From the IMG/VR virus record IMGVR_UViG_3300044911_000835, positions 13,049 through 77,048 of that record: a stretch of 64,000 nucleotides of DNA; one strand, 5' to 3'. The position numbers were made by a program, and so were the translations under genes. This DNA is from a virus. Every line of letters starts with the position of its first letter. Positions within the stretch are counted from its first letter, which is position 1. Positions 1 to 64,000 of this stretch are shown here, in pieces. The notes under the pieces were generated by a model that did no database searches, had not been told where the DNA came from, and worked only from the letters and a program-made list of their open reading frames with translations.

Positions 1-112
1 AAAGCTTACGAAGAAACAAAGCATTTTAAATGCAAACGACGAAGTATACGCTATCGCTGCCTAAGCTTTAGCTGAGGTTTTGAGACTGTTCCTTATTACC
101 CAATACAGTCTC
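1..112 (+). ncRNA. ssrA: tmRNA coding piece (5' part outside window), probably two-piece/permuted
   Basis: 32-64 gca aac gac gaa gta tac gct atc gct gcc taa = ANDEVYAIAA*, matching the ANDENYALAA tag family; H-type pseudoknot follows (gagg 74-77/cctt 91-94; gagactgt 82-89/acagtctc 105-112); no T-arm or CCA downstream. Confidence 0.85.
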
Positions 113-219
113 TATTAGTTAGTACTTTGTGACGAGTTAGTACACAATGAGTACGTAGGCATACGTACTACTTGGATGTACTCGGTAGTCAGCGGCCGCA
201 GCAAAGTATTAACTAATAG
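112..219 (+). ncRNA. small structured RNA A
   Basis: 17-bp closing helix 114-130/201-217; internal hairpin agtacgta-GGCA-tacgtact. Confidence 0.5.
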
Positions 220-292
220 TATACTAATGTAGCCCGCGACCTGTGCACAGGTGTAGGAACAGCGGTTGGCAGCTAAAACCAGTTAGTATACT
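218..292 (+). ncRNA. small structured RNA B
   Basis: closing helix agtatactaa 218-227/ttagtatact 283-292; inner tagc/gcta stem. Confidence 0.4.
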
Positions 293-314
293 TTCTAATT
301 TTTACTAGGATAAC

Positions 315-779
315 ATGAAAACACTTAATATAAAAGAAATAACAGAATACTTAGCTAATGAACCGTTAGAGTCTAATGTTTATATTGGTGTAGATTCTGA
401 GCGTTATAAAGATAAAGGTAAGTGGTTTGCTGATTATACTGTTGCGGTAGTTATTCACCGTAATGGTAACAATGGTTGTAAAGTATTCGGCGGAATTGAT
501 ACTGCTCAAGATTTTGATAGCAAATCAAATAAACCTATGATGCGTATGATGAATGAAGTTTATCGTGCATCAGAAACTTATCTAGCTCTAGCAGAACTTT
601 TAGTAGATCGTCATGTTGAAATTCACTTAGATATTAATCCTAGCGAATTGCATGGTTCTAACTGTGCTATGCAACAAGCTATTGGGTATATTAAAGGTGT
701 ATGTGGTCATACACCTAAACTTAAGCCGGAAGCATTTGCGGCGTCTTATGCTGCTGATAGATTGAAGGAATATATTTAA
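315..779 (+). CDS. RNase H-like YkuK family protein
   Basis: VYIGVDS, MMNEV, EIHLDIN and LKPEAFAASYAAD motifs typical of YkuK family. Confidence 0.8.
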   Translation: MKTLNIKEITEYLANEPLESNVYIGVDSERYKDKGKWFADYTVAVVIHRNGNNGCKVFGGIDTAQDFDSKSNKPMMRMMNEVYRASETYLALAELLVDRHVEIHLDINPSELHGSNCAMQQAIGYIKGVCGHTPKLKPEAFAASYAADRLKEYI

Positions 780-785
780 ATTAAT

Positions 786-861
786 TGCTCTATAGTGAAG
801 TTGGTTATCACACCAGATTTTGAATCTGGTATCTTTGGTTCGAATCCAAATAGGGCTGCCA
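786..861 (+). tRNA. tRNA-Gln(UUG)
   Basis: cloverleaf; anticodon arm ccaga-ttTTGaa-tctgg; GTTCGAATC; encoded CCA. Confidence 0.93.
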
Positions 862-867
862 AATAAT

Positions 868-941
868 GTCTCACTAGTGTAATGGAAGCACGGCGATCTC
901 CAAAATCGCAAGCCGAGGGTCGGTACCTTGGTGGGATGCCA
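868..941 (+). tRNA. tRNA-Trp(CCA), atypical T-loop
   Basis: gcgat-ctCCAaa-atcgc; acceptor gtctcac/gtgggat; CCA end; T-loop GTCGGTA. Confidence 0.85.
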
Positions 942-950
942 GTATTAATA

Positions 951-1015
951 AGGTGAAAAGGGTAGCTCCCCTGATAGTGCTCAATCCACTATCTAGCCTA
1001 AGAGTTCGATTGAGG
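951..1015 (+). promoter_or_regulatory. structured RNA leader of HNH gene, copy 1
   Basis: aggt/gcct closing stem; ggg/ccc and gatagtg/cactatc hairpins; loop ctcaatc complementary to gattgag overlapping the SD. Confidence 0.65.
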
Positions 1016-1023
1016 AATAAAAG

Positions 1024-1599
1024 GTGTATAGAGAAATAAAAGAAGAAGAATTGAAGTTAGATAAACAGAGAGGTTATTTATACTTCATTGATAAAGATCA
1101 CCCTCTTAAAACTGGAAATGCCTCCTACGTTTTTCTACATAGGCACATGGCCTCTATAAAAGCAGGCTACTGGCTATCTAGTAAGGAGCATGTTCACCAT
1201 ATAGATGAGAATAAATTAAATAATTCTCCAGAAAATCTACACATATGTTCTGCTTCTGAACACGGTAAGTTACATAGTGCGCATTTATGTATAGAAAAAC
1301 TCTGTAAACAGTGTGGAATACTTTTTAAGCAAAAAGAGTCTACACAACTATTTTGTTCTACTGAGTGTAGTAGCAAGTATAGAGTTTTACTAGATGGATT
1401 AACTAAGGAAGAATTAGAACACTTATTATGGACTACTAATTATTCTGAACTAGGAAAACAATTTAAATGTAGTGATAATGGTATAAGAAAGTGGGCGAAA
1501 AGACTTAAATGTACAGTACCTCCTGCATACTTCCATAGTAAGGGCTACTCTGTAGAAAAGAAATTATCAATGTATTTAGAAATTAAAGAAAAAGGATAA
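1024..1599 (+). CDS. HNH homing endonuclease (N-terminal HNH, Zn ribbon, C-terminal HTH-like region)
   Basis: LHRH..HVHHIDENKLNN..NL..EH motif; CKQC...FCSTEC; GTG start with GAGG SD. Confidence 0.85.
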   Translation: MYREIKEEELKLDKQRGYLYFIDKDHPLKTGNASYVFLHRHMASIKAGYWLSSKEHVHHIDENKLNNSPENLHICSASEHGKLHSAHLCIEKLCKQCGILFKQKESTQLFCSTECSSKYRVLLDGLTKEELEHLLWTTNYSELGKQFKCSDNGIRKWAKRLKCTVPPAYFHSKGYSVEKKLSMYLEIKEKG

Positions 1600-1603
1600 A
1601 CGA

Positions 1604-1870
1604 ATGACTAAAGCTGTATATTGTTCACAAATGGTAGATTATGAAGGTATTGTAGAGGAAGATATTGGCTTTTTTGTAGAGGGTAATCGTTTCGAGTTTA
1701 AAGTAGACGTATATGAAGATATGATTACTTTCCGAGACTGTTTAGGCCGTTTCGTACCAGTTGACATTACTCAAATTGATCAAGTTATTGATGCTTTAGT
1801 TACTGCTAGGTCTTTGATGCTAGTGCCTATGGCTCCAGATACTTATGTTGAATCTGATTTGGGTTGCTGA
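1604..1870 (+). CDS. hypothetical protein
   Basis: ORF with AAGGA SD. Confidence 0.6.
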   Translation: MTKAVYCSQMVDYEGIVEEDIGFFVEGNRFEFKVDVYEDMITFRDCLGRFVPVDITQIDQVIDALVTARSLMLVPMAPDTYVESDLGC

Positions 1871-2066
1871 ACAGTTAGAATCTGAACCACCCCAAATACT
1901 TGAAGAATTTCAAGGATTTGAGGTAATAGTAGAGCTTAATGACCCATCCCAGTATTTTTCTAAGTACCAAATTTGGGCAGAGATAGAAAAGCTGCTAAAG
2001 CAAGCCCCTATTAAAGATAGATTAAATACAGTAGAGTACGTGAAAAACAAGTTGAAGAATTTTTAA
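1845..2066 (+). CDS. hypothetical protein
   Basis: ORF in tight operon packing. Confidence 0.5.
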   Translation: MLNLIWVAEQLESEPPQILEEFQGFEVIVELNDPSQYFSKYQIWAEIEKLLKQAPIKDRLNTVEYVKNKLKNF

Positions 2067-2067
2067 C

Positions 2068-2096
2068 TTGTTTTTTTAGTTTAAAGCCTCTATAAT
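2068..2096 (+). promoter_or_regulatory. sigma70-type T5-like promoter
   Basis: TTGTTT-17-TATAAT. Confidence 0.7.
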
Positions 2097-2126
2097 ATTA
2101 TTTCTGAGTTTGAAAAAGGATTTGAA

Positions 2127-2321
2127 ATGACTTTTTGGAAAGTTCCTGGTCAACTATTAATTAATGTATTATGTGAGATAATTCAAGCAAAGTTACTAGG
2201 CTTTGAAAAGCTCGCAATTGAATTTAGGCCTGAATTAGAGAACCAGTTGTTTTCTAGGGGATTTAAAGTTTCTACTATTAAACTTCCTAATAATTATTAC
2301 ACTGTGGTGGATCTAAAATGA
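2127..2321 (+). CDS. hypothetical protein
   Basis: AAGGA SD, directly after promoter. Confidence 0.55.
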   Translation: MTFWKVPGQLLINVLCEIIQAKLLGFEKLAIEFRPELENQLFSRGFKVSTIKLPNNYYTVVDLK

Positions 2322-2527
2322 AAGTAGGTACTTGGGTTCAGTTTGAGAATGAAAATAAACCTATAGGTTATATCATTGGTAAAAAAGAGCATAAGTATCA
2401 GCTTAGACCAACATCTAAAGAATTGATTAGAACTAACCTACATGAACTAGAGTTTGATGTAGATGGTTATGCTACTGAGTATGAACGCAAGAATAAGATC
2501 AATCGTATCATAGAATTTCAAGCTTGA
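2318..2527 (+). CDS. hypothetical protein
   Basis: overlaps the upstream stop (ORF track). Confidence 0.5.
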   Translation: MKVGTWVQFENENKPIGYIIGKKEHKYQLRPTSKELIRTNLHELEFDVDGYATEYERKNKINRIIEFQA

Positions 2528-2552
2528 TACGCAGTTCAATATTCTGTATAAT
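2524..2552 (+). promoter_or_regulatory. sigma70-type promoter ahead of the ncRNA block
   Basis: TTGATA-17-TATAAT. Confidence 0.75.
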
Positions 2553-2570
2553 ATTGTTTATGAAATCGAG

Positions 2571-2740
2571 AAAGGTTTCATAAAGCACACTAGAAGGGTA
2601 CTTAACCTACTAATCGACGGATTAGTAGCCTATGTGAGAGAACCCTTTAATAGGGTTAGGGTCACTATCAAACCGGCCGGCATGATACAAATAGGTGGTT
2701 AAACAGGTTCGATTCCTGTAGTGTGCTTTATGAGACTTTT
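2571..2740 (+). ncRNA. tRNA-like structured RNA (T-arm, long closing helix, multibranch domain)
   Basis: 22-bp closing helix 2571-2592/2719-2740; T-arm cagg-TTCGATT-cctg 2704-2718; several internal hairpins. Confidence 0.65.
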
Positions 2741-2774
2741 GCGTACTGCTCTATGATGCGGAGTACCAGTTGTC

Positions 2775-3370
2775 ACAATAGACCGGAGGTTTAGCGTGCT
2801 CAAGGTAATATCCCAACATACATTAGTATTACTAATGATTACGTGAAAGTTTTATATAACGTCCAGGCTAGGACGCTAAACCAAGCGGACTGTTTATAGA
2901 GGTCGTCCGTAAACTACTATACATCATTTTATCCTGATGTTAAACGGATAGGGTACATAGGCGTTGGAAGCGAAATGTACCTAATAAGGTAAGGAAAGTA
3001 AACGGAGGATGGGAGCTAGTGAAACGTACTGGAACCTTATAGCAGATACCCCACCGGCCTTAGAAATTGATAGTGAACTTAAGATAGCTATCGCCCTTTG
3101 TCAGAGTAGGTTAAAAACTGAAATCTTACTTAAATGAGGGCCAGTAAGTGATAGTTATTTTGCCCATAACTGGAACCTGGCTTAGGTAGAATGTCGCAAA
3201 TTCTACACTGTAGGAAGTTCGTAATGAAAGTTGTTAGTACCAAGAACTATAAATATCGTTGAACTATCAGTCTTATAGTACTAGTAGACTTAAAACAACT
3301 AGGAAATTGGCTTCCCGAGTATGATAGTAAACTGCTCCGACCTTACTAGAAGTCGTTAAACTAGTACCCA
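2775..3370 (+). ncRNA. large (~600 nt) highly structured ncRNA; boundaries approximate
   Basis: no ORF >=60 aa in 2528-3561; about ten helices identifiable by eye. Confidence 0.6.
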
Positions 3371-3378
3371 GTATTCTA

Positions 3379-3460
3379 GAGTGCTGTGGTTAGGGCAGTT
3401 AGGTAACTAACAGGTTAAGACTCCGGTGTGCCCGGACGAGCTGCTCTAACCACAACGCTC
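3379..3460 (+). ncRNA. small three-way-junction RNA E
   Basis: 16-bp helix 3385-3400/3439-3454 enclosing ttag-GTAA-ctaa and tccgg-tgtgc-ccgga. Confidence 0.5.
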
Positions 3461-3469
3461 CCGTATATC

Positions 3470-3536
3470 AATTGGTATTGATGCTTTCTGATTCCACTAT
3501 ATGGATAATGTCTTTGACAAGTTAGTATCAATTCCA
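3470..3536 (+). ncRNA. small stem-closed RNA F ending in CCA
   Basis: aattggtattga 3470-3481/ttagtatcaatt 3522-3533, then CCA. Confidence 0.35.
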
Positions 3537-3561
3537 CAACATTCTAATAAAAGGATTTAAT

Positions 3562-3759
3562 ATGCGTAAAAAACTATTAAGGTCTTGTGGATGTAGAACT
3601 TGTATGCGGGGCAGGCGTACCGCATATGGCCATGTAAGGTTACATCAAGCGGAAAAGCAGCTAAGACAACAATCTAGAATTAATATTGATAAAGCTATAA
3701 AAGGTAATGACCTAGATTTAATTGACATTATCGAAGTTTCTACGGATTACACAGACTAA
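3562..3759 (+). CDS. small basic protein with CxCxxC
   Basis: AAGGA SD; Arg/Lys-rich. Confidence 0.6.
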   Translation: MRKKLLRSCGCRTCMRGRRTAYGHVRLHQAEKQLRQQSRINIDKAIKGNDLDLIDIIEVSTDYTD

Positions 3760-4367
3760 TGCAAATTATTTCACCTTTTAAAGATTACTATGATGTAGGT
3801 ATGCAATATGGTTTCGACCCCAAATTGCAATGGATTAGGCGTACTTCTGACATTGAGGAGTCTAGTCGCTGGCATCATTCTGAATCAATTATTCTACATT
3901 TTTGTGGTAAGACTTATAGAGGTATAGTTGTAAAGTCCGCTTCCTACTACATTAATAGTATGGAAGTAATTTGGGATAATGAACACTACGATAAATATTG
4001 TACAGAAAATAAGGTAAAACCCTTAGAGATTAGTTGGCTAGATAAGTTTTGGATAACTACTAAAGTTAGACCTAAATCCAAGATCATACAGTTAGGACTA
4101 ATTGGTGAGTCTGACATTTTAAATGATAAATATAGTTCTCCGGTAATTTTACAAACTAATAAAGGACTAGAGATTAATCCTTCCTTGAAGTTTATTCAGT
4201 TTTATAAAGTCTATGACCCAGTAACTACATATCAAAAAATTAGTGAATACTTTGGTAACAAGTTTTTTAATGAACCTAAAATGGTTCCAATTTCAGATAA
4301 AGATAGGATTAAACAACATGGATTTACTAAAGAAAGTTTCCGTATGGCTAAGTCCAGCAATAAATAG
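3759..4367 (+). CDS. hypothetical phage protein
   Basis: TAATG coupling; IISxFKDYYD N-terminus. Confidence 0.65.
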   Translation: MQIISPFKDYYDVGMQYGFDPKLQWIRRTSDIEESSRWHHSESIILHFCGKTYRGIVVKSASYYINSMEVIWDNEHYDKYCTENKVKPLEISWLDKFWITTKVRPKSKIIQLGLIGESDILNDKYSSPVILQTNKGLEINPSLKFIQFYKVYDPVTTYQKISEYFGNKFFNEPKMVPISDKDRIKQHGFTKESFRMAKSSNK

Positions 4368-4416
4368 CTTTCTAATTATGTACTGGTTTAGCCTAGAGTG
4401 GCTTAAAGATAAATTT

Positions 4417-4491
4417 GCTTCGTTAACTCAGCGGTAGAGTAACTCCTTTACACGGAGAAGGTCGGCGGTTCAATCCCGTCACGAAGTACCA
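4417..4491 (+). tRNA. tRNA-Val(UAC)
   Basis: anticodon loop ttTACac; acceptor gcttcgt/acgaagt; ACCA. Confidence 0.93.
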
Positions 4492-4508
4492 ACTAATTAA
4501 GGATTTGA

Positions 4509-4760
4509 ATGGAATTTGATATTGAGATTAAGAAAACTACCTATGATAGGGTTCGCTTAAATGACGAAGATATTAAGAAGGTAGTTTTACACTATATTAG
4601 TCGTAAGTATAATATCCGTAAAGATGATTGGGTTGCAGAAGGTGACCTTACACGTGAGGTTGAATACCATGGATCTCACAGTTGGTTTGAGCAAGAAGTT
4701 ATTAGAAAAGTAACTGATTTCGATGTTGCATTACTAACACTTCTTAGAGAATTAAAATAA
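4509..4760 (+). CDS. hypothetical protein
   Basis: AAGGA SD. Confidence 0.6.
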   Translation: MEFDIEIKKTTYDRVRLNDEDIKKVVLHYISRKYNIRKDDWVAEGDLTREVEYHGSHSWFEQEVIRKVTDFDVALLTLLRELK

Positions 4761-4764
4761 TATT

Positions 4765-4838
4765 GGCTCTATCGTATATAGGTATTACCTCGGATTGTCT
4801 ATCCGAAGAACACAGTTCGAATCTGTGTAGAGTCGCCA
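4765..4838 (+). tRNA. tRNA-Asp(GUC)
   Basis: tcgga-ttGTCta-tccga; GCCA end. Confidence 0.92.
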
Positions 4839-4846
4839 GGTTAAAT

Positions 4847-4922
4847 AGTAACGAATGCAATTAGGTGAGCAGCTTGATTCATAATCAAGTGCTATTCGGT
4901 TCGAGGCCGAGCGTTACTACCA
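4847..4922 (+). tRNA. tRNA with CAU anticodon (elongator Met or Ile2)
   Basis: cttga-ttCATaa-tcaag; acceptor agtaacg/cgttact; ACCA. Confidence 0.85.
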
Positions 4923-4925
4923 AAT

Positions 4926-4990
4926 TAACTACTAGAGTTAAGCGCGTTAACTTAATAAGCAGCGGTCGGTAAGCTTTCTAGTAGTTACCA
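4926..4990 (+). ncRNA. small stem-closed RNA C ending in CCA
   Basis: taactactaga 4926-4936/tctagtagtta 4977-4987 + CCA. Confidence 0.4.
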
Positions 4991-5080
4991 CAAGTAGGCT
5001 TCACTTCCTTATCTGCTTCCAGCTGATTAGCTCGTACCTGGAAGTACGGGCGGGATAAGAGTAAGGAAGCCTACTTGTGG
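4988..5080 (+). ncRNA. rod-like hairpin RNA D
   Basis: perfect 15-bp stem 4988-5002/5066-5080 plus cttatc/gataag and cttccag/ctggaag. Confidence 0.5.
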
Positions 5081-5152
5081 TCGTAACTTAACAGGCAAAG
5101 GCTCTGGCTGTGAACTAGAGAGATGCGGATTCGACTTCCGTCGATCACCCCA
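5077..5152 (+). tRNA. tRNA-His(GUG), T at -1
   Basis: tctgg-ctGTGaa-ctaga; C73 discriminator; CCA. Confidence 0.9.
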
Positions 5153-5209
5153 ATAATTTTCGGTCAGCGCCGAACCAACCAAACTGTCAAGATTAAATAA
5201 AGTCACGCA

Positions 5210-5286
5210 CGGCCGTTAGTTTAACTGGAAAGAACCTATGCATACGAAGCATAGAAATGTACGTTCGAATCGTACACGGTCGGCCA
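5210..5286 (+). tRNA. tRNA-Arg(ACG)
   Basis: tatgc-atACGaa-gcata; acceptor cggccgt/acggtcg; GCCA. Confidence 0.92.
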
Positions 5287-5290
5287 ATTA

Positions 5291-5355
5291 AGGCGAAAAG
5301 AGTCATTCTCCTGTTCCTTCCTCGGAACTAGCCTAAGTTTTAGCCCTTGAGGAGG
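5291..5355 (+). promoter_or_regulatory. structured RNA leader of HNH gene, copy 2
   Basis: aggc/gcct; gag/ctc; gttcc/ggaac with loop ttcctc complementary to SD gaggag. Confidence 0.65.
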
Positions 5356-5363
5356 GGTGTATT

Positions 5364-6047
5364 ATGAATGAAGAAATAATAGAAGAAATATATAATAAAT
5401 TAGTTGAACGATTTGGTATTGGTGACGTGTTTTTACCTAAGTATGGAAAAAGAAAATCAGACTTAACCTGGAAACAGTTCATTAAAGCTGCTTTAGAACT
5501 AAAGTTAGAGGAACTCACTATTTATTGTGGATTTACGTTTAGTAAAGGCCTAAGTAGAGCTTTAAAAGAAAAATATCCTGGTATTATACAAGATAAAAAT
5601 GGAGAATACTGGTTTCTATACCTATCTAAGTTTCTTAGTAAGAAAAGATGCTCACAATGTCTAGAAGTATTAGAATATAAAGAATTTAACTATAATTCAT
5701 CAACAAAAGATGGATTTAGTTCTACTTGTAGACATTGCGACAAAGAATACAGAGACCTAAATAAAGAGCATATATTAGCACATAGTAAACAATATTACAG
5801 TAAGCATAAAAAAGAAATTAGTGCTAATAAAGCTAAACGTAGGGCTACAAAACTACAAGCAACCCCAAATTGGGCAAACCTGATAGCCATAAAAGAAATT
5901 TATCGAACTTGCCCTGAAGGTTATCATGTAGATCACATAGTTCCCTTACAAAACGACTTAGTATGTGGGCTTCATTGTGAATTTAATCTTCAACATCTAT
6001 CTGCTAGCGAAAATTTAAGTAAAGGAAATAGATTTGAAGTAGATTAA
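5364..6047 (+). CDS. HNH homing endonuclease (C-terminal HNH)
   Basis: CSQC..CRHC Zn ribbon; YHVDHIVPL..VCGLH..NLQ..ENLSKGN. Confidence 0.88.
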   Translation: MNEEIIEEIYNKLVERFGIGDVFLPKYGKRKSDLTWKQFIKAALELKLEELTIYCGFTFSKGLSRALKEKYPGIIQDKNGEYWFLYLSKFLSKKRCSQCLEVLEYKEFNYNSSTKDGFSSTCRHCDKEYRDLNKEHILAHSKQYYSKHKKEISANKAKRRATKLQATPNWANLIAIKEIYRTCPEGYHVDHIVPLQNDLVCGLHCEFNLQHLSASENLSKGNRFEVD

Positions 6048-6081
6048 GACCAAATTAAAGCAAGATTGAATAAATTCAATC

Positions 6082-6110
6082 TTGCTTTTTTGCGCTATGG
6101 CGGGTATAAT
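6082..6110 (+). promoter_or_regulatory. sigma70-type promoter
   Basis: TTGCTT-17-TATAAT. Confidence 0.75.
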
Positions 6111-6138
6111 ATTATTTCTGACTTGGAAAGGAATAAAA

Positions 6139-6324
6139 ATGAAACAAATTAAGGTAGATATTATTGAGAGCGAACGTGGTTGGGGCTCCAAGATTGAGGA
6201 TACAAAAGTGTTCACTACGTTAGCTGAGGCCGAGAAATTCGTTAAGGAATTTAACGCGGATAATAATTTAGATTACGTACCAGATTGGTATATGTATGCT
6301 ACTGAACCTTATATCGGCAATTGA
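6139..6324 (+). CDS. hypothetical protein (start revised to MKQIKV)
   Basis: AAGGA SD; the upstream in-frame TTG is the promoter -35. Confidence 0.65.
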   Translation: MKQIKVDIIESERGWGSKIEDTKVFTTLAEAEKFVKEFNADNNLDYVPDWYMYATEPYIGN

Positions 6325-6432
6325 ATATGTAATAGATACAGGTATGTATTGGAGAGTACCTATGTTTTTATACGGTACATTTCTAATAGGTTATGGAACT
6401 TTCTACCTGTATAAACTAATAAGGATGTAAAT

Positions 6433-7023
6433 ATGGCAAGAGTTAACATGGCAAATAGTAAGAGCGTCTTCTTTACATCAGACACACACTTTGGCCACAA
6501 GAATATTATCAAATACTGTGATCGTCCATTTTCTTCTACAGAAGAAATGCAAGAAGCTATTGTAGCTAAGTGGAATGAAACAGTAAAGGATACCGATACG
6601 GTTTTCCATCTAGGAGACTTTAGTTTTCTAGACAAAGAAAAGACGCGTTGGATTCTATCACGTCTTAATGGCAATATTGTCCTAGTTCGTGGAAATCACG
6701 ATGCTAGCAAGCATGTAGAGCTATTCGGTGATGTATACGATATGGTTGAACTTCATGTGGAAGACAATGGTACGCAGCAAATCATTATACTATGTCACTA
6801 CCCACTAGCAGTATGGGCTAGTTCTCACTATGGAACGTGGCACTTGCATGGTCATAGTCATGGTACTTATAAAGTTAAAACTGGTAAGATTGTTGATGCT
6901 GGCTGGGACGTTTGGGGTAAGCCCGTTTCATATCAGGAAGTTAAAGACTACATGGCTAAGCGTTCTCTAAGTTCAGTAGATCATCATAGTATCTCTGAAT
7001 ATAGGAATAATGCTGGTAGCTAG
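6433..7023 (+). CDS. calcineurin-like metallophosphoesterase
   Basis: SDTHFGH, HLGDF, GNHD, CHYP, LHGHSH motifs. Confidence 0.9.
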   Translation: MARVNMANSKSVFFTSDTHFGHKNIIKYCDRPFSSTEEMQEAIVAKWNETVKDTDTVFHLGDFSFLDKEKTRWILSRLNGNIVLVRGNHDASKHVELFGDVYDMVELHVEDNGTQQIIILCHYPLAVWASSHYGTWHLHGHSHGTYKVKTGKIVDAGWDVWGKPVSYQEVKDYMAKRSLSSVDHHSISEYRNNAGS

Positions 7024-7390
7024 TATGGTCGCCTGTCTAGCTCTAAATATTTATCATGAAGCTAGAGGCGAAAATATTAAAGGAATGCAAGCAGTCGCTC
7101 TCGTTACTAGAAACAGAATGGCAGTTACTGGAGATAATGCATGTGAGGTAGTACACAGTCCTAAGCAGTTTTCCTGGACGATATATAAGCCAAAGGCAAC
7201 CGACCCCAAATCGTATAAATTGGCTGAAAAGATTGCAATTGATGTTCTAACCGGCAAAGTATCAGACTTTACAGGTGGAGCTACTTTCTATCATCATATA
7301 GATGTTAGGCCACACTGGGCCAAAAAGTTTATTTATAGAAAAACTATAGGTAAACATAGATTTTATTTTACACTAGAGAGACCTTTATGA
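7010..7390 (+). CDS. SleB-like cell wall hydrolase (Hydrolase_2)
   Basis: CLALNIYHEARGE, QFSW, GATFYH, IGKHRFY. Confidence 0.9.
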   Translation: MLVASMVACLALNIYHEARGENIKGMQAVALVTRNRMAVTGDNACEVVHSPKQFSWTIYKPKATDPKSYKLAEKIAIDVLTGKVSDFTGGATFYHHIDVRPHWAKKFIYRKTIGKHRFYFTLERPL

Positions 7391-7575
7391 TGCGTGGTGA
7401 TGGCTGGGATAGATATATGGAAGAAGAACTGAGAAGATCTTGTATTGAACAAGCTTCTAGAAGAAATAAGCTACTTAGTGCGCTAAATCTACTAAAAATA
7501 AAGTATAAGTTACCGGATGCGTTTATAGTAGAATTACTTGCTAAATTTAATTTAACACTAAAGGATATTTCATGA
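7387..7575 (+). CDS. hypothetical protein
   Basis: ATGA coupling. Confidence 0.5.
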   Translation: MMRGDGWDRYMEEELRRSCIEQASRRNKLLSALNLLKIKYKLPDAFIVELLAKFNLTLKDIS

Positions 7576-7766
7576 AAATAGCAGTTAGATTTAAAGATGG
7601 TTCAAAAAATTTACTAGATGACCACGTTGATGATGATAATTCAACTAATATGACAGATATGGCATATAGAAAAGAATTTGCAGAATACGTTGAAAATATG
7701 TTACGCAAACCAGTAGCATCTATGCTATTTGAGGTCGTAACCGTAGCAGAACCAGTTCTAGCGTAA
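7572..7766 (+). CDS. hypothetical protein
   Basis: ATGA coupling, AAGGA SD. Confidence 0.55.
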   Translation: MKIAVRFKDGSKNLLDDHVDDDNSTNMTDMAYRKEFAEYVENMLRKPVASMLFEVVTVAEPVLA

Positions 7767-7776
7767 AATAATAGAC

Positions 7777-7805
7777 TTGAATGTCTTCACTATATGCCGT
7801 ATAAT
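7777..7805 (+). promoter_or_regulatory. sigma70-type promoter
   Basis: TTGAAT-17-TATAAT. Confidence 0.75.
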
Positions 7806-7833
7806 ATTATCTTACGGTTGAGAAAGGAAACAA

Positions 7834-8106
7834 ATGACATGGGTTGAGTGGTATATAATTTTGTGCTTGTCTGGAGGTACTACTTCTGCTATAATATCAT
7901 TTCTTCCAGCTTTAAGAGAATTGAAAAAGATAGAAAAAGAAAAGAATATAACCCATACTTTTGTTGAAAGACCAATAACATCTTTTATTGTGTGGGCAGT
8001 TATGCATTCAGTAACCTTTCCTATTCTAGGAATATTTACTCTTTTCTCTGAAAAGAAGAATATCTCAGTAATTGAATCAGTCACTAAAAGGAAGTATAAT
8101 GCTTGA
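7834..8106 (+). CDS. membrane protein
   Basis: two hydrophobic segments; AAGGA SD. Confidence 0.6.
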   Translation: MTWVEWYIILCLSGGTTSAIISFLPALRELKKIEKEKNITHTFVERPITSFIVWAVMHSVTFPILGIFTLFSEKKNISVIESVTKRKYNA

Positions 8107-8338
8107 GTTTTTCTATACAAAGGCAGATGGTTCTGTATCTGAACGAGTAGCTCTGGTACTGAATAAACCTAGTGATAGTTACCTTATGCTAGACTTATCT
8201 GATCTTGATAGTGATGAAATTGACTATTTAGAACAGCGGGTGGCTCAGTATCAATCTGAGCGAAAAGAATTGCTGGATAAGTATAAGTTTGGGCCTTATA
8301 TGAAAACATTTAAGGAATCCGGTATATGTACCAAATAG
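8099..8338 (+). CDS. hypothetical protein (start revised to MLEFFY)
   Basis: AAGGA SD upstream of ATG 8099. Confidence 0.55.
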   Translation: MLEFFYTKADGSVSERVALVLNKPSDSYLMLDLSDLDSDEIDYLEQRVAQYQSERKELLDKYKFGPYMKTFKESGICTK

Positions 8339-8568
8339 TAGGTAGAGAAAATCTGGAAGCAGTAAATACTGTAGCAGATCGTGCAATGCAAATTATGCGA
8401 GATGAATCTGCTATAGCAGCACTAGAAGAAGACAAAGCAGTAGGTGTAAGAGCTGACCATTTAATGTCCTTGGCGACAGGTTATTTATTCTTATATCAAG
8501 CTGTACTAGACCACGGACTTTTGCCTAGTCAGAAGTCTGCTAAACATCAAATTTTTAAAGTTCATTAA
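8326..8568 (+). CDS. hypothetical protein
   Basis: operon packing. Confidence 0.55.
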   Translation: MYQIVGRENLEAVNTVADRAMQIMRDESAIAALEEDKAVGVRADHLMSLATGYLFLYQAVLDHGLLPSQKSAKHQIFKVH

Positions 8569-8580
8569 GGAGTAACAAAT

Positions 8581-8964
8581 ATGGCATGGGATGACGACAA
8601 GAAAGCTAAAGTAATTAAGGCATATACTGATGCAAAGCCTACAGGTGCAAACTCTATTGAGATTGTTAAGCAATTAGCAGAAGATTTTGGTGAAACACCA
8701 AATGGTGTTCGTATGATTCTTAGCAAAGCAGAAGTCTATGTTAAGAAAGAAGAAGTTGCAGGTACTAAGAAAGCTACAGCAACTAAAGAAGGTGCTACAG
8801 CTCGCGTATCAAAAGCTGATTCTCTATCTGCCCTAATCAAGGCAGTTGAAGAAGTTGGCTATACTGTTGATAACGATATTATCGACAAACTAACTGGTAA
8901 GCAGGCAATCTACTTTACCAATGTAATCAAAGCTGCTCTAACCACTACTGAAGACGGAGAGTAA
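8581..8964 (+). CDS. T5 D3-like DNA-binding protein
   Basis: EIV..AE..G.TPNGVRM.L.KA..Y.KK motif; synteny. Confidence 0.7.
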   Translation: MAWDDDKKAKVIKAYTDAKPTGANSIEIVKQLAEDFGETPNGVRMILSKAEVYVKKEEVAGTKKATATKEGATARVSKADSLSALIKAVEEVGYTVDNDIIDKLTGKQAIYFTNVIKAALTTTEDGE

Positions 8965-8966
8965 TA

Positions 8967-9590
8967 ATGGCTGCTGCAAAGAAGTCAGTTAAAGTAAAAG
9001 ATACGGAAGATTTATCCGATTCTAATATTGAGAAAGTAATTGCACTTCTTTCAGCAGAAAAGCCCTGTACTAAAAAAGAGGCTTGCAGTATTCTAAGAAT
9101 CACTTACAATACTACTAGATTGCAGACTATTATTGACAACTTTCTAGAAAAGAAAGATAGAACTGCGAAGCTTAGGGCTGAGAAAGCACATAAACCTGCC
9201 ACAGAAGCAGAGATTCAGTACTCTATTATGGAGTACCTGGGGGGTGCTACAGTTTCTGCAATTTCAGAGTCTCTTTATAGGTCAGCATCTTTTGTAGATA
9301 AAGTTCTAGAAAGATGTGGAGTACCACGTAGGGCTACAGGCTGGTCATACCAACGTCCTCAACTAATCCCCGAAGAAGCGATTAGAACTTCTTTTGAGAT
9401 TGGAGAGAAAGTATGGTCAGCGCGTTATGAGTCACTAGCAACGATTAAATCAGAAGTAACAAACCAACCACATCCTTCTAAAGTATATCGTGTATACCTA
9501 GAAGATGAGTCTTGGCAGCAATCAGCGTACCAACCAGCCGAGGAATTAGCTTCCTTGCAACACTTAACTAAATATGGAGTTTCAATTTAA
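8967..9590 (+). CDS. hypothetical protein with possible HTH
   Basis: TKKEACSILRI and GATVSAISESLYRS HTH-like segments. Confidence 0.55.
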   Translation: MAAAKKSVKVKDTEDLSDSNIEKVIALLSAEKPCTKKEACSILRITYNTTRLQTIIDNFLEKKDRTAKLRAEKAHKPATEAEIQYSIMEYLGGATVSAISESLYRSASFVDKVLERCGVPRRATGWSYQRPQLIPEEAIRTSFEIGEKVWSARYESLATIKSEVTNQPHPSKVYRVYLEDESWQQSAYQPAEELASLQHLTKYGVSI

Positions 9591-9890
9591 ATGAACAAAA
9601 ATGCTTTTCTTCACTCTATGAATGAAGGTGGGGACTGTTACATCAACTATATTTCACCAGTCTCTAAGAAGCAGAAGTACCATGTTGGTACTACAAACTT
9701 TTCTGTAGCAATTTCACCCTATATTGCTAAGAAACTAGACGAGTATACCTGGCCTCGAATGAATGAGAATCAGGTACTAGTATTCTGTTATGATATGGAT
9801 ACATTCAAACCAGTAGATACTGCTTTGGTTATTAGTGTACTTCCGACTAATAAGGTAATTAGACAACCAGATGAGCAACAACGATTCTGA
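9591..9890 (+). CDS. hypothetical protein (possible SH3/WYL-like fold)
   Basis: LVFCYDMDTFK; position before PC4 as in T5. Confidence 0.5.
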   Translation: MNKNAFLHSMNEGGDCYINYISPVSKKQKYHVGTTNFSVAISPYIAKKLDEYTWPRMNENQVLVFCYDMDTFKPVDTALVISVLPTNKVIRQPDEQQRF

Positions 9891-10131
9891 GGTTTTATTT
9901 ACTCATACCCTAAAAGAAAATCTGGATGACTTCTCTCAGTGGAGATTAACAGTTACCGAATTTAGGGGTGAGCAATATCTAAATATACGAGAGTACTTTT
10001 TAGATTTTGATAGTGAGTGGCAGCCAACTAAGAAAGGTATTTCTCTTTTACTAGAAATGACTTTCACGGCTAACTTACTGGAAGGATTGAAACGCTTAGT
10101 TTCTGAAGGAGAACAAAAAGATGCGGAGTAA
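9871..10131 (+). CDS. PC4/p15-like ssDNA-binding protein
   Basis: LTVTEFRG..YLNIREYF..EWQPTKKGISL. Confidence 0.85.
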   Translation: MSNNDSEVLFTHTLKENLDDFSQWRLTVTEFRGEQYLNIREYFLDFDSEWQPTKKGISLLLEMTFTANLLEGLKRLVSEGEQKDAE

Positions 10132-10234
10132 CCAGCTCTACCGAGATTTAGGCTTACATATAGCAGCTTTAGTCCTACTGTCCACTATTCTAGGTGCTAG
10201 TTTAATGTATGGATTAATGAGGATTTTTTCATGA
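10121..10234 (+). CDS. 37-aa single-TM peptide (not in ORF track)
   Basis: MRSNQLYRDLGLHIAALVLLSTILGASLMYGLMRIFS; AGGAG SD; ATGA coupling to ligase. Confidence 0.55.
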   Translation: MRSNQLYRDLGLHIAALVLLSTILGASLMYGLMRIFS

Positions 10235-11229
10235 AGTTTGAAACTGCGAAAGCCGAGTTAATTGATAGTTTACTTGTAAAGGCTTCAAAGGCTTATTACG
10301 ACGGTGAACCAATTCTATCTGATGAACAGTTTGATTACTTAGCTGATTTAGTGGATTTCAAAGGTTTGGGTGCTAAGCCTACAGGTGAAGTAAAGAAACA
10401 CTATAAAAGAATGTTCTCTTTACAAAAGCATTACGCAGGAGAAGGCAAAGTACCTTTAGCTGATTATACTAATTTTAAGTATAAGTCACCTAAGCTAGAT
10501 GGTGCTGCTATAGCTGCACTTTATATTGATAAACAGTTAGTACAAGTTTTAACTCGTGGTGATGGTATTGAAGGTAGGGATATTACCGAAAAGTTTCTAT
10601 TTAGTAGCAAACCAGTATTACCAAAGCAAATTGAACTAGATGGTATAGTACAAGTAACCGGAGAAATTACTACTTTATCAGATGTTGAAAATGCAAGAAA
10701 TTATGCGTCTGGTGCTCTCAATCTAATAGATATAAATGAGTTTAATTCTAGAGACTTATATTTTACTGCGTATGGTCTATATCCAGAGACTCAGACTTAT
10801 GAGCATGATTTAGAAGTTTTAAGGCTAAATAGTTTTAAAACAGTTGCAGATGAAGATTGGTGTGCTAAGTTCGATACCGACGGTATTGTAATACGGATTA
10901 ATGATAACGAAGATTATAATAGTCTAGGGCATACTTCTAAGCATCCACGCGGAGCTTACGCTATTAAAGAACGTAAGTTTGGTGCAATTACTACTTTGCT
11001 AGATGTAGAGTGGCAGGTGGGTAAGTCTGGCAAAGTTACCCCAGTAGCTATTCTGGAACCGTGCAAGATTGGAGACTCTACAGTTGCTAGGGCTACTCTT
11101 AACAACATAGCTTTTATCGAGTCTCTAGGATTGGAGATAGGCTGTAAAGTTGAGGTACAAAAAATGGGTGATATTATTCCCGGCATTATTCGTAGGTTGC
11201 CTGAAAATGATATTGATTTTGTAGAGTAA
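10231..11229 (+). CDS. ligA: NAD-dependent DNA ligase subunit A (adenylation + OB domains)
   Basis: KLDG, TRGDG.EG.DIT, NARNYASG, DGIV, QVGKSGKVTPVA, GDIIP. Confidence 0.92.
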   Translation: MKFETAKAELIDSLLVKASKAYYDGEPILSDEQFDYLADLVDFKGLGAKPTGEVKKHYKRMFSLQKHYAGEGKVPLADYTNFKYKSPKLDGAAIAALYIDKQLVQVLTRGDGIEGRDITEKFLFSSKPVLPKQIELDGIVQVTGEITTLSDVENARNYASGALNLIDINEFNSRDLYFTAYGLYPETQTYEHDLEVLRLNSFKTVADEDWCAKFDTDGIVIRINDNEDYNSLGHTSKHPRGAYAIKERKFGAITTLLDVEWQVGKSGKVTPVAILEPCKIGDSTVARATLNNIAFIESLGLEIGCKVEVQKMGDIIPGIIRRLPENDIDFVE

Positions 11230-11241
11230 CTACAGTATAAT
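11213..11241 (+). promoter_or_regulatory. sigma70-type promoter between ligase subunits
   Basis: TTGATT-17-TATAAT. Confidence 0.65.
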
Positions 11242-11266
11242 ATTTCCTTCTACAGTTGAAAAGCAA

Positions 11267-12028
11267 ATGAAAATAACCCAACCAGAAAATTGTCCTGTTT
11301 GTAACTCCAAATTGATTCTAGTAAAAGATCAATTATTTTGTAGGAACAAAGAATGCCCAGCGCAAACCGCGAAGAAATTAGAACACTTCTGCAAAACTGT
11401 AAAGATGAAAGGCTTTGGGCCAGTAGCACTAAGTAAACTTGATTTTGAATCAATACTAGATATTTATACTTTTAGTGAGTCAACGTATAAGAATTTACTT
11501 GGAGATACTATTGGAGCAAAGCTATTCAAAGAAGTTAGGCTCAGTGAAAAGAACACCGACTTAGAACAAGTTATCGCTGGTTTAAGCATCCCTTTAGTAG
11601 GCAATACTGCTGCTAGTAAACTATGTGAGTTTATTGACAGTGTAGATGATATTAACAAGGAGACTTGTTCTATGGCTGGACTAGGTGAGAAAGTAACAAA
11701 TAATCTGCTAGAGTATGTTAATTCAGAGGAATTTAGTAGATTACAAAAGCTTCTTAGGAAGTTTAAAGTAGGTAGTAATAAGAAAGTTGAAACATCATCA
11801 TTAGGTATTACAGTATGTATTACTGGAAAACTTGATGATTACAAGAATAGATCAGAAGCTGCTAAATATCTTAGTAGTTTAGGGTTTACGGTAGTCGATA
11901 GTGTAACTAAAGCTACCAACATTTTAATTAACGAAGAAGATAGAGAAAGTTCAAAGCTAACAAAAGCTATATCCCTAGGAATTAGGGTAACTACTATCAA
12001 AGACTTAGAAAAGGAAATAAATAAATGA
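11267..12028 (+). CDS. NAD-dependent DNA ligase subunit B (Zn finger, HhH, BRCT)
   Basis: CPVC..CRNKEC; GLSIPLVG; VCITGKL..SVTK..SSKLTKA. Confidence 0.9.
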   Translation: MKITQPENCPVCNSKLILVKDQLFCRNKECPAQTAKKLEHFCKTVKMKGFGPVALSKLDFESILDIYTFSESTYKNLLGDTIGAKLFKEVRLSEKNTDLEQVIAGLSIPLVGNTAASKLCEFIDSVDDINKETCSMAGLGEKVTNNLLEYVNSEEFSRLQKLLRKFKVGSNKKVETSSLGITVCITGKLDDYKNRSEAAKYLSSLGFTVVDSVTKATNILINEEDRESSKLTKAISLGIRVTTIKDLEKEINK

Positions 12029-12762
12029 CAGTTCAAAAATGGACCGACGAACGTACCGCTCAACTAACCGCACTTGCCGGTGTTGCTACTCCAGTTAGCA
12101 CAGATACTGTAAAGACTGCTGCTGTAGAATTAGTTTGTAGTGAGCGCTCAGTAGCTGCTAAGCTACGTAAGATGGGTTACGAAGTTGCTTCAATGGCTAA
12201 ATCTACTGCCCCCACATTCACAGAAGATGAAGCTACTGCTCTAGGTGCTTTTGTTGAAGCAAATAGTGGCAATATGACTTATGCTCAGATTGCTGAGGCT
12301 TTCCAAGGTGGCGAGTTTACTGCTAAGCAAGTTCAAGGTAAGATTCTATCAATGGAACTTACTGCACACGTTAAGCCAACTGAAAAGGTTGAAGCAGTTC
12401 GTACATATACCGAATCAGAAGAAGTTACTTTTGTTAGTATGTGTGCAGAAGGTGCCTTCGTAGAAGACATTGCTACTGCTCTGAATAAGACTATTAATTC
12501 AGTCCGCGGAAAGGCTCTCAGCCTACTACGTAGCGGGGACATTGCAAAGATGCCTGCTCAGAAGGAATCTCATGCTAAGGCAGAAGCTGATGTTGTTGAC
12601 ACCCTAGGTGACCTAAGCAAACTAACAGTTGCTCAGATCGCTGAGAAGTCTGGAAAGACTGAACGCGGTATTAAGACATTGTTAACACGTCGTGGACTTG
12701 TTGCATCAGATTATGATGGAGCTGCAAAGAAAGCAAAGAATGCAGCTAAAACAGCTGAGTAA
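12025..12762 (+). CDS. T5 D5-like DNA-binding transcription factor
   Basis: RSVAAKLRKMGYEV, VQGKILSMELT, RGKALSLLR, LTRRGL..DYDG; synteny. Confidence 0.85.
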   Translation: MTVQKWTDERTAQLTALAGVATPVSTDTVKTAAVELVCSERSVAAKLRKMGYEVASMAKSTAPTFTEDEATALGAFVEANSGNMTYAQIAEAFQGGEFTAKQVQGKILSMELTAHVKPTEKVEAVRTYTESEEVTFVSMCAEGAFVEDIATALNKTINSVRGKALSLLRSGDIAKMPAQKESHAKAEADVVDTLGDLSKLTVAQIAEKSGKTERGIKTLLTRRGLVASDYDGAAKKAKNAAKTAE

Positions 12763-12780
12763 TACCTAAATAGGTAATTA

Positions 12781-12815
12781 AGGCGGTTTAGGGATTCCTC
12801 TAAATCGCCTTTTTT
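12781..12815 (+). terminator. intrinsic terminator
   Basis: aggcggtttaggg/ctctaaatcgcct + T run. Confidence 0.8.
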
Positions 12816-12828
12816 CATGGAGTAATAA

Positions 12829-13128
12829 ATGAAGGTAACAATAACTTATTATGACAACGACTCTCTCACGATTGAAGAAGTTGTTGCCCGCGCCAAACAC
12901 GCATACGGAGATTTTGTTGAAGTTTCCGTGCAACCAACAAGCAATAAGCCTTCAGATATGCTTTACTTTGCTTTGCAACAAATGTTAACTCACGAACAGC
13001 TATCAATATTTTTTGATGACAAGAATCAGTATCCTGCTAGACTAGGTAAGTTGCGTTCTGAAACATTAGCAGCAGTACAAAAGGAATTATCAGCAGTAAT
13101 TAAGGATAATGAAATAAAGGTAACTTAG
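12829..13128 (+). CDS. hypothetical protein
   Basis: GGAG SD. Confidence 0.6.
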   Translation: MKVTITYYDNDSLTIEEVVARAKHAYGDFVEVSVQPTSNKPSDMLYFALQQMLTHEQLSIFFDDKNQYPARLGKLRSETLAAVQKELSAVIKDNEIKVT

Positions 13129-13129
13129 A

Positions 13130-14554
13130 ATGGCAGACATTGGCGCAATAGTACTACATAAAGTATTGGAGGGTAAAGATCTATCTGCATTTTCAAGACT
13201 GAAGTTAGCTTTTTTCGACTCTTCTTACACTAGCGTATATAGTGCTATTACGACCCATTATGACAAGTATGGTGCTATACCTAATTTTGTTGAACTACTA
13301 ACAACTGCTAGAAGTAGTGCATTAACGAACGCTTTAACAACACTTCAAAGTCTTGAAATTGAAGATGATATAGATATAGATGTAGCTGTAGATGCTTTAA
13401 TTGATAGCTACACACAAAGTGAAGCACTAAAACTATTAGATAAATTTGTAGATAATATCACCTTAATGGATAGTCAGGAGATTAAGGACTCTCTATCCGC
13501 AGCAGTAATGCATCTAGATGAGAAAACTCATACTAGTGAAAGCATTCTAAGTGCTAGTGATATTATGTTGTTTGCTTCAGTAGAAGATAATGAGCATTAT
13601 AAGTTTCCTAGTGGCATTTCGAATACAATCGACGCTAAATTGGGGGGATTGTTTAGACAAGAAACTATCCTACTTGGTGGAAAACGTGGTGCTGGCAAAT
13701 CTATTGTATGTGCTAACTTAGTAGAAGCACAGTATGCTATGGGTAATACTTCAGTATATTTTACCATTGAAATGACGGGTAGGGAAACATTCCAACGTAT
13801 CATGGGTATTAATGCTGGAATATCTCATTCATTACTAAAACAAAATTCTCTGTCGGAATCAGAAATCTTAAAATTAGTAAAAGCCAGAGCAGCTATGTAT
13901 CTAGATGCAGATGATCTAGTAGAGGAATTCATATTAAGTGGAGATAACTTAAAGTTCGAAAGTGATTTAGTTAGAACTAAGTTTCTAAAACCTGAGAATC
14001 AGATTATCATTATTGATGATAGAGAACTAAGTATTACTGCAATTGATTTACATATTCAAAAGCTGAAAGCTAAGTTTGGTGATAGTCTTAAATTAGCTGT
14101 TATTGATTACTTGAACCAGATTACTGTACCTGGAATTCCAGGGGGCATGTATGAATGGACTACCCAGATCTTTGTTAGTAAAAAACTGAAAGAGTTAGCT
14201 AGAAAGCACGATATATGTATTGTATCTCCTTATCAAATTGATGATAATGGTGGTACACGATTTGCTAAAGGTATTCTAGATTCGTGTGATATTGCGATGT
14301 TATTAGATGCTCATGATAAATCGGACAATACTATATCCTTCGATACTACTAAGATTCGCGGTGGTCCACCGTTAGCTTTTAGTAATGGTATTAACTGGGA
14401 GACTTTGAAAATTAATCCAGCAGAAACAGATAAACCTCAAAAGAAAGCAAAGAAAGAAAAGGAAGAGGAATCTTCCTATACTGGAAAAGAAGACGCAAAT
14501 GATATTGATATTCCATTTGCTGGAGCCACTAAAATAGGTGTAAATAAATGGTAG
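13130..14554 (+). CDS. DnaB-like replicative helicase (T5 D6-like)
   Basis: GGKRGAGKS Walker A; FTIEM; VIDYLNQ; SPYQ. Confidence 0.9.
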   Translation: MADIGAIVLHKVLEGKDLSAFSRLKLAFFDSSYTSVYSAITTHYDKYGAIPNFVELLTTARSSALTNALTTLQSLEIEDDIDIDVAVDALIDSYTQSEALKLLDKFVDNITLMDSQEIKDSLSAAVMHLDEKTHTSESILSASDIMLFASVEDNEHYKFPSGISNTIDAKLGGLFRQETILLGGKRGAGKSIVCANLVEAQYAMGNTSVYFTIEMTGRETFQRIMGINAGISHSLLKQNSLSESEILKLVKARAAMYLDADDLVEEFILSGDNLKFESDLVRTKFLKPENQIIIIDDRELSITAIDLHIQKLKAKFGDSLKLAVIDYLNQITVPGIPGGMYEWTTQIFVSKKLKELARKHDICIVSPYQIDDNGGTRFAKGILDSCDIAMLLDAHDKSDNTISFDTTKIRGGPPLAFSNGINWETLKINPAETDKPQKKAKKEKEEESSYTGKEDANDIDIPFAGATKIGVNKW

Positions 14555-15411
14555 ATGAAGTAAGAAACTTACTCGATAATTTTGATATTAAGTATATCCC
14601 TAGTGGTAGGGATTACTTAATACATTGTTTAAATCCAGATCATCCAGACAGGAATCCCTCACTTAGAATTGATAAACTAAAAGGTATAGGCCAATGCTTA
14701 TCCTGTGGCTATAAAGTAAACCTATTCAAGCATTTCGATGTATTCACAGACGGAAAATCAGCGCAAATTGCCTCCTTAAAGGAGAAAATTGCGAAATGTA
14801 TGTCGGATAGTGTAGGATTAAAAATACCGAGTAAGGCAATTCCTTGGCGCGAAGATTATAGAAATATCAAGGCTAGTACATTTAGAGAGTTTGATGCTTT
14901 CACATATCACGAAGATTTTGGTAATCGCTTAGTATTCCCAATGTATGCTGCTAGTAATAAGATTGTAGCATTTAATGGTAGAGCGATGGGTAATGAAAGC
15001 CCTAAATATGATATTTATCCTTCTAAAGTAGAATTACCAATGTTTCCAGGTAGACCTAAGCCAGTAAATTCTACTTTAGTGCTAGTTGAGGGTATATTTG
15101 ATTTTCTAAATCTCTACGATAAAGGATTAACTAATGCTGTTGCTCTTATGGGTGTTACAACTTTACACTCGAAGAAGGGTTTAAATAAAGACAAAGTAAA
15201 TCTATTTAAAATGAGTGGCACTACAAGAATATTTCTCTGTTTAGATGCAGATGACGCAGGTAGAAAAGCCACTGAAGAACTTAAACCACTACTAGAAGCT
15301 GAAGGTTTTTATGTTGGTATAATAGAATTAGAAGATGATAGTGATCCAGGCGAATTAAGTAAGTCTGATGTTGCTTGGGTCATCGACTATATAAATGGAA
15401 GGCAAACCTAG
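14548..15411 (+). CDS. DNA primase
   Basis: CLNPDH..CLSC Zn motif; Toprim VEGIFD and LDAD. Confidence 0.9.
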   Translation: MVDEVRNLLDNFDIKYIPSGRDYLIHCLNPDHPDRNPSLRIDKLKGIGQCLSCGYKVNLFKHFDVFTDGKSAQIASLKEKIAKCMSDSVGLKIPSKAIPWREDYRNIKASTFREFDAFTYHEDFGNRLVFPMYAASNKIVAFNGRAMGNESPKYDIYPSKVELPMFPGRPKPVNSTLVLVEGIFDFLNLYDKGLTNAVALMGVTTLHSKKGLNKDKVNLFKMSGTTRIFLCLDADDAGRKATEELKPLLEAEGFYVGIIELEDDSDPGELSKSDVAWVIDYINGRQT

Positions 15412-15430
15412 CCTTAATAAAAGGAGTAGC

Positions 15431-17746
15431 ATGAGAATAGCAGTAGTTGAGAAATGTCCTAGTAATATACGTTTTAACCAATATTTTCAATTTGAGTTTG
15501 ATCAGTATCAGTTATGTAGTGTAAAATTACCTAAAGTCCTAAAGAAAGATGTAGATATTGAAATTGATATATCTAAATATGACTACATAATTACAGTAGG
15601 TAGCGAAGCAGCAAAGTATTTTGCCAAGATTACTAGTGTTACTGATTTAGCAGGGCACTTAATAGATGGTAAATATATTCCAATTATTAATCCAATGATG
15701 ATTACCTTCAAACCAGAAGGTAAACCAGCATTTGAGAAATCTATCGAGAGGCTACATAAAGTAGTTTCCGGAGAGAATTTAGTTAATAATACAGGTAGTT
15801 GGATAGGTATTACAGACTCTAAGGAGGCACTAGAATACCTAAGAAAGATTGATGAGTGGGCTAGTGAAACTAAAGTAATAGCACTAGATACTGAAACTAC
15901 AGCACTTTATCCGACTGACGGCTACGTCCTAGGGATAAGTATCTGCGCTAAGTTGGGTAATGCTGCTTATATATCTACAGAGTGTGTGAGCGAAGAAGTT
16001 GAAGCATTCTTCCAGTACTTATTTAATAAGTACACTGTAGTATTTCATAATGCTAAATTCGATATTAAGATGTTACGTTATCATTTTAATTTCAAATTCC
16101 CATCATACGAAGATACAATGGTACTGCATTACGTCCTAGATGAGACGCAAGGTAGCCACGGATTGAAGAGTCTAGCATTAAAATATACTGACTTTGGTGC
16201 ATACGATGATGATCTAGACACATATAAGAAAGATTATTGTAGGTCACACGGAGTTCTGGAATCTGATTTTACTTATGATTTGATTCCTTTTGAAATTATG
16301 GTTCCTTATGCGGCTAAGGATACAGGTGTTACTCTAGTTCTATATAATAAGTTTAAACCTATTATTAATGCTAACCCCAAATTGTTAAATCTGTACAATA
16401 ATCTTCTTATCCCAGCTTTAACAGCTTTGATTAAGATTGAGCTTGTAGGTGTTCCTTTCCATAGAGGGCGCTTAGAGTTTGCTAAAGCTACTATTGATAA
16501 GGCAATTAGGGACGCAGAGATACATCTGTATAATTTACCAGAAGTTAAGCAATTTGAGAAAGATCAAGGTAAAGAGTTTAATCCAAATAGTGTTCTTCAA
16601 CTAAGAAAGCTTCTATTTGATGTTTTACAGTTGGAACCGCTAGCTAAGAAAACAGGAACTGGATTACAAAGTACAGACGCTGAAGTTCTAGAAAGTTTAG
16701 ATGGTCAGCACGAAGTAGTAAATAGTATTGTTTCTATTAGAAAACTTGGTAAAATCAAAAATACTTATGTAGATAATCTACTTCGTAATTTAGATTCAGA
16801 TGGTAGAGTCAGAACAGGTTTTAATTTAACTAGTACAACTTCCGGTAGACTATCAAGTTCTGGGAAATTTAATGCTCAGCAGCTTCCACGGGATGAGAAG
16901 CGTGTTAAAGGTGCAATTAAAGGTTCTGGAAAGCACGAAGGTTGGAAGATAGTTTCTCAGGATTTGGCAACTGCTGAAATGTACTATGCTGCTGTCCTGT
17001 CTGGGGATAAGAAACTTCAGAGGGTTTTCCAAGATAAGGAAGATTTTCACAGCTCTATTGCTAAGCAAGTATTCTCACTACCTGGTGCTGTTTCTGATGT
17101 GAAAAAATTCTTCAAGGATAAGCGTCAAGCTGCTAAAGCTATCTCCTTCGGTATTCTTTACGGTTCAGGTGCTCGCAAAGTATCAGATACTGTATCAAAA
17201 GATTCTGATACTTACTTCTCCTTAGATGATGCACAAGAGGCTATTGATTTATACTTCAATACCTTTTTTCAACTAAAGAAGTGGTTGAAGGGAACTGAGG
17301 AGCTAATTAAGCAGCAAGGTTTCTTGTATACCTCAGTTGGGCGTAAGCGCAGACTTAAAAATGTATTTAGCCCAGATAAGGGTATTGCATCACATGAAAT
17401 CAGAAGTGGTATTAATGCCGCAGTACAATCCCTAGCATCTGATATTAACCTATTTGCTGTTATTGATATGATGGCAGCTATTAAGAAGCATAAGTTACGT
17501 GCAGAAATCTTTATGATGGTGCATGACTCAATCGTAGCTATTGTACACCCTGACGACGTAGAAAAATACTGCGAACTATTGGCTGAATGTACTCAGAAGG
17601 ATAGGGGCTTCTCTATTCCAGGTTGCCCAATCGGTATTGATCAAGAAGTTGGTGATGACTACTCATTTGAAGGTTGGGGTGATGAGTGGAGGGAGTGCTA
17701 CGATGATTTTATCCAAAGTAGTATGGCCGGTCTACCAGCTAAGTAA
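15431..17746 (+). CDS. family A DNA polymerase (start revised to 15431)
   Basis: DTET and FHNAKFD exonuclease motifs; TSGRLSSS; QDLATAE; RQAAKAISFGILYG; MVHDS. Confidence 0.95.
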   Translation: MRIAVVEKCPSNIRFNQYFQFEFDQYQLCSVKLPKVLKKDVDIEIDISKYDYIITVGSEAAKYFAKITSVTDLAGHLIDGKYIPIINPMMITFKPEGKPAFEKSIERLHKVVSGENLVNNTGSWIGITDSKEALEYLRKIDEWASETKVIALDTETTALYPTDGYVLGISICAKLGNAAYISTECVSEEVEAFFQYLFNKYTVVFHNAKFDIKMLRYHFNFKFPSYEDTMVLHYVLDETQGSHGLKSLALKYTDFGAYDDDLDTYKKDYCRSHGVLESDFTYDLIPFEIMVPYAAKDTGVTLVLYNKFKPIINANPKLLNLYNNLLIPALTALIKIELVGVPFHRGRLEFAKATIDKAIRDAEIHLYNLPEVKQFEKDQGKEFNPNSVLQLRKLLFDVLQLEPLAKKTGTGLQSTDAEVLESLDGQHEVVNSIVSIRKLGKIKNTYVDNLLRNLDSDGRVRTGFNLTSTTSGRLSSSGKFNAQQLPRDEKRVKGAIKGSGKHEGWKIVSQDLATAEMYYAAVLSGDKKLQRVFQDKEDFHSSIAKQVFSLPGAVSDVKKFFKDKRQAAKAISFGILYGSGARKVSDTVSKDSDTYFSLDDAQEAIDLYFNTFFQLKKWLKGTEELIKQQGFLYTSVGRKRRLKNVFSPDKGIASHEIRSGINAAVQSLASDINLFAVIDMMAAIKKHKLRAEIFMMVHDSIVAIVHPDDVEKYCELLAECTQKDRGFSIPGCPIGIDQEVGDDYSFEGWGDEWRECYDDFIQSSMAGLPAK

Positions 17747-18224
17747 GTATGTTGAGATCAAGGAGTATAATAATATGCTCCTTGGTCGTAACTCCGCAGA
17801 AGATGACTTTAAATTGATAGATGACAAATCAAGAGATTCACCTTCTCTTGGTTTGCGCCGGATCAAGTATGAATCAAGCCCAAGTATCGAAGGGTACAAA
17901 TTATACAAGCTATCCACACCAATATATAAATACTCTAGTTTAATACTCTTAACACACAAATCTAGTAGATTTATAGATTTCTCTGGTAAAGTATTTAACT
18001 ATGTAAAGAGTATGCGTGTACAGCTTAAATACTATAGAATTACTAAGTATACTCAGGTAGATCATGGTTACTTAGTACATTTATATGGTATACATTGCCC
18101 TTTTTATATAAACTATGAACCAGCCTTAGAGGTTAAGTATGCTGGCTTACTACATGTAGGCCGGGGGTATGTTCTTTATTCACTAGAGGAGTCTAAATTA
18201 GCAGATACTAGGAGGTTAATATAA
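17703..18224 (+). CDS. T5-like conserved protein downstream of polymerase (start uncertain)
   Basis: WPVY, LGLRRI, FIDFSGKVF; synteny. Confidence 0.6.
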   Translation: MILSKVVWPVYQLSKYVEIKEYNNMLLGRNSAEDDFKLIDDKSRDSPSLGLRRIKYESSPSIEGYKLYKLSTPIYKYSSLILLTHKSSRFIDFSGKVFNYVKSMRVQLKYYRITKYTQVDHGYLVHLYGIHCPFYINYEPALEVKYAGLLHVGRGYVLYSLEESKLADTRRLI

Positions 18225-18334
18225 TGTATGAGTTATTAACGGCTGTGCTGTCAGTTCTAGTAAGTATGCTACTAGTTCTTTATATAGTAAATATTATAGG
18301 AGTAATTAGTGGCCCGAAAAGCGGTTTTAAGTGA
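18224..18334 (+). CDS. 36-aa hydrophobic peptide (not in ORF track)
   Basis: MYELLTAVLSVLVSMLLVLYIVNIIGVISGPKSGFK; AGGAGG SD; TAATG coupling. Confidence 0.55.
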   Translation: MYELLTAVLSVLVSMLLVLYIVNIIGVISGPKSGFK

Positions 18335-19607
18335 CAGAATCTATTTAGATAATGTAACACCAGAAGAAATGGATATTCTAGAAGCGCAGACTACCTATGA
18401 AATTATAGCTAGAGCAGGTAATAATACTTTCAGAGAGATTATTAATAATTTCCGAAGAATAACCCCCACTATGTGTTCTGTACCTTCTGGTAGAATTGAT
18501 TTAATTAATGTAGACTATGAAGTTATTGATAAAAGAGTTTTAAAGCCAGTAGAGTTTCCAGAGTTTAGAGGTAAGCTTAGAGAATCTCAACAGGAAGTAT
18601 ATGATGCAGTAGATGAGTCTTGTATGATTAATGCCTTTCCAAGTTGGGGAAAAACTTATTCTGCTTTAGCTATAGCAGCAAAACTAGGTCAAAAAACATT
18701 AGTTATTACACATACTACAGGACTTCGCGATCAGTGGATTTCTGAGATTGAGAAAGTATTTGGAATTGATGCAGGTATTATTGGTAGTGGTAAGTATAAT
18801 ACCAAACCAATGATTGTTGTTGGTAATGTTCAATCTATAGTTAAAGTAATTGATCAAGTTCGTGATGATTTTGGCACTTTAATACTTGATGAAATGCATC
18901 ACGTTAGTGCTGCTACATTCTCCAAGATTGTTGATAAGTCGAAAGCTCGTTATAAGATAGGGCTTTCTGGTACTCTAATTCGTAAGGATAAGAAACATAT
19001 TATATTCCAAGATTACTTTGGATTTAATATATTTAAACCAGAGAAAGAAAACTCTTTAACTCCCCAAATTGTAATAGTTGATACTAATATAGTATTAAAG
19101 CCATCACAACATTGGAGTAACAGGGTAACTGACCTAGAGGTTTACAATGAAGAATACAGACATATGGTTGTAGACCTAGCTAATAACGCCGCTAGTAAGG
19201 GCTATAAAGTGCTAGTAGTTGGTTCTAGGGTTGAATTCTTAAAATGGGCTGCTGAACAAAGTAATAAAGCGATTAGTATTACTGGAGAAATGAAATCTAC
19301 GGAAATGAGAGCACAAGCCTTAAAAAGCTTATCAACTCCAGAGGTAGATATACTGTATGGTACTATGTCCATATTTTCAGAAGGAATTTCACAGAATGAC
19401 TTGAGTTGTTTAATTCTAGCTACACCTATTAATAATGAGCCATTACTTACTCAGTTAATAGGGCGCATTATTAGGGAAGCCCCTGGTAAAAAGCAACCAT
19501 TAGTACTAGATATACATTTAAAAGGTAATTCTACTAGAGCACAAGCCCAGACTAGGATGGGACACTATATTAGACAAGGTTACCAGGTGAGAATATTAAA
19601 AAAGTAA
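18309..19607 (+). CDS. SF2 helicase (T5 D10-like)
   Basis: WGKT, DEMHH, GLSGT, QLIGRIIR. Confidence 0.9.
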   Translation: MARKAVLSDRIYLDNVTPEEMDILEAQTTYEIIARAGNNTFREIINNFRRITPTMCSVPSGRIDLINVDYEVIDKRVLKPVEFPEFRGKLRESQQEVYDAVDESCMINAFPSWGKTYSALAIAAKLGQKTLVITHTTGLRDQWISEIEKVFGIDAGIIGSGKYNTKPMIVVGNVQSIVKVIDQVRDDFGTLILDEMHHVSAATFSKIVDKSKARYKIGLSGTLIRKDKKHIIFQDYFGFNIFKPEKENSLTPQIVIVDTNIVLKPSQHWSNRVTDLEVYNEEYRHMVVDLANNAASKGYKVLVVGSRVEFLKWAAEQSNKAISITGEMKSTEMRAQALKSLSTPEVDILYGTMSIFSEGISQNDLSCLILATPINNEPLLTQLIGRIIREAPGKKQPLVLDIHLKGNSTRAQAQTRMGHYIRQGYQVRILKK

Positions 19608-19662
19608 AAGATTTTCTTTTTCAATTACAGTATAATATTATTTCTCAGTGAGAAATCAACCT

Positions 19663-20022
19663 ATGAAACCCATATTTTTTGACTGGGATAAAGTTATAAA
19701 GACTGCTAAGCATGACCACTATAAAATATTGGATATGTTTAAACAGTTTTCAAAAGAAGGTGTACCACCCAAGCTAGCTGGAAACAGCTTTATCTTAAAT
19801 GTACAAGATTTGATGAATCAAGGAGGTTTCGATTCTGAAAAATTTGACTACATTATCTTAGCTGCAATCAGAAACTATTTCGATTACGAGTATCAGAATG
19901 AAGTTGGCTTATGGCTTCCTTATTCACCTATTGATACAGTTAAAATCTCTAAAAATAGGCTATTGCAAATTTGCGACAACTACATACGATTTAAACACGA
20001 GGAAATACAAAATGGCACTTAA
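19663..20022 (+). CDS. T5-like conserved hypothetical protein
   Basis: FFDW, GNSFILN, AAIRNY; synteny before D11. Confidence 0.6.
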   Translation: MKPIFFDWDKVIKTAKHDHYKILDMFKQFSKEGVPPKLAGNSFILNVQDLMNQGGFDSEKFDYIILAAIRNYFDYEYQNEVGLWLPYSPIDTVKISKNRLLQICDNYIRFKHEEIQNGT

Positions 20023-20653
20023 ATTTGCTAATACTAAAGGCGCTGCAATTAAAGGCGCAGAAGCTTATACTTACAAAGATGGCGAGAATACTATCCGTAT
20101 CTTTGGAGATGTTCTACCACGTTACCTTTATTGGATTAAAGGAAAGAATAATAAAGATATTCCACTAGAGTGTTTATCTTTTGATCGTGAAAAAGAAAAA
20201 TTCACTAATAAAGAGAAGGATTGGGTAAAGGAATTTTATCCAGAACTTAAGTGTGGCTGGGCTTACTGCGTTATGGGGTATTCTCTGACCGAGAAAAAAC
20301 CAGTTGTTATTAACCTGAAGAAAAAACTATTTGAACAGATTCTTGGTGCTGCAGAAGACCTAGGTGATCCAACCGATCCAGATACTGGATGGGATATTGT
20401 ATTCAAGCGTGCCAAAACTGGTGCTCAAGCCTTCAATGTAGAGTATACTCTTAGTGTACTACGCTGCAAAGCTCGTTCACTATCAGAAGAAGAACGTACT
20501 ATGATTGCTGCAGCTAAGACTGTAGATGAATCTGTACCACGTTTAACTGCGGAAGATCAAAAGAACTTCCTTGATAGTTTGAAGTCTGAATCTGATTCAG
20601 CTAGTGAAGTTCCAGCTGAGGTTAAGGAAGAAGTCGACGATATTCCTATGTAA
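20012..20653 (+). CDS. single-stranded DNA-binding protein (T5 D11-like; start revised)
   Basis: GDVLPRYLYW, ECLSFDR, LGDPTD; acidic tail; GAGG SD. Confidence 0.85.
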   Translation: MALKFANTKGAAIKGAEAYTYKDGENTIRIFGDVLPRYLYWIKGKNNKDIPLECLSFDREKEKFTNKEKDWVKEFYPELKCGWAYCVMGYSLTEKKPVVINLKKKLFEQILGAAEDLGDPTDPDTGWDIVFKRAKTGAQAFNVEYTLSVLRCKARSLSEEERTMIAAAKTVDESVPRLTAEDQKNFLDSLKSESDSASEVPAEVKEEVDDIPM

Positions 20654-20660
20654 AAGAAAT

Positions 20661-20683
20661 AAAGGCTCCCTCGGGAGCTTTTA
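20661..20683 (+). terminator. intrinsic terminator
   Basis: ggctccc-tc-gggagct + T run. Confidence 0.6.
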
Positions 20684-20698
20684 TTGCCTGGAGAAACT

Positions 20699-20890
20699 AT
20701 GTTGGATAAGCATATAACTTTTACTTATGGGGAGCTAATTGAAGCATTCAATGAGTGGAATAAAATATTAGAGCAAGATAAAGTACCAGAAAGGCCTACA
20801 GGTAATACCTGGGGTGAAATGTTTACTAATTATCTTATTACTTCTGTTAATAAGATAAGGGCCGAGAAGCTTACTAGCTATAGACAATGA
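20699..20890 (+). CDS. hypothetical protein
   Basis: GGAG SD before ATG. Confidence 0.5.
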   Translation: MLDKHITFTYGELIEAFNEWNKILEQDKVPERPTGNTWGEMFTNYLITSVNKIRAEKLTSYRQ

Positions 20891-21837
20891 AAATCCTATT
20901 CACAGCCGATTGGCATATTAAACTTAATCAGAAAAACGTACCTATCGACTGGCAGGAGGCTAGGTATTTAGAATTAGTACAACAACTAAATAAGATTATT
21001 GTAGAACTAAAAATAGATCTTCTAGTAATCGGTGGAGATGTGTTTGATCGGGTTCCTACTATTGAAGAGCTTGAATTATACTTTGCTATGATGCAAGCCC
21101 TAAACCCCAGAATTGATATAATTATATATTCTGGAAATCATGAAGCTGTAAAGAAGCATACCACTTTCTTATCTAGACTAATACGGATAAGCTCAGTAAT
21201 TAATTCTAGGGTTATCATACTAGATGACTACTATAGTATTGGAAATATGGATTTTATTCCATACAATAGGCTGAAGGATAAATGGCCAAATTTTACTGGT
21301 AATATTTGTTTCACTCACGTTAGAGGTGAGATACCTCCTCACGTTAAGTCAGAAATTGACCTAGACTTATTTAATAGGTGGGAACTAGTACTAGCAGGTG
21401 ATCTACACAGTCACAGTAACTGCCAACGTAATATTCTCTATCCTGGTTCTCCACTAACCACAAGTTTTCATAGAAATGAAGTAGAGACTGGTGTAATAAT
21501 TTTAGATTCTGAAACACTACATTGGGACTTCAAAGAACTCAATCTACCTCAGCTATTAAGAAAGACTGTCTCTAGTCCAGAAGAAATGATTCCTACAGAT
21601 TTTCATCATACTATATATGAAATTGAGGGAGATGTTGGTGATCTAGCCAATATTAAGAATTCTGAATTACTAGACAAGAAAATTGTTAAACGCGAACATA
21701 AGTCAAGACTCTCTCTGAATAATCTAAGTATAGAAGAGGAGCTTAGATTATACTTAGACGAAGTGCTAGAAATCTCAAATATTGACGAGATATTGAAGGG
21801 GGCAAATGATTATATTAAAGACGCTAACATGGAGTAA
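20887..21837 (+). CDS. Mre11/SbcD-like nuclease (T5 D12)
   Basis: ADWH, GGDVFD, GNHE, THVRGEIPPHV, GDLH, YPGSP. Confidence 0.92.
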   Translation: MKILFTADWHIKLNQKNVPIDWQEARYLELVQQLNKIIVELKIDLLVIGGDVFDRVPTIEELELYFAMMQALNPRIDIIIYSGNHEAVKKHTTFLSRLIRISSVINSRVIILDDYYSIGNMDFIPYNRLKDKWPNFTGNICFTHVRGEIPPHVKSEIDLDLFNRWELVLAGDLHSHSNCQRNILYPGSPLTTSFHRNEVETGVIILDSETLHWDFKELNLPQLLRKTVSSPEEMIPTDFHHTIYEIEGDVGDLANIKNSELLDKKIVKREHKSRLSLNNLSIEEELRLYLDEVLEISNIDEILKGANDYIKDANME

Positions 21838-23614
21838 CTTATTTTCTTATGGCGCCGGGAACACAATCTCTTTAGATGAAGAACCAATTACGCAGTTAGT
21901 TGGATTAAATGGACATGGTAAATCTAGTATTCCTCTTATACTAGAAGAAGTGCTATTTAATAAGAATTCTAAGGGAATTAAAAAGGGTGATGTAGTAAAT
22001 AGACAACTGAATACTAGCAAGTATTCAGGAGTTTGTACATTCTCAATATTTGATAAAAACTACCAAATGTCCATTGATAGGTCAGGTGCTACTCAAAAAG
22101 TTAAACTTATTGAAGATGGAACAGATATTTCTAGCCATACCGCTACTGCTACTTTTTCGCAACTAGAAGAGTTATTCGGTGTAGATGCTAAGACATTTAG
22201 CCAATTGGTATATCAAAATTCGGGGTCGTCGTTACAATTTCTTACTGCAACCGATAGTAATAGAAAAAAATTTCTTATAGACTTATTATCTCTAGATAGG
22301 TATATAACTATCTTCGAGCGTGTAAAAGTAGCACATAAAGAACTAGCGGACAAACTATTGAAACTAGGGGCTAAGGAATCTACGGTACGCAGCTGGCTTG
22401 AGAGTGCAGGTAAGACAGTATTGAAAGAAATTCCGCTTGCAGAAGTACCTTCCTTAGATAGTACAAAAGCGACCCAATTGGGAACTTTAAAAGCACAGCT
22501 AGTGGAAATAAATGGTATAAATGCTAAGATTAGTGCGAATAATTTGTACAAAGAAAAAATTTCGTCTATTGATTCATCAGCGTTAGTAAGTACAAAAGCG
22601 ACCATTTCTACAAAAGCACTAGAGCAGCAACGAGCAGAAGTTCAGCTAGAACTAAAGCAATATGCTGCTACAGTAAAGAAGTATAGTGGACTACATTCCG
22701 GTGAATGTCCTACTTGTACACAACCAATTGATACTCACAAAATAAAGAGTATTGTAGATGATGCGTTGGCACTATCAGAAATTAAAAAAGCTACCGAAAA
22801 GCGTATATTAGAAGAGATAGCCTTAGCAGAAGCCAATAATAAAGAAGTTTCTGCGCATCAAGCTTTGGTAAAAGAGTTTGAACAGTTATCTATATTAATT
22901 GACAGGTCTTTACCGCAATTAACTTTAGATAAAGAAGAACTCGACGCTAAAATTGAAGAACTTGAGAACTATATAGACTCTATTAATTCTGCTATTACTA
23001 AAGTTACTAAGGCTAATAATACTGCGTCAGCTACTAATGCTAAAATCGCAGCGATTAGAGATCAATTAGATAGTTATACAAAAGAGTTAGATACTCTATC
23101 GAAAGAAACTATAGAACTAGAGAAAGCTTTTTCAATACTAGAAGTTCTTAAGAAAGCCTTTAGTACAACTGGACTAATTGCATACAAGATAGAAAACTCT
23201 GTAAAAGAATTAGAAGCTCTTACAAATGAGTACTTATCTGAACTTAGTGATGGAAGATTCGAGTTACTGTTTGTTCTAGAAAAAGATAAGCTTAATATAG
23301 TGATTGTGGATAATGGAAAAGAAATTGAAATTACAGCACTTTCTGCAGGTGAGTTGGCTAGAGTAACTACCAGTACTTTGCTTGCAATTAGAAAGTTAAT
23401 GTCTAGTTTATCTAAGTCTCGTATCAATATTCTATTTCTTGATGAAGTCATTGATGTACTCGATACATACGGAAAAGAAAAGTTAATTGAAGTTCTTCTG
23501 AAAGAAGATGGACTTAATACATTTCTAATATCCCACTCCTACTCCCATCCTCTGGTTAAAAGGTTAGAAGTTATAAAAGAAGAAGGTATTTCAAGGTTGA
23601 ATTATGGCAGTTGA
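21806..23614 (+). CDS. Rad50/SbcC-like ATPase (T5 D13)
   Basis: GLNGHGKSS; coiled coil with CPTC hook; LSAGE; FLDE. Confidence 0.92.
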   Translation: MIILKTLTWSNLFSYGAGNTISLDEEPITQLVGLNGHGKSSIPLILEEVLFNKNSKGIKKGDVVNRQLNTSKYSGVCTFSIFDKNYQMSIDRSGATQKVKLIEDGTDISSHTATATFSQLEELFGVDAKTFSQLVYQNSGSSLQFLTATDSNRKKFLIDLLSLDRYITIFERVKVAHKELADKLLKLGAKESTVRSWLESAGKTVLKEIPLAEVPSLDSTKATQLGTLKAQLVEINGINAKISANNLYKEKISSIDSSALVSTKATISTKALEQQRAEVQLELKQYAATVKKYSGLHSGECPTCTQPIDTHKIKSIVDDALALSEIKKATEKRILEEIALAEANNKEVSAHQALVKEFEQLSILIDRSLPQLTLDKEELDAKIEELENYIDSINSAITKVTKANNTASATNAKIAAIRDQLDSYTKELDTLSKETIELEKAFSILEVLKKAFSTTGLIAYKIENSVKELEALTNEYLSELSDGRFELLFVLEKDKLNIVIVDNGKEIEITALSAGELARVTTSTLLAIRKLMSSLSKSRINILFLDEVIDVLDTYGKEKLIEVLLKEDGLNTFLISHSYSHPLVKRLEVIKEEGISRLNYGS

Positions 23615-24062
23615 TAGTAGAGCAAAAGGCGCTAGAGCGGAAATGGTTGTTCGTGATGAAATGCGTAAGTTAACAGGACTACAGTGGGAAAGAATTCCCG
23701 CTTCTGGAGCACTTTCGGCAGTTCACCAACTTAAGGGTGATTTATACATACCGGGGGAGTATAATCATTACTGTGTAGAAGTCAAACATTACGCAGAGGA
23801 TTCCTTATCATCTACTTACCTAACTGGTGTGAATCCGCAGCTTTCTCAATTTTGGGAACAAACAGTTAGAGAGTCTAGTCAGGTTAATAAGAAACCACTA
23901 TTAATATATAAGTATGATAGATCAAAACTCTATGCTTGTATGAATGACTTACTAGTAGATCAGAAAGATTATCCTCATCGCTATTTATATAGTTATGAGG
24001 GATTTTATATTACTAGACTAGAACAGTGGGTTAACTTCTGCGAACCGGAGTGGACCAAATGA
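23604..24062 (+). CDS. Holliday junction resolvase-like protein (T5 D14)
   Basis: DSRAKGARAE, KGDL, VEVKHY (PD-(D/E)xK). Confidence 0.85.
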   Translation: MAVDSRAKGARAEMVVRDEMRKLTGLQWERIPASGALSAVHQLKGDLYIPGEYNHYCVEVKHYAEDSLSSTYLTGVNPQLSQFWEQTVRESSQVNKKPLLIYKYDRSKLYACMNDLLVDQKDYPHRYLYSYEGFYITRLEQWVNFCEPEWTK

Positions 24063-24232
24063 GTGAGGATATTAGAGAGTTATTTGAAAACTGCGAAATA
24101 ACTAAAACCTTGGCTGGCACAGCAGAATGGCACGAAGATAAACAAAGATATACAATATTTTCTTCTAAGCAGTTTGCTTGGGAGATTTTTAAAGAGGCTT
24201 ACTACTTAGGAAGTATACATGGAAGAAATTGA
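24059..24232 (+). CDS. hypothetical protein
   Basis: ATGA coupling. Confidence 0.45.
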   Translation: MSEDIRELFENCEITKTLAGTAEWHEDKQRYTIFSSKQFAWEIFKEAYYLGSIHGRN

Positions 24233-25085
24233 CGAGTTAGAACAACTTAGTGTAAAACCTACTAAATCTTTTGCATCTATGGTTAAGAAAGATGAAGATA
24301 TAGTTATGGTAGTAGATGCTCTGAACTTAGCTTTCCGTTATCTTCATAGTGGACAATTAAACTTTGCTAATGATTATTTAAAGACAGTACAAAGTTTATC
24401 TCAGAGTTATAGTGCTGGTAGGGTAATTATAGCGTGTGATCAAGGTTCCTCTTCATTTAGAAAGAATATATACCCAGAGTATAAAGCTAATCGTAAAGAG
24501 AAGTATGAACTACAAACTCCTGAAGAGAAAGAGAAGTTTGATAGGTTCTTCAAAGATTTTGAAGATACACTTTTACTTCTAGCAGAGCATTATGAGGTAC
24601 TACGCTATGAAAATGTTGAAGCGGATGATATTGCAGCTTATATTGTGGCTACTCTTAATTATGAGCATATCTGGCTTATATCTTCTGACAAGGACTGGGA
24701 CTTACTCATATCCCCTTCCGTTTCAAGGTTTAGTTATGTAACTAGAAAAGAAATAACAGAAGATAATTGGCCCTATGATTGCTCAAAAGAAAACTACTTA
24801 GGACTAAAATGTTTACAAGGTGACTCTGGAGATAATATACTAGGAGTAGATGGCATAGGGCCAAAAAGAGCTATTACACTATTAGAACAATATGATGATA
24901 TTTTTAGTATTATTGACCTTCTACCTTTACCTGGTAAACAAAAATTTATACAGAACCTCAATGCGTCTGGCTCGTTGCTAGAACTTAATTTAAAATTAAT
25001 GGATTTACCTACATACTGCGAAGAAGCAATAGGTGAAGATAACATTCAAGACATTAAACGGAGATTAAAAATTGTTACTAATTGA
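24219..25085 (+). CDS. flap endonuclease / 5'-3' exonuclease (T5 D15)
   Basis: VDALNLAFR, YKANR, EADD, SSDKDW, GDSGDNI.GV.GIG. Confidence 0.93.
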   Translation: MEEIDELEQLSVKPTKSFASMVKKDEDIVMVVDALNLAFRYLHSGQLNFANDYLKTVQSLSQSYSAGRVIIACDQGSSSFRKNIYPEYKANRKEKYELQTPEEKEKFDRFFKDFEDTLLLLAEHYEVLRYENVEADDIAAYIVATLNYEHIWLISSDKDWDLLISPSVSRFSYVTRKEITEDNWPYDCSKENYLGLKCLQGDSGDNILGVDGIGPKRAITLLEQYDDIFSIIDLLPLPGKQKFIQNLNASGSLLELNLKLMDLPTYCEEAIGEDNIQDIKRRLKIVTN

Positions 25086-25500
25086 ATACAATACAGATGA
25101 TGTTGATCTAACACCTTGTAGAGCTCATGAATCAGATGCTGGTGCAGACTTACGTGCTGCCGAAGATTATATTATTAGACCACATACTGCTGAGTTAGTT
25201 GATACAGGAATTCGTGTAGCTATACCCCCGGGGTATTTTGGAATGGTAGTGAGTAGGTCTGGCCATGGAAAGCATCGTATTTCCTTAGCCAATCGTGTTG
25301 GAATTATCGATTCTGATTACCGAGGTAATATTATGGTCAGATTAGAAAATCTTGGTGACGCTGACTTCGTTATTAAACGTCTTGATCGTGTAGCTCAGTT
25401 AGTACTTATTCCTTGCTTACTTCCAGACTTTGTACTATCGGATGACTTAGATGAGACTGCCCGTGGAACGGGCGGATTTGGAAGTACTGGAGTTAATTAA
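25072..25500 (+). CDS. dut: dUTPase
   Basis: AGADL, RSG, GIIDSDYRG, AQL, RGTGGFGSTG. Confidence 0.95.
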   Translation: MLLIEYNTDDVDLTPCRAHESDAGADLRAAEDYIIRPHTAELVDTGIRVAIPPGYFGMVVSRSGHGKHRISLANRVGIIDSDYRGNIMVRLENLGDADFVIKRLDRVAQLVLIPCLLPDFVLSDDLDETARGTGGFGSTGVN

Positions 25501-27467
25501 TGTATAAGGCATCAACTAGAGCAGCGGTAATTACACGTAGAACATATAATAGACCATTAAATGAGCTTGGTACTATCTTTGAAACTTGGAAACTAACAGT
25601 AGCTAGAGTTATTGACCATCAGCAATGGCTATGGGAAAGAGCTAAAGGTTCTGAGTTAAATGATGCGGAGTTTGCAGAGTTATATGAGCTAGAAGAGCTT
25701 ATGCTAGACCGTAAGGTTTCAATGAGTGGTAGAACCTTATGGTTAGGTGGTACTGATATTTCTAAATATAGAGAAGCTAGTCAGTTTAACTGTTCTTATA
25801 CAAATATTGAAACTGTATACGATATAGTAGATAGTTTATGGCTACTATTACAAGGTTGTGGTCTTGGAGTACGTCCAATTGTAGGAACTCTAAATGGTTT
25901 TGTTAATCCTATAGATGATATTCGTATTATTCCTAGTACTAGAACTGCTAAAGGTGGTCTTGAGTACAATGAGGAGTTCTGGGATGCTGAGACTAGAGTT
26001 TGGCGTATTAAAATTGGAGATTCAGCCGAAGCCTGGGCTAAATCTATTGGTAAACTAATTGCAGGTAAGTATCCAGCAAAAACTTTAGTATTAGACTTTT
26101 CCGAGCTACGACCAGCAGGTGAACGGTTAAAGGGTTATGGGTGGATTAGCTCCGGTTATTACGCTATTGCTAAGGCTTATAAAGCTATAGCTAAAATCCT
26201 ATCTTCTAAAGCAGACTCACTATTATCCAGAATAGATATTATGGATATTATTACTTGGTTAGGAACTATTCTTAGTAGTCGTAGAAGTGCTGAAATTGTT
26301 ATATTCGAGTATAATCAACCTGAATGGGAAGAATTTGCTGTAGCTAAAAAAGATTGGTGGCTACATGATAATGCACATAGAACACAGTCTAATAATTCTC
26401 TACTATTTAAAGAGAAACCTACCCTTAAAGAACTTCGTAAAATTTTCCAAATTATGGAAGAAGCCGGGGGTTCTGAGCCTGGGTTTATTAATGGTGAAGA
26501 AGCCTTGCGTCGAGCTCCATGGTTTCAAGGATGTAATCCTTGTGTAGAAATTCTACTTGGGTCTAAGTCCTTTTGTAATCTTACAGAAATCGACATTGGT
26601 AAGTTTAAGAAAGATGCCTCCGGTCTACATAGGGCAGCCTACTTAGCTGCAAGGGCTAATTATAGACAAACCTGTGTTAATCTTAAAGATGGTATTCTAC
26701 AAGAATCTTGGCACCTTAATAATGCCTTCCTAAGATTATGTGGAGTTGGCCTAACTGGTATTGCTAAGCGTCCTGATATGAAGGCTTATGATTACCAATA
26801 TTTACAGCGTACCGCTACTTCCGCTGCTATTGGTATGGCTGATGAACTTAAGCTTCCACATCCGAAGAACGTCACTACTGTAAAACCGAGTGGTACACTA
26901 AGTAAAATTATGGACACAACAGAAGGTGCCCATATGCCTTTAGGTAAGTACATTTTTAATAATGTACAGTTTAGTAAGTTTGATCCTGTAGTAGAAAAAC
27001 TACGCGATGCAAACTATAATGTTATTAATCATCCAACTGACGACTCAGGAGTTCTAGTAACATTTCCAGTTCGCTGGGATGATGTTCCCTTCCATAAAGT
27101 AAATGGAAAGGAAGTAAACCTAGAAAGTGCTATTGATCAGTTAGAGCGCTATAAGCTACTACAGAAAAACTGGACCCAGCAGAATACTTCTGTAACTATT
27201 AGTTATGATCCTAGTGAAGTTGATGGTATTGTACAGTGGTTATTTGATAATTGGGATATTTATGTAGGAGTTAGTTTCCTATATAGAACTGATCCTACTA
27301 AAACTGCAAAAGACTTAGGCTATTTATATTTACCACAAGAAGTAGTAACAGAAGATGACTATAATAGATATGTAGCTACGCTACTAGAAGTAGACCTTGA
27401 GTCTGCTAATTCCTTTGATGAACTTCGTGATGAAGGATGTGCTACAGGTGCTTGCCCAATTAGGTAA
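25500..27467 (+). CDS. nrdJ: class II (B12-dependent) ribonucleotide reductase, monomeric RTPR type
   Basis: GRTLWLGG, FNC, RRSAEI, NPCVEI, TVKPSGT, C-terminal CATGACPIR. Confidence 0.9.
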   Translation: MYKASTRAAVITRRTYNRPLNELGTIFETWKLTVARVIDHQQWLWERAKGSELNDAEFAELYELEELMLDRKVSMSGRTLWLGGTDISKYREASQFNCSYTNIETVYDIVDSLWLLLQGCGLGVRPIVGTLNGFVNPIDDIRIIPSTRTAKGGLEYNEEFWDAETRVWRIKIGDSAEAWAKSIGKLIAGKYPAKTLVLDFSELRPAGERLKGYGWISSGYYAIAKAYKAIAKILSSKADSLLSRIDIMDIITWLGTILSSRRSAEIVIFEYNQPEWEEFAVAKKDWWLHDNAHRTQSNNSLLFKEKPTLKELRKIFQIMEEAGGSEPGFINGEEALRRAPWFQGCNPCVEILLGSKSFCNLTEIDIGKFKKDASGLHRAAYLAARANYRQTCVNLKDGILQESWHLNNAFLRLCGVGLTGIAKRPDMKAYDYQYLQRTATSAAIGMADELKLPHPKNVTTVKPSGTLSKIMDTTEGAHMPLGKYIFNNVQFSKFDPVVEKLRDANYNVINHPTDDSGVLVTFPVRWDDVPFHKVNGKEVNLESAIDQLERYKLLQKNWTQQNTSVTISYDPSEVDGIVQWLFDNWDIYVGVSFLYRTDPTKTAKDLGYLYLPQEVVTEDDYNRYVATLLEVDLESANSFDELRDEGCATGACPIR

Positions 27468-27697
27468 TGGATAAGTTACTTGAAGAACTAAAACCTTTAC
27501 AGCTAAGGCCTAAACCTTTATACTGTACTGGTAGTAGTAATTGCTGGTGTTTTAGGTTAGAAACCAGACTACCAAGTCATGCAGACTATGATATATGTAT
27601 GACACCAAAAGAGTTGTTAGAGATGTATAGTCCTGAACTAACTTCTAACGATATTAACTATTTAAAAAGTATTGAGTCTAAGGAGTGTATATGGTAG
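27467..27697 (+). CDS. small Cys-rich (CWC-like) protein
   Basis: CTGSSNCWC...C. Confidence 0.5.
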   Translation: MDKLLEELKPLQLRPKPLYCTGSSNCWCFRLETRLPSHADYDICMTPKELLEMYSPELTSNDINYLKSIESKECIW

Positions 27698-27873
27698 AAT
27701 TTAAGTTTAGTATTGGTGATGAAGTATACCATGGTCGTACAGGTATTGGTGGATATGTAATTGGTCTATATCAGAATAGAACAGGTGCACTAGTATCAGA
27801 AATTGAGTACGTTACAGAGAATGGTAGTGTACAAATAATGTGGTGGCCAGAAGCTGAACTAGAATTAATGTAA
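27691..27873 (+). CDS. hypothetical protein
   Basis: AAGGAG SD; FKFSIGDEV. Confidence 0.5.
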   Translation: MVEFKFSIGDEVYHGRTGIGGYVIGLYQNRTGALVSEIEYVTENGSVQIMWWPEAELELM

Positions 27874-27909
27874 GTACAAAACCGATTGTAGTACAAAACC
27901 GACCCAAAT

Positions 27910-27946
27910 AAAAAGCCCTAACAGAGTAATCTGTTAGGGCTTTTTT
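27910..27946. terminator. bidirectional intrinsic terminator
   Basis: aaaaagccctaacaga-gtaa-tctgttagggctttttt between convergent operons. Confidence 0.9.
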
Positions 27947-28398
27947 CATGCTACAAGACCTATTTTATAAATAGTCTTTCCATTCTCTTTTACTGCTGTT
28001 AGTACTTGTTGTTTACTACCATATGATATGTGAACCCATCCAGACTCTACATCCCCAGGAGTATAGAACTCTAGTATAAGCTGTTTAAATTTTAGATTTT
28101 GTTCACACCATTTAGCTAACATATAGTTAGATAGATTAGGAACCTCAATATCTGCGGCTAAACCTAGTACATGATCAGATGTTTTTGAACCACCAATGGC
28201 TACATTTAACTGAGGACTCCTATACCCACTATTAATTATAACTGCGCCAAACTGATCTCTAATAGGTTGCAGAATTTTAGATGTTAGTAACATTAAATTA
28301 TTAACTACAAGACTAGAAGGTGTATTATCAATACCTTTCCTAGATGCGTAGTCGCTTTTTGTAAGTTCCTTCAATGTAAAGTTTTTACTTAATTGCAT
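27946..28398 (-). CDS. endolysin, peptidase M15 family
   Basis: LSKNFTLKEL, SGYRS..N..IGG...SDH..G.AAD, WVHIS. Confidence 0.9.
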   Translation of the reverse strand: MQLSKNFTLKELTKSDYASRKGIDNTPSSLVVNNLMLLTSKILQPIRDQFGAVIINSGYRSPQLNVAIGGSKTSDHVLGLAADIEVPNLSNYMLAKWCEQNLKFKQLILEFYTPGDVESGWVHISYGSKQQVLTAVKENGKTIYKIGLVA

Positions 28399-28642
28399 TA
28401 AACTCCCTCAAATAATTTTTATAAGAGTTTGATAAACCCTCATGCTTACCAGAACATTCCTCAAAAGCCTTTTTATCCTTTGCTTTCTGTGCTAGTACAT
28501 CTTCCCAACTAGTAAACGGGCTTTCTAATACGGATTGAATACATGAAGAAGTTAGGTATGAATCGAAACTAGGTGGTTTAGGTACTGGAGCACAGCATCC
28601 TGCTAACAAGACACTACTGAATATCAGACTTTTTAGTAACAT
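28385..28642 (-). CDS. o-spanin lipoprotein
   Basis: lipobox LLAGC, Pro-rich; overlaps i-spanin. Confidence 0.7.
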   Translation of the reverse strand: MLLKSLIFSSVLLAGCCAPVPKPPSFDSYLTSSCIQSVLESPFTSWEDVLAQKAKDKKAFEECSGKHEGLSNSYKNYLREFNAIK

Positions 28643-28967
28643 TATCTATTTCACTCCATATTTTTGAAAAGTCTTCTGAAGGTACACAAGGTACATTAGT
28701 AAGAGGTTTCTGTTTAACTCTACCTAGTATAGTACCCAGTCTAGCATCTAGCTCTAGCATACTAGACTGGTTCCTACGTGCTTCTTCCTGTGAAAATTCT
28801 CTAACTTTATCGAGCTTACCTTGAATTAGCTCAAATTGTTGTAGTCTTTCAAGTTCAACTTTATCGGCCTTATAACTATAACCACTAGAAAATCCTAGTA
28901 CTAAAGCGATCAATATTCCAGCTATTATCTGAAAGTATTTATTTTTCAGTATTGCTATTAGTTCCAT
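28614..28967 (-). CDS. i-spanin
   Basis: N-terminal TM then coiled coil; in lysis cassette. Confidence 0.65.
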   Translation of the reverse strand: MELIAILKNKYFQIIAGILIALVLGFSSGYSYKADKVELERLQQFELIQGKLDKVREFSQEEARRNQSSMLELDARLGTILGRVKQKPLTNVPCVPSEDFSKIWSEIDNVTKKSDIQ

Positions 28968-29193
28968 ACTTGGCTCCTAGGAATTTATTGGCGAATTTAT
29001 TACCTGTTACAAGTCCCATATAAGCTAGAGTATACCAAGCTAAACCTTCTAGATTTACTACAGGTGCTAAAGATGCTTTATAGGAGGCGTATAGAAATAC
29101 GGCTGTAGCAGCCGTATTTGCTATATTAAACCAAACTCTAGAACTGGATAATTTACCTCCAGGCTCCTCTTGTACTAATTCTTCTAATTTCAT
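28939..29193 (-). CDS. holin
   Basis: GKLSSSRVW; two TM helices; upstream of spanins. Confidence 0.65.
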   Translation of the reverse strand: MKLEELVQEEPGGKLSSSRVWFNIANTAATAVFLYASYKASLAPVVNLEGLAWYTLAYMGLVTGNKFANKFLGAKYGTNSNTEK

Positions 29194-29597
29194 GGTTCAG
29201 GCTCTGGTTCAGGCTCTGGTTCAGGCTCTGGTTCAGGCTCTGGTTCAGGCTCTGGTTCAGGCTCTGGTTCAGGCTCTGGTTCAGGCTCTGGCGTGTCTCG
29301 TATTGTCGCGTAGTGGAAGTACGCAGAAAAAAGTAGCCCATAGATATCCCCCATCGTCACTGATGTACCAGTTGGAAGCAGCGTGACTGGATCGTATATC
29401 TCGATAACTTCTGCTGGATCATATTGAGCCGTCATCGGCGCATCGGGTTGGTCTCTCAGCGTCAAGTCACCAACTGATGTAATGCGCTCTTCCGTGAATG
29501 TCACGCTAGGCAAAGAATTCAACGGATTGTGTATCTCGACTAAACGACAACGTTGATAACTTTCGCCGGTTAGGGATGTTTGTTTGTAATTTGACAT
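29190..29597 (-). CDS. tail-fibre-associated protein with (PE)n tail
   Basis: YKQTSLTGESYQRC..NP..P...F.EE; follows fibre genes. Confidence 0.65.
   Translation of the reverse strand: MSNYKQTSLTGESYQRCRLVEIHNPLNSLPSVTFTEERITSVGDLTLRDQPDAPMTAQYDPAEVIEIYDPVTLLPTGTSVTMGDIYGLLFSAYFHYATIRDTPEPEPEPEPEPEPEPEPEPEPEPEPEPEPEPEP
29194..29289. repeat. 12-bp tandem repeat x8 (ggttcaggctct)
   Basis: perfect copies; encodes Pro-Glu repeat on the minus strand. Confidence 0.95.
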
Positions 29598-29638
29598 TTT
29601 AATCTCTCTCTAATAATTACACTATCAACTGCGGTTGA

Positions 29639-30310
29639 TTATTTTATCAAAGCATACGTTCTAGGGAGGCAACCCAAAGGTGCATACGTGTATACATTGT
29701 TAATAAAAATATTACTATTTGTTAAAGAAAACCTAATATTTGTTAGTGATGTGTACGTCGCGCTAATTGTAAGCATGGCAGACAGCGGAGGCTGGCGTTG
29801 AAGCGGCGCTAGGATAGCAGGCTCTAGTGAAGATGCCGACACGTACAAAAGCCCACCATCTCTCGCCATGCCGCTTACCGAAACATCACTAACCCAGTTA
29901 GAGTTTGTCGGGTGCGTTGCAAACAAAATACCAATAGAGTTAATATTGGGAGGGGGATTGTTACTTGACAGCATGATGTTACCAGTCTCATCATATGCAT
30001 TAAATCCATAGCCGCTATCTTGTTGCGATGGCGCATTTATGGCGTAAACTACCCAATCCATTGGATAGTTTGTTGAACGATACAGAAAACCTAACGAACT
30101 TTCGCCTCTAACACTAATAGGACTGGCATTCAGTGCGCTAGGTCGAACAAATAACATTGGGTTGCTTATAGAAGAGGGGTATAGTATTTGTGATCCAGTT
30201 GAATTCGCCGCAGTCGCTGGCGCAGTACCAGAGGCCATCTTCACAAGTCCTAGCGAATTAACAAACACATCATTTAAATTGTCTCCAATAACACTAAACC
30301 CGTATGTCAT
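29639..30310 (-). CDS. putative receptor-binding tail-tip protein
   Basis: MTYGF and YGFNAYDETG repeats typical of genes after J-like central fibres. Confidence 0.5.
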   Translation of the reverse strand: MTYGFSVIGDNLNDVFVNSLGLVKMASGTAPATAANSTGSQILYPSSISNPMLFVRPSALNASPISVRGESSLGFLYRSTNYPMDWVVYAINAPSQQDSGYGFNAYDETGNIMLSSNNPPPNINSIGILFATHPTNSNWVSDVSVSGMARDGGLLYVSASSLEPAILAPLQRQPPLSAMLTISATYTSLTNIRFSLTNSNIFINNVYTYAPLGCLPRTYALIK

Positions 30311-30603
30311 GCTTTTCTAAACCCTACAACATAATGAGTAGATGGAAGCCCCGCTAAGGAGCTTGTTCTGTTGACAGTTACGAGTTGACCAGCCCTAGTT
30401 AAAACAACACCAAACAGAAGTGGACCATTATCACTAATCAATAAATAATCAGTATCTAGCAATCCGGGAATTGTCACAGACTTTGAACCGAACTCATTTG
30501 AATTAAAACTAAACGTATACATCCCAATCATACAGAACGAAATATCATCAGTTGAGTACGAAAGAGAGCCACCACTATTGTATATTTGAATGCCATGACT
30601 CAT
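30307..30603 (-). CDS. tail-tip accessory protein
   Basis: MSHGIQIYNSGG N-terminus; ATGA coupling. Confidence 0.5.
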   Translation of the reverse strand: MSHGIQIYNSGGSLSYSTDDISFCMIGMYTFSFNSNEFGSKSVTIPGLLDTDYLLISDNGPLLFGVVLTRAGQLVTVNRTSSLAGLPSTHYVVGFRKA

Positions 30604-33140
30604 GATACTGCCGCCGCCAAATTACCAATCTTTACGCGCAGCGTACCTGAACTATCGAAAACGGCAATTACATCATCCTGAATAACCAAACGCGCATTGT
30701 TTACAGCAGACCTTAATCTGAACTGACCAGTACCCACAATATCCAAGCCATACTTTCCAGCAGTCCCTGTATAACCAAGATAAAAACCCTCTGTTGAATT
30801 GCCCCATGTTTTTCCACTTGATTTGATTGCGCCGCCGCCTGACAGCGTAATGCCACCGCCTGTAATTGTGGTTCCGGTAGTCAAGGTGGCGTTGGTGCTA
30901 TCCCAGCTAGAATTATTGATAAGTTGAGAAGTCTGAGTGATGTTATTTGCGGTAGTGACCCATGATCCTGCTATCTTCTGATAGAACAACGTAGTATCCG
31001 TAGCAAAATAAGTATCCCCGTTTGCTCCGGTAGGTCTGGCAGACAACAAACCACTTGTCATTACATTGGCTGTAGCCCCTGCAGCAGCAGTACTCTTTTC
31101 CAAACGTACAATTGTTACCTTATCAACGTATGCTCCACTGACCGTACACGTCACCAATGCAGATTTAGCCACTCCAAACTGCAATGCGGTTACTACTTGA
31201 GTAGCCGCACCTGAATTGGTAGGCACACTTCCAACAGGAAAACCACTGAATGACCATACATAAGACGGGCTTGTTATACCACTCACTACTGCGGTAAAAG
31301 TAATATCAGGATTAATTTGTGGAGTAGGAACTAAATTCTTAGCATCCAGTGTTCCATCTGTTGCTGTAAATGCAGCTTGAATATTAGGAGTAACTACCAC
31401 AGATGGACCTTGCGCTCCCGCCGCTCCCGCCACCGCGTCAATATAAGGAGTGCTCCACGTACCACCTGCATTGGTCGTAGAGCCAGCAACCACATTGAAA
31501 ACAAACTCTGAAGCGTAAGTTGGCGTGGTGCTGGTGGGTGGCTGAGTGATTGACCAATTGGTAGGAGCAGTAAGCACTGCCGTAGCGGCATTGAAATTAC
31601 CACCCGTAGGCGCTGTTGCCGAACCAATCTGTCGGTAAACAGTGGCAGCGTAGACCACATTACCACTACTGCCAGAGGCACCATTCTGAGCAACCACTAC
31701 AGGATCGGTGAAGGAGGTAAGCGAAAGCTGCGTAGCTGGCGTAGATGTGCTTGCTATCGCCGTCGTCATATAGACGGCTGAAGGATGCGCTGGCGTTGCT
31801 GGCCTAGTTAAAGACCATCCCGCTGTACCTCCAGTTTGTAAACCAAGCGTTGTGGTAGAAATTGTATATAAACAACTGGTTGGCTTGGTAGGAACACTGC
31901 CACCAGCCCAATAGAGTTCTACTCGCTCTTGTGTAGCACCATTTACGCCAAGTACACCCGCTTTAGATTTCGCTATAGAAAATACAGAAACAAGACTAAC
32001 TCCACCCTTACTAGCGGTAAAAGTAACGGTGCCGGTATCAACACCAGTTAAAGCGGTTACAGTTTGTGTTCTGCTGGTAGTAGCCTCTGAACAGGTAACG
32101 CCTGCTGACTTAACTACTGAGTATGTCCATCCGTTAGTAGAATCATCCACCACACCATAGAACACACTCATAGTGGTGCTACAGCCAGCAAAGTTACCCC
32201 CAGTTCCATCATTCAAAGTAGGAACTACGTGTACTTCGTTACTTAGCATAGCTACATAAGGCGATAAGCCTATAGCGCCATATAACGTCCAATAAGTATT
32301 GAAACTTGTTGGCATTGTGGGTGGCAGAATAGAACCACTAGAGGTATGAGCCAGTATGCAAGACCAGCTAGATCCATTATGTAAAACAATGTCCCCAATT
32401 ACATAATCTGTAGCGGTAAGCCAATCCCCTTTAAAGACGTTTCTAGTCGCGCCCGCTACCGCTGTACTTTTCTCCAGACGCATCAGCGTAATTGAAGCTG
32501 TCATTTCGCCACACAATGCGGTAATGACTACTTGTTTCGCACTGCCAAAATCAGCTAGGTCGAAGTACATTGTGTCACCTCTACCGACTCCAGGCGCACC
32601 AAAAATGTAGTTCAACATAACCAGTTTGCCGTCGTCGGTCTTTGGAATAACACCATTTGACGGCACAAATATGACTGGATCATTTACGCCTTGACGAACC
32701 ACCGTAACCGCAATCGTTTGGCTTACAGGTGTGGCAATACCATCTTCGTAAGTAAATCCTTGACCACTAGAGATAAGACTAATAGAAGGGCCAGCAGCAC
32801 CTTCGCGTGCCTTAGCAACAGAGAACCTGGTGGTTATATTGGGCTGTCCCACCTTGCTTGCAGTGATATCCACATAGCCCACATCAGCGCTGATAGCTGT
32901 GACCGTGTAGGTGCTACCAGCAAGGTTGCCACTCAGATTCGTAGGGATTGCAGAGAACGTCCAGTTCAGAGTGTCGTCCACATTACCTTGATAGACACTC
33001 ATGGTGGAAGCACAACCCACGAAACTGCTGACCACACCAAAGTTGTCAGAAGGTAGAAGGTGACTCTCACTAGATAGACGAGCATTTAGCCCGTCCATCA
33101 AGTCAGTGATAGTTATATGACCTGTTGATACTATAGGCAT
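30600..33140 (-). CDS. tail fibre protein with J-like C-terminus
   Basis: Ig-like repeats; W..Y..GD.V.H.G..W.C module; ends VFDSSGTLRVKIGNL. Confidence 0.7.
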   Translation of the reverse strand: MPIVSTGHITITDLMDGLNARLSSESHLLPSDNFGVVSSFVGCASTMSVYQGNVDDTLNWTFSAIPTNLSGNLAGSTYTVTAISADVGYVDITASKVGQPNITTRFSVAKAREGAAGPSISLISSGQGFTYEDGIATPVSQTIAVTVVRQGVNDPVIFVPSNGVIPKTDDGKLVMLNYIFGAPGVGRGDTMYFDLADFGSAKQVVITALCGEMTASITLMRLEKSTAVAGATRNVFKGDWLTATDYVIGDIVLHNGSSWSCILAHTSSGSILPPTMPTSFNTYWTLYGAIGLSPYVAMLSNEVHVVPTLNDGTGGNFAGCSTTMSVFYGVVDDSTNGWTYSVVKSAGVTCSEATTSRTQTVTALTGVDTGTVTFTASKGGVSLVSVFSIAKSKAGVLGVNGATQERVELYWAGGSVPTKPTSCLYTISTTTLGLQTGGTAGWSLTRPATPAHPSAVYMTTAIASTSTPATQLSLTSFTDPVVVAQNGASGSSGNVVYAATVYRQIGSATAPTGGNFNAATAVLTAPTNWSITQPPTSTTPTYASEFVFNVVAGSTTNAGGTWSTPYIDAVAGAAGAQGPSVVVTPNIQAAFTATDGTLDAKNLVPTPQINPDITFTAVVSGITSPSYVWSFSGFPVGSVPTNSGAATQVVTALQFGVAKSALVTCTVSGAYVDKVTIVRLEKSTAAAGATANVMTSGLLSARPTGANGDTYFATDTTLFYQKIAGSWVTTANNITQTSQLINNSSWDSTNATLTTGTTITGGGITLSGGGAIKSSGKTWGNSTEGFYLGYTGTAGKYGLDIVGTGQFRLRSAVNNARLVIQDDVIAVFDSSGTLRVKIGNLAAAVS

Positions 33141-33141
33141 G

Positions 33142-34293
33142 TTAAGCCGCCGTGAAACTGGTGTTCAACATGAACGCCGTCTGTGCCACGCCACCGTTGA
33201 CATACACCGCACGGTAATAACGTGTCATGATCGGAACTGACAAATACACGCAGGCAATTGCAGCAACAGCGGTATCTGCCGTTGCTCTACGCCAAGTGAT
33301 ATTGTCGTTTGAGCATTCAATACGTAAGGTTCCCGCTTGATCAGCGACAGCAGAAGCGTTGAACTTTGAGTAACGGTGAACACCGCCTGCGGCGACACCA
33401 ATATCTCTAGCCGTACCCGTAACCGTTGCACTGATGGCCTGTGCCACTACACTATCGTTCCAGAATTGGTTATCCATACTATTAGCATACACAGTGGGCA
33501 TCGAAACCACAGCGGCTGCAATGGCTTGACCCGCTACACTTTGCCCACGACCCGCAGTAATTTCAGCAGTCAGTTCTTGGTAGTCTTGTATTGCCACAAA
33601 TTGCAATGAAGCTGTAGTGGTAGTTGCTGGTGCGGTTGCACCATTTAGCCAACGCACTCTGATTTTGTATGTTCCATTCGGATCAGGGATTTGCTGATGG
33701 CGACGATAACTATTTGCGCGCCCAGTGGTAGCGTCCAGTGTGCCACCATGAAACCAACACTCATCGGCAAAAGGCTCAAGCTCATACAAGCCGGCTGATG
33801 CAGTGGTTGGAACGGTAGATGCAGCACTGTCTAAAGGCGTCAACGCGCTGTTCTGAACCCGATACTTGGCTTGAGTTGCCGTAGTGCCGTCAAACACCCA
33901 AGCGCAAGTATGCTGCCCATCTGGCACGCCTGTAGTTGAATTGACCGAGATTGCTTCGACAATAAAACTCTGATTAATGATTCTCTGGCTCAGTACGGCA
34001 TTGAACGAAACCCTGAATGGAATCTGAAAAGTTTCTTTGGTTGTGATCGACGTGTCGGAGTTGATCGTCGTACCACTGGCGATAACAATATTGCCTGCAC
34101 TGAATGTGATCGAACCACCAGCGCCGATTGAGTTATCCCACTTTGCACTATCAAGACTTGGACCTGGAAAACTGTCTCTGAATTTTTTCTCGATAGAACC
34201 AACAACTTGATAAGGTGTATGAACGCCAGCCAGCTCGACCGTTTTCATGGTCAGCAAACTACCAGCAGCGTCACGAACTAAAATATTAGGCAT
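33142..34293 (-). CDS. putative virion fibre / lectin-like protein
   Basis: beta-rich, Thr/Ala/Ser-rich; inside tail locus. Confidence 0.5.
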   Translation of the reverse strand: MPNILVRDAAGSLLTMKTVELAGVHTPYQVVGSIEKKFRDSFPGPSLDSAKWDNSIGAGGSITFSAGNIVIASGTTINSDTSITTKETFQIPFRVSFNAVLSQRIINQSFIVEAISVNSTTGVPDGQHTCAWVFDGTTATQAKYRVQNSALTPLDSAASTVPTTASAGLYELEPFADECWFHGGTLDATTGRANSYRRHQQIPDPNGTYKIRVRWLNGATAPATTTTASLQFVAIQDYQELTAEITAGRGQSVAGQAIAAAVVSMPTVYANSMDNQFWNDSVVAQAISATVTGTARDIGVAAGGVHRYSKFNASAVADQAGTLRIECSNDNITWRRATADTAVAAIACVYLSVPIMTRYYRAVYVNGGVAQTAFMLNTSFTAA

Positions 34294-34356
34294 ATTACTT
34301 TTCCTTTACTGTCACCGACGTTTCAAACATCGGTGACAAGAATGACTTGCGTCGGT

Positions 34357-35829
34357 TTATGGGCGATTAGCTTCGCAGATGATGCGACCTTTAACGTCGA
34401 TTTCGTCGCCAGTAACTAAAAGGGAGGCTCCTGTTTTTGTGGCCGAACAACCATAAAGCCTACCGAGGCTAAAATCGTTAGTAACTGCCGGCGCTGGGAA
34501 GTTTGTGAAGTTAAGCCAAGTATTTGTGACCGGCGTTCTGATAGCTACAGTGCCGGCAGTGCTATTCGCCGCTACCTCGTAGTAGTAAGCATCGCCGTTT
34601 GGCTTCACGCACTTGATGATGTTGCCCGCAACAAACAGGTCAACGGTAATTTCAGGACATGAGAACGTAGCGGTCGTGCCGGTTGTATTGGTATCAATTT
34701 CAGCACCACCCGCCAGCGCAATCTTTGCCGTATCAATAAACGCAGCCCGCTTACCGTCCTTATCCCAAAACTGATAAGTGAAAGTCCAGCCGGCTGTATT
34801 GGTCTGACGTATCGAGCCATAAAAGACTTCTGGGGTGATAGTCGTGTTTCCCTTGCCGTTCTGCAACTTATCACCCGTTGATGAATTGAGGCGAACCTCG
34901 TAAGGGTCGGACACATCGTAAACGGTGAAAGAATTGCTATATATCTTTCCGTCGTTATCGGTAATATCAACACGAATAACGCCCATATCAACAATGGCGG
35001 CCGGCGAGATTACCAAGGTATTAAACGCGTTGCCAGCTGTGCCAACTGGGATATTCTGATTCATATCCCCAGCAACTCCCAAGTGAATCGCTCCAGCCGC
35101 AGCCGTCCGCATTCCGTACTTCGTCGCCACACCACTAAGCGTAGAATTGATCTGATTGCCTGTCGCCGCCTCATACCAGCGATAGGTCACGTTGGTCGTA
35201 TCAATGCCGCCCGGCCGCAACAGATCGGCAGTAATGGCGGCATAGGTGATTTTCTGAGCACCAGTACCTGAGTCAACGCCAACCTCAATCAGGTCGTTTC
35301 CGCGAGTGTTGATATAGACAGCGTTCGTTCCGGTCTTTACCGTACTCAGCGTAATCTGTGCAATGGTGTGTGAAACCAAGCCTGTACTAGGGTCGGTATA
35401 GTCACCTTCGAAAAATACGCTGAATTGGGCAACAGAAGCTTTAAGATTTCCCTTGATGCGGATATAAGACTGCGTGCCGTCATTTACTATAGTGAACGGC
35501 GTCGTGACATCGACATCTGAGTCATTGACAAAAGAAGTGCTGGTAGTCCCATTCGCAAGTGCAGTCCCGCCAACAGTCAGGCAGAACTTCCTGTTAGAAA
35601 GAATGGGCGTAACGTCTTGATTGCCTGTTGGCGTTCCAACATATACCCGCCCACGCAACTCAATACCCGTACTTGTATTTGCCGTAAACCAACTTGGCGT
35701 ATAGCTTAGGCTTGATTCGTCCTTTGTATAGACCTGCTGCGTGCCAGGATTCGACGTGAGATAAGACGTAATCGGACGGGCATCGTTGGTATCGACAATC
35801 GTAATTTGACCAGTTGAAACGATAGGCAT
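34357..35829 (-). CDS. tail structural protein with Ig-like domains
   Basis: MPIVSTGQITIVD start; DVSDPYEV..SSTGD..NG.G.T. Confidence 0.6.
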   Translation of the reverse strand: MPIVSTGQITIVDTNDARPITSYLTSNPGTQQVYTKDESSLSYTPSWFTANTSTGIELRGRVYVGTPTGNQDVTPILSNRKFCLTVGGTALANGTTSTSFVNDSDVDVTTPFTIVNDGTQSYIRIKGNLKASVAQFSVFFEGDYTDPSTGLVSHTIAQITLSTVKTGTNAVYINTRGNDLIEVGVDSGTGAQKITYAAITADLLRPGGIDTTNVTYRWYEAATGNQINSTLSGVATKYGMRTAAAGAIHLGVAGDMNQNIPVGTAGNAFNTLVISPAAIVDMGVIRVDITDNDGKIYSNSFTVYDVSDPYEVRLNSSTGDKLQNGKGNTTITPEVFYGSIRQTNTAGWTFTYQFWDKDGKRAAFIDTAKIALAGGAEIDTNTTGTTATFSCPEITVDLFVAGNIIKCVKPNGDAYYYEVAANSTAGTVAIRTPVTNTWLNFTNFPAPAVTNDFSLGRLYGCSATKTGASLLVTGDEIDVKGRIICEANRP

Positions 35830-35846
35830 AATTTATTTCCTTTTAA

Positions 35847-38800
35847 TTAACTTGAAATTTCACAATGAAAGGTTGCGCGTGAATGCACGTCATCAACACT
35901 TACTAGAATTTGTTTATAACCAGCCCCGTATAGCGCATTCCAACTTGCGTCATCATAAGGCGCTCCTTGCGGAATGATCGAGGTTCGTGTCCATTTGAAT
36001 TTCGACGGGGTGATTTCATCAGTAACCTCAACACCATTTCGGAACACTCGGGCCTTTAATGTTGTCTGCTGACCTCCCCCTACTCGGAAAATAATGCCGT
36101 TGGAACTTTCTATGATTACATCGTAATCAATACCATCTTCACCTTTGACTGCTGCCAATACCCAATTTGCATTTGAGGTTACTGGATAAACAGGTGGCTC
36201 GATTGAGTTGGTTGCTACTATGCACGACCAGCCATAACCCTGATGGATTACGCTATCACCAACTACATAAGATATACCAGATGACCATACTCCTCTATAC
36301 ACATTTCTTGTAGCGTCTGCTGGAGGCCCACTTTGTACGTATGAGTAAGGAACGATAGAGCCCATGCCAACAGTTATTTGGCCACTAATAGTAGCATTAG
36401 TAAAGTAAGCATTACCTGCTTTATCAATACCCCAACCAGCGGTACCTTGAGTAGTTATTACATCATTGACAATATTACCATCAAAATTAGATGAAGTAAT
36501 ATAATTACCAATCTTAGCGTTAGTAATAGCTGCATCTACTATCTTAGCGTTAGTAATAGAGGCATCTACTATCTGAGCACTATTAATAGTAGCATTTAGA
36601 ATTGTAGCTCCATCAATATAAACACCTGGATATACTGTCGTTTGATCAACTGATGTACCTAAAGCAAATACTGAAATAGGTACTCTACTAGCTACTTGCC
36701 AGGTTACATTATTATCAAATACTAAATTACCTAGTACTTTTCCAGCTAAACTAATATTAGTACTAGAGTGACTGGTTCCTGCTCCTTTACAAACTAGCAT
36801 TAGATGTTTATAGGCTAAGTCAGATACTCTAACACATTTACCAACAGCGTAAGTGGTATTCCTAGCAATTAAATCTAAAGAACTATCTGGAGTAGTAACA
36901 GCGAATTCATTTGCAGACACAATAAATCTGGAAGTCGTGGCGTCATTATACAACCCATAACCAGCTACTTTACCCCCAGAATCTATTTTTACAGAATAGG
37001 TTCCAATTAGTCCATCTGTTACGCCATCTATACCAAATACAGCTTCATCTACACTATCTAATGTTTCATTTAGATCTGCGTGTAACTCTGAGGATGTAAT
37101 ACTACCTGCTATTAATCCTAATACTTCAGGGGTACCAATCCTAGTAGTTACCTTTAGACCTTTATCTTCACTAAAGGGGTAATAAATCGATGTATTACCT
37201 CTAGTATCCTTGACTCTTAACCAGTAATAAACTGTTTGTTCAGAACCTAGTTCAGTATGTGTATACGTTGATGTAGGATAAGCTAAGCTAATAAGTTTTG
37301 TAGCAGAGGTTCTATTATTGGTAGAAGCAGACCATATTTCAGTCTCTAAAGTACCAACCTTAGTTTCCTGAAATTCCCACCCCAAACTATTTTGGTTTAA
37401 CTCTCCACTACTTCTAACGTCTACTACAGGTAAGGGTGCTGTAATATGAATGTCTAGTATAGTAGGATTAGTATAATCTCCACTGTTAAATACAGCTATA
37501 ATCCAATAAGTATAAGTACCTACAGTATTCTCGGTAATAGCTTGACTTCTACTTGTAATACCACTATATACTACAGAACTAGTTTCATAACTAGCACCTT
37601 TACTAATAGTATACGTTACTAGCTCAATACTTGGGTAGGCATCCCATTCTAACAATAAGTCTGTAGGCCTTAGAGTACTTCTAAAGTTGGCTACCATCGA
37701 ACTACCAACAGCTTCAGGAGTATGATCAATAGTAAACCCGTAAGCAGTAGTACTAGGGCCTGCTTTACCAATTATATTAAATGGAGTTATTTTTATAGCA
37801 TATTCTTCATTAGCAGATAAGTCATAAAATGTATAATTAAGCTCAGCCTTCTTAGTATACACTTCTACCCAGTTACCTGAATTACGCTTAATTTCTAATG
37901 TGTAGCTAGATGCGTATAATGCTGCTGAAAAGCCCACGGTTAGACTAGTTCTGAGAATGTCAGAACTATCACGGTAGGTTCCACTTGAGGATACTATACT
38001 TTCGAGGCTAACTGCTTCAGGTAGAGCAGATAAAGTGGAGTAAGTCCTTTCTTCTAATTGGATATTATTTTCAATGAATGCAAACTTATCAGGGTTATGC
38101 AGCATTGCGGATATTTCATAAACTCCAATACTATCAGATTCTTTTAATGAAACTACTCTATATAGTTTTTCATTTAAACTAGTACTATAAATAGACCAAG
38201 TAGCTCCAACTAATAAGTTAGTTGGAACTCCAGATAGAGTTAAAGTTTCATAACTACCGGGAATATTGGTAATAGTAAATGTTTGAGTATAATACGAAGG
38301 ATTAGTACCAATCTGATCGGAGGCAGTAATTTCATCGGTTGGAGAATAGTTGGGGTTATGAGTGCTTAGTCTAACAGAATAGGTCTGTCCTGTCGCTAGT
38401 GTTACTTCCCTATCTAGAGATATAGTATTAGTAAGGGACGAAACTATTCTACCACTATATTCTACACCTACTAAAGCTTCATCAAATACTTTTATAATAG
38501 TACCTGGTGTGCAATATACAGAATCTAGTCCTGCGGAAAAACTAACAATATTAGATTCTACCCTTTCAGTATATAGTAGCCAGTTTCCTGCACGAACAGC
38601 CTGACCTCTAGAAGTACATCCAAAAGCAATTATCTCAGAAGGATTATAACCATAGCGCTCTATTCCTAATCTATCTTCTACATACTCAATCTTTTGTTGG
38701 TATAAAGCTTGAGGATCATTCCAGGTAACCAATGCAGCAGTATGTACAACTTTCTTTGAAGCACCCGAATACGTAAATGTACCTCCTACTACATTACTAT

Positions 38801-40004
38801 TAGTAAATTGTAGAGTAGGCGTACTACTAGAAGAGTCTTGTTCAGTATGTAAAGTGCCATTAGTCCAGTAAATCATTCCACGGAAGGCACTGGCAATGTC
38901 ATATAGGAGTTTAATAGCTTCTTGACGTTCTTGAATATAAGTATTTAGAGTAAAACGAGGTTCGAGTATATCTGTACCTTCAGTAGTCTTGAACCCTGTA
39001 GGTACTGACTGGTCACAATACTGTGCAATAGTATATAATGACCACTTATCTACTAAGTCTTCTGATATATATTCACCAAGTCCGTAGCGCTCATTAGTAA
39101 TAAGGTCGTAGTAACACCATGCAGGATTGTTAGTCCAAGCATAGTCAAACGTACCATCCCAAATACCAGTATATTCTCTAGTTTCTGGATTATAATTACT
39201 AGGAATTTTTACTTTTAGTAACTTTACGTGATAGCCGCGTTTAGGTATAGAGTTAAACTGAGAGGAAGCCATTCTCATAGCACATAGTGCTGAGTTGGGA
39301 TACCTCATCTTAGTATTTGATACCTTAGTAAAGCTAGAAAACTTTAATGTATTCTGGAGCTTTAATGTCGTAGAATCCTTAGTAAGTTTTGTTACTTTAA
39401 TGGCGAAGAATTCATTTGCCATCCCAGGGGTACGTGGCAACTCAATAAGATAACTAAGTTGATAATTAGATGTAGTTTTTCCAATAACTGTTCTCTTTAC
39501 AGCACTAATTGGAGAATTACCTAGACCATTCTTAATTATATCGATGTTAAATTGTACTTCTGAACCATTAGTATCACCATTATCTGCGTAGTGCACTAAG
39601 GCGGGAATATCTATAGTTACTCTTACAAAGTCTACATTTTCCTCGGCGGAAGTTACAACAGTTTCCGTTACTGGGGAAGAAAACTTTACTTCTCTTCCAA
39701 CAGGAATTTCAGCCTGAGGGACTTCAAAACCTGGAATATACTCCTGATCTTGAGTACCTGTTCTAAAATAGTACTGGAAGCCACTTTCTTCATAGTTAAA
39801 GGTACCATCAGAATTTTGGATAGGGGTATCATTAATGTAGATAGATTTTATACCGTCTACTAAACCAACTATCTCACCTTCACACAATAGATCAACTACT
39901 TCCGCAAAGGATTGAGATTTAAGAGTATCTGGGCTCTCTACTGGAGTATGACTACCTCCTCCTTTACCTCCTCCACCACTACCAATAATTAAATTTGTAT
40001 TCAT
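35847..40004 (-). CDS. central tail fibre / tip attachment protein (lambda J-like)
   Basis: GGGGKGGG, DLLCEGEIVGL, WTNNPAW, FGCTSRGQA.RAG; FN3 region. Confidence 0.9.
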   Translation of the reverse strand: MNTNLIIGSGGGGKGGGSHTPVESPDTLKSQSFAEVVDLLCEGEIVGLVDGIKSIYINDTPIQNSDGTFNYEESGFQYYFRTGTQDQEYIPGFEVPQAEIPVGREVKFSSPVTETVVTSAEENVDFVRVTIDIPALVHYADNGDTNGSEVQFNIDIIKNGLGNSPISAVKRTVIGKTTSNYQLSYLIELPRTPGMANEFFAIKVTKLTKDSTTLKLQNTLKFSSFTKVSNTKMRYPNSALCAMRMASSQFNSIPKRGYHVKLLKVKIPSNYNPETREYTGIWDGTFDYAWTNNPAWCYYDLITNERYGLGEYISEDLVDKWSLYTIAQYCDQSVPTGFKTTEGTDILEPRFTLNTYIQERQEAIKLLYDIASAFRGMIYWTNGTLHTEQDSSSSTPTLQFTNSNVVGGTFTYSGASKKVVHTAALVTWNDPQALYQQKIEYVEDRLGIERYGYNPSEIIAFGCTSRGQAVRAGNWLLYTERVESNIVSFSAGLDSVYCTPGTIIKVFDEALVGVEYSGRIVSSLTNTISLDREVTLATGQTYSVRLSTHNPNYSPTDEITASDQIGTNPSYYTQTFTITNIPGSYETLTLSGVPTNLLVGATWSIYSTSLNEKLYRVVSLKESDSIGVYEISAMLHNPDKFAFIENNIQLEERTYSTLSALPEAVSLESIVSSSGTYRDSSDILRTSLTVGFSAALYASSYTLEIKRNSGNWVEVYTKKAELNYTFYDLSANEEYAIKITPFNIIGKAGPSTTAYGFTIDHTPEAVGSSMVANFRSTLRPTDLLLEWDAYPSIELVTYTISKGASYETSSVVYSGITSRSQAITENTVGTYTYWIIAVFNSGDYTNPTILDIHITAPLPVVDVRSSGELNQNSLGWEFQETKVGTLETEIWSASTNNRTSATKLISLAYPTSTYTHTELGSEQTVYYWLRVKDTRGNTSIYYPFSEDKGLKVTTRIGTPEVLGLIAGSITSSELHADLNETLDSVDEAVFGIDGVTDGLIGTYSVKIDSGGKVAGYGLYNDATTSRFIVSANEFAVTTPDSSLDLIARNTTYAVGKCVRVSDLAYKHLMLVCKGAGTSHSSTNISLAGKVLGNLVFDNNVTWQVASRVPISVFALGTSVDQTTVYPGVYIDGATILNATINSAQIVDASITNAKIVDAAITNAKIGNYITSSNFDGNIVNDVITTQGTAGWGIDKAGNAYFTNATISGQITVGMGSIVPYSYVQSGPPADATRNVYRGVWSSGISYVVGDSVIHQGYGWSCIVATNSIEPPVYPVTSNANWVLAAVKGEDGIDYDVIIESSNGIIFRVGGGQQTTLKARVFRNGVEVTDEITPSKFKWTRTSIIPQGAPYDDASWNALYGAGYKQILVSVDDVHSRATFHCEISS

Positions 40005-40984
40005 TAGGAACCCCAGCCTTCTGGTATAACATCTGAACCTGTTGCGCTACCATAAGTAGCATTAAAACCTTTATTAATCCTACCAATAGCGAATTGCACT
40101 CGTGGTGATTTAAACCTACCTGTATATTCACTATAGGTGTACACTCTTGTGCTAGTAGACTCGGGATACTCTACATAGTTTCCAAACTCATCGAAATCAT
40201 AGTACGCTGGGACTAATGTAACTTGATTCCAAGTATACTCACCTAAATTTGTATTATATTTTATGTTCAGACTATTACTCTGATAAGTAGTACCAGAAAT
40301 AAGTGTCCAGCCAACAGTACCAGAGGCTGGAAAGCTCCACTCGTATTTTTTAGTTCCCGCCCCACTATCTACACTAAATGTAGCGCTTACAATAGCGGAA
40401 CCAATAATAAGCTCCCCATAACCAATTGGTACTGGTAGCCCTTGTGCTACAGTATTTACAGCACCGCTAAAATAAGTATTTGGAGTATTTTCTGTAGATT
40501 TTTGGGCTTTAGGCTTTGGTGGAGCAAATAGAACAGCAGAAATACCTGCCATTACTAAACCTACACCAATTTGACCAAGAGAGGCAGCCACACTAGCAGA
40601 TATGGCTCCAGTACTTCCTAGCCAGAAAGAGCCTGCAGTGGTGCCCGCGAAAGTAGAGGACCCGAGAACTGCACCTGATGCAGCACCTGCTGTCATATAG
40701 ATTAGGAAAGCCCCCGCAATTATCATACCTAGTTTACCAGAACCAGCAACTACAGGTATTAGATGAATATCTTTATTACCGATTGGTTCCTCAAGAGTAT
40801 CTTCTTCACGAAGAATATCTCCAACCTTAATATGAAAGCCAGGTTTATGCTCTAGCATATAATTGGCAAAATTAGGGAAGTTAGCTGATAGTGCACGTAT
40901 AGTTTCACGAATAGACTTAACTTCAAGGCCTATCTTATCCGTGAATAGCTCTGCTAGATCACCATATAGGTATACTGTTCTCAT
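40004..40984 (-). CDS. tail assembly protein (lambda I-like, C-terminally extended)
   Basis: VYLYGDL, IPVVAGSG, NTVAQG.PVPIGYG. Confidence 0.85.
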   Translation of the reverse strand: MRTVYLYGDLAELFTDKIGLEVKSIRETIRALSANFPNFANYMLEHKPGFHIKVGDILREEDTLEEPIGNKDIHLIPVVAGSGKLGMIIAGAFLIYMTAGAASGAVLGSSTFAGTTAGSFWLGSTGAISASVAASLGQIGVGLVMAGISAVLFAPPKPKAQKSTENTPNTYFSGAVNTVAQGLPVPIGYGELIIGSAIVSATFSVDSGAGTKKYEWSFPASGTVGWTLISGTTYQSNSLNIKYNTNLGEYTWNQVTLVPAYYDFDEFGNYVEYPESTSTRVYTYSEYTGRFKSPRVQFAIGRINKGFNATYGSATGSDVIPEGWGS

Positions 40985-41694
40985 TTTAACTCTCTATGCC
41001 TATATAAGGCCACTGTACATTTATTCCAGTAGCCTCCATATATTTCTTGTGAAGAAATTCTATTGGCTGTATGGTGTAAAAATGTACCATTATCATACAT
41101 TATACCTGAATGGTTAGGTATTTTAGTTCGACCAGCTTTAAATAATAATACATCATACTTATTTAGTGTTTTATCTACTACTTTTTCAAAGCCGTTATCA
41201 TCTGCATACTTTTCAAATAAATTTTCTTCATATTTGAACCAGTCCTGCTCTGTAACTTTTGGCCTACCAACTTTAATACCTTTCTCTTCTAGTAGTACAT
41301 CTCCTACTAAGCCCCAGCAGTCTAGGGTACCGAAATAATAGGGTCTACCTAGAAAGGGGAATTTATAATCAGTAGGTGCATTTATACTACTAGTTTTGTC
41401 AACTAATGAATATATAAACCAAGGTACTTTACTCTTATTACATCCATAGATATCTGCTGGCGTAGGCTTAGAGGATCCAGTTAAATGACTATGACAAATA
41501 AACTGTATAGCACCCTGTTTAGAAGCCTTTAAATATTCTATAGGATCAATTATAAAAGTATCCTTATCAATTGCTATATTAGTGCAAGGTATAAAAGAAT
41601 TATTTACAATTACTCCACAGGCTTCTTTTAGTATATTAGCTTCAGCGTACTCTATAAAATTAGCTAAATAATCCTGCACCTGGAAAGGCTCCAT
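40981..41694 (-). CDS. tail assembly protein (lambda K-like, JAB + NlpC/P60)
   Basis: EACG, HSH...D; GTLDCWGLV, NHSGI, FLHH. Confidence 0.88.
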   Translation of the reverse strand: MEPFQVQDYLANFIEYAEANILKEACGVIVNNSFIPCTNIAIDKDTFIIDPIEYLKASKQGAIQFICHSHLTGSSKPTPADIYGCNKSKVPWFIYSLVDKTSSINAPTDYKFPFLGRPYYFGTLDCWGLVGDVLLEEKGIKVGRPKVTEQDWFKYEENLFEKYADDNGFEKVVDKTLNKYDVLLFKAGRTKIPNHSGIMYDNGTFLHHTANRISSQEIYGGYWNKCTVALYRHRELK

Positions 41695-42367
41695 AATTTA
41701 ATACTGAACTTGCGCCAAATCTTAGTTTGCAGTCTGATAGTTTCTTACCACAAACGTCTAATAGGGGGTCTGTTGTTGGTGTACCTACACTAGTAAACAT
41801 TCTGTTCTCGTGTGCTGAAGGTAGATAGTTACAATTAGCGTCTTTATACCTCCACTGACAAATATTTTGAATAATTAGTCTACGAGGTAATTTAACGGAA
41901 CTAACATCAAGAGCAGATACTAAGTCATAAACTACAGTAGTATTAGTTTCTACTACCTTACGATCAATAAAGTACACTTCTTTAGGAAACTGAGCCTCAG
42001 GGTCAGCTTCTAGGTTACCTTCTTCAAAGTTTACTGCATCTATGTATTTTAACATAGTGCGAATTCGAGTAACTTTTAATCCTAATAAGTCTTGATATAA
42101 TCTATTATACTCACTTATCAATCCACCTAAGTTAGCTATTGTTAGTTTAGGGGTTGCTAGTTGACCAGCACCATCCCACTCAAAACCTTTCATCTCAAAT
42201 GGGTAGGCAATATAGGTTTCAGAATCAAAAACTAAACTATTACCCAACTCATTAGTGTCCGAGAAAAAGTTTAACACCTCAGAACCTCCTACGGTAGACA
42301 AGTCCGCACTAAATAAATCTATAATCTTACTAGGAGAGGATTTTCTTAATTCTGTTAATATACTCAT
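41660..42367 (-). CDS. minor tail protein (lambda L-like)
   Basis: CQWRY...C, DVCGK.LSDCKLRFG, YGAFPG. Confidence 0.9.
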   Translation of the reverse strand: MSILTELRKSSPSKIIDLFSADLSTVGGSEVLNFFSDTNELGNSLVFDSETYIAYPFEMKGFEWDGAGQLATPKLTIANLGGLISEYNRLYQDLLGLKVTRIRTMLKYIDAVNFEEGNLEADPEAQFPKEVYFIDRKVVETNTTVVYDLVSALDVSSVKLPRRLIIQNICQWRYKDANCNYLPSAHENRMFTSVGTPTTDPLLDVCGKKLSDCKLRFGASSVLNYGAFPGAGLFS

Positions 42368-42708
42368 GTTAAATCGTAAACCCTTTTGAATGTAGCATTT
42401 ATACTTCTACTTATATGAGAAGGGTACTCTGTAGACCAGTCTTCACAAATAACTTTGAAAAATTCAGCTTCACCTGGTGGCTTAAATAAAAAGTATTCAA
42501 TACCACCTTTAGAAGCTAAAAAATCAAGTATATTATTTGCAGTAGATAGTGGTTGGTTAGTAAATTGTAGATCCCAAGAATCGTCTAAGTTATTTATTCC
42601 ATAGGCAACTCTTTGAGAGTACCCACTACCAAACTTAACAGTATTGACAGTGGGCTTACTAGTTCTGGAGAACCCCCTAGAGGGTACGTAGGTAAAGATA
42701 TCAGCCAT
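42364..42708 (-). CDS. distal tail protein (lambda M-like)
   Basis: FGSGYSQR...GIN; FLF.PP. Confidence 0.85.
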   Translation of the reverse strand: MADIFTYVPSRGFSRTSKPTVNTVKFGSGYSQRVAYGINNLDDSWDLQFTNQPLSTANNILDFLASKGGIEYFLFKPPGEAEFFKVICEDWSTEYPSHISRSINATFKRVYDLT

Positions 42709-45700
42709 GTAACATTCCTCTAGGTTTCATCTGTTTCATAAGTTCTTCTTGGATAGTAGCTTTAATTGAAACGCTTAAAGCTTTACTTAGGTTAGTAGCT
42801 TGATCAGCAGAAATAGATGTATCTACACTACCACTATTAGTTACTGTTACTGTAATATTAGTATCCCCAAAAGTAGCTCCACCACTACCTCCTTTTAGGG
42901 TAACAGGAATGCTACGATTATCTGGTAGTGGTACATATGCTTCATTTTTACTACCTTCCCCAAATAGTGCCATCTGTGGTGATGTAGCTATACCACCTCT
43001 AGCATATTTATGGAGGGGCATGTCACCTAATGGACCTACAATACCACCTTTCGCTTTTGCAAAAATACTAGTTAATCCACCAGTTATACCACCACTAATA
43101 ACACTAGTTGCTACTCCCATTAGTATTCCACCGAGAGCCCCTTTAGCACTACCTCCAGTAGCAAGTGCACCAACTAAAGCACCTACTGCTCCATGCATAA
43201 CAGTAGTAGCCATGTTAAACTTATCAGCAGCTACGTCTATTTTTGTTCCACCCTTTTCAATATTAGTAGTAGCTGTCTTACTCAGAATAGGTGTACTACT
43301 ATCTTGCATAGCTGGTGGTTGTATAACATCTGGTACTGGTATACTACTTGGGTTAATCTTTTGTGCTATCTCGTTAAGAAGTCTATTAGTTTCTTTAGCG
43401 GAAGATGCTGTAGAACTAACTGCCTGTACTAAAGGATCGTAAGTTCCAGCTGATGCGCTAGTAGCGCCAATACTAGATACACCATCTAGTTGCCTAGACA
43501 TAATAGATGCACTAGTTGGATATGGATATGGGGATGTTCTAACTCCAGTATCATTAGCTTTATTAGCTTTCTCCCAATCAAGGTTATACTGTTTATCCAA
43601 ATCTATGCCTTGTTGAGCTATAGGATCTATCTTACCTGGTACTAATGCCTGTAGTAAAGCCCTCATATCCTGTTGAATTAACTTTAGTTGATCAAGAGAA
43701 CTATTAGCAGTAATCTGTAGTGCACTAGCCGCTTTTTCTTGGTTAGTACGAGTATCATACCCAAAATTTGCTGCTAGTAACTTGATTCCACTCTTCATAG
43801 CATTTTTAAATGCGTCTGAGGCCATATCCCTAAACATGTCGCTTAAAGTATTTCTGACCATATCACTAAAAGCTTTGAAAGTTAATTTTGTCTCATCCAT
43901 TTTCTGTATCATAGTAGTAAAACTATCTACTATTATATCTGCAGAATCTACAATTCCAGTAGCCAGTTGAGACATAACAGACTTAGATTTACCTGTAGTT
44001 TCCTCTATTCTATCCATGGCTATAGTTATAGCCTCTTGTAGTCCTTCAGTACCAAAAATATCTGAAGCTCTACCAGACTGCTCTCTTATTTTTAAGCTGA
44101 GCTCAGTTTCCTTTTTAAATAGATCAGTTAATTTTTGATGAGTATCTAATTTAAAAGCTAAGTGTTGCTGTTGTAAGTCTACTATCTTCTGTTCTGCTTC
44201 TCTATCTCCAACTTTAGATTTTTCAATAGCTATTTGAGCTTCAAGTATTCTCTCTTGTATTGAATATTGTTCTAGTAGTGTTTGAGTACTTACTGTATTA
44301 AACTCAGCAATTTTACTATAGTTAGTAGATACACTAAGTAAATAATCAGAGTAGGAAGAGGCTAGGTCTACTTGTTCACTTAAATTATCAGAAAGTTTTT
44401 CAGTTATTTCTAGGTTAGTTTTTCTAATTCTTAAATTTTCTTCGTCTTGTATAACCTTGGGTAGGTCACGTAGTGGTTCACCTTTTTTGAAAGCTTCATC
44501 CCTAGCCCTAGCTTTACCAACTACAGCTTCTCCTATAGATACATTAGTAGGATCTTTTATTAATTGTTCTACAAGAGTATTATACTCCCCTATCTTTATT
44601 GCTAAATCTTTCTCATATTGTAATATATCAGCTTTTGCTTTAATAAGATTAATTTCACTATCTACTCTAGCAGATAAGTAAGATGAATCTAGTAATGCAA
44701 TACTTTGTGATTTTTTCTCTAGATTATTGAGCTCTTCGAATAGTTTATCTTCTTCAGGTTTAAATTTCTTATCAGCTTCAGCATCAGTTTCCTTAAATTC
44801 TGCTCTAGCCTCGGATTCTCTAGCTTTGCCTAGGGAGGCTCTGATTGAGTCTATTTTTAGAGTTGCAATTACACTAGCAGCCCCTAAGGACTCTAAACTA
44901 TTAACTAAGGATAGAATTTGAGATGCTATAGACCCATCAAGTTCTTTTACTGATAAAGCTTGGATAGCTTGATCTTTTACAGATCCTGTACCTAGAGGAC
45001 TAGGATTATTGCTTTTGCTATTCTTAAATAGTTCTTTTGAGGCTAAAGATAGAGCAGTTCTTAATTGTTGCTCTGTATTTGATTTTTGAGCATCTATAGC
45101 TGCTGCATTAGTTTTTTCTGCTTTTATTTGAATATTTGCTATTTTTTCTTCAGTTTTACGTGCTTCTCTAATAGCTCTAGCTTCTCCTTCTTTTGAAAAA
45201 CTACCATAAAATTGAGTTTCTTTAAGCTTAGCGGATAGACTAGTTTGTGCCAAGGATGCGCGTCCGGCTGCAGTAGCTAAGTCTGCTAAACTTTTTGAAG
45301 CTTTTAATGAATATCCGATATAGTCCTGTTGTACTTTTTCAATTCCACCGTATGAGCCTAGTAGTGAACTAGTACCTTGACTAAGAGATTTTGCTCTATC
45401 ATCCTCTGCTTTTTTCTGAAGATCTTTATCAGACCCAGCCAATTCCATAGCTGTTTTATAGTTATTATTTACATCTTCTTGTAATCTATTTAGCCTAGTA
45501 CGTAATAATTCTAGATCCGCTGGTAGACTTATACCAGACATTTCTTCAAATTGATCTGTAATGCCAGATAAAAATTCTTGAATATTAGCACCAGATTTAG
45601 TAAGATCAGTTTTATCTAGAAGTTTGATAGCTTGGGCGCTAGAAGAACTAAAAGCATTTAGAGCTTTTAGTTCTTTTGACTGATTAGTAATGGAAATAAT

Positions 45701-48088
45701 ATAGTCACTAGAAATATCGTTAAGTTCTTTTAGATTTTTTGACATTCCGGAAGCTGTATCCGCGTACTCCTTTGCCTCTTTCTTCAATTTGGGGTCGTTT
45801 AGAGCACTGAATACTTTTCTTACTACATCTTCTGTATCTCCAAATCCTATGGCATTAGCTCTTCTAAAAGCTGCTGTAGCCGTGGTACTAGCACCCTCAA
45901 TATTAGTTGTGAAAGTATCTTTATTAGCAGAAGCAAATTTTTTATCTGTAGCCATCCTCCTATCAAATTCTTCCATGATAGGATCCATAGCAATTTTACC
46001 GCCACTACCACCATACCCTAAAGTTAGTAAATTAGTTGCATCATCAAAAAACTTTGTTAGAGGTCCAGAATTAGTTTTAAAATCATTATATTTCTTCATT
46101 GCTTCAGCTACTGCATCTAAAGATTCTGCAAAGCTCATAGCGGATGAAGCATTTAAGTCAAATATAGTATGGAAGTCTCCAGCTACTTTTAAATCTTCAC
46201 TAATTTTTTTACTTAGATCAAGCTTACTATTTAAGGAATCCATACTTTTTGCTAGTTCAGCTGCATGGTTTGAAGTCAACCCAATACTATCAGTAAGTTT
46301 ACCTAATAAAGGTAGTATAACAACGAATAACATCATCCATACGCTAAAAGCACCAACTAGTTTACCAACACCAATAGTTAGTATGCCCATAGTACCTTGA
46401 ATATACTGCATACCCCTACCTAATGAAGTAGTAGAGGCTGCTGCTCCCTCTATATTTGTCCTTAGTTCTTTAAATCCCTGTACCATTCCTAAATTACTAG
46501 CTGTATCATAGGCTCCGGTTAGTCTATTTCTAGCTAAAACAGCCTCCCTATACGCTGCACTAGTTCTTATAGCATTTTGTACTGAAGCACTATGTCTTTC
46601 TAAATCTGCTATTCTTTGTAGATGCCCTAAGTTTACTTGAGAAGTAGTAGTAATAGCAGCAACAGTAGACTGCATATTATTAGCTACTTGTAGCCTACGC
46701 TCATCATTAGTAAGAATAGCCTTACTAAAGGTAGCTTGTGTAGCATAAGCACCTGTAGTACCTACACCTTGTTGTAGTGTTTTAGCTATTTTTAAGTCGG
46801 TTTTTGCTACTTTATCTCTTAAGTCCTGTAATACTCTAGGTATACTATTTAGCGCTGCATCTCTAGCAGCTTCTCCTGCGGCAGCGGTTGTTGCCCAAGT
46901 AAGTGATTTAATACTTTGTATTAACTGTTTACCGGCTGCACTATTTTTAATATCTTTTGGTAGACTAGCCTCTAGAACAGTTCGTTGTGTAACCATTGCA
47001 GCTTTAGCAGCATCAGTTTGAGCTCTAGATAAATCTCTAATAGCTTGCTTACGCTCTTCTATTATTTCTAAGTGCCTAGTTAATCCCCTCTGGTTAGCTT
47101 CTGCTTCTGCTGCCCAGGCAGCCCTAAGTTGACCTACTGCTGGTATTAAACCTTTAATTAAGAGTGATACTAGTGCTATCATACCTAATAGTAAAGTATT
47201 AGGACTCTGGGATAATAAGTTTATAAACGGGCCTAGTACAGTATTAATAGTACCAAGTACTTCTGTGGACAAATCTTTTATAGAAGATAGTAGTTTAGAA
47301 AAGGGATTTGCGGCTTGATCTGCTAATTCTTTATATTTGCTAATGCCTTGAGTAGTTACAGCATTAACGAAAGCCTGCCTACGTTCATAGTCTGTTAGTA
47401 CTGATACAGTTTTATCTAGAGTTTTTGCGTAAGCTTTATTAGCGTCGTTTACTTTAACCATTAAGCCTAATTCATCTAGTAGTTCTGGCTCAATCTTAAT
47501 GGTACCACGGAATACGCGTTGTAGTGCATCGGTCATATCACGGCCTAGGGCTATAGAGGCGCCTTTAGCTACAGTAGTTAGTTCTTTTATTTGTGTAGTA
47601 GTTAGTCCTGCGGAGCTGGCTAAAGAAGCGGAAGCTAGGGCATCAGCCATAGATATTGCTCCGTCAGTCAGACCCTTCATATCTTTTGCTAGATTATTTA
47701 TACTTACACCTACCTTAGTAGATAAAATAGTGGCCGCTTTTTCCATATTAGAAAAATCGGCCGCTTTTGATAGTGCATTAAAGGCTGCACCTACCGCATA
47801 AACATTGGCAGCAAATGTAGCATATAACTGTACTATTCCGCCCATACCTTGAGCTTGACGTGCAAAATCTCTAGTATCTCCTCTGCCACCAGCTCCACTA
47901 GCACCTCTATTTAATCCTGGGTTACCTGGAGTACCTGCTCCTCCTGCTCCTCCTGCTCCTCCTGTGGCATTAATTCTACGTGGTCGTGCGGCCCTGTCTA
48001 AATTAGCATTTAGTTGCTGTACTTGAGCTAGTATGTCAGCTAAATGTGGTGCATTTACTGTAACTGAAACTGTTCTACTATTAGCCAT
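42701..48088 (-). CDS. tape measure protein
   Basis: 1795 aa helical; T5 pb2-like N-terminus (YATFAANVYA, EPELLDELG); lambdoid-type C-terminus (YARGGI..GE...EAYVPL). Confidence 0.9.
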   Translation of the reverse strand: MANSRTVSVTVNAPHLADILAQVQQLNANLDRAARPRRINATGGAGGAGGAGTPGNPGLNRGASGAGGRGDTRDFARQAQGMGGIVQLYATFAANVYAVGAAFNALSKAADFSNMEKAATILSTKVGVSINNLAKDMKGLTDGAISMADALASASLASSAGLTTTQIKELTTVAKGASIALGRDMTDALQRVFRGTIKIEPELLDELGLMVKVNDANKAYAKTLDKTVSVLTDYERRQAFVNAVTTQGISKYKELADQAANPFSKLLSSIKDLSTEVLGTINTVLGPFINLLSQSPNTLLLGMIALVSLLIKGLIPAVGQLRAAWAAEAEANQRGLTRHLEIIEERKQAIRDLSRAQTDAAKAAMVTQRTVLEASLPKDIKNSAAGKQLIQSIKSLTWATTAAAGEAARDAALNSIPRVLQDLRDKVAKTDLKIAKTLQQGVGTTGAYATQATFSKAILTNDERRLQVANNMQSTVAAITTTSQVNLGHLQRIADLERHSASVQNAIRTSAAYREAVLARNRLTGAYDTASNLGMVQGFKELRTNIEGAAASTTSLGRGMQYIQGTMGILTIGVGKLVGAFSVWMMLFVVILPLLGKLTDSIGLTSNHAAELAKSMDSLNSKLDLSKKISEDLKVAGDFHTIFDLNASSAMSFAESLDAVAEAMKKYNDFKTNSGPLTKFFDDATNLLTLGYGGSGGKIAMDPIMEEFDRRMATDKKFASANKDTFTTNIEGASTTATAAFRRANAIGFGDTEDVVRKVFSALNDPKLKKEAKEYADTASGMSKNLKELNDISSDYIISITNQSKELKALNAFSSSSAQAIKLLDKTDLTKSGANIQEFLSGITDQFEEMSGISLPADLELLRTRLNRLQEDVNNNYKTAMELAGSDKDLQKKAEDDRAKSLSQGTSSLLGSYGGIEKVQQDYIGYSLKASKSLADLATAAGRASLAQTSLSAKLKETQFYGSFSKEGEARAIREARKTEEKIANIQIKAEKTNAAAIDAQKSNTEQQLRTALSLASKELFKNSKSNNPSPLGTGSVKDQAIQALSVKELDGSIASQILSLVNSLESLGAASVIATLKIDSIRASLGKARESEARAEFKETDAEADKKFKPEEDKLFEELNNLEKKSQSIALLDSSYLSARVDSEINLIKAKADILQYEKDLAIKIGEYNTLVEQLIKDPTNVSIGEAVVGKARARDEAFKKGEPLRDLPKVIQDEENLRIRKTNLEITEKLSDNLSEQVDLASSYSDYLLSVSTNYSKIAEFNTVSTQTLLEQYSIQERILEAQIAIEKSKVGDREAEQKIVDLQQQHLAFKLDTHQKLTDLFKKETELSLKIREQSGRASDIFGTEGLQEAITIAMDRIEETTGKSKSVMSQLATGIVDSADIIVDSFTTMIQKMDETKLTFKAFSDMVRNTLSDMFRDMASDAFKNAMKSGIKLLAANFGYDTRTNQEKAASALQITANSSLDQLKLIQQDMRALLQALVPGKIDPIAQQGIDLDKQYNLDWEKANKANDTGVRTSPYPYPTSASIMSRQLDGVSSIGATSASAGTYDPLVQAVSSTASSAKETNRLLNEIAQKINPSSIPVPDVIQPPAMQDSSTPILSKTATTNIEKGGTKIDVAADKFNMATTVMHGAVGALVGALATGGSAKGALGGILMGVATSVISGGITGGLTSIFAKAKGGIVGPLGDMPLHKYARGGIATSPQMALFGEGSKNEAYVPLPDNRSIPVTLKGGSGGATFGDTNITVTVTNSGSVDTSISADQATNLSKALSVSIKATIQEELMKQMKPRGMLHG

Positions 48089-48097
48089 ACACTACCC

Positions 48098-48394
48098 TCA
48101 TTTCTTTTTCTTACTATTTATTTGTTCAGTTTCCTGACGATCAAATAGAGTAACTATCTTTAATACAGATACTCTATCCTGCACTCCAAACAGTTCGAAT
48201 AGATTTGATATGCTGTCAATAGCTTTTCCAAAATAGTGTCCACTGAAGGAATCGTACCTATCAGGTAAATAGCAATAAATTGTCCAAGCCTCTTGAGCTT
48301 CGTCAGGTAGGTCTCCTAACTCTATAGGGATTTCATCATCTATAGGTTCTGAGCCTAACTGCTCACACATATCAAAGTACATATCCCTAGACAT
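48098..48394 (-). CDS. tail assembly chaperone, -1 frameshift extension
   Basis: in -1 frame of the upstream chaperone, open from slippery site. Confidence 0.75.
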   Translation of the reverse strand: MSRDMYFDMCEQLGSEPIDDEIPIELGDLPDEAQEAWTIYCYLPDRYDSFSGHYFGKAIDSISNLFELFGVQDRVSVLKIVTLFDRQETEQINSKKKK

Positions 48395-48435
48395 ATTAGC
48401 ATGCCTATTTTGGGAGAAATTCTTTATTTTATCTA

Positions 48436-48858
48436 CTAACTCTTCGAACTGAACTTCTGAAAATTTGATAGATCACTCGTAACATCAGAGATAAAGTTAT
48501 CAAACTCAACTGAATTCTTCATAAGTACTAGGGCGTTTTCATCAGAGAACTCTAGTTCTTCATTTAAATCTTTAATACTAGATAAATCTACTAGCATTAG
48601 GTCTTGCAAATACTCGTACTTGAGACCAGTCCACCCTTTAATAACTGATGATACATAGCTCTTAGTAAATAGTTCGTCATTTAATTCTTCAATAGGTTGA
48701 CGAGTTTTTCTATCAAATTTTGTAGTAACGCAAGCTTTGCGTAACTTAATTAGCTCTTCTCGTGAAAGGAAGGCAACTTTAACTTTAAAACCAATCTTGT
48801 CCTGAAAATCAACCTCAACAACTTTGGATGGGGTTAATAGTGATTGTAGTGAAACCAT
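48436..48858 (-). CDS. tail assembly chaperone
   Basis: between tail tube and TMP; IKGWTGL. Confidence 0.8.
   Translation of the reverse strand: MVSLQSLLTPSKVVEVDFQDKIGFKVKVAFLSREELIKLRKACVTTKFDRKTRQPIEELNDELFTKSYVSSVIKGWTGLKYEYLQDLMLVDLSSIKDLNEELEFSDENALVLMKNSVEFDNFISDVTSDLSNFQKFSSKS
48460..48466 (-). other. programmed -1 frameshift site A AAT TTT
   Basis: XXXYYYZ heptamer in frame; -1 frame reads into MSRDM. Confidence 0.8.
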
Positions 48859-48873
48859 TAAATTATTTCTCCA

Positions 48874-48900
48874 AATAGGAGGGCATAAAGCCCTCCTCTT
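48874..48900 (-). terminator. terminator-like hairpin after tail tube gene
   Basis: aggagggc-tttat-gccctcct followed by attt. Confidence 0.55.
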
Positions 48901-48903
48901 TTA

Positions 48904-50274
48904 TTATACTACGCCGTAGTAAGAAACTACTAGGTTATTTGTTTTCTCGATATCATAACTACCTGGATCAGCTCCAACTCCAAGTGTAGAGTACCCTTGG
49001 GCAGAGAAGTTAATCGTTGTAGAAACAACGTCCTGAATATCTACAGTAGGAACCTGTAGCTGACAAGCTTCCATAAGTAAATCTACTCTAGTAGAATTAG
49101 AGGCTCCCCCTACCTCAATTTGAAGTTTGAACTTAGTTTCAGAAGTAGTAGCTAAGTTAGATAAAATATCTGTTAGTAGCTTAGCGGATTCATTTGTGCC
49201 AGTTTTAAGGTACGCATTTAGGCTACCAGTAATAGATCGAGTACCCGTAAAATAACCAATTGAAGTATTAACCGCACCCATATTCTCAGGTGTTAAGTAC
49301 TCAATATTATTATTAATAGTTAAGTTACCTCCGGTAATAGGTACAGAGTATGTTGTATTGCCTGTACCAGTACCACCTAAATTAGCTACTAGGGTAGTTG
49401 TACTTAGCTTATTAGTAATATAATTGTCAGCAGTAGTTGGGAATATAGTAGCGTTACCTACAGCCCAGGCCTGTAAAGTTGCGGGGGAAGTAAGTGTAGT
49501 ACCAAAGCCACTCCAGGCAATCATAGAGATACCCTGTAAGTCAAAGCTAAGCTCTGCTTGATTTATGGCACAATTAGCAATTTTATACACTGTACTATCT
49601 ACTTTAAAGATAAGAGTAAACTTCTGTAGTTCATTCTTATTAGATCCGAGGGTAGTACTAACTGCTTTACCTGATTCTTCGTGCCACTGTCCAGCGAATA
49701 CTGAACTTGAGGTAACTGTAGCAGAACCTGTAGGGGCTATAGTAACACCTAAGTCTACTTTAATATCATTACCAGTTTTATCAACTACTCTAAAATAACC
49801 ATTACCTGTTGAGCTTCCTGACATAACTGTAGTGCCAGTAATTCTTACCATGTCACCTAGGTCCACTGTATTGGCTGCTTTAGTTAGGGTCATACAGTAT
49901 GAACCATTAAATAAAGCTACTGCTCCGCCTGTCCATCCAGTTGTACCTGTAGCATCAATAGCTTTACTACCCATAATAGCATTCCAAAAGAATTTTTCTG
50001 GTGCAGTAACTACAGCTGCTGGTTTATATGGTCTAATATAGGTACTTAAACTCCATTCTACTGGATTTAGTTTACTATTGAATGCGCGTTCACCACGAAC
50101 AGGTGCTGTACCTGCTTCAGATAAAGTAATTGTTTGCTGCTCTGTGTTCTGACTAAATGTATAACCATCTAGTACCTGTAGTTCAAAAGTATTAGCTGCT
50201 GTGTAGTTAGCTAGCACATCGTCTGTATTAGTACTAAAGAAAACCTTTGTATTTCTACTTAAATTTACTGCCAT
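48904..50274 (-). CDS. major tail tube protein (T5 pb6-like)
   Basis: LSRNTKVF, LSEAG..P.RG..FN..LNP..WS..TYIRP, IGYFTG. Confidence 0.88.
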   Translation of the reverse strand: MAVNLSRNTKVFFSTNTDDVLANYTAANTFELQVLDGYTFSQNTEQQTITLSEAGTAPVRGERAFNSKLNPVEWSLSTYIRPYKPAAVVTAPEKFFWNAIMGSKAIDATGTTGWTGGAVALFNGSYCMTLTKAANTVDLGDMVRITGTTVMSGSSTGNGYFRVVDKTGNDIKVDLGVTIAPTGSATVTSSSVFAGQWHEESGKAVSTTLGSNKNELQKFTLIFKVDSTVYKIANCAINQAELSFDLQGISMIAWSGFGTTLTSPATLQAWAVGNATIFPTTADNYITNKLSTTTLVANLGGTGTGNTTYSVPITGGNLTINNNIEYLTPENMGAVNTSIGYFTGTRSITGSLNAYLKTGTNESAKLLTDILSNLATTSETKFKLQIEVGGASNSTRVDLLMEACQLQVPTVDIQDVVSTTINFSAQGYSTLGVGADPGSYDIEKTNNLVVSYYGVV

Positions 50275-50328
50275 AAAAATTCTCCTATATATGAATTAAT
50301 AACTTAGTCAGTATTTACTAGCATTGTA

Positions 50329-50760
50329 TTAAATTTCATATCTTATTGATAAATTCATTTCACCAACACCATATGGTGCTAGTAATCCTTCATCTGTGGT
50401 TATTGAAGTGATAAGAATCTCTGTTGTACCCTTGTCAACCTCATATTCTAGCAGTTCATTATCTGTGATAATCTGCTCTACATCTTGTAGAAGATCCTCT
50501 AATTTACTAGTAGGGTCTTCTGAATTTACATATAACTTTAGTGATATATTAAGAAAACCCCATTTAAATCCTCCGGGGTGATATTCTCTGGTTTCACTAC
50601 CAGGAACTATACATACTGTTGGAAAGTCCGACACCTCGTCCCAGAAGACAAGCTTAGTAAGTACATTGTTTGGAAATATAGTACTTTTAAACGGAGAAGC
50701 CCCGTTTATAGTTTTAATCTTTTCAGCCAGTTTTTTAGCTATAGAGCTTCTTGCACTCAT
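50329..50760 (-). CDS. tail terminator (T5 p142-like)
   Basis: RSSIA, ETREY.PG.FKW.FL, TDEGLLAPYG. Confidence 0.85.
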   Translation of the reverse strand: MSARSSIAKKLAEKIKTINGASPFKSTIFPNNVLTKLVFWDEVSDFPTVCIVPGSETREYHPGGFKWGFLNISLKLYVNSEDPTSKLEDLLQDVEQIITDNELLEYEVDKGTTEILITSITTDEGLLAPYGVGEMNLSIRYEI

Positions 50761-50789
50761 AATTCCTCTCTTTTTATATTAACCCACAC

Positions 50790-50818
50790 ATTATATAATA
50801 GTAGAAAAATAATTTCAA
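50790..50818 (-). promoter_or_regulatory. sigma70-type promoter for tail genes
   Basis: TTGAAA-17-TATAAT on the minus strand. Confidence 0.7.
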
Positions 50819-50832
50819 CTATATTTTCCAGT

Positions 50833-52410
50833 TTATACTATTATCGTTCTCATCCTAGACTTAGTTAGTTGTGCTGCTATTTCTCTTACTGAACGATCAA
50901 TAAGTGCTGAAGGGCTTCTATCAATATTACCTTGGTTACCTCCAGGTTCAAAAGTAGCATAGGGATACTTCATATAGCTTAGAAATGCTGTTAAAGCATT
51001 TTGCCTATTATCAAACTGTACAGAATTCAATTTAATTGATTCAGCAAACCTACCAGTTTGATAAGTTAGCGCCGGAGGCGCCATATTCTTACGTATTACT
51101 TCCTGAAGCCGCGCGGATAAAAGACCTTGAAGATTTACTACTGACTGGAAGGTTCCTGTTCTAGAGCGTAAACTTGCTAAGCTTATTGGCTTCGATACCA
51201 CTATAGGAGTTCTTTTAAACTTTTGTACCCTAGTAGCTATAGAATCTAATAGCCCCTTTTCTGTTTTACTAATTAAACCCTTCTTTTTGACCACTTTCTT
51301 AGTAACTAACTTCCGTTGTGGTTTACCTAGTAACATATCTACTATTTTAGTAGTTAGAGCCTCAGTTAAGGTTGGGGAGGCGGACATATTGCCTGCAGTA
51401 GTTGTTGCTATTTCTGTAGCTAGTATCCTTACCTGTTCATTCTGCCTAGTTACTAGCCTGCTTAGTTTAGCAAGTACGCTAGCACTATTTTTCTTAAATA
51501 GTTTCTGTAATTTCCCCTTGGTTACCTCAGTAGCTCCTATAGATTGAGCTAATTTTATAATATGTAAGTTTACTTCTTGTATACTCCTAGCAAAATCTCC
51601 TTTTGTAGAATTATCCCACCAGTTCTCTACTGATAGAGTAATAGTCTCTAAGTTTTTGCTACTTTCAGAAGTATTCTTTATAGTTGTTATATCAATATAA
51701 GTACTCGCATAAGTTTCTTCAAAAGCTCTTGTAGCCGCAGCACTTAAATATTTCGGCATTTTCTTTTGAAAGAAGCCTAATACAGTATTTAAATCTGCAC
51801 TTTTTCCAATATTCTCCTGCTTACTTTTATCTACTGTAGTACTAGCTACTAAAGCTACTCTATAGCTATATATTGTTTTATTAACTATGTTAATGGCTTC
51901 ACGAGATGTAGTCTTATCCAACTCTAGTTCTGATCGTAGTTTTAGTAGTTTTGCCATATCAGTTTTTAACTTTTCTGTCATAGCACTACTAGATTCATGA
52001 CCTAGTTCCATTTTTGCTAGTAAAGCTCTATATTTGGTTTTATCGGTTTCGCTCGCCACACTCTGCAGCATACTATCTTTAAATTTAGCTGCTCTGGTAT
52101 TAATATTACCAAAAGTAGTTCTAGATACAACTGCATCATCCACTTTGGAATCCTTTATAGCTTTAATAAGAGTATCAATTTCTTTTGGTGTCCAGCCACT
52201 TAATACTTTTGACTTTGCAATATCTTCTTGATACTGAGCAGAGCCTTCTGTCATATAACTTTTTATTTTTTTTAATTCTCTTATATACTCATTACTAGAT
52301 AACGTTATACTATGGATAGATAGAGAGTCAATATGTTTTCTAGTTTCTAAGGCTTTACTATCTGCTATCTGTATTATCTCATTTAAAACATACTCTATAC
52401 TTTTGCTCAT
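50833..52410 (-). CDS. tail completion protein (T5 p143-like C-terminus, long N-terminal extension)
   Basis: RSRTG.F.S, LTYQTGRFA, YMKYPY.TFE; synteny. Confidence 0.7.
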   Translation of the reverse strand: MSKSIEYVLNEIIQIADSKALETRKHIDSLSIHSITLSSNEYIRELKKIKSYMTEGSAQYQEDIAKSKVLSGWTPKEIDTLIKAIKDSKVDDAVVSRTTFGNINTRAAKFKDSMLQSVASETDKTKYRALLAKMELGHESSSAMTEKLKTDMAKLLKLRSELELDKTTSREAINIVNKTIYSYRVALVASTTVDKSKQENIGKSADLNTVLGFFQKKMPKYLSAAATRAFEETYASTYIDITTIKNTSESSKNLETITLSVENWWDNSTKGDFARSIQEVNLHIIKLAQSIGATEVTKGKLQKLFKKNSASVLAKLSRLVTRQNEQVRILATEIATTTAGNMSASPTLTEALTTKIVDMLLGKPQRKLVTKKVVKKKGLISKTEKGLLDSIATRVQKFKRTPIVVSKPISLASLRSRTGTFQSVVNLQGLLSARLQEVIRKNMAPPALTYQTGRFAESIKLNSVQFDNRQNALTAFLSYMKYPYATFEPGGNQGNIDRSPSALIDRSVREIAAQLTKSRMRTIIV

Positions 52411-52979
52411 TATCTAATAACTCTATATAAATCTAGAACACGTTTAATATGGTGAGGGAAGTCAGAAGTGCGAATATACTCAATACTTACAGAGCCTTGA
52501 GTTTTTCTAGGAGACGCCTCACGTTTCATATAGTATTCTAGTAGATCTAACGTTGCAATATATAAGTCTCCAGGAAGTACTGAGTAACCAGCTCTATATG
52601 TAATCTTGAAGTAGTTTGGATAATTAATATCAGCAGCACCAAATATGACTAGTCTATCATTTTGTCTATCAATTAGATAATCAGTATACTCTGCTAGTGG
52701 TATATATGTTTGACCACTGTCTTCTGAATAAGCAACCTCTTCTACACTAAGTATAGGAAATTCCTCTGTATATAGATAGTCATCTCCTCCATTATAATAT
52801 TGTACAATATCTAAAAATTCCTCAGTATCAGCATCATAGCTATCAATGAAACTTCTAGTACAATAATTTTTAATTAACTGACTAATATAAGGTATTAATA
52901 GCTCAATGCGCTCATCTTGATCTGTACTGCTAATATTTGTATAGAGCTTATAATCGTCGACTGTAATTAGGTTTCTCAT
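52410..52979 (-). CDS. head completion / head-tail adaptor (T5 p144-like)
   Basis: ITVDDYKLY; FPHHIKRVLDLYR. Confidence 0.8.
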   Translation of the reverse strand: MRNLITVDDYKLYTNISSTDQDERIELLIPYISQLIKNYCTRSFIDSYDADTEEFLDIVQYYNGGDDYLYTEEFPILSVEEVAYSEDSGQTYIPLAEYTDYLIDRQNDRLVIFGAADINYPNYFKITYRAGYSVLPGDLYIATLDLLEYYMKREASPRKTQGSVSIEYIRTSDFPHHIKRVLDLYRVIR

Positions 52980-53302
52980 TTATTCACCACCTGGATTTTT
53001 ACACTTCTATCATCTTCTCTACCTAAAGATGTTACAATAGATACTACTACTATGTACTCTTTCCCAACTAAACCACCATCTAACCAGAATAGTACTGAAG
53101 TATTACTATCTGATATAGTTGAAGATACTACTACTAACTCAGCTGGTTTGCTAGATACTACTGTGGCTGATACTATAGTTTCCGAATCTAATACTTGTAA
53201 ATAATCTGTAGTAGCTCCAGGTCTATTATTTGTTTTTGATGCGAAATCCATTAAGTAGTCTAACTTAGCTTCTGGATCTTTCTGAAGTTTTTTTATTGCC
53301 AT
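52976..53302 (-). CDS. putative fibre adaptor protein
   Basis: KDP...LDY..D; WL.GG..G..Y..TS.GR.DDR. Confidence 0.65.
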   Translation of the reverse strand: MAIKKLQKDPEAKLDYLMDFASKTNNRPGATTDYLQVLDSETIVSATVVSSKPAELVVVSSTISDSNTSVLFWLDGGLVGKEYIVVVSIVTSLGREDDRSVKIQVVNK

Positions 53303-53310
53303 ATGTACTC

Positions 53311-53418
53311 CTATCTGTGGGTGACCACTATTATCCTACTTAGAGGAACTCTTCTGAATGAAACTACTATATATTTCCAAGAAGAACCCCAGGATTTACC
53401 CCAGGAGTTTTTCCACAT
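53311..53418 (-). CDS. 35-aa SWG-repeat peptide (not in ORF track)
   Basis: MWKNSWGKSWGSSWKYIVVSFRRVPLSRIIVVTHR; TAATG coupling. Confidence 0.55.
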   Translation of the reverse strand: MWKNSWGKSWGSSWKYIVVSFRRVPLSRIIVVTHR

Positions 53419-53954
53419 TATATAGGCCCCCAAGGATTAAGTTCAGTACCTATTCCGGTAACTTCTATATTATTAACTTTTTGTATATCTGCATGTATTG
53501 GTGTAACTTGTGCAGCAGCTAATACTGCAGCAGCGTTTTCATTAGCAGTAGGGGCAGGTGTTCCAGTAGTAGATAAAGCCTGAGTCATTTGCGAAACTCT
53601 AGACTGTATTATTGTAGTTGCCATGGGCCAAGGTATAAAAAATGGTAGGTTTGGATCTGTTGGATAAAAATTACCATCTATTACTACTTGTACATTACCT
53701 ACATCTGGAGGAACTCCTCTCCAACCTAAATCATTTCTAATAAAGACATATGCCCCTAGAAAAGTTCCGCCACCTAAGGAGTCTCCACCAGCCGTGGAAA
53801 AGGCTGGTGGATACTTTAAATTATCTCCTTGAATAGTCCAATCTACCCACTCAGAGTACAACTCCTGAGCAGTAAACTGGAATACTCCACCTACTACAGC
53901 AAGCTGGTCACCTTCAATACTCAAAGTTGGTCCATCAAAGATGAACTTGCTCAC
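53418..53954 (-). CDS. putative virion structural protein
   Basis: LYSEW.DW..N.KYPPAF...GG; ends PWGP. Confidence 0.55.
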   Translation of the reverse strand: MSKFIFDGPTLSIEGDQLAVVGGVFQFTAQELYSEWVDWTIQGDNLKYPPAFSTAGGDSLGGGTFLGAYVFIRNDLGWRGVPPDVGNVQVVIDGNFYPTDPNLPFFIPWPMATTIIQSRVSQMTQALSTTGTPAPTANENAAAVLAAAQVTPIHADIQKVNNIEVTGIGTELNPWGPI

Positions 53955-53963
53955 AATATCTCC

Positions 53964-55346
53964 TTATGCGTATACGCGGTCGGTTTCAGCAACCAATGAT
54001 AGACTAATACCTTTAGTACGTGATAGAGTACCACTAGCAACAGCGAACTTACCAGTACCTGGCTTAATACCGATTAGAGTAACTGCTCTATCAGTACCTC
54101 CTGCAAATCCACCCTGTACATTACCATCATAATCGTAATCAAAGTCAATACTACCGGCAGATATAGTTCCAGTAATTGGAGTACCAGCAGCATTATTAAC
54201 TGTAATAGCCCCAGTCTCACCATAGTCATTACCGGCACCAGGTGGTGTAGTAAACATTAAGCGATAGCTGGATCCAGCACCTACTAGTACTGAATTGAAA
54301 GACATTGTACCTGCTGCTGTATATGGGTTAGTACGTAGAGTATTAGAATCATCGTAGAACTCAATTCTATTACTATCTGCGGATAGAACATCATCAATAT
54401 AAACTGAAGGTGAAGTTACTAAAATGTCACCAACGAAGCGTAGTAACTCATCTTGGATTTTACCAATTTTAGTACCTGCTGTTCCACTAGTATTAATATC
54501 AGTACCTTGGCGCAATAGATATTGAACCTTAGCGTAAATCTGCTCTAAAGTACCACCATTGCCTTCGATAATAATCTTGAAGTTTCTTGAAGCCCCTGCA
54601 ATAGTACGAGTTTGATTAACTGTATAGTAGGCAACTGTAATACCGTTATAAGGTGCACCAGTCATAGCTGTATCAGCTGTAGCTTGTACATCACCTAATA
54701 ATCCAGTAATCTTTAAGTCATCCTCATTAGATACTAGAAAGTTCTGTTTATTAGCCCCGGTAGCAGTAGCACCGGTATCTGCTAGAATAGAAGATTTGAA
54801 CTTTTTTCCATACTCACGTGCGAATGTCTTTGCATAAGTACGTTTATCAAAGTTACCATGAGTAGCATCACCAAATACTTTAATACCAACGTTGAATTGA
54901 TCAGTAAAGGGGAAGTTAGTTGGTGCATCTGTTGGTGCTAGATGATAATATGGTTGTACAGTACTAGCCGGAGTAATACTACCAAGACCTACGAAACCTG
55001 AATACTGCTGCAATAGTACTCCAGCAGCTGAATACTCTGACCAACCACCATCTCGCAGCATGTTACGCGTTGCATCAGAATTGAAAGTCCATCCAGAGAA
55101 GGTTGCACCATCTGTACCAATCTGGAACTGACCAGACAGCGCATCAATGGCGTAGAATGGAAACGGACTATCTTGATAAGTTGGGGTTGCCCATAAGTCA
55201 ACAAAGAAGGAGTAAAGTGCCTGCCAAGTGACACCATCCTTGGCCACTAAATCCCCAGCTACATTCAATGTTATTACACGATTTGGTTCATCAATACTAA
55301 CTTCTGTTCCTACAGCTAGTAATGTTTTTGAAGTAATTTTTGCCAT
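53964..55346 (-). CDS. putative virion structural protein
   Basis: DGVT.QALYSF...W; RDGGW.E; FDYDYDGNVQGG. Confidence 0.6.
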   Translation of the reverse strand: MAKITSKTLLAVGTEVSIDEPNRVITLNVAGDLVAKDGVTWQALYSFFVDLWATPTYQDSPFPFYAIDALSGQFQIGTDGATFSGWTFNSDATRNMLRDGGWSEYSAAGVLLQQYSGFVGLGSITPASTVQPYYHLAPTDAPTNFPFTDQFNVGIKVFGDATHGNFDKRTYAKTFAREYGKKFKSSILADTGATATGANKQNFLVSNEDDLKITGLLGDVQATADTAMTGAPYNGITVAYYTVNQTRTIAGASRNFKIIIEGNGGTLEQIYAKVQYLLRQGTDINTSGTAGTKIGKIQDELLRFVGDILVTSPSVYIDDVLSADSNRIEFYDDSNTLRTNPYTAAGTMSFNSVLVGAGSSYRLMFTTPPGAGNDYGETGAITVNNAAGTPITGTISAGSIDFDYDYDGNVQGGFAGGTDRAVTLIGIKPGTGKFAVASGTLSRTKGISLSLVAETDRVYA

Positions 55347-55354
55347 ATATTTCC

Positions 55355-58300
55355 TTAAATATAGTTACGATCTTGGATGAGGGAAACAGGAATAGTCGAA
55401 CTGGTCAGCCCTAGCGTCAGATTGCGAATGAATTGCACCTGATACCCCGGCTTAATGAATCCCACATCAATCGTGGGCGTGCCTGCGTAGGCATAGGCGT
55501 AGGAAGTCCCTACGTTCTGATCAACCTGATCAATGATGGTGTTTGTGCCAGCGGTCAGAATCACAATGTCACAACCAGACGGCAAGCCAGTGAATGTCAC
55601 CGTGGTCATGTCATCAGGATAAGTAGCGGTCTGATCTACCGTGGTCCAGAGGTACAGACCTTGGATGTAACTGTTAAAGCTGGGGCCGATAATAAAAGAG
55701 GTATTGACGTTTGCGGCGTTAGCCCTAGCCTGACTATCAGAATCTCTAACAATATATAGTCCTGTGAAATTACCAGTAACTTGATCAACTATGCAAAGCC
55801 CTGTCGTTCCAAAGTCAAAAACATCAACTATTCTTGCCGTACCACCATCACCAGTAATGCGAACCGTTTCACCTATTACGAAATTATTGGACTGAGAAAC
55901 ATAACGGAAGAATGCTCTTGCGGTTAAACGCACCTTGAGATTAAAGCCCTCGGTAGCAGATACAGATAACGCAGCCAGATTAGCGGGTATAGCCTCAATC
56001 CAGCTTCCATAACCTGAGCCAGTATCAATCTGAACCTCGATCAGCAGAGCTTGGGGAACGTCTGCAAAGGAAGTGGAATATTCCAGATCGTTAGTTAAGA
56101 CCTTGGGCAGAATTGACCTAAAGCCACTTACACCGTAAATCTTGTGCGGCCAAGTGTAGGTTGCTGTGTCGCCCGCTTGTTGCAGATACAGTCTGCCAGT
56201 ATTCGAGAAGACAGCTAGACCAGTGAGTTCATAAGGCTTGACGGCTTGAGTGGAGGCGGTAAATACCAGACCTAACGCACCCGTAGTCTGGGAGTGATAC
56301 ATCTCGGCAAAGTGAGTGTCGAACACACCTACGCCGCTTTGCGTTAAACCACCTGTAGTGCTACCAATATTCCAAAGAGGCGTAGTCGCCGCCCCATCTT
56401 CCTTAGATGCACCACCGCCTCCTACACCTTTGAAAATCATGCCGTTGTTATAGGTATATAAGGCAGCACTTCCGAATTCAGTTCTTACATTTTCCAAAAT
56501 TGTATCGCTGGCGGTATTCAACGCATAAACAACTGGATTGCTAGCCCCTCTCACCATATTGCCATCTATTTGAATATTCTTAAAACGGTTTCTGTTTGAG
56601 TCAAACTGAATATCTATATTAGCAGATGTGCCACTGAAAAACCCAGTGCCTAATTTCAGATCAATATTACGAATATAGTTATCTGAACTTGAAGCCGTTA
56701 AATTAAAGGCTGCCTGAACAGCACCACCCCATCCAGATTGTGTTACGTTTTCTAATACATTTCTATTTGAGGATGTAGTAAATACAAAGAATGGTGTTGC
56801 AACAGCGGTCCAATACAGAATGTTTTCCTTGCTTGGTACAAAGTCAGGATCAGTGCCAACGCACCATATATTCCACACCAAGTTAGAATTTCCGGTAAGG
56901 ATTATTCCTTGGTTGCGAGTTTCACCTCCACTCGTATAACCCCTAGAACCCGCATAATTCATACCAATATCCGGAGTGACTGCGGCAGCAGCAGTTTCTT
57001 GCGTAAATACAGGAGTTGAAGTGCCTGTTACAAATACACCTTCATAAGCAATAACGTCAGCCGATCTATTCATTCGTATAACTAAATCATGGCTTGTTGC
57101 AGTAGCAACAAAAGTGACGTGCTTTACTTCTAACGTATCTGTCAGCGTGAAATCAGTAAATGCTGTACCAAAGGTAATCCTACCAGCCACCGTTGGGTAA
57201 AGGGTATTCGTTGCCTTGCGTGGAACTGCCTGCATCAGTATAGATGCAGTGTAGGTAGTCGCTATTGTTAGACCAGTAACGGAGAGTGTTGCCGTTCCAT
57301 TACCTGCCTCTGCCGTTGCAAGCAGTTGTCTGATTGACGTACCTTTATTTCCATCCATACCAGAGCCAGCCCATGCTGCTGTAGACCCCGCTGTGATATT
57401 GGACTTAACCCATGTTGAACTACTAATGTCGTGGGAGTATCTGGCAAAGTTTGTATATGGAAGCGATGCTTTAGGCGTGGCTCTTAATGCAGGTGTATCT
57501 ACATAAACACCGGCAGAGGCATATTTACGCAACACATAGTAATAAGTGGTTCCATTGACTGCCGTATTGTCTGCCGCAGTAACAATAGTTACCGTACTTG
57601 TCGTAAATACCCGAGTGCCAGCATCTCTTACAGGAACCGCAGGATCAGTAGACCGATAGACCTCATAAGCTGGAGATGTGTGTGTTGGATCAAGTCTAGT
57701 CCAGCCTATAGAAACCGTATTGTTTCCCGGCGTTATCCATACTTGAGGAACACCATCTGTAGGCATGAGGTGCGGAACAGCAGAATGCTCCCTCCAATCA
57801 CCAAAGAAGCCGGTGTAGCCCATATTGGCATACTCTTGCCAGAATGGCTTAATATAGTACCGCGTATTTTCAGCTAACGGATTACCTGTTACCGGATCAT
57901 ATTGTGCCGACAGAGTGTACCTAGTGTAATCGTAAGAAACACCTTCTGAATACACACTCATTCCAAACACTACGTTACTTACTTTGTTATCAGAAGAAGT
58001 GACAAAACGAATGGGTGGGCCACCATACGTTTCTACACCATCAATAATTGAGTTATTGACATAATATAGCGCAAGCATGGATTGAGCATTTCTGCCACCC
58101 TGACAAATAAGACGAGTGTCTTCTAAAGTAAGTCCATCGCAATAGTCGAAGCGCAGAATGCTGGAAGTACCACCACCAATCTGTTTAGTGGCGGCTATGT
58201 GTATTTTTTTAACTGAACCGGTAATGTAGCTAATAGCCCAAAGCGTGCCGTTGCTTCCAGCGTTGGTTGCAGTAGTATCAAGTACAGGTGTAGTTGCTCC

Positions 58301-59377
58301 CCAATGATTACGGAAGGGACGTACCGCCACACACATATCATCAATATCAATGCCGTAAACCTTACTGAGCGTTGGCGGATAACTACAACCAATACGTTTC
58401 AGTGAAAGTTTCTCTGCTCCGGTATAGTTACCCGGAGCCACATCAAATAAGCAAGTATCGGCAATCAAACTACCTGAATTAGTTAAGGCGATATAGGTTC
58501 CAGTGACTGCCCCGTTGTGAATATTCTCGCCACATACATGCGTCACCATGATGTTCGGGATTCTGATCTTGCAACCATTCGGCGGAATCGCACCGTCGAA
58601 GTCATCACCGAATACCACTTGGTTTGTATGCTGTACTTCCCAAGTGGTATAGATAGTCATCGTAACGACTGAACTGGTAGCCGTAGCCGCCACATTCATT
58701 TCAAACTGAGTGGCAGACAGCACTTTCTCAACTACCGTATTCGCAGTAATACCTGCTGAACCAGTGATATGTGCGCCTGGAGATAAGTCAGTTGTGCTGC
58801 TTACCGTAGCAATACGGCTGGCATTGGTAATGGAACAGTTGGTCAGAACGATATTGCGATGCTGTGCGGTATTAGGGGTTTGTTTAAACACCATGCCCTT
58901 GCGGCCTTTACCAAACGCAGCAAGACCAGACAACAGCCATTTAGGAACCATACCGTAAGGTTCACCAGCATTCGCCCAGGACTCATAGACGCCAGAACTA
59001 GGTGCAGTCTCTACCCACAACGCAGCCACGTAATCACGGTAAGGCACGGTGAAAGTCTGGCCTGCTGTACCGTTACTCGTACCTATTTCAATCCAGTTAC
59101 CTGCAATCTCCACAGAACCCAATCCAGAGGCAGGTGTGATGTTGCCTGCTGCGGTTCCTGATACCCGCCCCATGATGAAACGAATGGCATCAGTCGTACT
59201 GGTATTCTCAATGCGCAGCTTGCCGTTGTTGATGGTGATGCTATTCCAGAACCTAGCTTGATCCGTGTTGACCGTAACCACTGCGCCATTATTGATGGTC
59301 AGAGAGTCATTGGAACGCCATGCACCCGATGCAATCGCATCAGCATTCACGTTGGCTGTAACTGTCTGGACAGCCAT
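55355..59377 (-). CDS. large fibre/spike protein (beta-helix-like and FN3-like regions)
   Basis: 1340 aa; YEVYRST..D....GTTYYY FN3-like motif; Asn-ladder-like segments. Confidence 0.6.
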   Translation of the reverse strand: MAVQTVTANVNADAIASGAWRSNDSLTINNGAVVTVNTDQARFWNSITINNGKLRIENTSTTDAIRFIMGRVSGTAAGNITPASGLGSVEIAGNWIEIGTSNGTAGQTFTVPYRDYVAALWVETAPSSGVYESWANAGEPYGMVPKWLLSGLAAFGKGRKGMVFKQTPNTAQHRNIVLTNCSITNASRIATVSSTTDLSPGAHITGSAGITANTVVEKVLSATQFEMNVAATATSSVVTMTIYTTWEVQHTNQVVFGDDFDGAIPPNGCKIRIPNIMVTHVCGENIHNGAVTGTYIALTNSGSLIADTCLFDVAPGNYTGAEKLSLKRIGCSYPPTLSKVYGIDIDDMCVAVRPFRNHWGATTPVLDTTATNAGSNGTLWAISYITGSVKKIHIAATKQIGGGTSSILRFDYCDGLTLEDTRLICQGGRNAQSMLALYYVNNSIIDGVETYGGPPIRFVTSSDNKVSNVVFGMSVYSEGVSYDYTRYTLSAQYDPVTGNPLAENTRYYIKPFWQEYANMGYTGFFGDWREHSAVPHLMPTDGVPQVWITPGNNTVSIGWTRLDPTHTSPAYEVYRSTDPAVPVRDAGTRVFTTSTVTIVTAADNTAVNGTTYYYVLRKYASAGVYVDTPALRATPKASLPYTNFARYSHDISSSTWVKSNITAGSTAAWAGSGMDGNKGTSIRQLLATAEAGNGTATLSVTGLTIATTYTASILMQAVPRKATNTLYPTVAGRITFGTAFTDFTLTDTLEVKHVTFVATATSHDLVIRMNRSADVIAYEGVFVTGTSTPVFTQETAAAAVTPDIGMNYAGSRGYTSGGETRNQGIILTGNSNLVWNIWCVGTDPDFVPSKENILYWTAVATPFFVFTTSSNRNVLENVTQSGWGGAVQAAFNLTASSSDNYIRNIDLKLGTGFFSGTSANIDIQFDSNRNRFKNIQIDGNMVRGASNPVVYALNTASDTILENVRTEFGSAALYTYNNGMIFKGVGGGGASKEDGAATTPLWNIGSTTGGLTQSGVGVFDTHFAEMYHSQTTGALGLVFTASTQAVKPYELTGLAVFSNTGRLYLQQAGDTATYTWPHKIYGVSGFRSILPKVLTNDLEYSTSFADVPQALLIEVQIDTGSGYGSWIEAIPANLAALSVSATEGFNLKVRLTARAFFRYVSQSNNFVIGETVRITGDGGTARIVDVFDFGTTGLCIVDQVTGNFTGLYIVRDSDSQARANAANVNTSFIIGPSFNSYIQGLYLWTTVDQTATYPDDMTTVTFTGLPSGCDIVILTAGTNTIIDQVDQNVGTSYAYAYAGTPTIDVGFIKPGYQVQFIRNLTLGLTSSTIPVSLIQDRNYI

Positions 59378-59865
59378 TAGCGAGCCTTCAAGTGTTTGAT
59401 GTGCTGCATGATGGCAGCAGTCATTTCAGCTTCAGAAGGTACTCGGTCGAAGATAAATTCTTCAGTAACAACCTCGCCCTTGGTGTCATTCAGGAAATCA
59501 ACCTTGGTGTAATAGTTACTGCCACGCATTTCAGCGCCGTAGCGATTCGCTTCGGTAATCTCATCCTGAGCCAGAATGTTGACCGTGAATGAATCCAGTT
59601 CAGGGGTGTCAGGCGTCGCATGAATGGCAGCAGCTTTCTCAGCCGAGATAACACCGTAGCCTTGCAGCACAGATACCAGTGCCTGCACTTGAGGCAGACC
59701 CACATCCACACCATTCGTCCAGTCGAACTTCTGCTTCTCCAGCTTCAGCGTAGTGAGCAAAGGTTCTTGAACCCCGAATTGAGCAGGGTCCATCATGAAT
59801 GCAGTAAAGGCGCTTGCTTCATCATCTAGGAGGGTGAGCAAGTCACCTTTAGTGAGATATTTCAT
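59377..59865 (-). CDS. hypothetical protein
   Basis: TAATG coupling to the 1340-aa gene. Confidence 0.6.
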   Translation of the reverse strand: MKYLTKGDLLTLLDDEASAFTAFMMDPAQFGVQEPLLTTLKLEKQKFDWTNGVDVGLPQVQALVSVLQGYGVISAEKAAAIHATPDTPELDSFTVNILAQDEITEANRYGAEMRGSNYYTKVDFLNDTKGEVVTEEFIFDRVPSEAEMTAAIMQHIKHLKAR

Positions 59866-59867
59866 TT

Positions 59868-60647
59868 TTAAACTCCAAATAAAGTTCTATCGTCCTTAGC
59901 TATTAGTAAGAACCTATTTTCTATAGGTATTAAAACATACCTATTATCAGTACTTGTTACTATTATTCTAGCTTCTGGAATAATATTATTAATCCAAATG
60001 ATATTATTTATAAAACTACTATGAAGAATATCAGATATAATTAACTGTGCTTGTGTACCTAATTCTAAATTATCAGTAAAAGAACTTACATCTAAGTAGT
60101 CAACTAATAATACATTACTCTGGTTTAATTCTATAGTGCTATTAGTATTTGATACTAATAGATTTAGTAAACTTATAGTTATGCCTTGTGAAAGTGCAAA
60201 CTCTTCTATACTAGAATTTATATTTAGACTATCAATTAGTAAACTATGTGCTTGGTATAGTAATACTGAACTTATTGAGTTTGAAGAAGCTAAACTCTGT
60301 AGTATTAGACTATTAGCTTGAATTAAATCAGCTGTAGTGAGTAAACTACTATTAGCTAAATGATTAACTAGAAGATTTAATCCTTGGCTTAGTAGTATAT
60401 TATCAATTGTTTTTGCACTAAGCAGATTATTAACCGTTAGTACATAAGCTTGGTATAGTAATACTGAGCTTATTGAATTACCAGTAGCTAGACTTTGTAA
60501 TATTAAAGTATTAGCTTGAATTAAATCAGCTGTAGTAAGTAAATTACTATTAGCTAAATGATTAACTAGAAGATTTAATCCTTGGCTTAGTAGTATATTA
60601 TCAATTGTTTTTGCACTAAGCAGATTATTAACCGTTAGCAAGTGCAT
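59868..60647 (-). CDS. repetitive fibre-shaft protein, probably 5'-truncated
   Basis: ~22-aa periodicity, 66-aa duplication; C-terminal PEARIIV..ENR. Confidence 0.55.
   Translation of the reverse strand: MHLLTVNNLLSAKTIDNILLSQGLNLLVNHLANSNLLTTADLIQANTLILQSLATGNSISSVLLYQAYVLTVNNLLSAKTIDNILLSQGLNLLVNHLANSSLLTTADLIQANSLILQSLASSNSISSVLLYQAHSLLIDSLNINSSIEEFALSQGITISLLNLLVSNTNSTIELNQSNVLLVDYLDVSSFTDNLELGTQAQLIISDILHSSFINNIIWINNIIPEARIIVTSTDNRYVLIPIENRFLLIAKDDRTLFGV
60243..60638. repeat. 198-bp tandem duplication
   Basis: tagctaaatgattaactagaag at 60353 and 60551. Confidence 0.85.
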
Positions 60648-60711
60648 TGAGTTCTGTGGTCAGCGCAGTTTCTGCACTGGCCTTGTAACCGGATAGAGTG
60701 AATTCAGCCAT
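60628..60711 (-). pseudogene. 27-aa truncated gene fragment
   Basis: MAEFTLSGYKASAETALTTELNALANG*; GAGGGG SD; stops at the GC/AT junction. Confidence 0.5.
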
Positions 60712-60714
60712 GAT

Positions 60715-61158
60715 TTAACCCCTCAATGCTTTGGCAACAGCCATGTGATCGACGTTACCAAGTCCGGCCTGTTCCACTCGGCTGATTAGCGTATCAGCCA
60801 AAGACAGAATCGTCATCTTGTGAACTTCCGTGAAGTCAGGAATCAGTTCTTCAGCCACCAGACCATCAAGCACTTGCGTGAACTTGCCCAGGATCATCGG
60901 GTTGGAAAGGTCGAAGATCGGGAAGACTTCCAACGCACGTTTCGCAGCAACACAAGCCGGCTGCGAGCTGGCTTCGATGGCGATCAGCAAATCAACCAAC
61001 ATCAGGTATTGCCGAATGTCATGCGACAACACCTTACCCTTTGCTGGAATGTCTGCACGGTTGAGAATGGCCGCAATCACGCCGTCAGTGCCTGCGGCGA
61101 TGTGAGGTGCGAGTTCTGCGGCCAGCGGGCCGGATGTTAGTTCTTCTAACAAAGACAT
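60715..61158 (-). CDS. hypothetical virion-associated protein
   Basis: GC-richer codons; L.EEL..GPLA..LAP N-terminus. Confidence 0.6.
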   Translation of the reverse strand: MSLLEELTSGPLAAELAPHIAAGTDGVIAAILNRADIPAKGKVLSHDIRQYLMLVDLLIAIEASSQPACVAAKRALEVFPIFDLSNPMILGKFTQVLDGLVAEELIPDFTEVHKMTILSLADTLISRVEQAGLGNVDHMAVAKALRG

Positions 61159-61161
61159 AAA

Positions 61162-61530
61162 TTAAGTAGGATCACTAGTTTCACACTTGAAGGTAGGAAT
61201 TGTTACAGTACCACCAGATGTAAGAGCCTGAGAAGTACAAGTAGTAACTAGCAGTACATTAGTACCATCACAGATTGCTACGTGTGTAGCAGTTCCACTA
61301 GCATCAATAGGTACTGCTGCTTTTTGAGCCACAGTAACTTTACGACCATTTGTATCACCATTAGCCTTTGTGAAGTCACCACCTGCCATTACTACATCTG
61401 CTAAAGCATAAGTTGTAACTGCCTCTGTACGTGTAGTTGGTTGTGCGGAACATACTGTCATAATAGTACCAGTAGCAATTTTGTCTAGAAGTCCGTCTAG
61501 TACTGCGGTTGGGTGTAGATATTTAGCCAT
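61162..61530 (-). CDS. putative fibre base / structural protein
   Basis: VLDGLLD..CSAQPTT..A; SGTATHVA; GGTVTIP. Confidence 0.6.
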   Translation of the reverse strand: MAKYLHPTAVLDGLLDKIATGTIMTVCSAQPTTRTEAVTTYALADVVMAGGDFTKANGDTNGRKVTVAQKAAVPIDASGTATHVAICDGTNVLLVTTCTSQALTSGGTVTIPTFKCETSDPT

Positions 61531-61747
61531 TAGCTGATTCTCCTAAAACTGTTATAGACATATCGGTTGGATTAATTGTACTATCTGTTACAACTCTATC
61601 GGATTGGCCGATTTGACCTGAAAGGTCCTTCGCCCAGCCGTTTTGGCACCAAGTTAATCCAACTTCATCAGTAACTGTTAGTCTATCTCCAGCTTCTGCA
61701 TAAAATCCATGGCTACTTAGTTTAGTTTCTAAAATTTCTACTTTCAT
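61523..61747 (-). CDS. hypothetical protein
   Basis: coupled ORF; GDRLTV.DE.G..W...GWA.D. Confidence 0.55.
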   Translation of the reverse strand: MKVEILETKLSSHGFYAEAGDRLTVTDEVGLTWCQNGWAKDLSGQIGQSDRVVTDSTINPTDMSITVLGESANG

Positions 61748-61989
61748 TTATTTTCTTCCTCATATACCATAGTTTTAGCACGAGCTAAATCTGTATAGTA
61801 TGCTAGTTTACAGTGTTCTGGTTCCCAAAAACATACAAAATTAATAACTTTTTCCAATTTCCATGATTCTTTAAATGCTCTACCACTAACAGAGTCATTG
61901 GCATTACCATTAAATAAAAATACATTTGCAAGCTGACTGAGAGCATCCATACCTCTAACAAAAATATTAGGTCTTAATATTATATTCAT
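61744..61989 (-). CDS. hypothetical protein
   Basis: ALSQL.NV..FNG..N.SVSGRA..HC; GGGG SD. Confidence 0.55.
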   Translation of the reverse strand: MNIILRPNIFVRGMDALSQLANVFLFNGNANDSVSGRAFKESWKLEKVINFVCFWEPEHCKLAYYTDLARAKTMVYEEENK

Positions 61990-62302
61990 TAGTTCCCCCC
62001 GTAAATTGTACATCCTCTTCTACAATCTCTCCATTAAAATGCCATAACCATAACCAATCTAGAAATGGTCCAAATTTTTTAGCTTTAATGTTTTCTTCTT
62101 TTGTACGAACTAGTTGTGTTACTTTACCTTCTTTGGTTTGATGTAAAAAATGTGGTACAAGATTTAATATATGGTACTTACCACAGCCATGCAGCTCAGC
62201 AATTAAACTCTTACGCATTTTTATGTAACCACCATGTTTAATCCACATACTAATAGCATATGTTAAACAATTTCTTGGCTTAAAATACCAACTTTTTTTC
62301 AT
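61967..62302 (-). CDS. hypothetical protein
   Basis: NCL.YA..W...GGY..RKS..PHFL; ATGA coupling. Confidence 0.55.
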   Translation of the reverse strand: MKKSWYFKPRNCLTYAISMWIKHGGYIKMRKSLIAELHGCGKYHILNLVPHFLHQTKEGKVTQLVRTKEENIKAKKFGPFLDWLWLWHFNGEIVEEDVQFTGGTNEYNIKT

Positions 62303-62739
62303 AATGGTAAATGTATAGAAGCCCAAACACCTGCTACGAACATTAAAACAGCTACTAGTATTTTTTCTACAATACCTTCACTTATTTTTCTTTTACTAGC
62401 ATTAAGTGCTTTTTCTTCTTCTACTTTTCTTTTTGCGAACTCACAGAGTCCACCATTATTTCTTCTAGCTTTAATAAAATCTAATGATTCTGTGTGCTCT
62501 ACTTTTTTAGCTATTTGCTCATCTACCCACTTATGGTGAGCATCATGAGCATCCGAATGCCCATTAAGTACTATATGTTTAATTTTAGCTTCATCAGATA
62601 GTACCTTATCTAATTTATGTGATATATTATCCATACTTCTCATAAGTAACATTAAAACTATACGTTGCCCAGGATCTTGAATAGTAGCTAAAGCATCTAA
62701 CATATCCTTTTTTAAATCGGTGTCTTCAGTATCTACCAT
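62299..62739 (-). CDS. coiled-coil protein with C-terminal TM helix
   Basis: KILVAVLMFVAGVWAS; AAGGA SD. Confidence 0.6.
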   Translation of the reverse strand: MVDTEDTDLKKDMLDALATIQDPGQRIVLMLLMRSMDNISHKLDKVLSDEAKIKHIVLNGHSDAHDAHHKWVDEQIAKKVEHTESLDFIKARRNNGGLCEFAKRKVEEEKALNASKRKISEGIVEKILVAVLMFVAGVWASIHLPL

Positions 62740-62790
62740 AGGTATCCTTATTGCTTGTTTATTTTGCTATATACTACGCGTAATATATAG

Positions 62791-62814
62791 CAAAATGGGG
62801 GCCGAAGCCCCCAT
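62791..62814 (-). terminator. terminator after major capsid gene
   Basis: ggggg-cttcgg-ccccc followed by atttt on the minus strand. Confidence 0.8.
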
Positions 62815-62833
62815 CTATATAATTACCTAAAGA

Positions 62834-64000
62834 TTAGGCTGTCCAACGGAATACTGAAACACCGTTACCTTCAACGCTAGAGATTTGTTGGAATCCTAGA
62901 CGCTGTGAAGCAACGATTAGACGTTGTTGATTTTCTACAGAATAATCAGACTCAACACGTAGTCCTTTGTAACGACCAACTAGGAAGTTATTTTGATTAA
63001 CTAGAACAGCACCAATCTTGGTGGCAGCCTTAGCTTCAAATTCACCACTTAGTACAACTGGAACATTAGCAATAGAACCAACTTGACCAGTTAGTAGGGT
63101 AGCACGAGTACCAACCTTATCCATAGTTTGGAAAGAGGTATCGTCTAGTAGATCGTAGTAAACATCATTAGAAACAACGAAAACTAGTTCTGAAGGATTA
63201 AGACCGCGGGTACCTAGGGCACGACGCATATCAATCATCTTCTGGATAGTGGCTTTAGCTAGACCAGCACCACCAGAGATAATGTCACCACCAGCAGCGG
63301 TTGTGATAATACCTTTAATGGGGTCAGCACCAGCACCAGCACCACGTAGTAGAGCTAGATCCCATGCTTTTGCAGTTCTGCGAACAATAGCGTCACGGAT
63401 GATAGGTAGTAGAGGAATAATGCTATCGTCTTCTTCTTCAGTACCTAGGAATTCCTTGGTTGCTAGTTTATAAGCAGTTAGGTTGATTTCTTTTACAACG
63501 TGGTTCTGAGCAGTACCACTAGATGTAGCAGCCTTATAGCCAGCTTCTAGTACCCAGTTAGCATACCCTGCTTCAGGGTTGACTGGTAGACGCATAACGG
63601 GGTTATTCATGCTAATATTCTTATTGAAGATAGGATCAACAATTAGAGCACGACGAATTTCGTCTTGCATATTAGTAGAAACTTCAAGTTCCCAAGTTGC
63701 ACTAGGAATATGAGCACCGAACTTTTGTACTAGGTCACGGAAAATGGAGGTTTCGGTGATACCTTTATTAGTAGCCTTAGCCATAAGTACAGCAGCTTCT
63801 TTTTCAGCATAGCTGATTTTGTCACCAGTTGCTTTTTCATCAAATTGCATCTTGCTCTTTTGTAGAGCTTCGATTTCGCTTGCCTTCTCTGCTAGGGCAG
63901 CGCGTAGGTCTTCAACAGCTTTTAGGTTAGTTGCACCAGCAGCTTCTGCATCTTTAATGCGTTTTTCTGCATCAGCTAGTAGCTTCTCAGCACCTGACTG
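62834..64000 (-). CDS. major capsid protein (HK97 fold, T5 pb8-like), 5' end beyond window
   Basis: frame open to 64000; coiled-coil delta domain; YKLA.K....EEEDD.I..LLP; ALLRG. Confidence 0.9.
   Translation of the reverse strand, partial: QSGAEKLLADAEKRIKDAEAAGATNLKAVEDLRAALAEKASEIEALQKSKMQFDEKATGDKISYAEKEAAVLMAKATNKGITETSIFRDLVQKFGAHIPSATWELEVSTNMQDEIRRALIVDPIFNKNISMNNPVMRLPVNPEAGYANWVLEAGYKAATSSGTAQNHVVKEINLTAYKLATKEFLGTEEEDDSIIPLLPIIRDAIVRRTAKAWDLALLRGAGAGADPIKGIITTAAGGDIISGGAGLAKATIQKMIDMRRALGTRGLNPSELVFVVSNDVYYDLLDDTSFQTMDKVGTRATLLTGQVGSIANVPVVLSGEFEAKAATKIGAVLVNQNNFLVGRYKGLRVESDYSVENQQRLIVASQRLGFQQISSVEGNGVSVFRWTA

Follow-up and report, generated by a model that had tools for sequence, protein, structure and literature searches.

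No selfish genes are commoner in lytic phages than those for homing endonucleases, which drive gene exclusion when phages compete. To our knowledge, tolerable expression of these genes has so far been explained only in a few T4-type cases, with simple hairpins. For I-TevI and Aeh1 mobE, a hairpin in the 5′ UTR is described as occluding the ribosome-binding site (RBS) and limiting translation (Gibb and Edgell, cited in PMC2677866; reviewed in PMC2988022). As these two texts present them, T-even-type RBS hairpins are simple two-strand structures that often contain the late promoter TATAAATA, so that late transcripts escape repression (PMC2677866, PMC2988022). The text of Dassa et al. (2009; PMC2677866) further reports conserved hairpins before endonuclease ORFs in 'fractured genes' from marine metagenomes. 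Here we describe a more elaborate leader RNA, found twice in a 64,000-nt stretch of viral DNA (hereafter the window). Both are versions, carried by a lake phage, of a folded RNA that is widespread in virulent phages; this RNA is uncatalogued, has no Rfam entry and would make a suitable new Rfam family.

The two leader copies span positions 951-1017 and 5291-5357 of the window, each consisting of a three-way junction of helices P1, P2 and P3 followed by a hairpin, P4 (Table 1). A sequence-only reading had proposed a shared frame, pairing within P2 and P3 and complementarity between the P3 loop (L3) and the Shine-Dalgarno (SD) region, all of which are present at the positions in Table 1. The pseudoknot that it described stands as regards the L3-SD complementarity, but the SD region forms the loop of the fourth hairpin, P4, and the interaction is therefore better termed a loop-loop kiss; in copy 1 the SD, GAGGAA, straddles the boundary between P4 loop and stem. 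No match to the core frame was contained in 100 shuffles of the window (0/100), and searches of the whole 77-kb record with the covariance models R1 and R2 returned no further copy. The single-sequence folding energies of both leaders were ordinary when compared with shuffles (z = -0.2 to -1.0), and in full-length copy 1 RNAfold replaced the 4-bp P1 by another pairing. Support for the fold therefore rests on covariation in relatives.

Both copies lie just downstream of a tRNA gene, with gaps of 9 nt after tRNA-Trp (which ends at 941) and 4 nt after tRNA-Arg (which ends at 5286) according to ARAGORN, in agreement with the initial reading. Its claim that the two downstream nucleases are unrelated also held, with a BLASTP E value of 0.99 between them and an HNH_3 domain that is N-terminal in the first product as opposed to a C-terminal endonuclease-VII-like HNH in the second. 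The latter ORF is one of seven leader-headed paralogues and orthologues (alignment A3), and its tblastn matches carry the annotations HNH or endonuclease VII. Both HNH genes found in the phage genome by the A3 and HNH_3 models are leader-headed. In the homologue of the first ORF headed by leader L180a, the same start codon is ATG.

Table 1. Positions of the two leader copies and adjoining genes in the window.
Feature	Position and sequence	Strand	Basis
tRNA-Trp	868..941	+	ARAGORN; Rfam tRNA 41.7 bits
Copy 1 three-way junction	951..999	+	sequence; isolated fold; R1 63.3 bits; R2 66.3 bits for 948-1024
Copy 1 P1	AGGT 951-954 / GCCT 996-999	+	sequence
Copy 1 J1/2	GAAAA 955-959	+	sequence
Copy 1 P2	GGG-TAGCT-CCC 960-970; strands 960-962/968-970, loop TAGCT	+	sequence
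Copy 1 J2/3	CT 971-972	+	sequence
Copy 1 P3	GATAGTG 973-979 / CACTATC 987-993	+	sequence
Copy 1 L3	CTCAATC 980-986; complement of GATTGAG 1008-1014	+	sequence
Copy 1 J3/1	TA 994-995	+	sequence
Copy 1 hairpin P4	1005..1017; stem TTC 1005-1007 / GAA 1015-1017	+	sequence; loop and flanking-stem analysis
Copy 1 L4	GATTGAG 1008-1014; 7 bp with L3	+	sequence; three compensatory double changes vs L123
HNH_3-type homing-endonuclease-like ORF, 191 aa, GTG start	1024..1599	+	ORF list; Pfam HNH_3 4e-11; PHROG HNH endonuclease 4e-28
tRNA-Arg	5210..5286	+	ARAGORN; Rfam tRNA 49.1 bits
Copy 2 three-way junction	5291..5334	+	sequence; isolated fold; R1 72.6 bits; R2 44.4 bits for 5288-5366
Copy 2 P1	AGGC 5291-5294 / GCCT 5331-5334	+	sequence
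Copy 2 J1/2	GAAAA 5295-5299	+	sequence
Copy 2 P2	GAG-TCATT-CTC 5300-5310; strands 5300-5302/5308-5310, loop TCATT	+	sequence
Copy 2 J2/3	CT 5311-5312	+	sequence
Copy 2 P3	GTTCC 5313-5317 / GGAAC 5324-5328	+	sequence
Copy 2 L3	TTCCTC 5318-5323; complement of GAGGAG 5349-5354	+	sequence
Copy 2 J3/1	TA 5329-5330	+	sequence
Copy 2 hairpin P4	5344..5357; stem CCC 5344-5346 / GGG 5355-5357	+	sequence; loop and flanking-stem analysis
Copy 2 P4 loop	TTGAGGAG 5347-5354; GAGGAG 5349-5354 pairs with L3, 6 bp including one G-U	+	sequence
ORF, 227 aa, C-terminal endonuclease-VII-like HNH	5364..6047	+	ORF list; alignment A3; PHROG 1035 1.5e-20

Model R1, built from four leader copies, matched twice in the genome of the window and six times in a related 114-kb phage, always 19-25 nt upstream of a nuclease ORF. 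R2 matched 39 times in 80 loci that had been collected through their similarity to HNH proteins, each time on the gene strand and with the match ending at the ORF start. A pattern scan of IMG/VR yielded at least 120 stretches, corresponding to at least 89 unique leaders. Escherichia phage EP_H11 was the one cultured phage found to carry a member, and a search of 185,579 prokaryote genomes gave a single match. J1/2, P2 and J2/3 are held constant in the pattern by which the type-A leaders were gathered, and the conservation of these three elements is consequently overstated in this set. No match over either leader was obtained with Rfam 15 (4227 models, including HEARO, hammerhead, purine, preQ1 and SAM-II) at E ≤ 10, the tRNAs alone reaching the threshold in the window, and type-A and type-B relatives likewise gave no match at E ≤ 1; the suspicion that the motif had no named counterpart was thus borne out. 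A hammerhead ribozyme was considered and rejected: its core requires CUGANGA, GAAA and UH, of which the leader has the GAAA-like strand alone, J2/3 being CU and J3/1 (C/A)UA, and there was no Rfam hit.

Covariation was assessed on 80 distinct sequences, in which all 18 modelled pairs change on both sides (18/18). In this set 93.1% of cells were paired as compared to 67.5% after shuffling, and the covariation score of 0.656 fell to 0.19 in shuffled sequences and to at most 0.134 when the partners were slid. G-U pairs are frequent in the helices and the fold is therefore specific to the sense strand. The kiss covaries as well: across 42 distinct L3 loops, the Watson-Crick run averaged 5.64 nt with the cognate partner versus 3.14 nt for non-cognate combinations, and none of 20,000 permutations attained the cognate value, which shows that L3 tracks its own SD region in homologues. 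Between copy 1 and leader L123 this is visible as three double compensatory changes (CUCAAUC/GAUUGAG versus CUUAACU/AGUUAAG). A stem of at least 4 bp surrounds the kissing site in 88% of leaders versus 29% in a shuffled-flank control, P4 reaches at least 3 bp in 97%, and the distance from the end of the kissing site to the ATG is 8-10 nt in most leaders. The unpaired nucleotides of the junction are nearly invariant at the GA that starts J1/2 and at the UA of J3/1, the latter lying outside the search pattern. Both window copies conform to this family, with a three-way junction, a J1/2 starting with GA, a J3/1 ending with UA and an L3 complementary to the loop of the SD hairpin (7 bp in copy 1 and 6 bp in copy 2).

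The window copies and their relatives are immediately followed by a nuclease gene on the same strand. In the relatives these genes encode HNH/EndoVII, HNH_3, GIY-YIG, LAGLIDADG, PDDEXK_5 and Vsr-like nucleases. Leader L123, to which copy 1 is most closely related, stands before a nuclease of another family, and the similarity between the two leaders' loci is limited to the 74-nt leader (window 949-1022), which bears out the idea of a portable RNA module at nuclease SDs. In 21/78 distinct leaders a strong promoter of the sigma-70 type lies just upstream, its end being 0-12 nt from the leader, as compared to 0-1/78 at control offsets. We infer that leader, promoter and nuclease move as one cassette.

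To the fold, covariation, position and gene association observed here we add a reading of function: situated at the 5′ end of nuclease mRNA, the leader is probably a translational brake that is portable. Each element forms the 5′ leader, 75-85 nt long, of a homing-endonuclease gene that is free-standing; a short P1 closes the three-way junction with P2 and P3 and is followed, after a 4-15-nt linker, by P4. L3, the anti-SD side, which usually starts with CC or CU, pairs over 5-7 bp with the P4 loop; this loop ends with the first GG of the SD, whereas the remaining SD lies in the 3′ strand of P4, burying the RBS in two adjoining helices 8-10 nt upstream of the start codon. The junction may aim P3 back at P4 and so let the kiss form. 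With the RBS thus hidden in two stacked helices, the nucleases are most likely kept poorly translated: binding of the 30S subunit would be restrained and a potentially toxic nuclease held at a low level. The leader would stand at or near the 5′ end of its RNA, made by a promoter just upstream or, in the window, by tRNA 3′ maturation.

A plain hairpin could achieve SD masking, and a passive brake therefore leaves P2 and the conserved junction (GA in J1/2, UA in J3/1) unexplained. This is where a conditional switch comes in, with the junction acting as an aptamer or protein-binding site and a small molecule, ion or host factor making or breaking the L3-L4 kiss. The architecture is riboswitch-like, combining covarying helices, a compact junction with near-invariant unpaired nucleotides and an SD-masking platform. 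Since no protein cluster was common to all six leader-bearing phage genomes compared, any factor would be host-derived or a metabolite. We nevertheless consider such a switch unlikely. The regulated genes have no metabolic or transport theme but are nucleases of at least four folds, and no ligand suggests itself where no single pathway is concerned. Moreover, the kiss requires P3 and P4 alone, both of which would form without the junction, a comparison of 62 leaders revealed neither a conserved ON-state pairing nor another target for L3, and no Rfam riboswitch model matches. Also unlikely, and somewhat more so, is the proposal that the junction is a sensor gating the kiss, be it a new aptamer class or a universal host factor site, through which one cellular signal would turn on all homing endonucleases of lytic phages, irrespective of their fold; if the junction senses something, the leader would represent a new class of regulatory RNA. 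A weaker possibility is that the self-complementary P2 loops often seen (AGCU, GGCC, UGCA) let leader RNAs pair together.

P1 begins a few nucleotides from the predicted transcription start in 21/78 leaders, or just after a tRNA 3′ end in 4/78, as would be expected if the main role of P1 and the junction were to define the mRNA 5′ end and shield it from 5′-end-dependent decay, SD masking being secondary. We think this very improbable, as it leaves unexplained why L3 and L4 covary and pair so tightly around the SD, and many leaders have no recognisable promoter or tRNA directly upstream. Even less credible is a DNA-level module, likened to the promoter-stem-loop cassettes of T4-type phages, in which some 75 bp would serve as a recombination handle for nuclease cassettes, or as an operator, with incidental RNA structure. 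The homology between copy 1 and L123 does end exactly at the leader edges while the ORFs differ, and the P2 of type-B leaders frequently forms a perfect palindrome at the DNA level. However, the pairing-preserving compensatory changes, the frequent G-U pairs, whose counterparts on the opposite strand would be C-A mismatches, and the covariation between loop and SD point to selection on the sense-strand RNA, and cassette swapping may be a by-product of the shared leader.

The sequence-only reading also raised activation through tRNA 3′ processing and autoregulation, which would here be exerted by the HNH protein that the gene encodes; these are the least probable of all. The window copies and the leaders L180a, L180b and L221 are each placed immediately after a tRNA or tRNA-like gene, but only 4/78 distinct leaders, both window copies included, directly adjoin a tRNA and 9/78 have one within 250 nt upstream, which makes the tRNA link local and not a feature of the family. 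The same leader heads at least four unrelated nuclease folds (HNH, GIY-YIG, LAGLIDADG and PD-(D/E)XK/Vsr-like), so that no single domain could be the common binder.

One highly conserved, strongly covarying fold thus recurs before HNH, GIY-YIG, LAGLIDADG and PD-(D/E)XK genes in phages unrelated to one another, with next to no occurrence in cellular genomes, which suggests a common portable expression module for mobile nucleases. The leader offers a natural case of a re-addressable anti-SD loop, which might be put to use as a synthetic translational throttle. Since phage EP_H11 has a typical copy, E. coli lends itself to direct tests.

Among known RNAs, the aptamers of the preQ1-II/III, SAM-II/V and NAD+-II riboswitches pair with the SD, and the purine riboswitch is a three-way junction with a loop-loop kiss. 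Like them, the leader is a small RNA built on a junction or pseudoknot, in which the helices covary, unpaired nucleotides are invariant and a tertiary pairing masks the SD; it has a conserved aptamer-like core, covarying helices and an expression platform, the conservation of P2 and J1/2 being inflated by the search pattern. It differs in that the kiss joins the aptamer-like domain to an external SD hairpin instead of forming within the junction, in that the regulated genes are nucleases, and in that no Rfam model matches. HEARO (HNH Endonuclease-Associated RNA and ORF; the IscB omega RNA), a long guide RNA of an IS200/IS605 element, is likewise a structured RNA adjoining an HNH-domain gene, but its model gave no hit on the leaders (E ≤ 10 in the window, E ≤ 1 in relatives). 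With the T-even-type hairpins the leader has no sequence homology, and it replaces the simple hairpin by a conserved three-way junction and a separate SD hairpin joined by a loop-loop kiss. The embedded late promoter is not a feature of the leader either: TATAAATA lies inside it in L133 alone and just upstream of the whole leader in 3/78, and sigma-70-like promoters, too, lie upstream of P1. What the two share is an SD sequestered by local RNA pairing, here partly in the L3-L4 kiss and partly in the P4 stem. The elements of Dassa et al. (2009), compared here by their text description, each consist of one hairpin that carries two complementary motifs and a box for a late promoter, a description (PMC2677866) that mentions neither a three-way junction nor a kiss. 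They nonetheless resemble the leader as conserved 5′ UTR structures that, as that text presents them, recur across free-standing GIY-YIG and Vsr-like genes of uncultured phages and for which attenuated translation was proposed (PMC2677866).

The two window leaders, copy 1 ahead of the HNH-type ORF at 1024-1599 and copy 2 ahead of that at 5364-6047, contain what the sequence-only reading had described: the shared frame, the paired parts and the complementarity between the P3 loop (L3) and the Shine-Dalgarno (SD) region are all present as claimed. The two downstream proteins are indeed unrelated (BLASTP E = 0.99) and differ in domain order, with an N-terminal HNH_3 domain in the copy-1 ORF and a C-terminal endonuclease-VII-like HNH domain in the copy-2 ORF. 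Folded alone, each core forms a three-way junction of helices P1, P2 and P3 connected by joining strands (J). The single-sequence folding energies of both cores were not better than those of shuffles and, since the z-scores were not significant, folding statistics were not used as evidence. On their own, two copies would be weak evidence for a leader element.

Coordinates of the two leaders and of adjoining features in the window
Feature	Positions and sequence	Strand	Basis
Copy 1, P1 and J1/2	AGGT 951-954 with GCCT 996-999; J1/2 GAAAA	+	sequence
Copy 1, P2 and J2/3	GGG-TAGCT-CCC 960-970; J2/3 CT	+	sequence
Copy 1, P3, L3 and J3/1	P3 973-979 with 987-993; L3 CTCAATC 980-986; J3/1 TA	+	sequence
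Copy 1, L3 complement	GATTGAG 1008-1014		
Copy 2, junction	frame as copy 1, 5291-5334; P2 GAG-TCATT-CTC; P3 GTTCC/GGAAC; L3 TTCCTC 5318-5323	+	sequence
Copy 2, L3 complement	GAGGAG 5349-5354		
Upstream tRNA ends	tRNA-Trp 941; tRNA-Arg 5286		

Neither window leader matched a family of Rfam 15, at the gathering score or at E ≤ 10, in keeping with the earlier failure to recognise a named motif, and megablast of window 780-6100 against GenBank phages returned a tRNA match only. A strict pattern scan of IMG/VR yielded two true relatives, both in one 114-kb phage; with the loose pattern GAAAAG-N15-45-TAGCCTAAG, all IMG/VR matches other than the window's own were due to chance and mostly coding. The covariance-model search that had been proposed was made with R1, a model built from four copies. 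In the 77-kb record it matched the two window copies only; the 114-kb phage contains six matches, and the distance to the nuclease ORF behind the leader is 19-25 nt in all eight cases. Using a 19-nt core with two free positions, at least 89 unique leaders (type A) were collected from at least 120 IMG/VR stretches. Loci fetched via protein similarity to the copy-2 nuclease contained a second form of the same design (type B), in which the P1 and P2 sequences differ, J1/2 is GAAAG, GAACC or GACAC and J3/1 is AUA. One cultured member was identified: Escherichia phage EP_H11 carries one typical leader (OP688485.1, 22497-22573; L329:5996-6074 in our locus set) in an unannotated gap between a short ORF following the DNA polymerase gene and a 303-aa ORF, which belongs to no Pfam or PHROG family and may be an unrecognised mobile nuclease. 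HNH genes occur in the tRNA region of phage T5 as well, but this phage lacks the leader (best R1 match, E = 0.6). A search of 185,579 prokaryote species genomes for the exact 19-nt core gave a single match, located on a 4-kb MAG contig, so that the element is one of virulent phages and not of cells or prophages. The window's phage is common in lake-water metagenomes.

Among the matches listed, 60 of the 82 distinct ORFs behind type-A leaders fall into an endonuclease-VII-like HNH cluster, and the other 17 ORF clusters include HNH_3 (with AP2), HNH_2, His-Me, GIY-YIG with NUMOD motifs, LAGLIDADG, PDDEXK_5, a Vsr-like DUF559 protein and a T5orf172/MUG113 protein. A second model, R2, was made from 88 seed sequences and covers P1 to P4 (the SD hairpin). 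In 80 loci fetched by protein similarity it gave 39 matches, all on the gene strand and all ending at the ORF start, and none elsewhere in 263 kb searched on both strands. Two HNH genes were detected in the window's genome with the HNH_3 model and a model of the copy-2 nuclease family (A3), and both are headed by a leader. A few leaders keep the junction intact yet are followed by no ORF (L210:2866-2946, and one on the minus strand of L297, near 10198 of the reverse complement); they may be remnants after loss of the nuclease gene. In L147:1440-1500, a type-B leader has undergone a natural deletion, with CCT as microhomology where the ends were joined: the 5' strand of P1, P2 and the 5' strand of P3 are missing, and the P3 3' arm, the P1 3' strand and the SD hairpin are retained ahead of an intact nuclease ORF.

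Covariation was measured on A6, an R2-made alignment of 95 matches (80 distinct) that is fitted to the model and in which many sequences are related. Standard pairs fill 93.1% of its cells as compared to 67.5% in shuffles. The covariation score is 0.656; it drops to 0.19 on shuffling and does not exceed 0.134 if the 3' partners are displaced by 1-3 columns. Both sides change at all 18 modelled pairs. G-U pairs are common, for instance 26 at one P4 pair, as would fit an RNA of the same sense as the gene. It is to be noted that the type-A sampling pattern fixes J1/2, P2 and J2/3, so that their conservation is overstated; J3/1 UA, which lies outside this pattern, is still at least 90% conserved. 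The pairing between L3 and the SD region covaries as well. Each of 42 different L3 loops was matched to the SD regions of its own and of all other leaders: the mean Watson-Crick run was 5.64 nt for cognate and 3.14 nt for non-cognate combinations, and none of 20,000 permutations reached the observed cognate mean. In L120/L123, one of the two relatives from the strict pattern scan and nearly identical to copy 1, L3 is CUUAACU instead of CUCAAUC in copy 1 and the downstream partner AGUUAAG instead of GAUUGAG, which amounts to three double compensatory changes.

The SD-pairing pseudoknot of the sequence-only reading is more precisely a loop-loop kiss, since all copies have an additional hairpin, P4, whose loop holds the complement of L3. 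P4 stems covary (TTC/GAA, TATTC/GAATA, GCCA/TGGC, GACAC/GTGTC and GTCT/AGAC, for example), and the stems that flank the kissing site are at least 3 bp long in 97% of the 80 distinct leaders and at least 4 bp long in 88%, compared to 57% and 29% with shuffled flanks. L3 mostly starts with CC or CU. It pairs with the 3'-terminal loop bases of P4, the SD's first GG or AG, and the remaining SD bases lie in the 3' strand of P4. The SD is therefore buried where two helices join. The distance from the end of the kissing site to the ATG is 8-10 nt in most leaders.

Copy 1 and L123 resemble each other over window 949-1022 only, with unrelated flanks on both sides and ORFs of different families, indicating that the leader acts as a discrete module. 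Record 2 of the lake metatranscriptome run X16 holds a strain variant of window 859-1001 with tRNA-Trp and the junction followed by an L123-type SD hairpin (loose end CTAAGTATTCAGTTAA), which means that leader variants are exchanged at the copy-1 site within the population. The tRNA link observed in the window did not generalise: a tRNA occurs within 250 nt upstream of 9 of 78 distinct leaders and directly adjoins only 4. In 21/78, a -35 box with no more than one mismatch is followed by a -10 box whose end lies 0-12 nt upstream of the leader, against 0-1/78 at six control offsets, and TATAAATA lies just before the leader in 3/78. This placement puts P1 at or near the RNA 5' end, which would arise from a promoter or, in the window, probably from tRNA 3' maturation. 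Among the leaders seen, only the type-B leader of L133 has a promoter-like box inside, TATAAATA (a T4-type late-promoter word) at L133:1480-1495, in the linker between the P1 3' strand and the SD hairpin. Contigs spanning tRNA, leader and ORF were found in four metatranscriptome runs of two lake-water studies; such contigs carry no RNA ends, strand or level, and with DNA carry-over possible they are only compatible with co-transcription.

Other features were noted nearby. Within an ORF-free 1-kb stretch (window 2528-3561, no Rfam match at E ≤ 10), the word depth of RNA-library contigs peaks over the central ~550 nt (2872-3414) relative to flanking genes (5062 versus ~70 in run X17, 1026 versus 25 in X18, 205 versus ~7 in X19, a smaller excess in X16), which suggests an abundant stable non-coding RNA. 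Window 1-110, cut by the window edge, is possibly a piece of a phage-encoded (permuted) tmRNA, with sub-threshold Rfam matches to beta_tmRNA (33 bits, 27-110) and tmRNA_permuted (28.5 bits, E = 0.006, 1-64). Between tRNA-Met and tRNA-His, a near-perfect inverted repeat of ~45 bp per arm (4980-5089) attracts spurious microRNA-precursor matches in Rfam.

The best-supported reading is that the leader is a cis-acting translational brake, in which the kiss and P4 would together mask the SD and the junction would turn P3 back towards P4 over the short linker. Conservation of the junction and of P2 is not accounted for by a passive brake, as a plain hairpin would mask the SD. A switch gated by a ligand or host factor is therefore a possible, less likely alternative; we found no conserved alternative pairing and no second L3 target, candidate second sites being scattered 5-nt matches at chance level, and the regulated genes suggest no ligand. 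In many leaders the P2 loop is a palindrome of four bases (AGCU, GGCC, UGCA), which could reflect RNA-RNA pairing or a DNA palindrome and in type B may result incidentally from perfect inverted repeats. Autoregulation by the encoded HNH protein, proposed earlier, is unlikely because the same leader heads mobile nuclease genes generally. A dedicated phage protein as binder is also unlikely, since no ORF cluster is common to all six leader-bearing genomes compared, which form three groups (maximum, 4/6). A hammerhead or other ribozyme was rejected, the core strands being missing and Rfam giving no match.

No Rfam model, riboswitches included, matches the leaders collected here, and full-text literature searches with the core sequence and related terms found no description of them; an unnamed entry of the catalogue of 8,495 IMG/VR candidate RNAs (PMC10690425) may overlap the family. 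The closest known systems are the RBS-sequestering hairpins of T-even homing endonuclease genes and the conserved hairpins ahead of endonuclease ORFs in 'fractured genes' (PMC2677866). Both share the leader's purpose and gene class and are simple hairpins, often with a late promoter inside, whereas the leader combines a junction with a kiss. In this architecture it is similar to riboswitches that pair with the SD and to the purine riboswitch with its kissing loops.

Follow-up and report, generated by a model that had tools for sequence, protein, structure and literature searches.

What occupies the gap between positions 2528 and 3561 in the tRNA island of a lake phage? The window analysed here is a stretch of 64,000 nucleotides that corresponds to bases 13049-77048 of a viral contig from IMG/VR (77 kb, about 73% complete), and near-identical DNA is found in lake-water metagenomes of many studies. 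A sequence-only reading of this DNA had placed a large multi-helix non-coding RNA at 2775-3370, and had taken it for a divergent ROOL/GOLLD-class RNA or for a member of a new class of large non-coding RNA, the phage being T5-like. The gene content agrees with the assignment to T5-like phages: the phage encodes a PolA-type DNA polymerase, a DnaB helicase, an SbcC-like nuclease, a ribonucleotide reductase and a protein of the T5-type major tail protein family, and has a large tRNA island. An RNase H-like protein, HNH endonucleases and a metallophosphoesterase are encoded as well. The tRNA island also holds a permuted (two-piece) tmRNA (RF04321, 78 bits, contig 12880-13112, corresponding to window -168 to 64), and free-standing HNH endonuclease genes lie directly 3′ of tRNA genes at window 1024-1599 and 5364-6047, the former being the one checked against Pfam. 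Elsewhere in the contig, at a locus just after tRNA-Ala, a 506-aa ORF (contig 5547-7067, in L026) is a Ro60/TROVE gene, directly preceded by a sub-threshold YrlA-like match (contig 5238-5347, 35 bits, E = 1.8e-7).

A non-coding gap behind a repeated promoter

The earlier claim that neither strand of 2528-3561 contains an ORF of at least 60 aa is borne out, the longest ones being 42 and 40 aa, and the consensus promoter seen at 2524-2552 (TTGATA-17-TATAAT) indeed matches 11 of 12 sigma-70 positions. One natural haplotype has +1, -1 and -1 indels within the 42-aa ORF (3009-3137), and in a relative, L027, the end of this ORF is deleted; because natural variants put frameshifting indels into the sole 42-aa ORF, the region does not code for protein. 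The promoter belongs to a repeat with at least six copies in the phage, in which CTTGNT, 17 nt and TATAAT are followed by the leader TTTCTGAAATCGAAAAAGGA. Other copies continue into the ATG of an ORF; the copy before the RNA region reads ATA at that point. No intrinsic terminator was found between the promoter and the ORF that begins at 3562.

2524-2552, + strand: sigma-70-type promoter, member of a family of repeated phage promoters with a conserved leader
Window 2510-2600 and 2042-2182: promoter/leader copies
L026 1585-1725, 2818-2958, 3596-3736, 7755-7895 and 11460-11600: promoter/leader copies

An abundant RNA of about 620 nt

Expression was assessed by comparing the window with contigs, rather than reads, from one DNA run and three RNA runs, with a small share of words in the sediment RNA runs X19 and X20 set aside. 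Two of the RNA runs, X17 and X18, are small total-RNA metatranscriptomes of lakes and come from a single study; their contigs, nearly identical to the window, span 2744-3184 at a depth of 76-186 (X17) and 2837-3364 at a depth of 114-373 (X18). In the flanks, the same runs have a depth of 0 over the coding sequence 2371-2712 and over 3397-3900, and of 10.6 over 2200-2329, a lack of contig cover over any one part counting as weak evidence. By contig depth, RNA over 2744-3364 is at least 15-35 times as abundant as the neighbouring mRNA, and the signal comes from RNA because DNA contamination would also cover the flanks. The extent proposed earlier, 2775-3370, is thus close to the outer contig ends at 2744 and 3364 but not identical with them.

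2744-3364, + strand as judged from the promoter and the orientation of the motif described below: abundant RNA of about 620 nt, from X17 and X18 contigs

Two of the contigs, 2744-3013 (270 nt) and 3066-3364 (298 nt), each take in more than one predicted hairpin module and pass over the boundaries at even depth. Since RNA contigs bridge several modules, abundant molecules longer than single modules must exist, although contigs of this kind do not tell where the RNA starts and stops, which strand it comes from, or whether one molecule or several are present. The breaks at 2984-3013 and 3066-3095 reflect a two-haplotype bubble and not a fall in cover. RNA cover starts 4 nt past a 21-bp helix (2571-2591/2720-2740) and ends 15 nt before a hairpin at 3379-3459, which suggests processing at these flanking helices. 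In a third, rRNA-depleted RNA run (X5), one 2.1-kb contig extends from 2870 into the downstream genes.

A conserved motif of about 80 nt

The main feature of the locus had escaped the earlier reading: within the non-coding RNA that it rightly recognised, positions 2985-3062 are conserved beyond the lineage. BLAST against 50,697 GenBank phage records returned one match, of 73 nt, in an unannotated gap after a tRNA-Leu gene of Ralstonia phage RSP15. The exact 20-mer GGAAAGTAAACGGAGGATGG occurs in 22 IMG/VR contigs, and a looser pattern together with a covariance model built here (R1) gave 45 matches in IMG/VR phages, 41 of them distinct, at 22-88 bits. The upstream 13 kb of the contig contain no copy of the motif. 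Among the GenBank phage records, the only cultured phages that carry it are RSP15 and Vibrio phage 1.121.O. When 185,579 prokaryote species, one genome each, were scanned with the G-type 20-mer, which would miss A- and C-type copies, a single match was obtained, on a 2.7-kb MAG contig.

2985-3062, + strand: conserved phage motif, single copy in the window, 73 bits with model R1
2985-2989/3058-3062, + strand: P1
2990-3002, + strand: invariant strand UAAGGAAAGUAAA
3003-3008/3051-3056, + strand: P2, CGGAGG/CCACCG with an A-A mismatch, plus GG/CC at 3011-3012/3049-3050
3015-3043, + strand: P3, variable hairpin, followed by GAUAC at 3045-3049

In the consensus, a P1 of 5-8 bp and highly variable sequence leads into an invariant A-rich strand, (U/A/C)AAGGAAAGUAAA, and then into P2, CGGAGN/N′CACCG with a conserved A-A mismatch, followed by an AU bulge and GG/CC. 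P3 is a variable hairpin of 12-50 nt with a few recurring subtypes, after which come RGAUAC and the 3′ strands of P2 and P1. P1 encloses P2 and P2 encloses P3, so that the fold is fully nested, and it is supported by covariation; no conserved sequence was found 5′ of P1. Covariation in homologues, which had been suggested as a check on the whole RNA, is clear in P1 and P2 of the motif. In the motif alignment, seven pairs of P1 have double changes, and the N-N′ pair of P2 (columns 30-140) is AU in 19 sequences, GC in 16, CG in four and GU in one, and is never unpaired. Overall, 92% of cells are paired, as against 29-49% when the partners are slid by 1-3 columns, and the observed score was reached by none of 500 shuffles. 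The P2 register given by RNAalifold (GG-A-UGGG/CCCACC), which left 23 of 40 sequences unpaired at one position, was rejected in favour of CGGAGN/N′CACCG.

A second, divergent copy of the motif was seen in one phage (L008 2692-2789, - strand), where AAAGUAAACGGAG and CACCGG are kept and the inner helix is CUAC/GUAG; this copy lends support to the P2 register, and it hints that the family is wider. Two possible likenesses, of GUAAACGGAGG to the 16S rRNA 530 loop and of GGAAAGU to RNase P CR-I, were dropped, the match lengths being at chance level by a rough estimate.

The P3 region (3013-3065) is hypervariable in co-occurring lake strains, where, within 50 nt, one haplotype departs from the window by 5 substitutions and another by 10 substitutions and 3 indels, with motif core and flanks nearly identical. 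This variability suggests diversifying selection or recombination.

The motif lies beside tRNA genes in about 20 of 42 distinct loci, always on the same strand as the tRNAs. The fit is often tight, as in L004, L041, L075 and L090, in which tRNA-Leu is followed after 0 nt by the aligned motif and, 4 nt further, by tRNA-Asp. These four are the nearest relatives in hand, because they have Ro60 in common with the window phage and three of them (L004, L075 and L090) also have the RNase H-like gene. At other loci the motif occupies short intergenic gaps before unrelated genes, in several phages 15-35 nt upstream of an ORF. It stands in a gene-free gap of more than 1 kb in three phages, namely the window phage, L037 and Vibrio phage 1.121.O, and no flank sequence common to these three was found. 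The gap of L037 is 1.35 kb long and ORF-free, with a DUF2828 gene just upstream; the gene (L037 1757-3295, - strand) encodes a 512-aa protein with DUF2828 and DUF7788, which we take to be Ro-like. In Vibrio phage 1.121.O the motif (61 bits) lies in an unannotated, ORF-poor gap of 1.38 kb (L100 2152-3531; MG592495.1 140231-141610) that ends in a clear intrinsic terminator (L100 ~3392-3420), and in this cultured phage the gap is likely to give a long non-coding transcript. In RSP15, a DUF2828 gene lies ~3 kb from the motif.

Of the 42 motif-bearing records, 12 contain a TROVE or DUF2828 gene; among the nine that are complete or near-complete (>=90%), five do. A partnership of the motif with Ro60 was nonetheless not adopted: the co-occurrence is real but loose, and in jumbo phages the Ro-like genes can be 45-60 kb from the motif. 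We read the association as joint membership of RNA-metabolism islands, not as partnership.

Peripheral elements and their variation

Around the motif, the locus is made up of elements that differ in how well they are kept among close relatives.

2571-2740, + strand: tRNA-shaped element with a perfect 21-bp closing helix, 2571-2591/2720-2740 (21 of 21 pairs); z -5.05 to -7.6
2744-2858, + strand: variable 5′ domain, holding the 5′ strand of a 10-bp helix, 2788-2797/2873-2882
2930-2950, + strand: hairpin UAUCC/GGAUA, with compensatory C2934U + G2946A (C-G to U-A)
3064-3121, + strand: block conserved in L027 (3 of 58 positions differ), containing the palindrome GATAGCTATC
3122-3267, + strand: optional segment of 146 nt, missing from L027, including hairpin 3186-3192/3200-3206
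3268-3364, + strand: 3′ block, ~85% identical to L027, with three hairpins
3269-3273/3286-3290, + strand: hairpin of the 3′ block, compensatory C3272-G3287 to G-C
3298-3299 and 3302-3305 with 3312-3315 and 3319-3320, + strand: hairpin of the 3′ block, compensatory A3298-U3320 to G-C
3344-3349/3361-3366, + strand: hairpin of the 3′ block
3379-3459, + strand: long branched hairpin past the 3′ end of the RNA, z -4.45 to -5.2, no U tract

In the element at 2571-2740, a 7-bp acceptor-like stem is lengthened into the 21-bp helix. A canonical T arm (2703-2719, ACAGG UUCGAUU CCUGU) and a ~90-nt insert are present, a hairpin of 7 bp and 4 nt takes the place of the anticodon arm, and there is no CCA. 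ARAGORN and Rfam do not call the element as tRNA or tmRNA, nor do ARAGORN and Infernal call any tRNA (RF00005) or tmRNA within 2528-3561. A comparable anticodon-less, tRNA-shaped element is seen in L037 at ~1575-1690 on the - strand, ~270 nt upstream of the motif.

In some co-occurring lake strains, 53 other letters stand in place of 2740-2858 (119 nt). L027 is 82% identical over an alignment extending from 3263 through to the downstream genes, 93-96% over 3039-3121 and ~85% over 3268-3377, figures that rest, for the flanks, on this one partial relative together with population variants. Four compensatory double changes preserve hairpins (2934/2946, 3016/3042, 3272/3287 and 3298/3320); C3016U + G3042A falls within P3 of the motif and the other three fall outside the motif, and it should be borne in mind that a two-sequence consensus fold chooses compatible pairs by construction. 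Another variant, T3202C, breaks one predicted pair. Over 2870-3900, the X5/X16 haplotype has 11 differences, every one of them within 2870-3364 and none in the downstream genes. The hairpin at 3379-3459, which the X17 and X18 RNA contigs do not cover and of which L027 keeps only the first 10 nt, may be a processing site. As a matter of speculation, the perfect 10-nt palindrome GATAGCTATC (3084-3093) could pair between two RNA molecules.

Beyond the lineage, about 90 loci compared with the flanks by BLAST had nothing in common with them outside the motif, two 18-19-nt patterns from the 3′ half matched no other IMG/VR contig, and a search of the flanks for remnants of tRNA-Leu or tRNA-Asp gave no match to the tRNA model. 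As far as sequence comparison goes, the 600-nt entity is lineage-specific, because in the nearest relatives fetched the motif stands alone between tRNA-Leu and tRNA-Asp, and conservation beyond the lineage is limited to 2985-3062. With 119 nt swapped and 146 nt optional, most of the 620 nt may be dispensable.

Folding energy and the proposed helices

All ten helices proposed from the sequence are fully complementary, and the CCA at 3368-3370 is present; conservation fails for several of them, which have a strand in the segment missing from L027 or compete with P1. That 146-nt optional segment contains the 3′ strand of 3081-3094/3148-3161, the 3′ strand of 2863-2867/3176-3180 and the 5′ strand of 3229-3235/3294-3300, and these helices therefore cannot be core features. 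Helix 2984-2990/3034-3040 competes with the conserved P1 (2985-2989/3058-3062) and is broken by a natural variant. The region does not fold better than shuffled or coding controls: the minimum free energy gives z = -1.56 (+ strand) and -0.6 (- strand) for 2775-3370, and -1.2 and -0.2 for 2744-3364, within the range of eight coding controls of equal length (-5.3 to +0.3). Some sub-elements do stand out, in fold windows picked after inspection: 2553-2745 (z -5 to -7.6), 3078-3165 (z -3.65) and 3379-3460 (z -5.2). Several modules with closing helices of their own have z of -2.7 to -3.7.

Searches against known RNA families

A cmscan of window 2500-3600 against all 4227 Rfam families at E<=10 gave two chance-level matches only, to a CRISPR repeat and a plastid UTR. 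GOLLD, ROOL, RNase P RNA and group I and II introns, the families that had been named for this search, had no match in the region at that threshold, and neither had 6S, OLE or HEARO. Permissive thresholds applied to 12 kb around the region, the upstream 13 kb and nine other motif loci likewise gave no relevant match for the RNA or the motif. The GOLLD model (RF02032) matched neither the whole 77-kb contig nor 2500-3600, and the ROOL model (RF03087, ~570 positions) had no match in the contig, both at E<=10, the ROOL control genomes likewise giving none. Of the two alternatives first offered for the RNA, the new non-coding RNA is supported by the RNA contigs and the non-coding nature of the region, and the ROOL/GOLLD assignment is left unsupported by the lack of a model match at E<=10.

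The YrlA model (RF02553) finds its best match at the position upstream of Ro60 given above and none in the window region, and the Ro60 site GNCGAA(N)G (PMC4201824) was not seen in 2553-3561 on inspection by eye. The motif string was not found in the literature searched; a catalogue of ~10,000 viral structured-RNA candidates (PMC10690425) may contain it.

Discussion

The results support a real, expressed and new phage non-coding RNA of ~620 nt in the gap of the tRNA island, one that belongs to no described family and is not GOLLD or ROOL. This RNA is best read as a conserved, phage-restricted core joined to lineage-specific, modular and partly dispensable peripheral domains. The explanation that we prefer goes further and proposes a stable RNA of ~620 nt, cut from a longer precursor, with a functional core of ~80 nt that acts in trans; taken as a whole, we would give it an even chance of being correct. 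The promoter at 2524-2552 would drive a precursor containing 2744-3364, and this precursor would first fold the tRNA-shaped element clamped by the 21-bp helix. That helix and the hairpin at 3379-3459 are plausible processing sites on either side of the stable RNA, whose functional core would be the motif at 2985-3062. Many unrelated phages have the motif as a tRNA-sized unit of their tRNA arrays, from which tRNA processing enzymes would probably free it. The invariant core could bind a partner common to very different hosts, candidates being a conserved host factor of RNA metabolism or translation, or a small molecule, and the lineage-specific flank hairpins may add stability or extra binding sites. 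Since a core of 25-30 nt is invariant across phages of very different hosts and is delivered via tRNA arrays, the comparisons argue for a trans-acting RNA with a universal partner, be it a host factor or a small molecule, or for a catalytic RNA. A bolder form of this idea, which we consider doubtful, would make the motif a new, tRNA-sized class of functional RNA. The motif would be a ribozyme, or else it would capture a small molecule or a universal host factor as a high-affinity aptamer or decoy (a signalling-nucleotide sponge would be one example), with the 620-nt RNA as an elaborated, possibly self-assembling display scaffold. The idea is prompted by a core that is invariant across hosts next to a P3 that is hypervariable even in co-occurring strains.

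The main rival to the preferred explanation is a precursor that carries a co-transcribed string of separate, stem-closed small RNAs, cut apart like tRNA precursors, with only the motif RNA functionally conserved. The members of the string would include the tRNA-shaped element, domains of 95 nt (2788-2882) and ~80 nt (3081-3161), the ~80-nt motif and small hairpins. Most other phages do have the motif alone between tRNAs, in gaps barely bigger than the motif itself, and in the window phage several modules have closing helices of their own and whole modules are swapped or missing in relatives. The 270- and 298-nt RNA contigs, however, cross the module boundaries at even depth, and RNA-seq, which poorly recovers RNAs of less than 100 nt, reached depths of 76-373 here, so that we hold such a string to be possible without favouring it.

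A decaying spacer and a cis-acting leader are both less likely than that. The region could be mostly the remains of a former gene behind the repeated promoter, or of leftover insertions, with one functional motif, and its RNA could be seen owing to a strong promoter and structure; the ATA that stands where five or six paralogues of the promoter/leader have the ATG of an ORF would fit such decay, as would a fold energy at chance level, large indels in close relatives and the confinement of all X5/X16 differences to 2870-3364. It is nevertheless an unlikely account, considering that the blocks 3039-3121 and 3268-3377 are conserved in L027 as much as or more than the neighbouring genes, that three compensatory double substitutions outside the motif keep hairpins, and that RNA depth exceeds that of the flanking mRNA 15-35-fold. 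A long structured 5′ leader controlling the downstream genes in cis (3562-3759 and beyond), with the motif as sensor, would explain why there is no intrinsic terminator before ORF 3562, why the 2.1-kb X5 contig runs into the genes and why the motif is 15-35 nt upstream of an ORF in several phages. Yet downstream genes are unrelated between loci and the next feature is a tRNA in about half of them, the motif of the window phage is 500 nt from ORF 3562, and in the total-RNA libraries the RNA is abundant and the downstream genes have a depth of 0, all of which makes the leader rather improbable. A very divergent member of GOLLD or ROOL, finally, would share size class, phage origin, lake habitat and tRNA adjacency with this RNA, but cmscan of the 1.1-kb region found nothing relevant at E<=10 and the two models were without a match in the contig at that threshold, where the ROOL control genomes also gave none; we find this hardly credible.

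GOLLD, ROOL and the stable RNAs of T4 are among the large or conserved non-coding RNAs of phages that have long been a puzzle, to which the motif gives a tractable entry point. The motif has a short, sharply defined core supported by covariation, and so far nearly all of its occurrences are in phage sequences, those of two cultured phages among them; the RNA that contains it here is highly expressed in nature. The position of the motif within tRNA arrays suggests a non-tRNA effector RNA for whose delivery phages employ the tRNA processing pathway, and the partner of the motif, once found, could uncover a new means by which phages manipulate the RNA metabolism, translation or defence of their hosts.

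Comparison with known systems

A riboswitch was rejected for the motif, as the downstream features are tRNAs or unrelated ORFs and there is no conserved terminator or SD-sequestering partner. Theta ribozymes, which are minimal HDV-like ribozymes, are small conserved RNAs directly 3′ of phage tRNA genes, and the motif resembles them as a small conserved RNA adjoining phage tRNAs, with a possible link to the processing of tRNA arrays. In the HDV fold, a nested double pseudoknot, cleavage takes place at the 5′ end of P1, whereas the helices of the motif are fully nested; this topology, in which covariation backs a nested P1-P2-P3, speaks against an HDV-like or theta ribozyme, and no Rfam ribozyme model matched. 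The Y RNAs of bacteria and phages, YrlA among them, are likewise small and structured, have tRNA-like parts and are encoded in the neighbourhood of RNA-repair or tRNA genes, and the window phage encodes Ro60; the motif differs from YrlA in having no T arm, and four of the nine complete or near-complete motif phages are without a Ro-like gene.

The tRNA clusters of T-even phages and T5 contain stable non-tRNA RNAs, such as the ‘species 1 and 2’ of T4, which are co-transcribed and co-processed with the tRNAs and whose function has long been unsolved. The RNA described here is likewise a non-tRNA RNA found with phage tRNAs, its motif occurring, among the GenBank phages, only in RSP15 and 1.121.O. 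GOLLD was first seen in lake metagenomes and its model has a conserved 3′ half with pseudoknots, and both GOLLD and ROOL assemble into large homo-oligomeric cages. The two are large non-coding RNAs, often phage-encoded and located beside tRNA genes (see also bioRxiv 10.1101/2024.12.08.627333). Our RNA is like them in size class, in its origin from a lake phage and in its position in a tRNA island, and differs from them in having no conserved element in common with either and in its make-up, with only ~80 nt kept across phages and the remainder specific to its lineage.
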